The translations under genes and the position numbers were made by a program. From Scyliorhinus canicula (Eukaryota), in NCBI RefSeq assembly GCF_902713615.1, contig NC_052161.1:118894636-118958635 (forward strand): a stretch of DNA of 64,000 nt, written 5' to 3'. The notes below the pieces were generated by a model. That model was not told the origin of the DNA, did not search any database, and worked only from the letters and a program-made list of their open reading frames with translations. Shown in pieces: positions 1 to 64,000 of the stretch; positions within the stretch are counted from its first letter, which is position 1; each line of letters opens with the position of its first letter.

Positions 1-13765: not shown

Positions 13766-16700
13766 GTAAGAAGCTGTTATGGGCAATGAAAAGCATTCAG
13801 CTGGAAAGGCTGAAATAACAAACCATAGGAACCAGTGGAATCGGATTATGCACAGAAGAATTTGCAGCCTGCTGTTTGATCACAAGGATAACACAGCAAC
13901 TAACACCATTTCTCCTTCAAATCCTCTCATTTCTTTAAGATCCTCCTGAATGGCAAGTGTCACGAAGCACACTAATGTTTGTGAGGCTGTCCCAAAGAGG
14001 AACACCGGTTTGTGGGGGGTTTATTGTTTTATTTAGTTTTGCTGTGAGGGGTCAAGTGAAACCCCAGGGAGACTAAATAGCCCAGTCGCCGGGTAACAAT
14101 TATTAATGACTATTTATTAAAGAAAAGACAAATACACATAAAGAGGACTACTCTACTTTATGAATTTCTAAACACCCACAATTTCTATAGAACGTGCCCC
14201 TTGTTACAAAACAATACCTGAACTCTGTGAGACTTCCCCTGTTCCCCCAAACAACACCCAAATTAAATAACCAGCTATAATTACCACGCAATACAGGGAT
14301 GATACTCAAATCTGGGAGCCTGGTCCAGCAAAGATATTTAAAAACTGATGTTACAAAGGTTTTCTGCACTGCCTTGGCTCTAAGACTTAGAAGCTTGTTT
14401 GCTGTAAACTTGGCCTTCAGGTTTAGTGGCTGGAAACTGGCTTGTCCACTTTCTGAGACCACTAGATGGTAACTGCCTCTCCTGACTTTTAGGTCTGGGC
14501 AATTATACCTTTGTTGTTCTTTGATTATGCCTTCTGTGTATTCGGCTGTCTATCCCTATCAATGCTCTTGACTATACACTAATATATGTATAAATCAGGG
14601 ACCTACCCAATCGTCTATAATATGTTTTTCCTCCATACGCTATTCATACTTGATTATTATCTAAACTGCTGTTCTAAACTCATTACAGGGAGAAATATAC
14701 CAATAGAGGCCCCTTTTGAATGCTGTCTAATTTGTCTCCGGGCAAGTTCACGCCACAAGCATAGCCCCAAGCCACTGCTCGGAACAACTAACTGCCTTCA
14801 TCAGTCTTCTTCGCTGATAGCAGATGTGAGGCGTTTGAGAATTTCCTCATCTCTAAAATTTAGACTGTCTATTTGACTGCCTCATCTTCTCACCTCAAGT
14901 GGTTCCATCACATAAGCAAAAAATATTCAGTTAAACCATTTAAGAAACAATGGGCGGGGTTACTGTGATGTGATATTCCAATATGTTGAGCTTTGAGTCC
15001 CATTCAAGGGCAATCTAACGGGATGAGTGCCAACTCTTAGCTATAATCAATCTGACATTAACATGTTTGGGCAGTGTCAACCCATTTAGTATTGGATGTG
15101 GGCCCAGAGGAGAAAACCACTTACTCTTGCACTAGTTTGAACCTAAGGGTTCTACTTCTGTGTGGTATCTGACAGATTCTACTTCTGTGGTCCCAGAACC
15201 TGGCAGAGGTGTGTGATGCAAAATTGTACACCGTGCACATCTTATTCCTGAACAGGTAATTATTAGGAAAAGGTGCAAGAGGATTGTCAATGTGGGAGGT
15301 GGAAAGTCTCACGCCTGGGCAGTAGAGGGTGCTATATCAGCTACTCTGGTTTGTTATGGGGCCAAGTGTCAGGTTACCTCTTCTGGCTGTGCCCAGGAAT
15401 GTCCTGCACCAGCACATTCCACTGTTGGTATCACAAGCTTGACTTACAAGTCATGACATTGGGCGAGTGATATGAGCCAATTTCAGAAATCAAATCACCT
15501 GAACAGACATCATGCTAAAGTTTGTTGACCTGCTCCTCCTCCTGGTCCCCATACCCTAAGAGGCCATTGGCAACCATGGTCTTCCATGGGGTTGGCCCAT
15601 GATTATGGACCATTGGATTGGCCCATGATTATGCTCGGCAAAGTGCTGCAGCAGTTTGCCTTTTGCAGTGTATTTGAACAGGAAACTCTCCCGCTCTTAT
15701 CGCCTTCCATCAGGCATGTTGGACGGATTGATAATCAACCTGTTTGGCCACGTTATGAACACACCTTCCCTGGCCATTAAGTCCTGGAGTGCGACTTAAA
15801 CCCAGTGCTTCTGGCCCAGAGATAGGGACGCTACCCACTCCACTTCAGGAGTTGACCAGTTAAACTTTTGTAATTCCTGGTTGCACAGAAAGACAATGAC
15901 CAACAGAATCAGGGTTAGAATGGAGACTGGGAATTGTGAAGGTACAGACTGATAGAGACGATTGAATTCTAGCTAAAGGGAGATAGTCCATGGCATTTTA
16001 GTAATTCTTACACTGTTATCCCATTATTTGCAGGGATGAATATGGTTGGACCCCACTGCATCATGCCGCATTTAATGGTTGCCTCATGCTCGTTAAACTC
16101 CTTGTTCACCGCGGGGCACCAATCGATGCCGCAGACCAACATGGCTGGACTGCTCTTCACCGGGCCACGTGGAATGGGCACACTCAGGTTGCTGAGTTCT
16201 TGCTGCATCGCGGAGCTTTGACTACTGCGTGCACCAGGTGTGGGATGACGCCGTTGCACTGTGCAGCTGCATGTGGGCACACGCTGACTACGCAGCAGAT
16301 CCTCAGCTATGGTGCGAGCACAGATGTGTCCGATGCAAGATGCTGGACTCCATTGCATTGGGCAGTCGTGAGTGGCCAACCACATATAATAGAATTCTTA
16401 CTATCAAAAGGAGCATCAGTGAACTGTACGACATGTGGCAACATGACACCCTTGCACTTGGCAGTGGAAGTTGGAAACAGAGAGGTGATTCAATTGCTTT
16501 TGGAAAATGGAGCCTGGATCAATGCAGAAGATGATATGGGAAGGACTGCATTATCAATAGCTGCTGCTAATGGCCATCAAGAGGTATGTCGAGATGAAGG
16601 GTTCCCAAACTGGGTTCCTCCTTTTCTGCCCCACACCAGATTGATTGAGACAACATGGGTATTGTGCTATTTCCAGCTCATCAGATCAGTTGCTGGCTTC

Positions 16701-19700
16701 TCCAGAATACAGGATTAGCGCAGAGTGTGGGGGAGAGGAGAGTGTGGGATCTGTGTGAGAGAGAGGGACCTGCAGGGGGTGGATGGGGGGGGGGGGGGGG
16801 GGGGGAGAGCAGAGCCTGTGAGAGGGACATGCAAGTGGGGGAAGGAAGCAGGGCCCACGACGGGCAGGGGAGAGCGGGGCCTGTGAAAGGGAGTGGGGCA
16901 TGTGAGAGGGGGGAAAGCGGGGCCTGCGAGATATGGGGGTGAGTGAGGCCTGTGAGGGGGGAGAGCAAGGTCTGCGCGCGGGAGGCAGTGCAGGGCCTTC
17001 AGGGGGGGGGGGGGGGGCAGTGGGGCCTGTGATGGGGCGGGGGTGAGTGAGGCCTGTGAGGGGGGAGAGCAAGGTCTGCGTGTGGGAGGCAGTGCAGGGC
17101 CTTCGGGGGGGGGGGGGGCAGTGGGGCCTGTGATGGGGGGGGGGGGGGGGGGAGTGAGGCCTGTGAGAGGAAGGGGAGTGGAGAGCGTGGCCTGCATGGG
17201 GAAGAGGGTGCAGGGCCAGTGGAAGTTGAGAAGTGCGGGGCCTATGAGAGGTGTGGAGAGTGGGATCTGCAATTGGGGAGAGAGCAGGGGCCCGCAAAAG
17301 GGGGCAGGGGAGAGCTGGGCCTGCAGGGTAGTGAGAGTGAACCCTGTGAAAGTTGGGGAGAGTGGGGCCTGTGAGAGGAAGGGAAAGCTGGGCCTGTGAA
17401 AGCCTGGCGGGAAGAGTGGGGAAGGGCAGAGCAGTTGGGTCCCAGGCCAGGGGCAGAGAGGTCATGCCTTGGAGAGAGAGGTGAGTATGTGTGAGAGATG
17501 AGAATGAGTGATGTAAATGTGTGAGTGAGTGAATGAGAGATGAGAGGGAGTGTGTGAGATTTTTTTAAAATATAAATTTAGAGTCCAATTATTTTTTCCC
17601 AATTACGGAGCAAGTTAGTGTGGCCAATTCACCTACCCTGTTTCTGGAGATGAGACACAAAGGGAAAATATGCAAACTCCACACAGAGTGACCTGGGGCT
17701 GGGATCGAACCCGGGTCCTCGGCGCTGTGAGCCAGCAGTGCTAACCACTCCGCCGCCATGCTGCCCTGCAGTGAGAGGAAGGGGAGTGGAGAGCGTGGTC
17801 TGCATGGGGAAGAGGGTGCAGGGCCAGTGTAAGTTGGGAAGTGCGGGGCCTGTGAAAGGTGTGGAGAGTGGGGTCTGCAGTTGGGGAGAGAGCAGGGCCC
17901 GCAAAAGGGGCAGTGAGTGAGAGATGAGAGTGAGTGTTTGTGTGTGTGAGAGATGTGTGTGTGTGTGAGAGATATGTGTGAGATATATGTGAGTGTGACA
18001 GATGTGTGTGTGTGAGAGATATGTGTGAGATATATGTGAGTGTGACAGATGTGTGTGTGTGTGAATGTGAGAGATGTGTGTGGGAGATGTGTGTGGGAGA
18101 TGTGTGTGTGTGAATGTGAGAGATGTGTGTGTGTGTGGGAGATGTGTGTGTGTGAATGTGAGAGATGTGTGTGTGTGTGGGAGAAGTGTGTGGGAGATGT
18201 GTGTGTGTGAATGTGAGAGATGTGTGTGTGTGGGAGATGTGTGTGTGGGAGAAGTGTGTGTGTGTGAATGTGAGAGTTGTGTGTGTGTGGGAGAAGTGTG
18301 TGGGAGATGTGTGTGTGTGGGAGAAGTGTGTGGGAGATGTGTGTGTGTGGGAGAAGTGTGTGTGTGTGAATGTGAGAGATGTGTGTGTGTGTGTGGGAGA
18401 AGTGTGTGGGAGATAGACTTATTACATAGAACATAGAACAGTACAGCACAGAACAGGCCCTTCGGCCCTCGATGTTGTGCCGAACAATGATCACCCCACT
18501 TAAACCCACGTAACCCGTATACCTGTAACCCAACAATCCCCCCATTAACCTTACACTACGGGCAATTTTGCATGGCCAATCCACCTAACCCGCACATCTT
18601 TGGACTGTGGGAGGAAACCGGAGCACCCGGAGGAAACCCACGCACACACGGGGAGGACGTGCAGACTCCACACAGACAGTGACCCAGCCGGGAATCGAAC
18701 CTGGGACCCTGGAGCTGTGAAGCATTGATGCTAACCACCATGCTACCGTGAGGCCCCTATGTGAGATGTGTGTGTGAATGTGAGAGATGTGTGTGTGTGT
18801 GGGAGAAGTGTGTGGGAGATGTGTGTGTGTGGGAGAAGTGTGTGTGTGAATGTGAGAGATGTGTGTGTGTGTGGGAGAAGTGAGTGTGGGAGATGTGTGT
18901 GTGTGAGATGCGTGTGTGTGCACATTTGTGTGTGTGTGCCCAACATGAGAATCTAACATTCCAGCAGCATTCTTCCCATTTAAAGGAGCAGCAACAGACC
19001 TTCCATTAAACATGATAAAATGGTGAGACCCAAGTGAATTATTTAACAAGAGAGCTTGTTAATTATAGTAAACGTAGAGAGAGAGAGAAAAAAGGCTTTG
19101 ATAAATTAGGTTTTTGTATGTTTGTACGTGTTGCACAAAAACAATCGTTTTTTTTTGTGGTTTGGCTCTTCAACAATAATAATGTTTCTCAGGGATTCCT
19201 CAGTATTCTTGGGAGGTCAGAAACATTCCGCAAAGTTTGAGAAACACTGGTCGAGACAATGAATTCCTGTGCTAACATTGCAAACTCTATATGAAGGCTG
19301 TGTTCATGAGACATTGAAAGGGATGGACCACACATACGCTTATCTAGTTTCAGTATGTCCCAGCACTTCAAACCAACGTTCTTTAAAATACTAGAGCCTA
19401 GCTCATCTCGAATTTCTTCTGCAGTTCTCTGCCCTAAAGCAGGTCTGACCCACAATGCCACAACCTCCACAATGGGGGACGGCAAGGAGGCAGCTCCCAA
19501 ATTTACCCCAACCAAAATAGGGATCAAACCCGATGCCATTGATCTCCTCCAGCAATCTGGCATCCCCAAGGGTTGCTGTGGCAATGTGGACTTTTACATG
19601 CATGTTGTGGTCATGGAGCCATGAAGTAGTGATGGTAGCGGCTCTGAGTTTCTTCGCGACAAAGGGGTGACTAGTGTAGTGGATTGAGGTGCCTGTCTCT

Positions 19701-21707
19701 TTAAGACAGCACAGCAGAGGAGGGTGACCTGGCTCTGGGGACCAATAGGGACTGAGAGCGGGTGATTGCCATGGAGGGTGGGGTTCCCTCTGGGGCAGAA
19801 TACATCAGGGAGCCATACGGTGAAGATGTAAGGCGGCTGCTCTGTGCATTGTGCCCTGTTATCAATAAACTCTGTTCACACTAAGAACTTCCACTTCATT
19901 GGTCATCACACCCAGGAATCTCTCCCATCTTTACCACCTGACATTGGTGTGGGTTGGAAGGATTTACAAATTGATACATTGTGATTGGCTACATTGTGAA
20001 TCCACTTTCCTTTGACTATCAAGTCCCGGAGTCGGCCTTGAACCCGGACCGACTGGCTCAGAGACAGGGAAGTACCCACGATGCCACAAGAGCTCCATAC
20101 CTATAATTTACAGCTAAACTGTGCTAAATTCTATCCCCTTTAGATCACATTTCTCTGGAAAGTTGGGAGTGGGAATGTGTTGCAAACATAGGTCTGTCAG
20201 AGAGATACCTTCACAGTTTTGGTGATATCATTCACGCCTGAAAACACACTGCCCTTATGAGGCCATAGCCAGCGGACGGCACGCCGCTGGGAAGCACGCG
20301 GGTGGGAGATCGGAGAATCCAGCCCCGGATGTTCTAAGTTTCAGTTTCTGGATGGCTGTCGATGGCAACTGCTTTGTTCCTGGAAGCACAAATAAAGAGT
20401 CATGGAAAAACCCAGGTAAAGGACCCAGAGTGCATTCCCCGAGAGGGTGGTGCAGGCAGGTACAATCAGGGCTTTATAAAGGGGACTGGCAAAGCACCTG
20501 AAAACATTCGCAGACCCACAGGAAAAGGATGAGGGGGAGTGGGGTTGAGTTGCTCTTACCGAGAGCCACCATAGACGCGCGGGCTGAATGGCCTCGTTCT
20601 GTGCTGTAATAATCCTATGATTCCATACAACCCTTCTCAATAAAGTACTGCAGAGATACTGAATCACAGAAGTGTTCAAAAGCAAAAGGAAGCCATTCGG
20701 CCCATCGTGCTGCACCAGCTCTCCAAACAGACACCATGGTTTAGTGCCATTCCCCTGTCTTTTCCCCCATAACCCTGCACTTTATTTCTATTCAAATAAA
20801 TATCTAATGCCCTGTTGACTGCCTCCCTGAACCTGCCTCCACCACACTTCCAGGCAGAGCATTCCAGACAAAAATAGAAAATGCTGGACATTCTCAGCAG
20901 GTCTGACAGCATCTGTGGGGAGTGAACGAAGCTGTGTTTCGCGTCTGGATGACTCTTTGTCCAGTTTTGATAAAGAGTCATCCAGACTCGAAACGTTAGC
21001 CTCGTTCGCTCTCCACAGACGCTGTCAGACCTGCTGAGATTGCTCAGTATTTTCTGTTTTTGTTTCAGATTCCAGCAGCCGCAGTAATTTGCTTTTATCT
21101 TAGTGCGTTCCAGACCTGAACTACTCGTTATGTGCAAAGGTTTTTTCTCACATCAGATTTGCTTCTTTTTCAAATCCCTTTAATTCTGTGCCTTCTCGTT
21201 CTTGATCCTCTTACGAGTGAGGAAAGTTTGTCCCCATCTCCTCTGTCCAGCACACTCGGGATTTTGAACATCTCTACTGCCTGGGGCTAGTGTTTTATTT
21301 TTTGTTTCCTGCAGATAGTGACAGATTTACTAGCACGGGGGGCTGCAGATAGTAACCGAGCCTCAGCTCTCCAAGCTGCAGCAAGAATAGGTCACATCAG
21401 AATATTGGAGCTCCTGACAGAACGAGGGGCCAGCGTGGACATCAGAGATAGCTTGAACATGACTGCACTTCATCGAGCAGCAGAGAGGGGAGACACAGCA
21501 ATTGCAGAGTTCCTACTCGAGCACGGAGCTGACATAGAGGCCAGAGGCAGGCTGAAGAAAACCCCGCTCCACTTCGCCATGGAAAGGGGTCATGAGCGGT
21601 TCATCCACTTGCTGCTGAGCAAAGGTGCAAATGTGTTTGCCACGAGTCAGTGGAATGAGACTCCACTCGACGTGGCATCTGCACAGGCCTTTCAAAAAAT
21701 CTCTTAG
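13494..21707 (+). CDS. ANKRD65: Ankyrin repeat domain protein 65-like, spliced CDS join(13494..13765,16034..16583,21315..21707), ~404 aa with ~10 ankyrin repeats
   Basis: Three ankyrin-coding segments join in frame at canonical GT-AG sites (AG|gtaag, phase 2, to cag|G; GAG|gtatgt, phase 0, to cag|ATA). Repeated G-x-T-P/A-L-H...G-A motifs. The C-terminal GRLKKTPLHFAMERGH..LLLSKGA..SQW resembles human ANKRD65 as I recall it, and the gene lies upstream of MRPL20. The start codon is uncertain. Confidence 0.82.
16034..16583 (+). CDS. ANKRD65: ANKRD65-like coding exon 2 (DEYGWTPLHHAAFNG...AAANGHQE)
   Basis: Acceptor ttatttgcag|G, donor GAG|gtatgt, about 5.5 ankyrin repeats with no stop codons. Confidence 0.9.
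16720..17480 (+). repeat. G-rich degenerate minisatellite (ggggcctgtgagagg motif, poly-G runs)
   Basis: Recurrent GGCCTGTGA motif; ~17163-17305 is duplicated at ~17771-17910. Confidence 0.85.
17560..17765 (-). mobile_element. V-SINE, A-tail type
   Basis: tRNA head and ttggaaaaaataattgg-type tail on the minus strand. Confidence 0.75.
17915..18940. repeat. Complex (TG)n/GAGA satellite
   Basis: Recurrent gtgtgtgaatgtgagagat and gggagaagtgtg units. Confidence 0.95.
18424..18757 (-). mobile_element. V-SINE with CR1 tail, inside the TG satellite
   Basis: Closely similar to 2521-2864. Confidence 0.88.
19675..19910 (+). mobile_element. Possible solo LTR
   Basis: TGTAGTG...CATCACA ends, CCAAT and AATAAA inside; TSD is poor. 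Confidence 0.35.
20867..21095. mobile_element. Inverted pair of Penelope-type terminal repeats (long hairpin)
   Basis: 20867-20958 is the reverse complement of ~20972-21065; the same motif (ctctccacagacgctg) recurs at ~9850-9950, 48070-48175 and 53790-53900. Confidence 0.7.
21315..21707 (+). CDS. ANKRD65: ANKRD65-like terminal coding exon (IVTDLLARGA...AFQKIS*)
   Basis: Strong polypyrimidine acceptor ttttttgtttcctgcag, ankyrin repeats, TAG stop. Confidence 0.9.
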   Translation: MVTDLLARGAADSNRASALQAAARIGHIRILELLTERGASVDIRDSLNMTALHRAAERGDTAIAEFLLEHGADIEARGRLKKTPLHFAMERGHERFIHLLLSKGANVFATSQWNETPLDVASAQAFQKIS

Positions 21708-24263
21708 CTTATTGAAATACATAAATGGCGATATGGTTTTGGCTTTAAACTGAAATCAATACTATGGCCTGGACAGCATCATAAATCACACACCACTGTA
21801 ATTTGTACAACACTGTAACTCGCACAGATTCACTACTGCTCACAATGCCATGCACTGAAAAACAGGCTGGAATTTTCCCGCAGTTGTGATTCACTGCGGC
21901 AGCAAATCCCCGCCCGCGTGTATTGGCAACAATGGGAAATCCTCATTGACAAGCGGTGGGATGACAGAATCCCGGTGCCGCCGAGGAATACGCAGCTGGG
22001 GAGTGGAGAACCCTGCCCATTGTTTGTGCACCAATATACCTTGGACGGAACGTAACAGAAACATTTCTAAATTAATTTGTGGGTGGGCTCCCCACCGCTA
22101 ATCAATGACACTTTGTCACTTTTTTGGGCCCTGGGGTGTGTTTCTCACCAGTTGAGCCCACACTTAGAATTTTTTTGATTACTGGGGAGCTGAACTCAGA
22201 GACCGTGCCACCATTTTGAAAGGGTGCCCCTATCTCTAAGTGAGCTTGTGGATCCCCCCCCCCTCCCACCCATAGGCAATGGCACCCCCCCCCCCCCCCC
22301 CCCCCCCGCACGCATGGACACTACTCCACAAACCTCCAAGTGAGGACACCCCACAATGGAACCCTTGGGGCCCCCACCTCATCAGCCCCCCCCCCCCCCC
22401 CCCCACATCCCCTTACAGGAACCTCCCTCCAGGATCTCACCCACAACCCTCCCAACCTCCCAGAGACCCTTACTTACCTGCCCTGTATCCCCTCACCCGT
22501 CATACAGCCCCTCCACCCTCCTTTCATGGGCATGGCCTCGCTGGTGCCTTGACCAACTTGGGAGCACCATCTGAGCAGCCAGGGTGGCAGTGCCAAGATG
22601 CCAGCTGGGCAGTGCCAAGTTGCCTGCGTACCAGGGGGAGGGTCGGGGGCCACCTTACACTATCCTTGGCCACCTAGGGGACTCCAATGGCCTGGGAAAC
22701 CCCCTCCAGGTGCCGTTCCACCTGGTCCATGTGTGTGTGGACCAGTATTGAATGGCGCCCGGCTGCAGGCCGGTAGATCCCGGTTAAGCTCGCCTACGTA
22801 GGTTAAAACCTACATAGGCGCGCGCTGTTTTGTCATGCCCCTTTTGGGTGGGATTCTGATTCTGACACCTCACAGGACTTGGATATATTCCGTGAGGTTT
22901 ACAGGCTGCTGGGAAGCCCACGAGAGGCCTCTCCCTGCACCTACTGGCCATGTTGCATTCTCGCTCGAGCGCAACCTGGCCAGTAGATCCCGCCCCTTGT
23001 GTAATGCCCGACCATATATACAGCAGCACATCTTCTACACCACGAGCCCTTGTGCCACATGACCTTGCCTTAATATCCCAACCTCACAATGGAGAAGAGT
23101 CAGAAAAGGAAAGGAGATGGTGGAAATCCCACTTCAATGGGACATTCCATGCTTACCCCATTGTCATTGCCCTGCTGTGCTTCCTAACTTCCTTCCTGGC
23201 AATACGCAAGTTTATTCAACCCCTCTGTCCCCACCACCTGCTCTTTCTCACCCGTGACCTTCAACAAACTCATTAGCACCATCCTCTGAGGTATGTTCTT
23301 CCTCTAATTGAGGTCTGTCCCCTTTGTATTGGGTGCAGTTGGTGCCAGCAAAGAGATTGTCGTGACATAGTCATATAGACCTACATACCCACCATCGCAC
23401 TGGCACTGAAATTCATCTGTAACGTTACTCAATTGTGTGGTAGACAGAATGTCTTTTTGGACTGGGTCAGCATCTGTTATTGGGAAATAGCACTCACGTA
23501 ATCACTATGTCCCAATGATTGGCTGGCCAAATCAAACAGCGCCTTCCTGCAGTTGCTCGTAAAAGGCAAAGTAGTGACCGTTATCAGTCAGCCCATGCTT
23601 TCAAAAACCAAAAGGAAACATCTACTGTTAGATGTGAATCTGTGATTTGGCAGCACTAGCTGAAGAATCCTCAGTGCTCCAATAGCTACACTAACAACCA
23701 ATTTAAGATAATCAGTCGAGCCCATAGCATGGCTCATTTACATTTGCTAGAAGTGACACACATTCATACACAGGGACCCATTCTCTGCAAACAAAAGGAA
23801 TATGTTCAAGCTTTGTGCCTTTGCTGAATTACCCAGGAACTTGGGGAGCCTATGGTTCACCATTGCTTTCTCCACGGCAATGTTAGCTTCTAGCTGCTGT
23901 TGAGTAGTCAAGAGTTTTGCTCCTTTCCCAAACACCTTTATTTTCCTTGAACACACTCGCCACAAAGCTCTATCACCACCAGAAGTGCCACCTGCAACCC
24001 CTTTACATATCAGTGTCAATTATTGGATACTTAACTTCAATTTGACATTTAATTGGAATGTTCTTAAGGCATTCGTAACAGACCATGCCTCAGCCAATCA
24101 GAGTTGACTTGGCAGGTAATTAGCATCCCTTTCCTCCTGTAGTACAAATTGCTGTGATCATTTGAAATTTGATATTCTCGTGTTTGCCCTGATGAGTTTA
24201 AGATGAAAAGCTTCCGCAACATGCCTCTCTTTTCAGCAATATTGAAGCTCCACACTACCTTCT

Positions 24264-24535
24264 TTTAAATGTATTTTATTACAAACTTACATAAAAGGTT
24301 ACAAAACATACCAATTCCCCAACACACAACTATCCAATTTGTACAAATGTTTCCCTTTTTCACCCCCCTCCTCCCTCGCCCCCCTCCTCCCTCCGCCCCC
24401 CTCACCCACCGCGACGAACAGCTCCTCAAACGCGGCCACGAACATCCCCTTCTTGTCTCGAAGCCCTCTGCTGAACCCCTTATTCATACTTGACCTTTTC
24501 CCGCCAAAGAAAGTAATATAAGTCCCCCAGCCAGT
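24264..24535 (-). mobile_element. Probable L1/Tx1-type LINE 3' end
   Basis: Minus-strand G-rich 3' UTR, AATAAA and A-rich tail. Confidence 0.45.
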
Positions 24536-26615
24536 TTCTATTTCTTTTACACTAAAACTCTATTAATTTCCCCTGCTACAACCTGATTGGCATAGGCTGT
24601 ATCAAGATCTCTGACTTTAGGCTCACAGGGGTGTTGGAGTTTGCAATGCCTTTGCCTAAAACAGACAACATGTGACTACACTATAGTACATTACAATCAC
24701 TGAGTGTTTGAACTTCTGTACTAATGGAGCTGATTGTACTGAAACTTAATCAATACATGCATAAGTCAATCAAAGATTTAGAATTAATTGTAATTGTAAG
24801 ATTAATGCAGTGACAAAAAATAAAACTGACTATTTAACCAATGTGTTGGTATATTATAATGAAGCTAATTCTAACTATCCAATCTACTCAGAACAGTGAC
24901 AGAGCTGTGATGGAGCTAATGTCAATGAGAGTCATTAAGCATTCATGCATCATGAAGCTCAGTCATTTTACAGAAGCTTGACGTGTGAAGCCCTTGTAAA
25001 GTGTTTAGTGTGCCAAGGATTTTACTACAGTGCAGAAAGAGGCCATTCTGCCCATCGAACGTGCACTGACCCTCCGAAGGAGCACTAATAGGCCACTTGT
25101 GGCATACCTACTGTTGGGCCATGAACCTAGTAAATTAATTACTAGGTTACTAGGGGTATTACTCTTAGCCACTTTGTTAAGGTATGCCACCTTCTTCCAT
25201 GTCTTTTATTAGCCCAGGTGTGTACAAACAGCATTGAGCTTGGAGCCATTTCCTGCCAGTCATTCTTCCGTGCTGTACTCTGGAGTGGCAAAAAAAAGGT
25301 ATCCCTTATTGCATCCAGCTCCATTTCACCAGCTAGGAGGTCAAATGCTGCGTTACTTCATCACTTACCGTCAGATTCCATTTCCTGCCCCACACTTCCA
25401 GTGCGAGATGGAGTTTTGCCAGCCATGTTATACAACAAACAGCCTTTGGCCGAGTACCTTGCTAAAATAGTTGCAGCCTTGAGAAGGCCAACATCACATT
25501 TAAAGGGTTGCTCGTGCAGTATTCTCCCTCCCCCACCACCCCCAACTCCAGCTCCCAGTGTCAAATGAAGCCCAGAAGAAGCATGCACAAACTGATATAA
25601 GAAAAATCTACTTGCCAACGGAAATCACGCACAATTGAAGTGTGGCTGCAGTGGTTAGCATAAACCCAAGACACTCTGGACTCACAACATCGCCGTTGAG
25701 ATCAGACAATTATGCTACATATTAAAATCAGAAGTGATACCCGGAGTTAAAATATTATGTTTAGCATTCATGTGTTTTTGGTTGGAAAGGTTTTTTTTTG
25801 CAGCAGCAGGTTGTTTATTTTTTAAATGTGAAGTTGGATAGAGAAAAATCTGTTTATTTTCCAGGTCAGATTCTGTTTCAGGGGTTATAACCATAGCTCC
25901 TCCAATAGATGAAGCTTCAAATCCTTAATATTAATTACTTTGGTTAAAGGCCTGCCTGAATAAAGTGTAAAACTCTTTCTTGGGGTCAACTGCGTGACTA
26001 TATCACAGATAAAGATTTATTTCTGTCGTTGGACTTGTCGTCTGTGTCCTACCAAGAGCCTCTAAAATTTGAGTTGATTTTCACCGCTGGTTCTTGCACT
26101 ACATACAACACTATTGATTATTTATAAAGACCACACAATGAAACATCCCAAGAGGCTCCCCGGGAACATTGAAGGAAACTGGCTATTTCTGATTGGTAAA
26201 AGGGTAATTGATTTAGCCATTTTTAATGTATACTAAAGCCCAGTTTAAAATCCATTTTAAAATGGATTTCATCATATAACTTCAAGCATACCTTAGATTA
26301 CAAATACACACAGCTTGCAGAATTTGCAAAGCACAGAATTTGAAACATTCAGAAGCCAGCTAAAGCTTATGCAACGTTTTACTGATATTATAAACTGACC
26401 ATTGTTCTAATGCACAGAATTGCAAAAGCTATGCAGCCATACCACAAACTGATCAAGGTCGCCATGACTACATGAACACACCATTGTTCAGAATACAGAT
26501 AGTAGCGCAGTCAGCAATAAACCAGTGAAAACTAGAATTGATTAAAAGGATATATCACATTCCAACACACATAAACATCTACAAATGCAACATATCCGAT
26601 TTTATATTGCACATT

Positions 26616-29600
26616 GATAGATAGATAGATAGATAGATAGATAGAGAAATACAGCATAGAACAGGCCCTTCGGCCCACGGTGTTGTGCCGAACTTTTGTC
26701 CTAGGTTAATCATAGATCATAGAATTTTGGACACTACGGGCAATTTAGCATGGCCAATCCACCCAACCTGCACATATTTGGACTGTGGGAGGAAACCGGA
26801 GAACCCGGAGGAAACCCACGCACACACGGGGAGGATGTGCAGACTCCACACAGACAGTGACCCAAGCTGAAATCGAACCTGGGACCCTGGAGCTGTGAAG
26901 CAATTGTGCTAACCACAATGCTACCATGCTGCCTTTAAGAACAAATTAATCTACACTCCATTATTCTACCCTAATCCATGTACCTATCCAATAGCCGCTT
27001 GAAGGTTCCTGATGTTTCCGACTCAACTACTTCCACAGGCAGTGCATTCCATGCCCCCACTACTCTCCGGGTAAAGAACCTACCTCTGACATCCCCCCTA
27101 TATCTTCCACCATTTACCTTAAATTTATGTCCCCTTGTAATGGTTTGTTCTACCCAGAGAAAAAGTCTCTGACTGTCTACTCTATCTATTCCCCTGATCA
27201 TCTTATAAACCTCTATCAAGTCGCCCCTCATCCTTCTCTGTTCTAATGAGAAAAGGCCCAGCACCCTCAACCTTTCCTCGTAAGTCCTACTCTCCATTCC
27301 AGGCAACATCCTGGTAAATCTCCTTTGCACCTTTTCCAAAGCTTCCACATCCTTCCTAAAATGAGGTGACCAGAACTGCACACAGTACTCCAAATGTGGC
27401 CTGACCAAGGTTTTGTACAGCTGCATCATCACCTCACGGCTCTTAAAATCAATCCCTTTGCTAATGAACGCTAGCACACCATAGGCCGTCTTCACAGCTC
27501 TATCCACTTGAGTGCCAACTTTCAAATGAACATAGACCCCAAGATCTCTCTGCTCCTCTACATTGCCAAGAACCCTACCGTTAACCCTGTATTCCGCATT
27601 CATATTTGTCCTTCCAAAATGGACAACCTCATACTTGTCAGGGTTAAACTCCATCTGCCACTTCTCAGCCCAGCTCTGCATCCTATCTATGTCTCTTTGC
27701 AGCCGACAACAGCCCTCCTCACTATCAACAACTCCACCAATCTTCGTATCATCTGCAAATTTACTGACCCACCCTTCAACTCCCTCATCCAGGTCGTTAA
27801 TGAAAATCACAAACAGCAGAGGACCCAGAACTGATCCCTGCGGTATGCCACTGGTAACTGGCCTCCAGGCTGAATATTTGCCATCCACCACCACTCTCTG
27901 ACTTCTATCGGTTAGCCAGTTCGTTATCCAACTGGCCAAATTTCCCACTATCCCATGCCTCCTTACTTTCTGCATAAGCCTACCATGGGGAACCTTATCA
28001 AATGCCTTACTAAAATCCATGTACACTACATCCACTGCTTTACCTTCATCCACATGCTTGGTCACCTCCTCAAATAAGTCAATAAGACTTGTAAGGCAAG
28101 ACCTACCCCTCACAAATCCATGCTGACTATCCCTAATCAAGCAGTGTCTTTCCAGATGCTTAGAAATCCTATCCCTCTGTACACTTTCCATTACTTTGCC
28201 TACCACCAAAGTAAGACTAACTGGCCTGTAATTCCCAGGGTTATCCCTATTCCCTTCTTTGAACAGGGGCACGACATTTGCCACTTTCCAATCCCCTGGT
28301 ACCACCCCTGTTAACAGCGAGGATGAAAAGATCATTGCCAACGGCTCTGCAATTTCATTTCTTGCTTCCCATAGAATCCTTGGATATATCCCGTCAGGCC
28401 CGGGGGACTTGTCTATCCTCAAGTTTTTCAAAACGCCCAACACATCTTCCTTCCTAGCAAGTATCTCCTCGAGCTTACCAGTCTGTTTCACACTGTCCTC
28501 TCCAACAATATGGCCCCTCTCGTTTGTAAATACTGAAGAAAAGTACTTGTTCAAGACCTCTCCTATCTCTTCAGACTCAATACACAATCTACCGCTACTG
28601 TCCTTGATCGGACCTACCCTCGCTCTAGACATTCTCATATTTCTCACATATGTGTAAACGGCCTTGGGGTTTTCCTTGATCCTACCCGCCAAAGATTTTT
28701 CTTAGCTCTCCTAATCCCTTTCTTCAGTTCCCTCCTGGCTATCTTGTATCCCTTCAGCGCCCTGTCTGAACCTTGTTTCCTCAGCCTTACATAAGTCTCC
28801 TTGTTCCTCTTAACAAGGCATTCAACCTCTCTTGTCAACCATGGTTCTCTCACTCGACCATCTCTTCCCTGCCTGACAGGGACATACATATCAAAGACAC
28901 GCAGAAACTGTTCCTTGAACAAGTTCCACATTTCACTTGTGTCCTTTCCTGACAGCCTATGTTCCCAATTTATGCACTTCAATTCTTGTCTGACAGCATT
29001 GTATTTACCCTTCCCCCAATTGTAAACCTTGCCCTGTTGCACGCACCTATCCCTTTCCATTACTGAAGTGAAAGTCACAGAATTGTGGTCACTACCTCCA
29101 AAATGCTCCCCCACTAACAAATCTATCACCTGCCCTGGTTCATTACCAAGTACCAAATCCAATATGGCCTCCCCTCTGGTCGGACAATCGACATACTGTG
29201 TTAGAAAAGTTTCCTGGACACACTGCACAACACCACCCCATCCAAACTATTTGATCTAAAGAGTTTCCACTCAATGTTTGGGAAGTTGAAGTCACCCATG
29301 GCTACTACCCTGTGACTTCTGCACCTTTGCAAAATCTGTTTCCCAATCTGTTCCTCCACATCTCTGCTGCTATTGGGGGGCCTATAGAAAACTCCCAACA
29401 AGGTGACTGTTCCTTTCCTATTTCTGACTTCAACCCATACTACCTCAGTAGGCAGATCCTCCTCGAACTGCCTTTCTGCATCTGTTATACTATCTGTAAT
29501 TAACAATGCCACCCCCCCCCCCCCCCCCACCTCTTTTACCATCCTCCCTAATCTTGTTGAAACATCTATAACCAGGGACCTCCAACAACCATTTCTGCCC

Positions 29601-29960
29601 CTCTTCTATCCAAGTTTCCGTGATGGCCACCACATCGTAGTCCCAAGTACCGATCCATGCCTTACGTTCACCCACCTTATTCCTGATGCTTCTTGCGTTG
29701 AAGTATACACACTTCAACCCATCTCCTTGCCTGCAAGTACTCTCCTTTGTCAGTGTTACCTTCCCCACTGCGTCACTACACACTTTGGCGTCCTGAATAT
29801 CGGCTTCCTTAGTTGCTGACTACAAATCCGGTTCCCATTCCTCTGCCACATTAGTTTAAACCCTCCCGAAGAGTACTAGAAAACCTCCCTCCCATGATAT
29901 TGGTGCCCCTCTGGTTCAGATGCAACCCGTCCTGCTTGTACAGGTCCCACCTTCCCCAGA
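26616..29960 (-). mobile_element. 5'-truncated CR1 LINE: ORF1 C-terminus, frameshifted ORF2 (APE + RT), 3' UTR and (TCTA)n tail
   Basis: ORF1 end KQDGLHLNQRG (29851-29958, SGNH esterase-like motif); APE YFNARS, GDFN and SDH motifs; 573-aa RT ORF 26971-28692 with [10 protein letters not shown] and FADDTK; tetranucleotide tail at 26616-26645. Confidence 0.95.
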
Positions 29961-30284
29961 ATAATGATTTACAACTAACCATCTAACGAAATGCATTTGA
30001 AACCCATCCAAGCCAATCAGCACATTGCAGGAGTAGGGACAGATGGAGTCAGACTGATAACATTTTCCTGAAAAATAGAGGTTCAGGAAGCCATTTTCCA
30101 TCCTGGATTACTCTATACCTTTTACCTGACTACTCGCTATCCTTATTTTGTATTTTCATATTTCCACTCTAACTCTTGAACTTTGCGCAAGCTGTTTTGC
30201 TTTGAGCAAGAACCATTACTGTATTTTGAAAGTTAAATCTGTTGTAAAGCATAAAGCCAATTATTTCTCTTAACATATTTTGCT

Positions 30285-30513
30285 AGGGGCGGCACGGTGG
30301 CACAGTAGTTAGCATTGCTGCCTACGGCGCTGAGGACCCGGGTTCGAATCCAGGCCCTGGGTCACTGTCCGTGAGGAGTTTGCACATTCTCCCCGTGTCT
30401 GCGTGGGTTTCACCCCCACAGCCCAAAGATGTGCAGGACAGGATAGGTGGATTGGCTACGCTAAATTGCCCCTTAATTGGAAAAAATAATTGGGTACTCT
30501 AAATTATTTTTAA
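30285..30513 (+). mobile_element. V-SINE, A-tail type, with 13-bp TSD
   Basis: TSD AACATATTTTGCT at 30272-30284 and 30514-30526. Confidence 0.88.
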
Positions 30514-30864
30514 AACATATTTTGCTGGCAAGGGCTTTATTGGGAGCATTTGATTTGTAACCACAAGAAGATCTTAATCTCTCAATTATAATCAATAGAC
30601 ACAATAAAATATTTTTATTTTGCATCCGAGAAGTGTAACTTAAATTCTACTGAGTTTTGAAGTGTATACGAGCCTACACTTAAACCGCACGGTAGATTCC
30701 TAGATTTATTTCTGTTGTTGGCCTTGTCATCTCTGCCCTACCAAGAGCCTCTAAAATTTGAGTTGATTTTCACCTACACTATTGATTATTTATAAAGACC
30801 ACACAATGAAACATCCCAAGAGGCTCCCCAGGAGCATTATGAAACAAAGTATGCCACTGAGCTG

Positions 30865-31091
30865 TGTGGTAGGCTATATTAGGGGTATCGCTGTATCTAG
30901 GTGGGATGTACCTTGTACTGTAGTATGAGTGGTCGAACCTGTCTGCTGGTTCCGCCCAGCAGGCGGAGCATAAGAGTCTGTGTTTCACCCACAGCAGTCA
31001 TTCTGTACCGGAGCTGCTGGGGTAACTACTTGTTCATTAAAGCCTTCAATTGGACTACAATCTCGTTTCAGTAGTGATTGATCGTGCATCA
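30865..31091 (+). repeat. 5' LTR of Gypsy element 1
   Basis: Direct repeat of 35066-35292; 13 substitutions in 227 bp by manual count. Confidence 0.95.
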
Positions 31092-34000
31092 ATTTAATGA
31101 ACAAAATTGAAGAATGGCTGCTCTCCGCATCAAGCCAGAGTGTCTACAAATCAACCCCCACACGGCAAATGCAGCAGCAACTTTTAAACATTGGCTGGCA
31201 TGTTTCAACGGGTACATCAGGACGGCCCCGACTACCCCCACGGAGGAACAGAAAATGCAAGTCCTCCACTCAAGGGTGAGCCCAGAAATCTACACCCTTA
31301 TCGAAGACACAGACGGTTTTGAGGACGCAATGATTTTGTTAAAAGAGCACTACGTCCGCACTGTGAGTCAGGTATACGCTCGGCATCTTAAAGCTACCAG
31401 ACGGCAGATCCCAGGGGAATCACTGGACGATTTGTACCGTGCATTGTTAGTGTTAGGTAGAAACTGTAACTGTCCACAAGTCTCAGCCAATGACCACACC
31501 GAACTCTTAATACGGGATGCTTTTGTTGCGTGCATGCTGTCCTCTAAAATCCATCAGCGACTGCTGGAAAATAACACGCTAGGGCTTAAAGAGGCACGGA
31601 AACCTGCGCACTCCCTAGATGTAGCCTCCTGCAACGCCCAGGCCTATGTTCCTGACCCCGCGGCACCCGCATGGACAGGGTGGACCCCACCCGCGGCCGA
31701 TTCCAAAGCACCCGTAAATTGCCCACAAGCTTGTGCCGTGCTGCAGCCAGGAAACCCCGGGGGGGGGGGGGGGGGGGGGGCGATGCTATTTTTGCGGGCA
31801 AAACAAACACTCCCGGAAACACTGCCCGGCCCGATCTGCAATCTGCAAGGGCTGCGGCAGTATGCCAGGCCCGGTCGGCAGCCGCTGTCTCCACAGGCGA
31901 ACCGGGCCCGCTGCCATTTCTCTCCTCACAGGCCATGTGCGATTCATGGGGGCAGCCATCTTGGATGACGTCTCAGGACCCCGACTAGACTGGCCATGTA
32001 TCGCCTGATGAGATCTCCCAGCCGGCCATGTGCGATTCATGGGGGTAGCCATCTTGGATGACGACTCAGGACCCCGACTCGGGTGGCCTTGTATCACCCG
32101 ACGAGATCTCTCAGCTTCTGCCACAACTTGCCTCAGTGACACTGGACCAGTCTCGGCCCCGATCACTTTCAACTGCTACGACGTCGGTACTCATCAATGG
32201 GCACGAGATATCCTGCTTGATCGACTCTGGGAGCACAGAGAGCTTCATCCATCCCAATACGGTAAGACACTGCTCTCTCACTGTACACCCGATTAAACAA
32301 AAGATCTCCCTGGCCTCCGGGTCCCACTCTGTGGAGATTCCGGGGTACTGCATAGCCAACCTCACGGTCCAGGGCGTGGAGTTCAATAACTTCCGACTCT
32401 ACGTTCTCCCCCATCTCTGCGCTGCCACACTCCTGGGACTGGACTTCCAGTGTAACCTGCAAAGTTTAACGTTCAAATTCGGCGGCCCCATACCCCCCTC
32501 ACTGTCTGCGGCCTCGCGACCCTCAAGGTCAACCCGCCTTCCCTGTTTGCAAACCTTACCCCCGATTGCGAACCCATCGCCACCCGGAGCAGACGGTACA
32601 GTGCCCAGGACCGGACCTTCAATAGGTCGGAAGTCCAACGGTTACTAAAGGAAGGCATTATCGAGGCCAGCAACAGCCCCTGGAGAGCACAAGTGGTGGT
32701 TGTAAAGACCGGGGCGAAACATAGGATGGTCATAGACTACAGTCAGACCATCAACGGATTTACGCAGCTTGACGTGTACCCGCTCCTCTGCATATCTGAA
32801 ATGGTCAACCAGATAGCGTAATACAAGGTTTTCTCCACAGTAGACCTTAAATCAGCCTACCACTAGCTCCCCATTCGCCCGGAAGACTGCAAGTACACTG
32901 CATTCGAAGCAGATGGGCGGCTCTACCACTTTCTAATGGTTCCCTTTGGTGTCACAAATGGGGTCTCGGTCTTCCAACGGGAGATGGACCGAATGGTTGA
33001 CCAGTGCGGTCTGTGGGCCATGTTCCCATACCTCAACAATGTCACCATCTACAGCCACGACCAACAGGACCATGACACCAACCTCCGCAAATTCCTCCAT
33101 ACCGCAAAAATCTTTAACTTAACCTATAACAAGGATAAATGCGTGTTCAGCACCAATCGCCTAGCCATCCTCGGCTACGTAGTACATGATGGAGTCATAG
33201 GCCCAGATCCCGAACGCATGCGCCCCCTCATGGAGTTCCCCTCCCCCACTGCCCCAAGGCCCTGAAACGTTGCCTGGGCTTCTTTTCTTATTACGCCCAG
33301 TGGGTCCCCAATTATGCGGACAAGGCCCACCCACTAATCCAGTCCACAGTTTTTCCCCTATCGGCAGAGGCCCGCCAGGCTTTCAGTCGCATCAAAGCCG
33401 ACATCGCCAGGGCGACGCCGGGACTGCAATCGATGAGTCCCTCCCCTGCCAGGTCGAGAGCGAAGCATCAGACTTAGCTCTAGCTGCCACCCTCAGTCAG
33501 GCGGGCAAACCCGTAGCCTTCTTTTCATGTACACTCCATGCCTCAGATTTCTGCCATTCCTCCATCGAGACGGAGGCCCAAGCCATCATCAAAGCTGTGC
33601 GGCATTGGAGGCATTACCTGGCCGGCAGGAGATTCACTCTCCTCACTGACCAATGGTCGGTAGCCTTCATGTTTGACAACACACAGCGGGGCAAAATTAA
33701 GAATGATAACATCTTACGGTGGAGGATCGAGCTCTCCATCTATAATTACGAGATCTTGTATCGTCCTGGGAAGCTCAACGAGCCTTCTGATGCTCTGTCC
33801 CGCGGCATTTGTGCCAGTGTAGAAGTAGACCGACTCCGGACCCTCCACAACAACCTCTGCCACCTGGGGGTCACCCGGTTCTTCCACTTTGTTAAAACCC
33901 GCAATCTGCCCTACTCCATCGAGGAAGTCAGGGCTGTAAGCAGAAACTGCCAAATCTGCTCGGAGTGCAAGCCGCACTTCTACAGGTCAGAGAAAGCGCA

Positions 34001-35065
34001 CCTGGTGAAAGCTTCCCGCCCCTTTAAACGCCTCAGAGTGGATTTCAAAGGGCCCCTTCCCTCCACTAACCGCAACACGTATTTCTTATAAGTGATTGAT
34101 GAGTACTCCCGGTTCCCTTTCACCATCCCTTGTCCCGACATGACGGCTGCCACTGTCATTAAAGCCCTCCACAGCATCTTTACCCAGTTCGGTTTCCCCA
34201 CCTACATCCATAACGATAGGGGGTCCTCCTTCATGAATGACGAGTTCCGTCAATTCCTGCTCAGCAAGGGCATTGCCTCCAGCAGGACGACCAGTTACAA
34301 CCCCCGGGGAAACAGGCAGGTAGAGAGGGAGAACGGGACGGTCTGGAAGGCTGTCCTACTGGCCCTATGGTCCAAGAATCTCCCAGTGTCTCGATGGCAG
34401 GAGGTCCTCCCCAATGCACTTCACTCCATCCAATCACTACTGTGCACTACTACCAATAAAACACCTCATGAACGTCTCCTTGCCTTCCCTAGGAAGTCCT
34501 CCTCGGGGACCTCGCCCCCAACATGGCTGGCAGCCCCCATACCTGTCCTACTCCACAAACACGTATGGGCCCACAAGTCGGACCCACTGGTCAAGAGGGT
34601 ACATCTCCTCCATGCTACCCCCAGTATGCCTATGTGGCGCACCCCGACGGCCGACAAGACACGGTCTCCCTCCGGGATCTGGCCCCCGCTGGATCCCCAC
34701 CCTCACCCCCACCCCCCCACCAACCCCAACCATTTTTTCACCGGCGCACACCACCGCAGCCCCCTTCCCAGGAGGATCCGTCCTCTCTCTGGCTCCATCT
34801 GGATGCAATAAAGCTGAAGATGACACGCTCCCAGAGCCACGGATACCCGAGCCGACGCCAGCATCACCACCGGGACTGCGACGATCGCAGAGAACGATCA
34901 GGGCCCCCGACCGGCTGATAGTTTCATTGTAAAATGAACTTGTAAATAATTGTCTGTAAATATGTGTATTGCATGTAAAGGCACCGAAGGGTACGGCTAT
35001 AACCTGTACCACTGTAAATGTAGGACCACCACCCCCGCTGGACTCTTTTTTAAACAGGGGGTGAA

Positions 35066-35292
35066 TGTGGTAAGCTATATTAGGGGTATCGCGGTACCTA
35101 GGTGGGATGTACCTTATACTGTAGTATGAGTGGTAGAACCTGCCTGCTGGTTCCGCCCAGCAGGTGGAGCATAAGAATATGTGTTTCACCCACAGCAGTC
35201 ATTCTGTACCAGAGCTGCTGGGGTAACTACTTGTTCATTAAAGCCTTCAATTGGATTACAGTCTCGCTTCAGTAGTGATTGATCGTGCATCA
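35066..35292 (+). repeat. 3' LTR of Gypsy element 1
   Basis: Follows the PPT, ends in CA, followed by TSD AGCTG. Confidence 0.95.
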
Positions 35293-35790
35293 AGCTGCAG
35301 AATCACAGAATCGTTACGGCCCAGAAGGCCTTTCGGCCCTTGGTGTCTGCACCAGCTCTCAAAACAAGCATCGTGACTTAGTGCTATTTTCCCCATACCC
35401 TTGCATATTGTGTGTATTCAAATAATCATCTCATCCCCTCTTGAAGCCTCGATTGAACATGCCTCCATTACCCTTGCAGGTAATGCATTCCAGCCCCAAA
35501 CCACTCACTGTGTGAAAACATTTTTCTCACATCATGTTTGCTTCTTTTGCGAATCACATTAAATCTGTGTTCTCGCTTCTTGATTATTTTATGAGCGGGA
35601 GCTTACCACCACTACACTTCCAGGCAGTGCATTCCACCCTGACCAGATATTAAGTCAGATGACCAATTGCTTTGTCAAACAGGTAGGTTTTAGGAAGTGT
35701 TTTGAAGGAGGAAAGCCAGGGAATGCCAGCTCTTGGGGCTATGCTCCTGAAATAATGTCCACTAAAGGTGGAGGAATCATACTTGTGAAG

Positions 35791-38700
35791 TGTAATGTAT
35801 GTCAGTAATACATCCCTTCTGGGGGAATGTCATGATCTGTCATGACATCAGCAGAGGTTTTGCGTGGGCTTCAGGTCTCCATCTTGTATTGTATGAGCAA
35901 CATCTCCTGAATAAACCTGGCACCATGTTTGCTAGAAACCCAAGTGCACGACACCTCCGCACCGTTTCTCTTTGAGGCACATTGAGAATATAACAAAAGA
36001 GAAAACTGGCGATGGGGTTTGAGGCAAAAGAGAACTGGCGAGGCACTAAAAAAGTCAACGAGGAGAGTGAAAACAGTGACGAGAACGAAGGAGAGGATTC
36101 TCGGGACTGAACTCAAACGTTGATCGAAGGAAAAGCCGCTGATGCAGGAAGGTTTGAAAAAAAAACGAAGCACAACCGTAAGTCAGAACAAAAGTTTCAA
36201 AAACTTGCTTGCTGCTGGAAGCGAATAGGCTCCAGGCTGCAGGGACCACACACGTGTCAAAGTGAAATGGGTTGCGTGAACAGGGATTCAGAAGTCGTTC
36301 CAATTCTGTGCAAACTACTACTCAAATAAAATAAACAGTAGTCCAGGCAAGAAAATTTTTTTTTATCATTGTGGATTAGGAGATCCCTTATTTCATACAT
36401 TAAAAAAATGGAGGAAGGTTGAAATTGGTATGGACCCTGAGGTCCAGTGTACAAAATGGCGAGCAAAGGTGGCGCCATGGAAACATTTGATGAAGGTGAT
36501 GAAACTTGTATCAAGAGAGAGTTCAACTTTATCTCATAGCTAATCAAACACTGCGGACCTAATGGGTGTAACATTTCTCAGTTCGGTAAGGCGTAAATCT
36601 TTTATGCTTCAGCAAAATTTAGTACATCCAGCAAAGCGTCTTGTTGGTAAGGGGCGATCAAAAATGTTTCTGGGTATTCCCAAAATTTGATGGTAACCAA
36701 GTCAAAATGGAAGTGGATGCAGGTGTGCTGTTTCACTGATACCTGAGACAATCTACAATCAGAAGCATCTGCCATTAAAACCATCTAATGTAATCTTACG
36801 GACATACACAGAAGAGGTTGTACCACTAAAAGGATACATTATGGTAAAAGTGAAGTAAATGGACAAACAACTGAGTTGTCTTTCCACGTTGTCTGTGGAT
36901 GTTTTCCTGCTTTATTTGCTGGAGCATGGTTGGGAAAAAAATCAAACTCAACTGGGGAGTGGTGAATCAGCGGGTTGATTCAAAGAATGACCTAGAGCAA
37001 CTTTTGGAAATGTATTAAAAAGTGCTTGAAAAATCACTGGGATTTTGGAACAATCAATGGCAGGAGTTGAAGCCCAACTCAAAATTAAGCTAAACATTAT
37101 GCCAAAATGTCTCAAAGCCGGAACAGTACCGTACGCCATCAGGCGAAAAAGTCGAAGAAGAACTAGAAAGACTTGTCCAAACAGGAGTCATTGAACCAGT
37201 TACTACAAGTGATTGGGCTACACCAATAGTTCCTGTACTAAAACAAAATGGTTCAATAAGGATATGTGGAGATTTTAAGACAACTATAAACCTGGTATTG
37301 TGCGCAGATCACTATCCACTGCCGCTTGATTGAAGACTCTGGGCGTTGTGGAAGTCATAAATTCAGTAAAGTAGATCTATCACAGAGGTATTTACAAATG
37401 AATGTGGTTGCAAAATCACAGCCACTACTCATTATCGTGATGCACAAAGGTCTGTTCCGTTACAGGAGTCCTCTATTTGGGACAACATCTGCACATGCTC
37501 TATTTCAGAGGTCCATGGATCAAACTTTGAGTGGGCTGAATGGTGTGCAGTGTTATCTAGATGACATCCTCATCACTGGTTCAAGTGAACAAGAGCATTT
37601 GAAGAACTTGGAAGCTAATGTCTACAAAACATAATCTCCGAATTAAAAAGGAAAAGTGTGACTTTTTCAAGACATCCGTAAACTACTTGGGTCACATGAT
37701 TGATAAAGATGGCTTGCATAAAGGACCAAAAAAAGTGAAAGAAATCTTAGACGCACCAACTCCTCAAAATGTGACAAAACTGAGGTTTCTGCGATTAATA
37801 AATTATTACTGTAAATTCTTCCCAAATTTATCAACGCGATTGAAGCCTTTACACACTTTGAGGTACAACCAATAGCATTTGCTTCATGAACTCTTACTAA
37901 CGCAGAAACAAATTACCCTCAGCTAGAAAAATAAACTTTGAGCATCATGTTCAGAGTAAGAAGGTTCAACACTACCTTTATAGATATCATTTTGCTCTCT
38001 TGACAGGTCACCATCCATTGACAACAATCTTTGGGCATCATAAAGGTATTCCTTCTTTCGCAGCTAGTAGGTTCCCGAGATGGTCTTTGATATTATCAGC
38101 ATACACTTATGATATTACATATCCTAAATCGGAGCAACATGCAAATGCTGATGCTTTGTCAAGATTGCTGTTACAACTCAAGCAAGAACCTGAAGAAAAT
38201 GTTGTCAACATCCTATATTTCTCACACGTGGATAATGTACCTGTGATTTCATCTCAAGTACAGACGTACAGAGACCCCCAGTGATGGGGAAGGTTATGGA
38301 CATGGTCCAAAAAAGGAACGTTGACAGACATATAGCATAAAACTCCAGATCTCAAGCCCTACATCACAAGAAGATTTGAGTTGACAGTCCAGAGTGAATT
38401 TTTAGTCTGGGGAAACAGAGTGCTTATTCTTCCGTGCTTGCGTAATAAAATGCTTGACCAGCGACATGAGGGAAATCTCGGTTCGATGACGATGAAGGAA
38501 CTGGCACACAGTTATTTTTCGTGGCCAGGATTAGGCGCGCCAATCGAAGAGAAAGTGTGGAATTGTCAGTCCTGTGCCAAACTAAGGAACACTCCACCGC
38601 TGTAACCCATATACCTGGTCACGGCAGAGAATACACATAGACTACGCTGGCCCAGTTGAGGGACACGTGTTCCTAGTTATTGTAGATGCACATTCTAAAG

Positions 38701-40120
38701 GCCGGAAGTAGCGATTCTGAAATCCACAACGACAGAACAAACTTGAGAAGTTGGATTAAATATTTGCGAGATTTGGCAGATGAGAGCAGGTCGTAAGTGA
38801 CAATGGAACTCAGTTCACTTCCAAGGAGTTTAAAGACTACTTAAAAGGAAATGGTGTACAGCACATCAACACAGCTCCGTACCCCCCTTGAAACAAATGA
38901 AATGGCTGAGTGATTCATACAGTCACTGAAACACTCAATGAAAGTATCAAAGGATCAAGGTACATTGTCAAGATGAGTAAATAACTTCCTGATATCATAT
39001 CAAAACACCACACCTGCGCTGACACACTGTTCACCAGCAATGCTGCTTTTCAAAAGAAAGCTAAGAACTTGAAACTGCCTAATACTTCAGAGAATGTCAA
39101 ATGATAACAACAAGCACAGATTGTCAGGAGGGGACAAAACTAAAAAAAGTCTATTCACTCAAGGGAGAACGAATATTAACAAGAAGCTACAGACCAAATG
39201 AGAAGTGGGTACCTGCAGTTATCCCAGCAAAAACAGGTCCAATAACAGACATCGTAAAGAAAGAGAATTCGGCGATGTCAGACTGACCAACTGCTCGCTT
39301 TATGAAGTGAAATCGCTGAAACTTCTCAAGTATTTGCATCGAGAAATCTAAGCAGCGATACTTCTGAACAGAGGCCAGAGACCAGTTCACATTCTGTTTC
39401 TAAAGAATCTTCAACACCAATGGAGACGGATGCTGAAGTAACTTCACAAGACGTATTACCAATAGAAGGAAAAGAAGACACTTCAAAGGCCTTGAGTAGC
39501 CAGGTTCCAGAAGATCGAGTACAACCCAAACAAAAATAGATATCCACCTGAGAGACTGTCTTATTAACTTGCATATACGACAAAAGATAATGGTGCAAAG
39601 TAATGTATCTAATGTATAATTGGGTTTGTCGTTTAAACATTCAGGGAAGTTGTTGTTTGGACTAAAGAAGTAAAGGCGGAGGGGTGTTATGTATTTAATA
39701 ATAATCTTTATTGTCACAAGTAGGCTCACATTAATACTGCAGTGAAAATCCCCTCGTCGCCAAATTCCAGCACCTGTTCGGGTACACGGAGGGAGAAGTC
39801 AGAATGTCCAATTCACCTAACAAGCACGTCTTTCGGGATTTGTGGGAGGAAACCGGAGCACTCGGAGGAAACCCACGCAGACACAGGGAGAACGTGCAGA
39901 CTCCACATAGACAGTGGCCCAAGCCAGGAATCGAACCTGGGACCCTGGAGCAGTTCTACCGTGCCGCCCAAAGTAATAGAACCCTGTGGTGGAACGCCAG
40001 GCGATCTGTAGGGATGTCAGCAGAGTGTGTGCGGGGGCTTAATTGTGTTGTGTGAGCTTTGCATCGTGTTTGGGAGAAACCCAAGTGTGTGGCATTTCCA
40101 TACCTTTTCTCTTTGAGGCA
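35791..40120 (+). mobile_element. Old, heavily decayed Gypsy element (Mag-clade-like)
   Basis: [17 protein letters not shown] and CYLDDILITG; RNase H ..HANADALSRL; integrase ..WPGL..CQSC and RIHIDYAGP. Putative 5' LTR ~35791-35995 followed by a TGGCGA PBS-like motif; PPT aaggcggagggg precedes a SINE-interrupted 3' LTR starting at 39685. Confidence 0.85.
39695..39970 (-). mobile_element. V-SINE with (ATT)n tail inserted in the 3' LTR of Gypsy element 2
   Basis: Reverse-complement family of 3622-3919. Confidence 0.85.
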
Positions 40121-40200
40121 GGGTGCAGTCCCAAGGGGAAATGCCAGGGCTCCCTCTGTGGAACTCCATGTGGACAGGTAGAGTTTCCCGATGTCTGTGG

Positions 40201-40446
40201 TGTAGTGATATCATGGTTGTGTTGTAATTCACCGACTGACCACTTGGAGTTTCACTAGTATATAAGTGAATGTTACAGTCAGCTGACCTCAAGACTGGTT
40301 GGAGGAAGTTGCTCGTGCATGATTTACTGTTATTCATCTGTTGTCTTGTAAATAGTTTACCCACATTTAATGTTAATAAATAGTTTATAGCTTCAGCTAC
40401 AAGTGTTCTTGTAATATAAATCAGGCCAGCCGACAAGAACATTACA
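40201..40446 (+). mobile_element. Solo LTR
   Basis: TGTAGTG...CATTACA termini, TATAAG and AATAAA inside, imperfect TSD tgtgg/tgttg. Confidence 0.6.
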
Positions 40447-41797
40447 TGTTGTGGGGGGGGGGTGGGGTGTCCCCATTTACTTCTGGGGGGGTGGATACCC
40501 CCATGTGCATGTGGATTGTCTCCATATCCATCGTGGGGTGGGTATTTTTTTTTAACCAACTCTTTCAGCTGGCGAGCTGCACACCGCTTTTCTTGCCTGG
40601 TCCAAAACTTAGAAGAAAGAATACAGTGTCCTGGGAACAATGTACTTAGCATGAGGTCTTAAATAGAATATCGGATAATGCTAATTACATTTTGGATTTG
40701 AGATCATTTTGGTTTTCAGATACTGCATTACGATTGGATTACATTACAATAGCCTAAGCCGTGGCTAGCTATAATCAAAAGTAAATGAAACGGCTGGAAA
40801 TATGTCACTGAATAATAAATGCAAGGTACTTTTACAAATATCATATTGACACAATCACCACAAAAATAGCAAGGTTCAGACAAACAACCACACTTCCTGC
40901 ACTAAAGGTCAATGAGCTTCAAAAAAAATGTGATATTTGGATGTGTTGGGTTTTCAGATTTACGGATAAAGGATACGTGACCTGTACTGTAAATAAATAG
41001 TTTAAGAAGAACTAAATACTAACTATCTCCAGGTAAGTGAAACCTCACTGAGCCCAATGAAAATGCAGGTTAAAGGGCTTCAAGCCAAACCAGGGAGGAG
41101 CAAGACCATCGAGTGGTTTGGAAACAAGAATCAGAACTTTAAAATCAAGATGTTGTTTGACCACGAAGCAATGAAAGTCAGCAAGCACAGGGAAATGGGA
41201 CTTGATGTGAGTTTAGAGGTTGACAGCAGAGTTTTAGATGACCTCAATTTTAAGGAGAGTAGAATGTGGCAGACCAACCAGGAGTGAGTTTGAATCATCA
41301 AATGTGGAGCTAATGAAGATGTGGATGAGAGTTTCAGCACCAGATGGAAGGAAAGTGAAAGTAAGTTGGTATAAAGCTTTCTCACAGTTGAAGTTGAAAT
41401 ATATTGTTTAAAAATCAAAGTGCTTAAATGGCTAATTATAGAGAAATCAATGTTAAAAAAAGGCAGACTATTGTTCAAAGCTGCAGGAGAAACAGTTTGA
41501 ATAGGGAAACAAAGCCTAACTTGTGTGCTTTAAATGGTGCAAAAGTTCCAGCAATTTTAATTGTTATTGAAACAGACATTTTGACTCTGATTGGTCAAGG
41601 CATTGCCCTGAGGAATAAACCAGCGAATGGCCGTCACTTACTATGTGTGGCTGAAACAGGTGCAACGTGTGTACATGTTCTTTCTGTCTGCAAATAGGGC
41701 CCCGTGTATTAACACATGTAACTTCCAATACATGCAAGTGTGCCACACTGGCACTGAAGTTCAAATACCACATTACTCATTGTGTGATAGGCAGAAC

Positions 41798-42410
41798 AGG
41801 CGGGATTCTCCCAGTCCTGCGCCAGACCAGAGCATCCCCGTGACCGGGCCACGCCGCCCCGACGCCAGCACGCGATTCTCCACAGAGCGAAGAATCGGCA
41901 CCATTAGCACTGGCGTGGTTGGTACGGCGCCGGTCGCGGGCCGCTCCACGCGGCCCCCCCCCGCGATTCTCCGACCCGGATGGGCCGAGCGGCCGTGAGA
42001 AAAAAACTAGTCCCACCGCGTTCTAACCTGCTCTGAGCCGGCGGGACTTGGCCATTGAAGGGTCCGGTGGTGGCCTGTGGGGGAAGGGCGCATTCTGACC
42101 TGGGGGGAGGCCTCCGATGTGGCCTGGCCCGTGATCGGGGCCACCGATTGGCAGGCCAGCCTCTCTGGCTGGGGGCCTCCTTTCCTACACGCCGGCCCCT
42201 GTAGCCTGCGCCATGTTGCTTCGGGGCCAGCGCGTTGAAGGAGGTCATTTGCGCGTTGGTGCCTGTGCCCCTGTGCATGCATGGATCCCACGGTGCACAG
42301 TTCGTGCGGGAATCGGCAGCTGGAGTGGCGTGAACGGCTCCAGCGCCATGCTGGCCCCCTGTAGGGGTCACAAATTGTCCTGGCAGTGGCCTGTTCACGT
42401 CAATGAAAAG
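41798..42410. mobile_element. Truncated GC-rich MITE of the same GGCGGGATTCTCC family
   Basis: Left TIR-like GGCGGGATTCTCCC and CpG-rich body; right end not found. Confidence 0.55.
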
Positions 42411-42502
42411 GGAGTTCATTAGGACTGCTCCATTTGAAAGGTGAATTTGAGCGTAGGATGGAGCCCATGTGAGGGACTGATAATGGTGACATGTTTGCTA
42501 CA

Positions 42503-43098
42503 GGTTATTGGTAGAGGGATTGAGTTCCGGAGCCATGAGGTCATGTTGCAGTTGTACAAAACTCTAGTACGGCCGCATTTGGAGTATTGCGTACAGTTCT
42601 GGTTGCCTCATTATAGGAAGGACGTGGAAGCCTTGGAACGGGTGCAGAGGAGATTTACCAGGATGTTGCCTGGTATGGAGGGAAAATCTTATGAGGAAAG
42701 GCTGATGGACTTGAGGTTGTTTTCGTTAGAGAGAAGAAGGTTAAGAGGTGACTTAATAGAGGCATACAAAATGATAAGAGGGTTAGATAGGGTGGACAGC
42801 GAGAGCCTTCTCCCGCGGATGGAGGTGGCTAGCACGAGGGGACATAGCCTTAAATTGAGGGGTAATAGATATAGGACAGAGGTCAGAGGTGGGTTTTTTA
42901 CGCAAAGAGTGGTGAGGCCGTGGAATGCCCTACCTGCAACAGTAGTGAACTCGCCAACATTGAGGGCATTTAAAAGTTTATTGGATAAGCATATGGATGA
43001 TAAGGGCATAGTGTAGGTTAGATGGCCTTTAGTTTTTTCCCATGTCGGTGCAACATCGAGGGCCGAAGGGCCTGTACTGCGCTGTATCGTTCTATGTT
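42503..43098 (+). mobile_element. CR1 LINE 3' fragment ending ~170 bp upstream of the MRPL20 ATG
   Basis: Uninterrupted LYKTLVRPHLEYCVQFW...RLRGDLIEAYK; TTCTATG tail. Confidence 0.93.
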
Positions 43099-43270
43099 TA
43101 AAATGTATCATTTCACACGCATTTGATACATTAGTGCAGGCTCCGCCCCCTCAGCGCCAGCACACGGGGGGAGTCAGAGCGAGGGGCAGGGCTGAGGCTG
43201 GGCTTCTGATAACGGGGGAGGAGGAGAGGTAGGGGGAGAGTACACTCCCACCCAGGAGGCCGAAAGCCGG

Positions 43271-43357
43271 ATGGTTTTCCTGTCGCTGTCCCGTTGGATC
43301 CGGAACCGAGGCCCCGACCGCTACTGGCGGCGCCAGGAGATCCTTCAACACGCGCGG
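43271..43357 (+). CDS. MRPL20: MRPL20 coding exon 1
   Basis: ATG...GCGCGG|gtgaga. Confidence 0.95.
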
Positions 43358-46300
43358 GTGAGAGGCTGGGGGAGACCGCGGGGGGGGGGGGGGGGGATGT
43401 GGAGCTGAGGCCTGGGGTTGTCCGGATCCCCGGCCTGGCGTATTGGCCGCTCCCTGTGGGGACACCCCCTCCCTCAGGATGATTCTCATTCCAGTCTCTC
43501 TTGTGTCTCCGGCAGCATTTCCGAGGCAGGAAGAACCGATGTTACAGCCTGGCTGTGCGGGCCGTGCGAAGAGCCTTCCTCTACTCCACCAAGGCCAAGA
43601 AGCTCAAGAAGCGGAACATCAGGATGGTAAATCCCGGGCTGGATGGCAGTGGGTAGCTGGGGTGGGAGGCGAGGGCTCACATAGCCGGGGCACTGAGAGG
43701 GCACAGGGTGCATATGGAGCTGCTGGGCTGGGCAGACCACTGGCAAGGTCATGGCCTGGGGAGAGGCACATTGAGTGGGGATGGTGCACACAGGGCTGCT
43801 GCCCCTTCAGCAATGATGTGAGAATGGGGCCTTTTTCTTTTGCTCGTTTACCAGCTGTGGGTTTAGCCGTCTTGGGCCAACATTTGTTGCCCATCGCCAC
43901 ATGCCCTTGAGAAGGTAGCGATGAGCTGCCTCCTTGAACTGCCGTCCCTGGGGTGCAGGTACACCCACAGTGCTGTTAGGGAGGGGGTTATCACAGAATT
44001 GTTCTGGTGCAGAAGGAGGCCATTCCAGCATTTTGAACCAGTGACTGAAGGAACGCCGCTAGATTTCCAAGTCAGGATAGTGAGTGGTTTAGAGGGGAAC
44101 CTCCAGGTGGTGGGCTGTAGAATATGACTTGAACCTGCCATTGTAATCTGGCAAAAGGGTGATTTTATTGTGGCGAGGGATAATCAGGGTAACCAGGAAA
44201 TTGCTGAGTAACTGCAGAAAAGAAAATTGTTAAATGGGGAGGGGGGCTCCGCAGGGAACTAGGCAGGCGGCTGGGGTGGGGGGGTTGCATTGCAGGTTTG
44301 TACATCTGTAGGATTGGAATGACCTCTATCAAGAAGTAGTTGAATGGTAGATGTGAGGCTTCTGTGCAGAATGATTTTGACCACTCGAACAGTCTCTCTT
44401 ATCTGTGTTTTCATGGGTTGAAATGTGGACACCTAGGGCTGCTCTTCGTTCTGGTAAACCTGCAGGTTCCGGCTGCAGATGTTCCACACTGCTGAAATAC
44501 TGTCCCTGCTTCATAAAACAGCTGATACAAAGAGCGGTCAACTAATTGACTTCATTGCCCCTTACATCTGTCACTTTTCCTAAGTGGGTTCGCTGTTACA
44601 CAGTGCCCCTCATCATTCTGTCTGTTTCCAGGGTGCAGGTGATTTGTGCCCTCATGGTGGCAGTCAGCTCTGCCAAGTACTGAATGGCGACATTGATGAG
44701 TTCCTGAAAGGTTCTCCGCAATTGTTGTTAGAAGGTGTTGAGGGGAGTCCTGATTGATTTGTCACAGAATTGTTCTGGTTCAGAAGGAGGCCATTCGGCC
44801 CATCGTGTCTGCATCGACTCTCCGAATGACCATCGCGATTTAGTGCCATTTCCCTGCCTTTTCTCTGAATTGTTTTCCCTGAATTCCCACATTGTTTCTA
44901 TTCAAATAATCATCCAATGCCCTCGTGAATGCCTCAATTTAACTTGCCTCCACCACACTTCCAGACAGTGCGTTCCAGACCCCGAATCTCAGAAATACAC
45001 AGTGCAGAAGAGGTCCTTTCGATCCATCGAGTCTGCACTGTCACATGAAAAGCACCTGACTTACTACCTTATCCCATGTGCCAGCACTTTGCCCATAGCC
45101 TTGAAGTCATGACGTGCCAAATGCTCATCCAGGTACTTTTTAGAAGATGTGAGACAACTCGCCTCTCCCACCTGAACCACTCATGTGAAAAAGCTTTTCT
45201 CGCATCATGTTTGCTTCTTTTGCAAATCACTTTAAAACTGTCCTCTCGTTCGTGATCCTTTTATGAGCGGGAACCATTTTCCCCTATCTACTCTGTTCAG
45301 CCCCTTCGTGATTTTGAACATCTCTATCAATTCTCCTCTTAGCCACCTTCTCTCCAAGGAGAACAGTCCCAACCTTTCCAATTTAACCTCATAACTGAAG
45401 TTTTTCATCCTGCAACCTTTCTTATGGAACCTCTTCAGCACTCTCTCCAATAGGTTCACATCCTTCCTATAGTGTCGCGCCCAGAACTATACACAGTACT
45501 CCAGCTGAGATGCAGCTCCAACAAAATTCAAGAAGCTCGACACCACCCAGGTCAAAGCAGCCCGCTTGATTTCTCCCCCATCCACAAACATTCAAACCCT
45601 CCACCGTAGAACATACATAGAACATAGAACTTACAGTGCAGAAGGAGGCCATTCGGTCCATTGAGTCTGCACTGACCCACTTAACCCTCACTTCCGCTCT
45701 CTCCCTGTAACCCAATAACCACATCTAACCGTTTTGGACACTAAGGGCAATTTAGCATGGCCAATCCACCTAACCTGCACGTCTTTGGACTGTGGGAGGA
45801 AACCAGAGTACCCGGAGGAAACCCACACAGACACGGGGAGAACATGCAGACTCCGCACAGACAGTGACCCAGCAGGGAATCGAACCTGGGACCCTGGCGC
45901 TGTGAAGCCACAGTGCTAGCCACTTGTGCTACCGTGCTGTCCACCGATGAACAATGGCAGCCGTGTGTACCATCTATAAGATGCACTGCGGGAACTCGCC
46001 AAGGTTCCTTAGGCATCGTCTTCCAAACCCACAACCCCAACCATCTAGAAGGACAAGAGCAGCAGATACCTGGGAACACCACCACCTGGAAGTTCCCCTC
46101 CAAGCCACTCACTATCCTGATTTGGAAATATTTTGCTGTTCCTTCACTGTTGCTGGGGAAAAATCCTGCAACTCCTTCCCTAACAGCACCGTGGGTGTAC
46201 CTACAGCTCGGGGACTGCATTGGTTCAAGAAGGTGGCTCACTACCACCTTCTGAAGGGCAACTTGAGATGGGCAATAAATGCTGGCCTAGCCAGCGATGC

Positions 46301-49300
46301 TCACATCCCGTAAAACATTTTTTTTTAAAGAAAAAACTAGTGTCTTGTATAAGTTCAGCATAACCTACTTGCTGTTTTACTCTATGCCCCTATTAATAAA
46401 GCCCAGAATACTATATCCTTTACTAACTGATCTCTCCACCTGTCCTGCCACCTTCTATGCATATACAAACCAAGGTTCCTCTGCTCCTGCACTCCCTTAA
46501 GTATGTTACCCTTCATTTTATTGTCTTTCCATGTTCCTCCTACCAAAATGCGTCACTCCACACTTCTCTTGGTCTATGTCTAATCTACTCAACGGCCTTT
46601 CAGAATGTACACGCCAGTTTTGGATTTCCCGTCAGACTGTGGCAATGGGCAGCCCCATTCTGATGTATTTGAAAACCAGAACAACCAAAATCCTTGAACC
46701 CTGGCTCCAACTGAACCCAAACCCACATTCAGCATGCACTGCCTCTCCAATCAGAAACCCGAGCACAAATAAAGGAGACGATTCAACACATCTACGTGCA
46801 GAGAAGATTCACTTGCTCGAAACATCCTGAGTTTAGAATAAGGTTGTAGTTGAAAGAAAAATGGTAAAGAGTGTTTTATTCTGTTTCAGCTTTGGATAAG
46901 CAGGATTGCAGCAGCCACGCGTGAGCATGGAATGAAATATCCTGCGTTGATCAGTAACCTGATTAAGGTGAGGGTTCAGCCTATAAATATTCCACCAGAT
47001 TTTTAGCGTGGCACACTTTTAATTTTGCTATGCGGTAAAGGATTCCTTTGACCGGTATGTTGAATTTGCCTCCGTTTGCAGCACTCACCTCTTGAATCAG
47101 AAAGCGATGGATTCTGGCCCCACTTCAGGACTTGAGCACATAAGCTAGGCTGTCACTTCAGTGGGAGTTCTCCCGGTGTCCATGCCAACATTCACCCTTC
47201 AATCAGCCCTGCCGAAACAAATTAATTCGCTCTTTATCCACTTTGCTAATTTGGGACCCTTGCTGTACACAGATTGCCAGCAATGATGGTTTGAACAGCG
47301 AAAAGGGAGCACACTTCCAAATCTTAACAGCTAACTTGCTTTGAAGGTCTGTGGAAAGCATTGTAAATACAAAACCTGTGCATAGTAACTGATCTTTCTG
47401 TCACGTAAAATCGAAAAAGTGCAGAAAAACTAAAATTGCATCGCAGATCCGGGAACCATCATTTATTTTGTTCCGACCTGTGCAGTCCATTGAGAAGAAA
47501 CATCCAGGTCACACTGGGTGCCATCAACATGGCTGACATGTAAAACTTGGAATGCAGGGCAGCACGGTGGCACAGTGGTTAGCACTGCTGCCTACGGCGC
47601 TGAGGACCCGGGTTCGAATCCCGACCCTGGGTCACTGTCCGTGTGGAGTTTGCACATTCTCCCCGTGTCTGCGTGGGTCTCACCCCCAAAACCCAAAGAT
47701 GTGCTGGTTAGGTGGATTGGCCGTGCTAAATTGCCCCTTAAATGGAAAAATGAATTGGGTACTCTACATTTTTTTAAAAAGAAAAAAAATACTTGGAATG
47801 CAGGTATAGAAGAAATTCATAGTTGCAGTTTCGAAATGACGGCTAAGATTGGACCTTCGGGTGAATGAATTCAGTTCCCTCTCGGGCTTCTGCTCGAGAG
47901 CAGGGTGGGCTATGAGCACTCTTGGGGGGTGGAATAAGTTGTGTGGCTTGACGGAGCCAATACAAAGACTTAAATTGCTGACGGCAAGGTCGACACAAAG
48001 TTCGACGGAGACCCAAAGTACAACGTGCTACCTCCAACTAAAGTTTCAGAAGTAACTTGAGAATATAGCGTATAAAAACAGAGAATACTGGGAAAAGCCA
48101 ACAGGTTTGGCTGCGTCTGTGGAGAGAGAAACCGTTCGGGTTTTGAGTCCAGCATGACTCTCTTCTCAGAGCTGAATACAGCATATGGAATATAGCAGGT
48201 TAGGTTTGAGGGCCCAAGCACTATACAAACTTTCCAAAATTCTCAGCTGGAGTTGGCCATGGAGGTTTTCCTGTGGATTTTTAAATCTACTGTTGCAGTG
48301 CATTTAACATCGGTGGCATAGGGGTTAGCACTGCTGCCTCACAGCGCCAGGAATCCGGGTTCAATTGCAGCCTTGGGTGACTGTGAAGAGTTTGCACCTT
48401 CTCCCCGTGCCTGTGTGGGTTTCCTCCTACAGTCCAAAGATGTGCAGGTCAGGTGGATTGACCAAACGGGCGGCACAGTTGCACAGTGGTTAGCACTGTT
48501 GCTTCACAGCACCAGGGTCCCAAGTTCGATTCCTGGCTTGGCTCACTGTCTGTGTGGAGTCTGCACGTTCACCCTGTATCTGCGTGGGTTTCCTCCGGTT
48601 TCCTCCCACAACTCCCGAAAGTCATGGGGCGAAATTCTCCCAAAACGGGAGAAATCGTAAAACTGCCGTAAAACCCGGGCGGGTTTTACGGCAGCGCGCC
48701 CCTTCCCGATGGGGGACCGATTCTGGTCCCCTGTCGGGGCTAGCAGCCCGACGTCGGAGGCTCCGACAAGTCGGGCTTAACGAAAATCGTTAAGCCCGCT
48801 TGCCGGAGTTAGCGCTGGCTGACGCGTCATATGACGTCAGCCACGCATGCGCAGGTGGGAAGACTCCACCCGCGCATGCGCGGGTGACGTCATCGCGTTT
48901 TTGCGCGAAACCCGCGCATGCGCGGGCCGGGTTGCCCCTCAGCCGCCCCGCGTATTGATACTGCGGGGCAGCGGAAGGACAAATAGTGCGCGGGCATCGG
49001 GCCCGCTGCCCGCGATCGGTGCCCACCGATCGCGGGCCCATGGCACCCTTGGCACGGCCGTGGTACTGCCGTGCCAATCGGTGCCATGGTTATTTTTTGC
49101 GAGTTTGTCACGACGTTTTTACGAACGGCAGGACCAGGTGTGTTTGCCGTTCGTAAAAAGGTCGTAAAGGGCTGGGACTTCGGCCCTTCTAACAGCTGAG
49201 AATCGCTGCCGGCCGTAAAAAAAACGGCGGCAGCGATTCTTGTCGGGATTTCGGCGGGGGGGGGGGGGGAGAATAGCGGGAGGGCGTCAAAAAAGTCGGG

Positions 49301-49944
49301 AAGGCCCTCCCGCTATTCTCCCACCCGTCGTGGGGGGGGGGAGAATTTCGCCCATGCTATTAGGTGCATTGGACAGTCTGAATTCTCCCTCGGTGTACTC
49401 GAACAGGCGCCGGAGTGTGGCGACTAGGGGAGTTTCACAGTAACTTCATTGCAGTGTTAAGGTAAGCCTACTTGTGACAATAATAAAGATTATTATTATT
49501 ATTACTAAATTGCCCCTTAGGATTAGGGTGGGGGATTGGGCCGAGATAGGGTGCTGTTTCAGAGGGTGTAGACTCGATGGGCCGAATGGCCTCTTACACT
49601 GTAGGGACTCTAGCGCCTCGCTATATCGGCAAATGCTTCCAGTTTCTCTTGACTGCACATGCATCTCCATTTGAACAAGTCTCACAGCCCGAGACTCGAA
49701 GGTAAAGGGAGCTGTGTAAATTGGACGAGGTGCTTTCTCGATAGTTAAACCGCTTCTTTCTCTTTGGCAGTGCCAGGTGGAGCTGAACAGGAAGGTCCTC
49801 GCGGATCTGGCCATATATGAACCGAAGACGTTCAAGTCCCTGGCAGCCCTGGCTAAGCGAAGGAGGGAAGAGGGCTTCAGCAATGCACTGGGCGACGGTA
49901 CAGAACCCACCGGCATATTTTCACGCATCGTACATTCTGACTAA
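43271..49944 (+). CDS. MRPL20: Mitochondrial ribosomal protein bL20m, join(43271..43357,43516..43626,46890..46967,49771..49944), 149 aa
   Basis: Spliced translation [149 protein letters not shown] is unmistakably L20. All introns are GT-AG and phase 0; exon sizes are 87/111/78/174. Confidence 0.97.
43516..43626 (+). CDS. MRPL20: MRPL20 exon 2
   Basis: ggcag|CATTTC...AGGATG|gtaaat; encodes the [10 protein letters not shown] motif. Confidence 0.96.
44760..45500 (-). mobile_element. Old CR1 3' fragments in MRPL20 intron 2
   Basis: [24 protein letters not shown] motif and CR1 tails. Confidence 0.75.
45610..45940 (-). mobile_element. V-SINE with CR1 tail
   Basis: tRNA head, V domain, TTCTATG tail. 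Confidence 0.85.
46890..46967 (+). CDS. MRPL20: MRPL20 exon 3
   Basis: tttcag|CTTTGG...ATTAAG|gtgagg; encodes the LWISRIAAA motif. Confidence 0.96.
47558..47790 (+). mobile_element. V-SINE, A-tail type, with 13-14-bp TSD
   Basis: TSD ACTTGGAATGCAG at 47545 and 47791; A-rich tail. Confidence 0.88.
48311..49612 (+). mobile_element. Nested SINE > SINE (48468-49503) > MITE stack in MRPL20 intron 3
   Basis: The outer V-SINE resumes at ctaaattgcccc (~49505); the inner SINE resumes after the MITE TSD. Confidence 0.8.
48627..49353. mobile_element. Young PIF/Harbinger-type CpG-rich MITE nested in a SINE
   Basis: Perfect 15-bp TIR GGGCGAAATTCTCCC; 3-bp TSD ATG. Confidence 0.88.
49771..49944 (+). CDS. 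MRPL20: MRPL20 exon 4 (terminal)
   Basis: tttggcag|TGCCAG; encodes the [12 protein letters not shown] motif; TAA stop. Confidence 0.97.
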
Positions 49945-50142
49945 AGGGATGTGCATGAATAATTGCCGCAAATCCTTCTTACCCAACTGACTGTTAATGC
50001 CATCACATTATCAAAATGTTTACAGCAGACTGTCTTTGCCTCAAGTCAGAAGATTTTAGCAGTCTTCTGTGTGGATTATTTGACAAGGTTTTTTCATTCC
50101 AATGCGGGCTTGACTGATAATTATTGTGTGCAAAATTCTTGC

Positions 50143-50148
50143 AATAAA
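50143..50148 (+). terminator. Probable MRPL20 polyadenylation signal AATAAA
   Basis: First AATAAA, ~200 nt after the stop codon, with GT-rich sequence downstream. Confidence 0.6.
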
Positions 50149-50529
50149 ATTTTGTAGTGAAATGCCATGAATTGCAAACAATAGTTTTGGGGTGGCGGGA
50201 GGGGAGTAGGATGTGGGGTAGCAGCAACACTGGCTGGAGAGTGGGTGTATTTGCAATGCTGAGGTTCGCTGATAGTCAATGAGGTTTTCTGGTTCTATAG
50301 AATGAGTGAATGTATCTGATCACGTTTGAAACGATAATTGTTTCCAAGCTTACAAAAGTAGCACAAATGGAAATTATAGGTTCCTGCAAGGTACAGTCGA
50401 GTAAGGGACTCCGTGAGACGACTGCTTGTGGAATCTCCGGTATCCTTGCCCAAGTCCGTCTCATTGCTCCCTTGCATTACTGTTCCACTGTAACCCAAAC
50501 TATAATTCATTCTGCTCCAGTTAGTCTGG

Positions 50530-50870
50530 CGAGACGGTGGCATTTGGGCAATGTCACTGAACGAGTAATCCAGTTAACACTCTGGGGATGTGGATTTGAA
50601 TCCCACCAATGGCAGCTGATAGAATTTAAATTTAATTAATAAATCTGGAATTGAAAAGCTTATCTCAGTAATGGTGACCATGAAACAATCATCGATTTGT
50701 CATTTTAAAACCCATCTGGTTCACTAATGTCCTTTAGGGAAGGAAATCTGCCATCCTTACCCGGTCTAGCCTACATATGACTCCGGATCCACAGCAATGT
50801 GGTTGACTCTTAACTGCCCTCTGAAATGGCTGAATTAGGAATGGTCAATCAATGCTGGCCTTGTCAGGAA
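50530..50870 (+). mobile_element. tRNA-derived SINE (third family); partial copy at 58195-58395
   Basis: aatgtcactg..gtaatccag..tttgaatcccacca head; aaatgctggcc tail shared with the LINE end at ~46260-46310. Confidence 0.65.
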
Positions 50871-51107
50871 CACTCACAAAAATCACTTCCTGCATTTTAT
50901 TGTGTGCAGCAGAGTATCTAACCCAAGGTCATCATCATTCTATGGTAGCTGTTACACAATGTCAGTGTCCTTCAGCTAAAACACTTTAGCAGCATGGGAA
51001 TGTATGGGGCTGCTGCAACATTATGGTCGGGGATTTTCAAACCATTGTTCGAATAGCTGGACCATGACTCTTACAGTCTTGAGTATTCAACTTTTCTTCA
51101 GCAGAGA

Positions 51108-51861
51108 TAACTCAGACTCACTCCAACTATTACTCGCAATAAATTCACTCGCAACAATTACTCACTCGCAACAATTACTCGCAACAATTACTCACTCGCA
51201 ACAATTACTCACTCGCAGCAATTACACACTCGCAGCAATTACACACTACAACTATTACTCGCAATAATTACTCAGTTGCAACAATTACTCACTCCAAATA
51301 TTACTCGCAATAATTACTCGCAACAATTACTCATTCCAACTATTACTCGCAATAATTACTCACTTGCAACAATTACTCACTCCAACTATTACTCGCAATA
51401 ATTACTCACTCGCAACAATTACTCGCAATAATTACTCTCGCAACAATTACTCTCTGCAACAATTACTCTAAATAATTACTCACAATAGTTACTCGCAATA
51501 ATTACTCTCAACAATTACCCGCAATAATTACTCGCAACAATTACTCACAATAATTACTCACTCGCAACAATTACTCACTCCAACTATTACTCGCAATAAT
51601 TACTCACTCGCAACAATTACTCACTCCAACTATTACTCGCAATAATTACTCGCAACAATTACTCACTCCAACTATTACTCACAATAATTACTCGCAATAA
51701 TTACTCACTCTCAACAATTACTCACTCGCAACAATTACTCACTCTGCAACAATTACTCGCAATAATTACTCACAATAGTTACTCACAACAATTACTCGCA
51801 ACAATTACTCACTCGCATCAAGTACTTGCAATAGTTACTCACTCACAATAATTACTCGCAA
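51108..51861. repeat. AT-rich minisatellite of 13/17-bp units (caataattactcg / caacaattactcactcg)
   Basis: Roughly 50 short units, almost devoid of G except in CpG. Confidence 0.95.
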
Positions 51862-52309
51862 TGAGTCCCAGGCAAGTCAGTTGTTTAAACTGTAGAAAGA
51901 TTACGGTGCAGATAGAGGCCATTCAGCCCATCGTGTTAGCACCGGCCAAAAAGGAGAAAAAAGAAACTTGCCGTTAATTTTAATCACATTTTCCGGCACC
52001 TGGTCCGCAGCCTTGCAGGTTACAGCATTTCGGGTGCAGATCCAGGTACCGTTTCAGCCTCAACCACCAACTTGGGCAGTGAATTCCAGGTGCCCCTTCC
52101 ACCCTTTGACAAGGTTTTTCCTCATGTCCCCACTAATCCTTCCACCAATCACCTTAAATCTATGCCCCATGGTAATTGCTCAGTCAGTGGAAACAAGTGT
52201 AGGCTGCTCATCATTTTGTACATCTGTTAGTTCTGGGGTATAAAACTGGGATGTGGGAGTTAATTGGGCATCGCAGAGTCGGCACGCAATGTGTCAAGTG
52301 TATTTCTTT

Positions 52310-52790
52310 CCCTGTAGTGGTTGACAGTGCCCTCAACCGTGCCTCACTCAATTCCCACACTTCTGCCCTCGACCCTCCCTCCCAGAACCACAATATGTTC
52401 TCCTTGTCCTCACTCCCCCCCCCCCCCCTCCACCTGTCTCCCCCCACCTGTCTTTGTAGTCAAAGGATTATCCTCCAGATGAAGCAGCGATTTGCCTGTA
52501 CTTAATTCAATTACAGTGCTAGTTGCTCACAATGTGGCCTCTTCTACATTGGGGAAACCAAAAGCAGAATGGCTGACCGCATTGCGGAACACCTCCATTT
52601 GGTCATCAAGCATGACGCCGACCTTCCTGTCGCTTGCCAATGCAATTCACCATCTCGTCCTCATGCTCACACGTCTGTCCTTGGCCTACTGGAACATTCT
52701 AGGGAAGCCCATCACACACCTCATCTTCTGAATAGGCACTTTACAGCTTTCTGGATTCAACATTGAGTTAAACAACTTTGGACCATGATC
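52310..52790 (+). mobile_element. Penelope-like element fragment (GIY-YIG endonuclease)
   Basis: CSQCGLFYIGETKSRMADRIAEHL...LPVACQCN motif. Confidence 0.8.
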
Positions 52791-53189
52791 CCTGTCCCCC
52801 ATTTTGAATTTTGTTTTTGCCAAGTGCCATTCTGGAACTTGTTTTGCTTTCAGGCTGAGCTGAACTTTATTCTACTATTAACAATATCCAGGCTGAGGCT
52901 GACAAGTGGCAAGTTACATTTGCGACACACAAATGCCAGGCAATGACCATCTCCTACAAGAGAGGATCTAACCACCACCCCTTGACATTCAATGACATTA
53001 CCATCACTGAATCCCCCACAATCATTAGCCTGGGGTTTACCATTGATTAGAAACTGAACTGGACTTAATACTGTGGCTACCAGGGTAGGTCAAAGGATAG
53101 GATTCCTACGGCGCATGATTTGTCTCCTGACCCCCCCCCCCCCCCCCCCCCCCCCCAAAGCCTGTCCACCATCTACAAGGCACAAGTCA

Positions 53190-53500
53190 TAGATTCATAG
53201 AATATACAGTACAGAAGAAGGCCATTCAGCCCATCATGTCTCCACCGGCCCTTGGAAAGAGCATCCTACTCTTAAACACACACCTCCCAGTAACCCCACC
53301 TAATCTTTTGGACATGGGGCATAGCCAATCCACCTGACCTGCACATCTTTGGATTGTGGGAGGAAACCGGAGCACCGGGAGGAAACCCACACAGACACGG
53401 AGAGAAAGTGGCAACTCCGTACAGACAGTCACCCGAGGCCGGAATTGAAACCGTGTCCCTGGAACTGTGAGGCAGCAGTGCTAACCACTGTGCTACCGTC
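53190..53500 (-). mobile_element. V-SINE with CR1 tail
   Basis: tRNA head and V domain. Confidence 0.82.
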
Positions 53501-54427
53501 AAATGGAATGTGAGTGCAGCTCCAACAACACTCCAGAATAAATGCTGCCTCACCAGCGACGCCCACATCCCGCAAATGAATTAGAAAAGTAACACCTATT
53601 CTAGAAATATGCTTTGTTTCTTTACCCTTTACTATTGCCATTCACTTTATCTTTTGTTCCATGGCATCCTGGTATTTAATCCTCCCATCCTCTAACCCAT
53701 CTCTGATCTACCCTTTGATTCCACCTCGCCCTCTCCCCTTTTTCAACAGCATAAAACCCATCACATTTCTACATCTCTCCAGTTCCATAGTCGAGTCACC
53801 TTGGACTCGAAACATAAACTCTGTTTCTCCACAGACGCTGCTGAGTTCCCCCAGCACTTTCTGTCTTTATTTCAGTTCACCAACGTCCACAATATTTTGC
53901 CTTTATTGTATATGTGTGTCTGTCCGATTGTTACCTCTGCCTCTTCCCCCCTCCCCACCCCCACTATTTATCATTTCATTGCCCCCTCTGTTCTTCCCCC
54001 TCTTTTTCAGCCAATTTTTCCTCACTTTTTCCTGCACACCTCTCTGGGCTCTCGTTCTTGCTCTTTAACTCTCTTCCTCCCCTCTCCCCTGAAGAGGATG
54101 TGCACCTGTCTGGAATTCCAGAGGAGTGGTCAACGCAACATTTTCTTGTGGGTATCACCAAGCCAGTCATTTGCTCAGACAGACTGGGCCACAGATCTGG
54201 CGGGGGCTCCTGGGGCTTGTCACTGGAGTCTTGGGGAAGCTGGTCACTTGGGTGGGATTCAACGGTGAATGTGACATCCGATTATTTGAGCCGGACAGTC
54301 AGTGCGGGGCTGGACATTGAAGGGGCACATGTACCCTGACTAATGTACAGAAGCTGAATGTCAATTACTGACTATATCCAGTATTAGCTGGTCCATCGTG
54401 CCTGTGAAAGATCTCCTTCCGCATTAC

Positions 54428-57400
54428 ATAGAACAGTACAGCACAGTACAGGCCCTTCGACCCAAAATGTTGTGCCGACCATTTATCCTAATCTAAGATC
54501 AACCTAACCTACACCCCTTCAATTTACTGCTGTCCATGTGCCTGTCTAAGAGTTGCTTCAATGTCCCTAATGACTCTGACTCCACCACCTCTGCTGGCAG
54601 TGCATTCCACACACCCATCCCTCTCTGTGTAAAGAACCGACCTCTGACATCTCCCCTTTACCTTCCTCTAATCACCTTAAAATTATGTCCCCTCATGACA
54701 GCCATTTCAGCCCTGGGGAAACGTCTCTGGCTATCCACTCTATCCATGCCTCTTATCACCTTGTACACCTCTATCAAGTCACCTCTCTGCCTTTTTCACT
54801 CCAGTGAGAAAAGCCCTAACTCCCTCAACCTTTCTTCATAAGACATGCCCTCCAGTCCAGGCAGCATCCTGGTAAATCTCCTCTGCACCTTCTCCAAAGT
54901 ATCCACATCCTTCCTATAATGAGGCGACCAGACTGGACACAATATTCCAAGTGTGGTCTAATCAGGGTTTTATAAAGCTGCAGCAAAACCTCGCGGCTCT
55001 TAAACTCAATCCCCCTGTTAATGAAAGCCAACACACCATACGCCTTCTTAACAACCCTATCATCCTGGGTGGCAACTTTGAGGGATCTATGCACGTGGAC
55101 CCCAATATCCCTCTGTTCCTCCACCACTTCCAAGAATCCTGCCTTTAACCCTGTATTCAGCATTCAAATTCGACCTTCCAAAATGAATCACTTCACATTT
55201 ATCAAGGTTGAACTCCATCTGCCGCTTCTCAGCCCAGCGCTGCATCCTGTCAATGGCCTGTTTGTGACGCAGTGGGTCGCCCCCTGCCTCTGAGCCAAAA
55301 GCTCCGGGTTTGAGTCCTATTCCAGGACTTGATGGCCAAGGAAGGTGCATTGATAACATGGTCAACAGGTTGAGTTTCAACCTGCAAAATCCTTCCAACA
55401 CATGCCGATAGCTGGCGATAAGAATGGAAGAGATTCCCCATCAGCCATGCTTGATGCGGATGGCACCCCTCAGGTTATAAGCCTTTGGTGACAGACTAGT
55501 GACCTGTTCCAGGAAAAACCTCGCTTTGGGAACAGATGGAAGTCTGCTTTATGCACCACTTGGTCTGGGAAGAGAAACATCTACAACTGGCCAGGAGTAT
55601 AAAAACTGATTAGAAGAGCTATTATAAAAAGGAGAATAGCTGAAGTAGATGCTAGTCCCTCAGGACAGAGAACTGTAACCTGCAACAGCCCTCAACACTA
55701 TCTACAACTCCACCAACCTTTGTGTCATCGGCAAACTTACTAACCCACACTTCCACTTCCTCATCCAAGTCATTTATAAAAACCACAGAGAGCAGAGGTC
55801 CTAGAACAGATCCCTGCGGGACACCACTGGTCACCGACCTCCAGGCGGAATACTTTCCATCCACTACCACTCGCTGTCTTCTTTCGGCCAGCTAATTCTG
55901 TATCCAGACAGCCAAATTTCCTTGTATCCCATGCTCCCTAACTTTCTGAATGAGGCTACCATGGGGAACCTTATCAAATGCCTTACTGAAATCCATATAC
56001 ACCACATCCACTGCCCGACCTTCATCAATGTGTCTCGTCACATCCTCAAGAATTCAATGAGGCTTGTGAGGCATGACCTGCCCCTCACAAAGCCATGCTG
56101 GCTATCTTTAATCAAACGATGTCTCTCTAAATAATCATAAATCCTATCTCTCAGAATCCTTTCCAATATTTTGCTCGCCAGAGACGTGAGACTGATGGGT
56201 CTGTAATTCCCAGGGATTTTCCTATTCCTTTTCATTAACAGGGGAACAACATTCGCCTCCCTCCAATCACCCGGTACTACTGCAGTGGAGAGTGAGGACG
56301 CAAAGATCATCGCCAACGGCGCAGCAATCTCCTCTCTCGCTTCCCGTAGTAACCTTGGGTATATCCCGTCATGCCCTGGGCACTTATCTATCCTAATGCT
56401 TTTCAAAATTTCCAGCACACCCTCCTTCTTAATATCAACCTGTTTGAGTCTATTAACCTGGTTCACTGTTCGCATGAGCAACAAGGTCCCTCTCTCTAGT
56501 GAATACTGAAGCAAAATATTCATTTAGGACCTCCCCTATGTCCTCAGACTCTAAACACAAGTTCCCTCCAATATTCCTGATCGGCCCTACTCTCACACTG
56601 ATCATCTTATTTCTCACATAAGTGTAGAACGTCTTGGGGTTTTCCCGAATCCTTCCCGCCAGGGCTTTTTCATGCCCCCTTCTACCTCTCCTAAGTCCAT
56701 TTTTAGGTTCCTTCCTGGCTACCTTGTAACCCTCTAGAGCCGTGCCAGATCCTTGCTTCCTCAACGTTACGTAAGCTTCCTTCCTCCTTTTGACTAGAAG
56801 CTCCACTTCTCTTGTCATCCAAGGCTCCTTCACCTTACCATTCCTTCCTCGTCTCAGTGGGACTAAACTATCCGATACTCACAGCAAGGGCTCCTTAAAC
56901 AACCCCCACATTGCTGTTGTGCATTTCCCTGAGAACATCTGTTCCCAATTTATGCTCCCCAGCTCCTGTCTAATGGCAGTATAATTTGCCCTCCCCCAAT
57001 TAAATACATTCCCATGCTGTGTGTTCCTATCCCTCTCCATGACTATGGTAAAGGACAAGAAGTCGTGGTCACTGTCACCAAAATGCTGTCCCAACGAGAC
57101 ATCTGACACCTGGCCTGGTTCATTGCCAAGCACCAAATCCAATATGGCCTCCCCCCCCCCCCCCCCCCCCCCCCCCAGTCAGCCTATCTACATATTGAGT
57201 CAGGAATCCTTTCTGGACACACCTGACAAAGTCTGCTCCATCTAAACCAGGCATTGTCAAACTCGGGGGCGCGACCTGTGGGTGGGTGTCGGGAGGGTCG
57301 CGGAACCGTCCGTCACAGCGCTCCCGATCGCGCAAATCCGCACGCAACAGCCACAGCAGCCGGCTTTTAATAATGCTTCAAAATGGCCAGGAACAGATTT

Positions 57401-58125
57401 TAAAAATTCGACCGCACTGCGCATGCGTGCCTGATCATGTCAAGATCGGGCATGCAGGCGCAGTGCGCTGTATTTTTAAAAATGGTCGCAGCCTTTTTTT
57501 TTCAAGTTCGGGGACAAAAGGACCATTGGGGCCAAATGGGCCCAAAACCATTTCCTCCATTTTTGTCAGCAACAAACAAGGTAAGAGAAAATGGTGGGTC
57601 GCGCAGTTTGGCCGGCGTGGGTCACGAAGGTCGGCCGGCGTGGGTCACAAAGGTCGGCCGGTGTGGGTCATGAAGGTTGGCTGGCATGGGTCGCGAAGGT
57701 CGGCCAGCATGGGCCGCAAAGGTCAGCTGCCGTAGGTCACGAAGGTCGGCCGGAGTGGGTCGCGAATGTCGGCCAGCATGGGCCGCAAAGGTCAGCTGCC
57801 GTGGGTTTTGAAGGTCGTCCGGCATGGGTCGTGAAGGTCGTCCGGCATGGGTCGCGAAGGTCGGCCAGGTTGGGTCCCGAAGGTTGGCTGGTTGGTAAAA
57901 ATGGGTCCCCGGAAAAAAAGGTTGAAAAACACTAAACCATTTGCACTAAAGAGGTTCCAGTCAATATTAGGGAAGTTGAAGTTACCCATGACAACAACTC
58001 TGTTACTTCCGCATCTTTCCAAGATCTGCCGCCCAATCTGTTCCTCCATCTCTCTGCTGCTATTGGGGGGTCTATAGAAAACTCCCAATAAAGTGACTGC
58101 TTTCTTGTTTCTGACTTCCACTCCA
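54428..58125 (-). mobile_element. Fragmented CR1 LINE ORF2 with nested insertions (55254-55676 and 57248-57933)
   Basis: APE GNFNFPNIDW and SDH; [12 protein letters not shown] and FADDTK; C-terminal RPHLEYCVQ; TTCTATG tail. Confidence 0.92.
57248..57933. mobile_element. hAT-Charlie-type MITE with internal ~22-bp tandem repeat, inserted in CR1
   Basis: CAGGCATTGTCAAACT...GGTTGAAAAACACT, inserted at ATCTAAAC; the CR1 sequence resumes after it; related to 59223-59958. Confidence 0.75.
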
Positions 58126-58429
58126 TTACCTAATGGAGAAGTGCCACCTAGAGGCACAGACATGAATTGCGGGAAACACATGCCGGGTTTGCTGAGGAGA
58201 CAGTGGCCAAGTGGTAATGTCACTGGACTAGCAATCCAGGTTAATGTCCTGGGGACTTAGGTTCAAATCCCACCATGACAACTGCTGAAATTTAAATTTG
58301 ATCAATAAAACTGGAAATTAAGATATTCTCAGTAATGGTGACCAAATATCATTGATTGTTGTAAAGACCCATCAGGTTCATTAATGTCTTTTAGCTGCCC
58401 AATTAAGTACCGAGATTCAGTGCTCGACC

Positions 58430-59060
58430 AAATTCATCATTCGAATGGACGGCTCTCCCTCGATTCAAGGATGATGTCCCCTAAGAGTCCCAGGTTTCCG
58501 CCTTGGGCCTCCATCTGATTGAACAAGGCAGCCTGATGGGAAAGTCGTCGTCATTTCAAAAGATCGGTCGCAAACTCCTCCCACTGTCATGAATGTCAAT
58601 GCTGCCGTGCTGCTTCAATGGGAGTTTCAGAGTGTCTTTGAACCGGTTTCTTTGCCCTCCTCCAGAACGTGGAGAGGACAGGAGCTGGTGGCAGAAGGGA
58701 TTTTTAACCATGGTGGCCAGTCCATCAAAGTTGCTGCTGCCGGGATTTTGTCAGAATACCTATGGAGCTGGCTTCAAGGAGGGCGCTCACGTTTGTTCGA
58801 CGGTCCTCCCATTGAAAGCAAAGGAGTGGGTGGCTGCTGGAATTTCTCTGGTGCTCTTACCAGCCACTGATGAACAGTCCGGGTCTCACTGCAGTACCGC
58901 ACATGGTGACGACGTCTGTGTAACCTTCCGTTGACTGATAGAGGCCTTTGTTGTCAAACACCCACTGGCACAGTTGTGTAAGTGTTGGATCTCCTCATCA
59001 ATGGTGGCCTTTTGAGAGGAATGGCTGCCCAAGCACAGGAAATGCTGAACATATACCAGA
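58430..59060 (-). mobile_element. RTE-clade LINE 3' fragment
   Basis: Minus-strand GGQRNRFKDTLK, typical of the RTE/BovB ORF C-terminus. Confidence 0.65.
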
Positions 59061-59064
59061 GCCT

Positions 59065-60240
59065 TCAGTTTACCAAACTAATAGCTGAAATGGGTGGATT
59101 GTCTAATGAGGAAAGGCTGGAGAGGTTAGGCCGGTATCCACTGGAGTTTAGAACTTGATTGAAACGTGTAATATCCTGTAGGGTCCTGACGGGGCTGTTT
59201 CCTCTTGTGGGAGAATCGAGATCAATCATTTTCAAAGTCAGGGTCACGAGCCACGGGTGGGTCACAGGCGGTTTTCAAGAGGGTCGGGGAGCCATCCGTC
59301 TCGGCGATCCCGATTGCAGGAATTAATGCGCAACGGCCTCAGCAGCCGGCTTTTAAAAATGCCGGCCACGACCGGCTTTCAGAATGCAGGCGTGCTGCGC
59401 ATGCGTGCCCACTCATCAGTGCGCATGCCCAGAGTCCAGCGAGAAACACCACCTCCTCCTGACCCAGGAGAAGATTTTTAAAAATTCAATGCAGTTTTCC
59501 TGCCTGAAGCGACATTAGAGAACAGGTTACGCGGCCCGAACACTGACGTCCCGTGCTCTGGGCGCGATTGCGATTCCTCCATTTTGTCAGCAACAAACAA
59601 GCAACGGGCCTGTAAAAAATTTTAATAGATCGTTTCGTAATAAGGAAGAGAGGGCCGGAGACACAAACAGGCCCGGATCTCACAACTAAACCTGCTGGAA
59701 AGAGTGGCTCAGGAGGGTCCACAACAGGGCAAAGCAGTGGTGGTGTGAGCTCCAGGGCCTCTGATGAACAACCCATACAGAAATGTAACATTGAATCACA
59801 AGAGCAAGTGAGATCATGAGGACCAAGTAGGCTTATCTGTCGCACTAAACGTAACCGAAAATGGTGGGTCACAAAGTTCGGCCAGTTGATAAACATTCGT
59901 CCAGAATGTTGGCCGGTTGATAAAAATGGGTCCTCAGAAAAAAGTTTGAAAAACACTGATCTAGAACAGGGGGGCACTATTTAAAAATAAGAGGTCGCTC
60001 ATTTAACACTGAGATGCGGAAAAGATTTCTCTCAGAGAATTGTGAGATTTTGGAATTCTCTTCATCAAAATAAAAGAGGCAGAGCTTAGAATATCTTTAA
60101 GACAGAAGTAGACAGATTCTTGGGAAGCAAGGGGGTGAAAGGTTATTGGGGTAGAAAGAAATGTGGAGTTGAGGTTAAAATTTGATCAGCCATGAGGGGC
60201 CGAGTGGCCTATTCCTCCTAATTCATATGTTTGTATGTCT
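59065..60240 (+). mobile_element. Old CR1 3' fragment split by a Charlie-type element
   Basis: Degenerate CR1 C-terminal coding sequence and 3' UTR on both sides of 59223-59958. Confidence 0.7.
59223..59958. mobile_element. hAT-Charlie-type MITE
   Basis: Right end AGTTTGAAAAACACTG followed by ATCTAGAA; left flank ATCGAGAT. Confidence 0.75.
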
Positions 60241-60470
60241 CTCCTTCAATGTATATGAGGTGGACTGTAAAGGTAAAGTTGCCACAGTCCCAGATGACTG
60301 CTTTCCCCTTTGAGGGGGAGAGCTGACTGGTGGTGATTTTAACCTGAGGATCACCACAGCTCAGGCGAGGGGCAAGGTTGAGAAGGTGGGGCCTTCATAA
60401 ATAATCTCAGCTGGTACAGGAATTGAACCTGCGCTGCTGGCCCTGCTCTGCATCACAAACCAACTGTCCA

Positions 60471-61917
60471 GCCAGGGGAAAGAGTGAGCTGCTGGTGTGA
60501 CGCTGGGAGGTGCCACCAGGGGGAGTGAGTGAGCTGCTGGTGTGAAGCTGGAAGGTACCGCCAGGGGGAGTGAGTGAGCTGCTGGTGTGAAGCTGGGAGG
60601 TGCCACTAGGGGGAGTGAGTGAGCTGCTGGTGTGAAGCTGGAAGGTACCGCCAGGGGGAGTGAGTGAGCTGCTGGTGTGAAGTTGGGAGGTGCCACCAGG
60701 GGGAGTGAGTGAGCTGCTGGTGTGAAGCTGGGAGGCGCCGCCAGGGGGAGTGAGTGAGCTGCTGGTGTGAAGCTGGAAGGTACCGCCAGGGGGAGTGAGT
60801 GAGCTGCTGGTGTGAAGCTGGAAGGTACCGCCAGGGGGAGTGAGTGAGCTGCTGGTGTGAAGCTGGGAGGTGTCACCAGGGGGAGTGAGTGAGCTGCTGG
60901 TGTGAAACTGGGAGGTGCCACCAGGGGGAGTGAGTGAGCTGCTGGTGTGAAGCTGGGAGGTGCCACCAGGGGGAGTGAGTGAGCTGCTGGTGTGAAGCTG
61001 GGAGGTGCCACCAGGGGGAGTGAGTGAGCTGCTGGTGTGAAGCTGGGAGGTACCACCAGGGGGAGTGAGTGAGCTGCTGGTGTGAAGCTAGGACGTGCCA
61101 CCAGGGGGAGTGAGTGAGCTGCTGGTGTGAAGCTGGAAGGCGACGCGTGGGGGAGTGAGTGAGCTGCTGGTGTGAAGTCGGGAGGCGCCGCCAGGGGGAG
61201 GCAGTGAGCTGCTGGTGTGAAGTCGGGAGGCGCCGCCAGGGGGAGGCAGTGAGCTGCTGGTGTGAAGTCGGGAGGCGCCGCCAGGGGGAGGCAGTGAGCA
61301 GGGCCGGTTTTAAGCCTATTTGACCAATTTCATCAAATTGGGCCCCGCATCTTAAGGGGGCCCCACGCCAGCGGCGACAGAGTTACCGTTTGAAGCCTTT
61401 TCTGTATTCTAAGAGGAACTATAGGGTAGTTTTTACTTTTGGGGAACGCACCGCATTACTGTCGACAAATCCTTCAGCCCTGCGCCGCCAAATCCTTCCG
61501 CCCGGGTAAGTAAGTTTCAAAATTTTAGTATATCAAGCATTTAATGTTTTTTTTCGGTTAAAGACGAGCATACTACACGAAATATAAACATACATAAATT
61601 TTTACTTTTGTAGAGTAGGGGCCCCGCCATCACTTTTCTAATTGGGCCTGCAATTCCTAGCACCGGCCCTGGCAGTGAGTGAGCTGCTGGTATGAAGCTG
61701 GAAGGCGCCGCCAGGGGGAGGCAGTGAGTGAGCTGCTGATGTGAAGCCGGGAAGCGTCGCCAGGGGGAGGCAGTGAGTGAGCTGCTGGTGTGAAGCCGGG
61801 AGGTGCCGCCAGGGGGAGGCAGTGAGTGAGCTGTTGGTGTGAAGCCGGGAAGCGCCGCCAGGGGGAGTCAGTGAGTGAGCTGCTGGTGTGAAGCGGGAGG
61901 TGCCGCCAGGGGGAGCC
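60471..61917 (+). repeat. Minisatellite of 23 units (18 x 45 bp + 5 x ~49 bp) with a CTCF-like core, split by a hAT MITE
   Basis: Unit tgtgaagctgggaggtgccaccagggggagtgagtgagctgctgg; exact 45-bp periodicity from 60496 to 61261. Confidence 0.95.
61299..61671. mobile_element. Non-autonomous hAT (Tip100/Ac-type) MITE, 373 bp
   Basis: Perfect 10-bp TIR CAGGGCCGGT...ACCGGCCCTG; perfect 8-bp TSD GCAGTGAG (61291-61298 and 61672-61679). Confidence 0.92.
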
Positions 61918-62400
61918 GCTGAGCCGGGAGCCCGGACGGGTTTTTCTGCTGCACCAGTTGGGCCGCGGCCGCCATATTAGCGCCGCCGTCGCTCTGCTGT
62001 CGCCTGGGGACTGGCTCTATTTACCCGGGGAAAGAGGGGCGGCGACATCCCGCTGGAGGAACCGCGGTGCAGCTGCTCGGCCAGGGTCCGGGGTCCCGTT
62101 CGGAAGGCGCTGGATCGGCTTTCAGGTCGAGGTAAAGGCCGGGGATCCGGCTCCGCGGCGGGAGGGATCCGGCCTCCGCTCCAGAGGCCGCCCGGAGCCG
62201 GGGAGTGACCGTGGGGCCGGGGCGGGGATGGGGAGTGACTGCCGAGAGCGGGCCGGGGCTGAGCGATCAGCGACCCTGGCCCTCGCAGCGGATTGGAAAC
62301 ATAAGAAATGTCCGCCTCTCCCATCGGGAATCATCTCCCTCCGGGTTCCCAAAGGGTGAGGCCGGACAGCCCGGCCCATCTGCGGTGATGCCCGGAGCAG
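61900..62400 (+). promoter_or_regulatory. CpG island / promoter with probable non-coding first exon of an unidentified downstream gene
   Basis: Unique, very CpG-rich sequence; YY1-type motif CCGCCATATT near 61969-61978; candidate donors GAG|gtaaag (~62131) and AGG|gtgagg (~62355). Confidence 0.65.
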
Positions 62401-62756
62401 GGATTGGGAAAGCTGGCTGGAGTTGCATTTATATAGCGCCTTTGGACCACCGGACTTTGCAGCCAGTGAATTACTGTCGCAGCGTCGACACTGTTGTCAT
62501 GTGGCAGCCAGTTTGTGCACAGCAAGCTCCCACTACAGCAATGTGATCTGTTTTTGTGGTGTTAGATGAGGGATAAATATTGGCCAGGGCTGGGGAGAGA
62601 ATCCCTGTTCTGGTTGGAAATAGTGCCCTGGGATCATTGGTACCACCTTAAGAGTCTTCGTACAACAGCTCGGTGGAATGGCAGCACCTCTGACAGTGCC
62701 GCATTCCCCATTCTGCACCGAGTGTCAGCCTAGACTTTTGTGGTTGAGCCTCACTA

Positions 62757-63085
62757 GGGTGGCACGGTGGTACAGTGGTTAGCATTAATGCCTCCCGGGG
62801 ACCTGGGTTCATTCCGACCTCGGGTGACTGTGTGGAGTTTGCACTTTCTCCCCGTGTCGGCCTGGGTTTTTTCTGGGTGCTCTGGTTTCCTCCACAGTCC
62901 AAAGATGTGCAGGTTAGGTGGATTGGCCATGCTAAATTGCTACCTAGTGTCAAAGGAAGGGGTAGGTGAGGTTAAGGAGTTATTGGGATAGGGCAGCAAA
63001 GTGGGCTTGGGTGGAGTGCTCTTTCAGAGGGTCGGTGCAGATCCGATGAGCCGAACAGCATCCTGCACTATAGGGATTCTGTGAA
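62757..63085 (+). mobile_element. V-SINE with CR1 tail
   Basis: tRNA head, V domain, tail gcactatagggattctgtg. Confidence 0.82.
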
Positions 63086-63149
63086 ATGGGACTTGAACCC
63101 ACAGCCTTTTGACTCAAGGGGAATGTACTACTAACTGATCCGCTGATGA

Positions 63150-63720
63150 TAGTTTACCTGGACCTTCTGAAAGTCTTTGGTAAAGTGCCACATTAAAGAT
63201 TGCTACAGCAGCTTGAGACACCAGAATGCAAGGTTATCCTGGATGTAGGTATCGGCTGAGAGGGAAAGCATTCGTCAAAGGAATGGTATTGGATACTGAA
63301 GGAATGAGCATCTTGGGGTTTGGTGTTGGTCTTCTGCTGTTTCTAGTGGCTATATCGTGGATGTGGAAGCAGAGTATTTTGGGCCAATTTATAAATGGTA
63401 AATCTGAATGTTGGTGGGAAGGGCTGATGCGCTCTGCAGTAAATATTAGGGGAGAGAGCTGAGGCTTTTAAGGGAAAACTTGTTAAAGGTTGGTGCAATC
63501 GGAATTGTGATTAGAACAAGCAGCATTAAAAGAGGGAAAGTGCACAATTTCAAGAGGACTCTAGTCCATCTCAAACATTGTACTGCTCTGGAAACAGAAA
63601 TTTGGAATAGGGTAATTACGTTCATAAAATAGTACCTGAGAGATGAGAAAATACAAGGTGCTTTGTTTATTCAAAAGAAGGTGTAGGGGCTGATCTTGGG
63701 ATGTTTAAGATCGACAAGGA
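63150..63720 (+). mobile_element. Very old CR1 RT fragment
   Basis: Degenerate VYLDxxKxFxKVPH motif near 63150-63200. Confidence 0.5.
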
Positions 63721-64000
63721 CATTTGTCAATATCGGTGCATGAAGTAACTTCACGTTCATTGGCGATATCATGATTACAGTATTGGCTTCAGCTGAATGA
63801 TTACCAGATTAAGCAACCTGGCCTGCTGTCCCTAGCATTATCTTGTAAATAATCAGTTGAGAAACTTCCTGCTCGTGTTGATCATCTCCAGTTATGCAGT
63901 TTTTTGAAGTTTGGGTGCTCATTCCACTCTTACTTACAGAGGCAATTGTGCTGTGGTAGTGTAAAGAAAATGGCTTCCCCCCCCCCCCCCCCCCCCCCCC

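Follow-up and report, generated by a model that had tools for sequence, protein, structure and literature searches.

Several tandem repeats are known that contain binding sites for CTCF. One CTCF site per unit has been described in the macrosatellites DXZ4 and ICCE and in a tRNA VNTR (PMC3491370, PMC6125249, PMC4041453). Arrays of the DXZ4 type are variable in copy number, and their orientation matters for long-range contacts, as reported for Dxz4 (10.1101/165340). Binding of CTCF to the VNTR in the promoter of the human SLC6A4 gene (5-HTTLPR) was demonstrated by ChIP and by EMSA (PMC2848977). CTCF motifs that are clustered at promoters represent a bound class, which can be converted to start sites by CTCFL (PMC10832218). 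CTCF operates with an orientation code also in cartilaginous fish: the TAD boundaries of the little skate carry orientation-biased CTCF motifs, which were scored with matrix MA0139.1 at a cut-off of 8 (PMC10115646). Sharks possess an 11-finger CTCF and, in addition, a testis-biased CTCFL (PMC7471279).

The locus described here lies in a 64-kb stretch of the Scyliorhinus canicula genome, which was analysed over its whole length, contains no N and is referred to as the window. At 60471-61917 it contains a minisatellite of 23 units, 45 or 49 bp long and arranged head to tail, counted by anchoring on the invariant GAGCTG. The array resembles the SLC6A4 repeat in being a GC-rich minisatellite upstream of a promoter (a candidate promoter in the shark) and in having CTCF sites that resemble the consensus without matching it perfectly; what varies in the human repeat is its copy number. 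The human units of 22-23 bp are half as long as the shark units and precede the start site by about 1 kb, and an insulator or loop role is not established for them either. With the DXZ4/ICCE/FIRRE-type macrosatellites and the 1q23.3 tRNA VNTR the shark array shares tandem co-oriented CTCF motifs. In contrast to the 45-49 bp units of the shark, DXZ4-type arrays have units of 3-7 kb with strong sites, and their role as superloop anchors is played on the inactive X and not beside a promoter. The 2xCTSes (PMC10832218) are similar in that several CTCF motifs, which are co-bound there by CTCF and CTCFL/BORIS, would fall under a single promoter-associated peak; they differ in consisting of two or few motifs and in not forming a homogeneous minisatellite. 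Both for the 2xCTSes and for the SLC6A4 repeat binding has been established experimentally, whereas in the shark array it is predicted. Classical hypervariable minisatellites are GC-rich and have a Jeffreys-type, Chi-like core (GCTGGTGG). The array shares with these their unit length, the G-rich bias of one strand, interspersed variants and runs of identical neighbours, and GGAGGTG and GCTGGTGT of the shark unit resemble Jeffreys-type/Chi-like cores. Of the features of the minisatellite class the array has many head-to-tail units of about 10-100 bp, G-rich strand asymmetry (GC skew ~ +0.5 along the array) and interspersed variant units. The features of the locus and of its neighbourhood are collected in Table 1.

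Table 1. Positions of the array, its parts and neighbouring features in the window
Feature	Position	Strand	Basis or value
Ankyrin-repeat ORF	16086-16718		
LINE reverse transcriptase	26971-28692	-	
LTR-retroelement protease, RNase H, integrase	32058-34811	+	
5'-truncated tRNA-derived SINE, left border of the array	60269..60473	-	82% identity/205 bp to the copy at 3164-3359
Tail of the degenerate first partial unit, CCAGCCAGGGGAAAGAGT	60474..60485	+	direct reading; TRF array start 60475
14 distal 45-bp units, CpG-depleted, cores mostly GTGCCACC or GTACCGCC	60486..61115	+	unit table; CpG o/e 0.17; 9.2-13.7 bits
Four proximal units before the MITE, CpG-rich	61116..61298	+	3 CpG/unit, o/e 0.71
Target-site duplication GCAGTGAG, left copy	61291..61298	.	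direct reading; identical to right copy
hAT-type MITE, 373 bp, non-coding	61299..61671	.	inverted ends and target duplication
Target-site duplication GCAGTGAG, right copy	61672..61679	.	direct reading
Five proximal 49-bp units within the CpG island	61680..61917	+	TRF period 49; 11.5-15.7 bits
Top CTCF-like 19-mer of the array	61900..61918	+	15.72 bits; p 2.2e-6; 31st percentile among sites drawn from the matrix
Unique part of the CpG island, candidate TATA-less promoter	61918..62420	+	GC 0.69, CpG o/e 0.86, 51 CpG

TRF reported the array as two blocks, one of period 45 (18.3 copies, 60475-61299, 93% matches, score 1314) and one of period 49 (5.0 copies, 61671-61915, 90% matches, score 406). 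These belong to one array, which is split by a MITE insertion; excision of the MITE together with one of the duplicates rebuilds an intact 49-bp unit. The preliminary description had given 60471-61917 as a tandem array with 23 units of 45/49 bp. The unit number was confirmed by the anchoring, and the sequence does consist of tandem units, but the span of 1447 bp is interrupted: 381 bp of it (61299-61679) are transposon and duplicated target. Also confirmed was the count of 20 intact cores: the strict core CC[AG]C[CT]AGGGGG occurs 20 times, always on the + strand and always within 60513-61916, and it was found on neither strand elsewhere when the whole 64 kb was searched. A 25-nt unit probe gave 22 matches in the window, every one of them in the array, and none in shuffled sequences.

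There are at least six unit types, with runs of identical neighbours (four GTACCGCC units, the three units at 61161-61251 and several GTGCCACC units), and such blocks of identical adjacent units point to recent duplication. The three main types are GTGCCACC...AGTGA, GTACCGCC...AGTGA and GCGCCGCC...AGGCA. The 45-bp units are of two kinds, one with the ending GGGGGAG-TGAGT and one with GGGGGAG-GCAGT, each 4 bp shorter than the 49-bp form. The first unit of the 49-bp type, at 61251, is the one interrupted by the MITE. Divergence among units is greatest in the 49-bp units that adjoin the island; the final one, which has a 1-bp deletion, fades into unique sequence. In the unit at 61116 the core is broken.

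The inserted element has perfect 10-nt inverted repeats at its termini (CAGGGCCGGT / ACCGGCCCTG) and is flanked by a perfect 8-bp target-site duplication. The hAT superfamily is characterised by an 8-bp target duplication combined with short inverted ends starting with CAG. Both were found here in a small element that has no ORF of >=50 aa wholly inside its 373 bp, and we read it as a non-autonomous, hAT-type MITE. It has a CpG o/e of 0.96, and no second copy was detected in the 64-kb window. Perfect inverted ends and a perfect target duplication indicate that the insertion is recent and that the array is older. hAT elements favour accessible DNA, and landing in the proximal part of the array would fit an open island without proving that it is open. 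At the other end, the homology of the border SINE stops at the first repeat unit, whereas its copy at 3164-3359 extends about 25 nt farther into the tRNA-like head; a B-box-like GGTTCAATTCC is present on the - strand of the border SINE. The head of the SINE was considered as the seed of the array and dropped, the only common string, TGAGCT, being out of register. The DNA upstream of the array is rich in transposable elements, as had been stated: it has LINE and LTR-element domains and numerous copies of SINEs, and of the sequence of the window 28% recurs within it.

Units were scored for CTCF sites with a reconstruction of the JASPAR MA0139.1 count matrix, which may differ in detail from the official one; its consensus equals that of the preliminary description and its maximum is 26.5 bits. 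With this reconstructed matrix 22 of the 23 units had a + strand match at p<1e-4 (p 2.2e-6 to 6.5e-5; ~13 at p <=1e-5), and in this respect the units do resemble CTCF sites, as had been claimed; the failure to reach p<1e-4, which the preliminary description had named as counting against its claim, did not occur. The scores of the matching units span 9.2-15.7 bits; the unit without a match is that at 61116 (-2.6 bits), and the other three units of 61116-61298 score 15.3 bits. On the - strand the IUPAC consensus matched five distal units with 2 mismatches, but the best matrix score on this strand in any unit was just 5.3 bits, and the + orientation was kept. The last unit (61903-61916) had been singled out as the closest to the consensus, and this proved correct by a narrow margin: its 19-mer, in which matrix positions 6 and 15 are G and A, respectively, scored 15.72 bits against 15.58 and 15.30 bits.

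Sites drawn from the matrix have a mean score of 17.45 bits (sd 4.4), which places the array units at the 5th-31st percentile, that is within the range but low in it. At matrix position 15 all units have A, which is present in 11% of the matrix sites as opposed to C in 81%, at a cost of 2.9 bits; half of the units have G at position 6; and positions 17-18 cost the common 45-bp units another 4.3 bits. The 3' GGC triplet of the consensus ends none of the 23 units, while GGGGGAGTGAG ends 15 of them, in agreement with the earlier remark that most units end in GGAGTG rather than GGCGC. In the distal units a CpG-to-CpA change has improved the match at position 6 by ~3.5 bits. Relative to the IUPAC consensus CCASYAGRKGGCRSY the units have 2-3 mismatches. 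Outside the array the window contains 33 matches at p<1e-4, among them five single sites of >=15.3 bits unrelated to the array. A strong, reverse-oriented CTCF-like site 2.3 kb upstream, at 58139-58157, scores 15.3 bits with one IUPAC mismatch. On these scores the units are middling forward matches, of lower-third strength, to the CTCF insulator motif.

The CpG content changes stepwise along the array. The 14 distal units contain 0-2 CpG each (average 0.5 per unit), whereas the nine proximal units contain 2-3 each (o/e 0.54-0.71); the o/e of the whole window is 0.49. Because the ratio rises from 0.17 in the distal units through 0.54-0.71 in the proximal units to 0.86 in the island, the edge of the island is within the array, near 61116. 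Both 61918-62420 and the longer 61116-62420 (GC 0.62, CpG o/e 0.78) have a GC content >0.5, an o/e >0.6 and a length >200 bp, the values by which a CpG island is recognized. The array had been described as abutting a CpG-island promoter; an island is indeed present at 61918-62420, but the array does not merely abut it. The loss of CpG from the distal two thirds suggests that this part is methylated in the germ line.

Judged by its sequence, the island is likely to be a promoter. At 61968 it carries a YY1-like GCCGCCAT and at 62037 a GC box (GGGCGG), and GT dinucleotides resembling splice donors occur at 62132 and 62356; there is no TATA box in the island and no ATG in 61917-62135. The distance from the array to the candidate start region is about 50 bp to 1.5 kb. 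ORFs of 61918-62420 had no Pfam match, no second copy of the island sequence was found in the 64-kb window, and no exon or gene was identifiable in the 2 kb between the array and the window end at 64000, where SINEs start at 62420. The label 'housekeeping', which had been given to this promoter, is unsupported.

The 20 co-oriented cores are the result of one event, tandem copying, and not of 20. Since they are copies of one sequence, neither their number nor their shared strand has statistical weight of its own. As a more general lesson, motif copies counted inside a tandem repeat inflate the apparent significance. In dinucleotide-preserving shuffles (5000 trials) of the 45-bp and 49-bp consensus units the best observed score was reached in 0.48% and 0.20%, respectively. 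Taking into account this rate of 0.2-0.5%, the ~6 minisatellite-type arrays in the window and the 1329 windows of the genome that were scanned, matches of this sort should number in the tens by chance, and chance alone could plausibly give arrays of this kind across the scanned part of the genome. Many other factor motifs could equally have been recognised.

Variants were also compared between the motif and the remainder of the unit. CpG transitions account for 46 of the 75 variant occurrences counted against a CpG-restored consensus. Of the distinct non-CpG variants, 8 fall in the 19-bp core and 11 in the 30-bp spacer, and omission of the boundary unit leaves the rates of the two parts about equal. 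A pattern in which the motif is kept while the rest drifts was not seen, the core being no better conserved than the spacer, in a comparison of low power, since the core and the spacer are both made uniform by concerted evolution. Variation is lowest in a 17-bp spacer segment, GAGCTGCTGGTGTGAAG, and in the stretch AGGGGGAG, which includes the G-run.

We consider it somewhat probable that the array is a neutral minisatellite of the promoter shore, whose weak-to-medium forward CTCF sites would have arisen by accident of sequence and would not represent a selected, tunable anchor. The equal variability of core and spacer, the percentile range of the scores, the five single sites of equal strength elsewhere in the window and the chance estimate all argue for this reading. 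Observed were the anatomy of the array, the scores of its motifs, the gradient in CpG and the insertion; from these we infer an order of events, a methylation state and possible binding as follows. A GC-rich minisatellite with a G-biased strand would have arisen at the 5' shore of the CpG island by tandem duplication, through unequal exchange or replication slippage. Its oldest form would be the 49-bp units beside the island, from which 4-bp deletions may have produced the two 45-bp derivatives, one of them expanding distally. The distal two thirds would then have been depleted of CpG by methylation-driven decay, while the proximal third stayed CpG-rich in the island, and the hAT-type MITE would have landed later in this CpG-rich part. 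The CCGCC cores of the island, with a CpG within the core, could bind CTCF or CTCFL in a methylation-sensitive manner, facing the island and any gene downstream, and some occupancy of the island-embedded units by either protein is plausible, its chances being about even. The array itself would be a neutral by-product of repeat dynamics. It had been proposed that one promoter-proximal site was amplified into the minisatellite; outward growth from the promoter side is plausible, as the 49-bp units look ancestral; selection on copy number is unsupported.

A neutral origin has to be weighed against the possibility that the forward CTCF sites of the array function together as a cluster, forming a broad loop anchor or barrier upstream of the promoter with a strength dependent on copy number, which we regard as unlikely though worth serious attention. 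Forward CTCF sites stall cohesin arriving from the right according to the convergent rule, and such an array would stall cohesin from the gene side, shield the promoter from the repeat-rich upstream DNA and tie it to downstream partners. In other vertebrates CTCF sites in unmethylated islands tend to be occupied, and the strongest units are those in the CpG-island part. This location and the match at p<1e-4 in nearly all units with a clear preference for the + strand speak for an anchor and against neutrality, and the ~3.5 bits gained by the distal units at matrix position 6 favour an anchor. The neutral reading is weakened also by the chance rate of 0.2-0.5%, which is not common, by the low power of the conservation test and by the use of a reconstructed matrix. 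The site at 58139-58157, being reverse-oriented, completes with the array a divergent pair, a pattern as at the domain boundaries of the skate, which are marked by orientation-biased motifs (PMC10115646). CTCF-bound tandem repeats provide precedents (PMC2848977, PMC3491370, PMC6125249, PMC4041453), among them a human promoter VNTR that binds CTCF with merely consensus-like sites (PMC2848977), and promoter-clustered CTCF motifs are a bound class in mammals (PMC10832218). Against an anchor, all units lack C at matrix position 15 and most are poor at positions 17-18, the scores are in the lower third of what is expected of real sites, the core has no excess conservation, being lost entirely in one unit and changed at matrix position 4 in two others, and the count of 20 results from tandem copying. 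Moreover, the CpG decay of the distal two thirds suggests methylated, probably closed chromatin. The idea of a copy-number-tunable super-anchor put forward in the preliminary description is unsupported, in view of the lower-third scores, the equal single sites elsewhere, the variable core and the plausibility of a chance origin. Improbable, in our estimate, is an extended version, according to which the array would belong to a genome-wide class of shark minisatellites of co-oriented CTCF cores and act here as a methylation-graded anchor; the CCGCC cores of the island would bind only when unmethylated and the CpG-free CCACC cores of the distal units regardless of methylation, and copy number together with methylation would set the strength of the boundary.

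Other readings do not involve CTCF. The array could be a promoter-upstream VNTR acting through different factors as a copy-number-dependent enhancer or silencer, which we hold to be very improbable. GGTGTGA in the invariant spacer is presumably the core of a T-box half-site, and the G-run GGGGGAG is of a sequence type that we take to be bound by MAZ, VEZF1 or SP/KLF. The spacer segment and the G-run stretch are what varies least in the unit, the array lies close to the candidate start region, and there are well-known cases of promoter VNTRs modulating expression (PMC2848977, PMC4973313). On the other hand, the identities of these motifs are tentative, a 7-mer match in a 45-bp unit is expected at ~0.5%, which makes it no better than the CTCF match, and the low variation is explained by repeat homogenisation. 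Hardly credible is that the array is a coding repeat or a tandem repeat inside a transposable element. An ORF of the - strand, 60361-61101, is open for 246 codons and has a 15-residue proline-rich repeat, but it begins at GTG, continues into the SINE and is broken in the 49-bp units, 49 not being a multiple of 3; its sole match, to Extensin_1, was at 40 bits (cut-off 105), and a coding repeat was rejected. An element in the vicinity does have an internal 23/69-bp array, and its flanks recur 2 kb away; in contrast, the minisatellite is flanked by a truncated SINE and by unique sequence of the island, which do not match element ends, and in the absence of any other copy of the unit, the MITE or the island from the 64-kb window an origin of the unit from a transposable element was dismissed. 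No Rfam family was detected in 59500-64000 at permissive thresholds. G-quadruplexes and hairpins were likewise discarded: no G4 with loops <=7 was found in the array, and single-stranded folds of unit dimers had z values of -1.2 to +1.2.

If CTCF occupies the array, the locus would be a compact natural boundary, the strength of which could be changed by unequal crossing-over, in the shark lineage, where genome folding based on CTCF is known but has hardly been dissected. The array would then join a known kind, tandem repeats carrying CTCF sites, and its internal CpG step would offer a built-in contrast between methylation-sensitive and methylation-insensitive forms of one site.

The preliminary description had called the DNA to the left of the forward array (a 23-unit minisatellite with CTCF-like cores) TE-dense, and this was borne out by an ORF for a LINE-type reverse transcriptase and by an LTR retroelement (Table). 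The ankyrin-repeat ORF probably represents a host-gene exon; G-rich 27/104-bp arrays follow it directly (16935-17145), and long GT-rich arrays lie beyond it at 17.9-18.9 kb. At its right end (63978-64000) the window consists of C only, for 23 nt or more.

Features in the window (bits: MA0139.1-type CTCF matrix, maximum 26.5)
Feature	Position	Strand	Details
Ankyrin-repeat ORF	16086-16718	+	210 aa; Pfam Ank, E 8.5e-41
LINE-type reverse transcriptase ORF	26971-28692	-	
LTR retroelement	32058-34811	+	protease, RNase H, integrase domains
AT-rich tandem array, 13/17/46-bp	51120-51857		~16-47 copies, 69-76% matches
CpG-rich tandem array, 23/69-bp	57594-57888		inside element with recurring flanks
CTCF-like site, strong, reverse-oriented	58139-58157	-	15.3 bits; 1 mismatch vs CCASYAGRKGGCRSY
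hAT-type MITE	61299-61671		373 bp; perfect 10-nt inverted ends, 8-bp target duplication

The MITE that splits the forward array carries a recurring subterminal motif, AATTGGGCC, and is single-copy in the 64-kb window, where no second copy was found. Its CpG o/e is 0.96, and it is therefore either young or unmethylated.

The flanks of the element bearing the 23/69-bp array (57293-57933) recur ~2 kb downstream (59279-59957), and the two segments look like copies of one repeat-bearing element; the array units contain two weak matches to the CTCF matrix (8.8 bits). The strong reverse-oriented site is located within a 65-bp gap separating two repeated segments. With the forward array, which lies 2.3 kb downstream, this predicted CTCF site forms a divergent pair.
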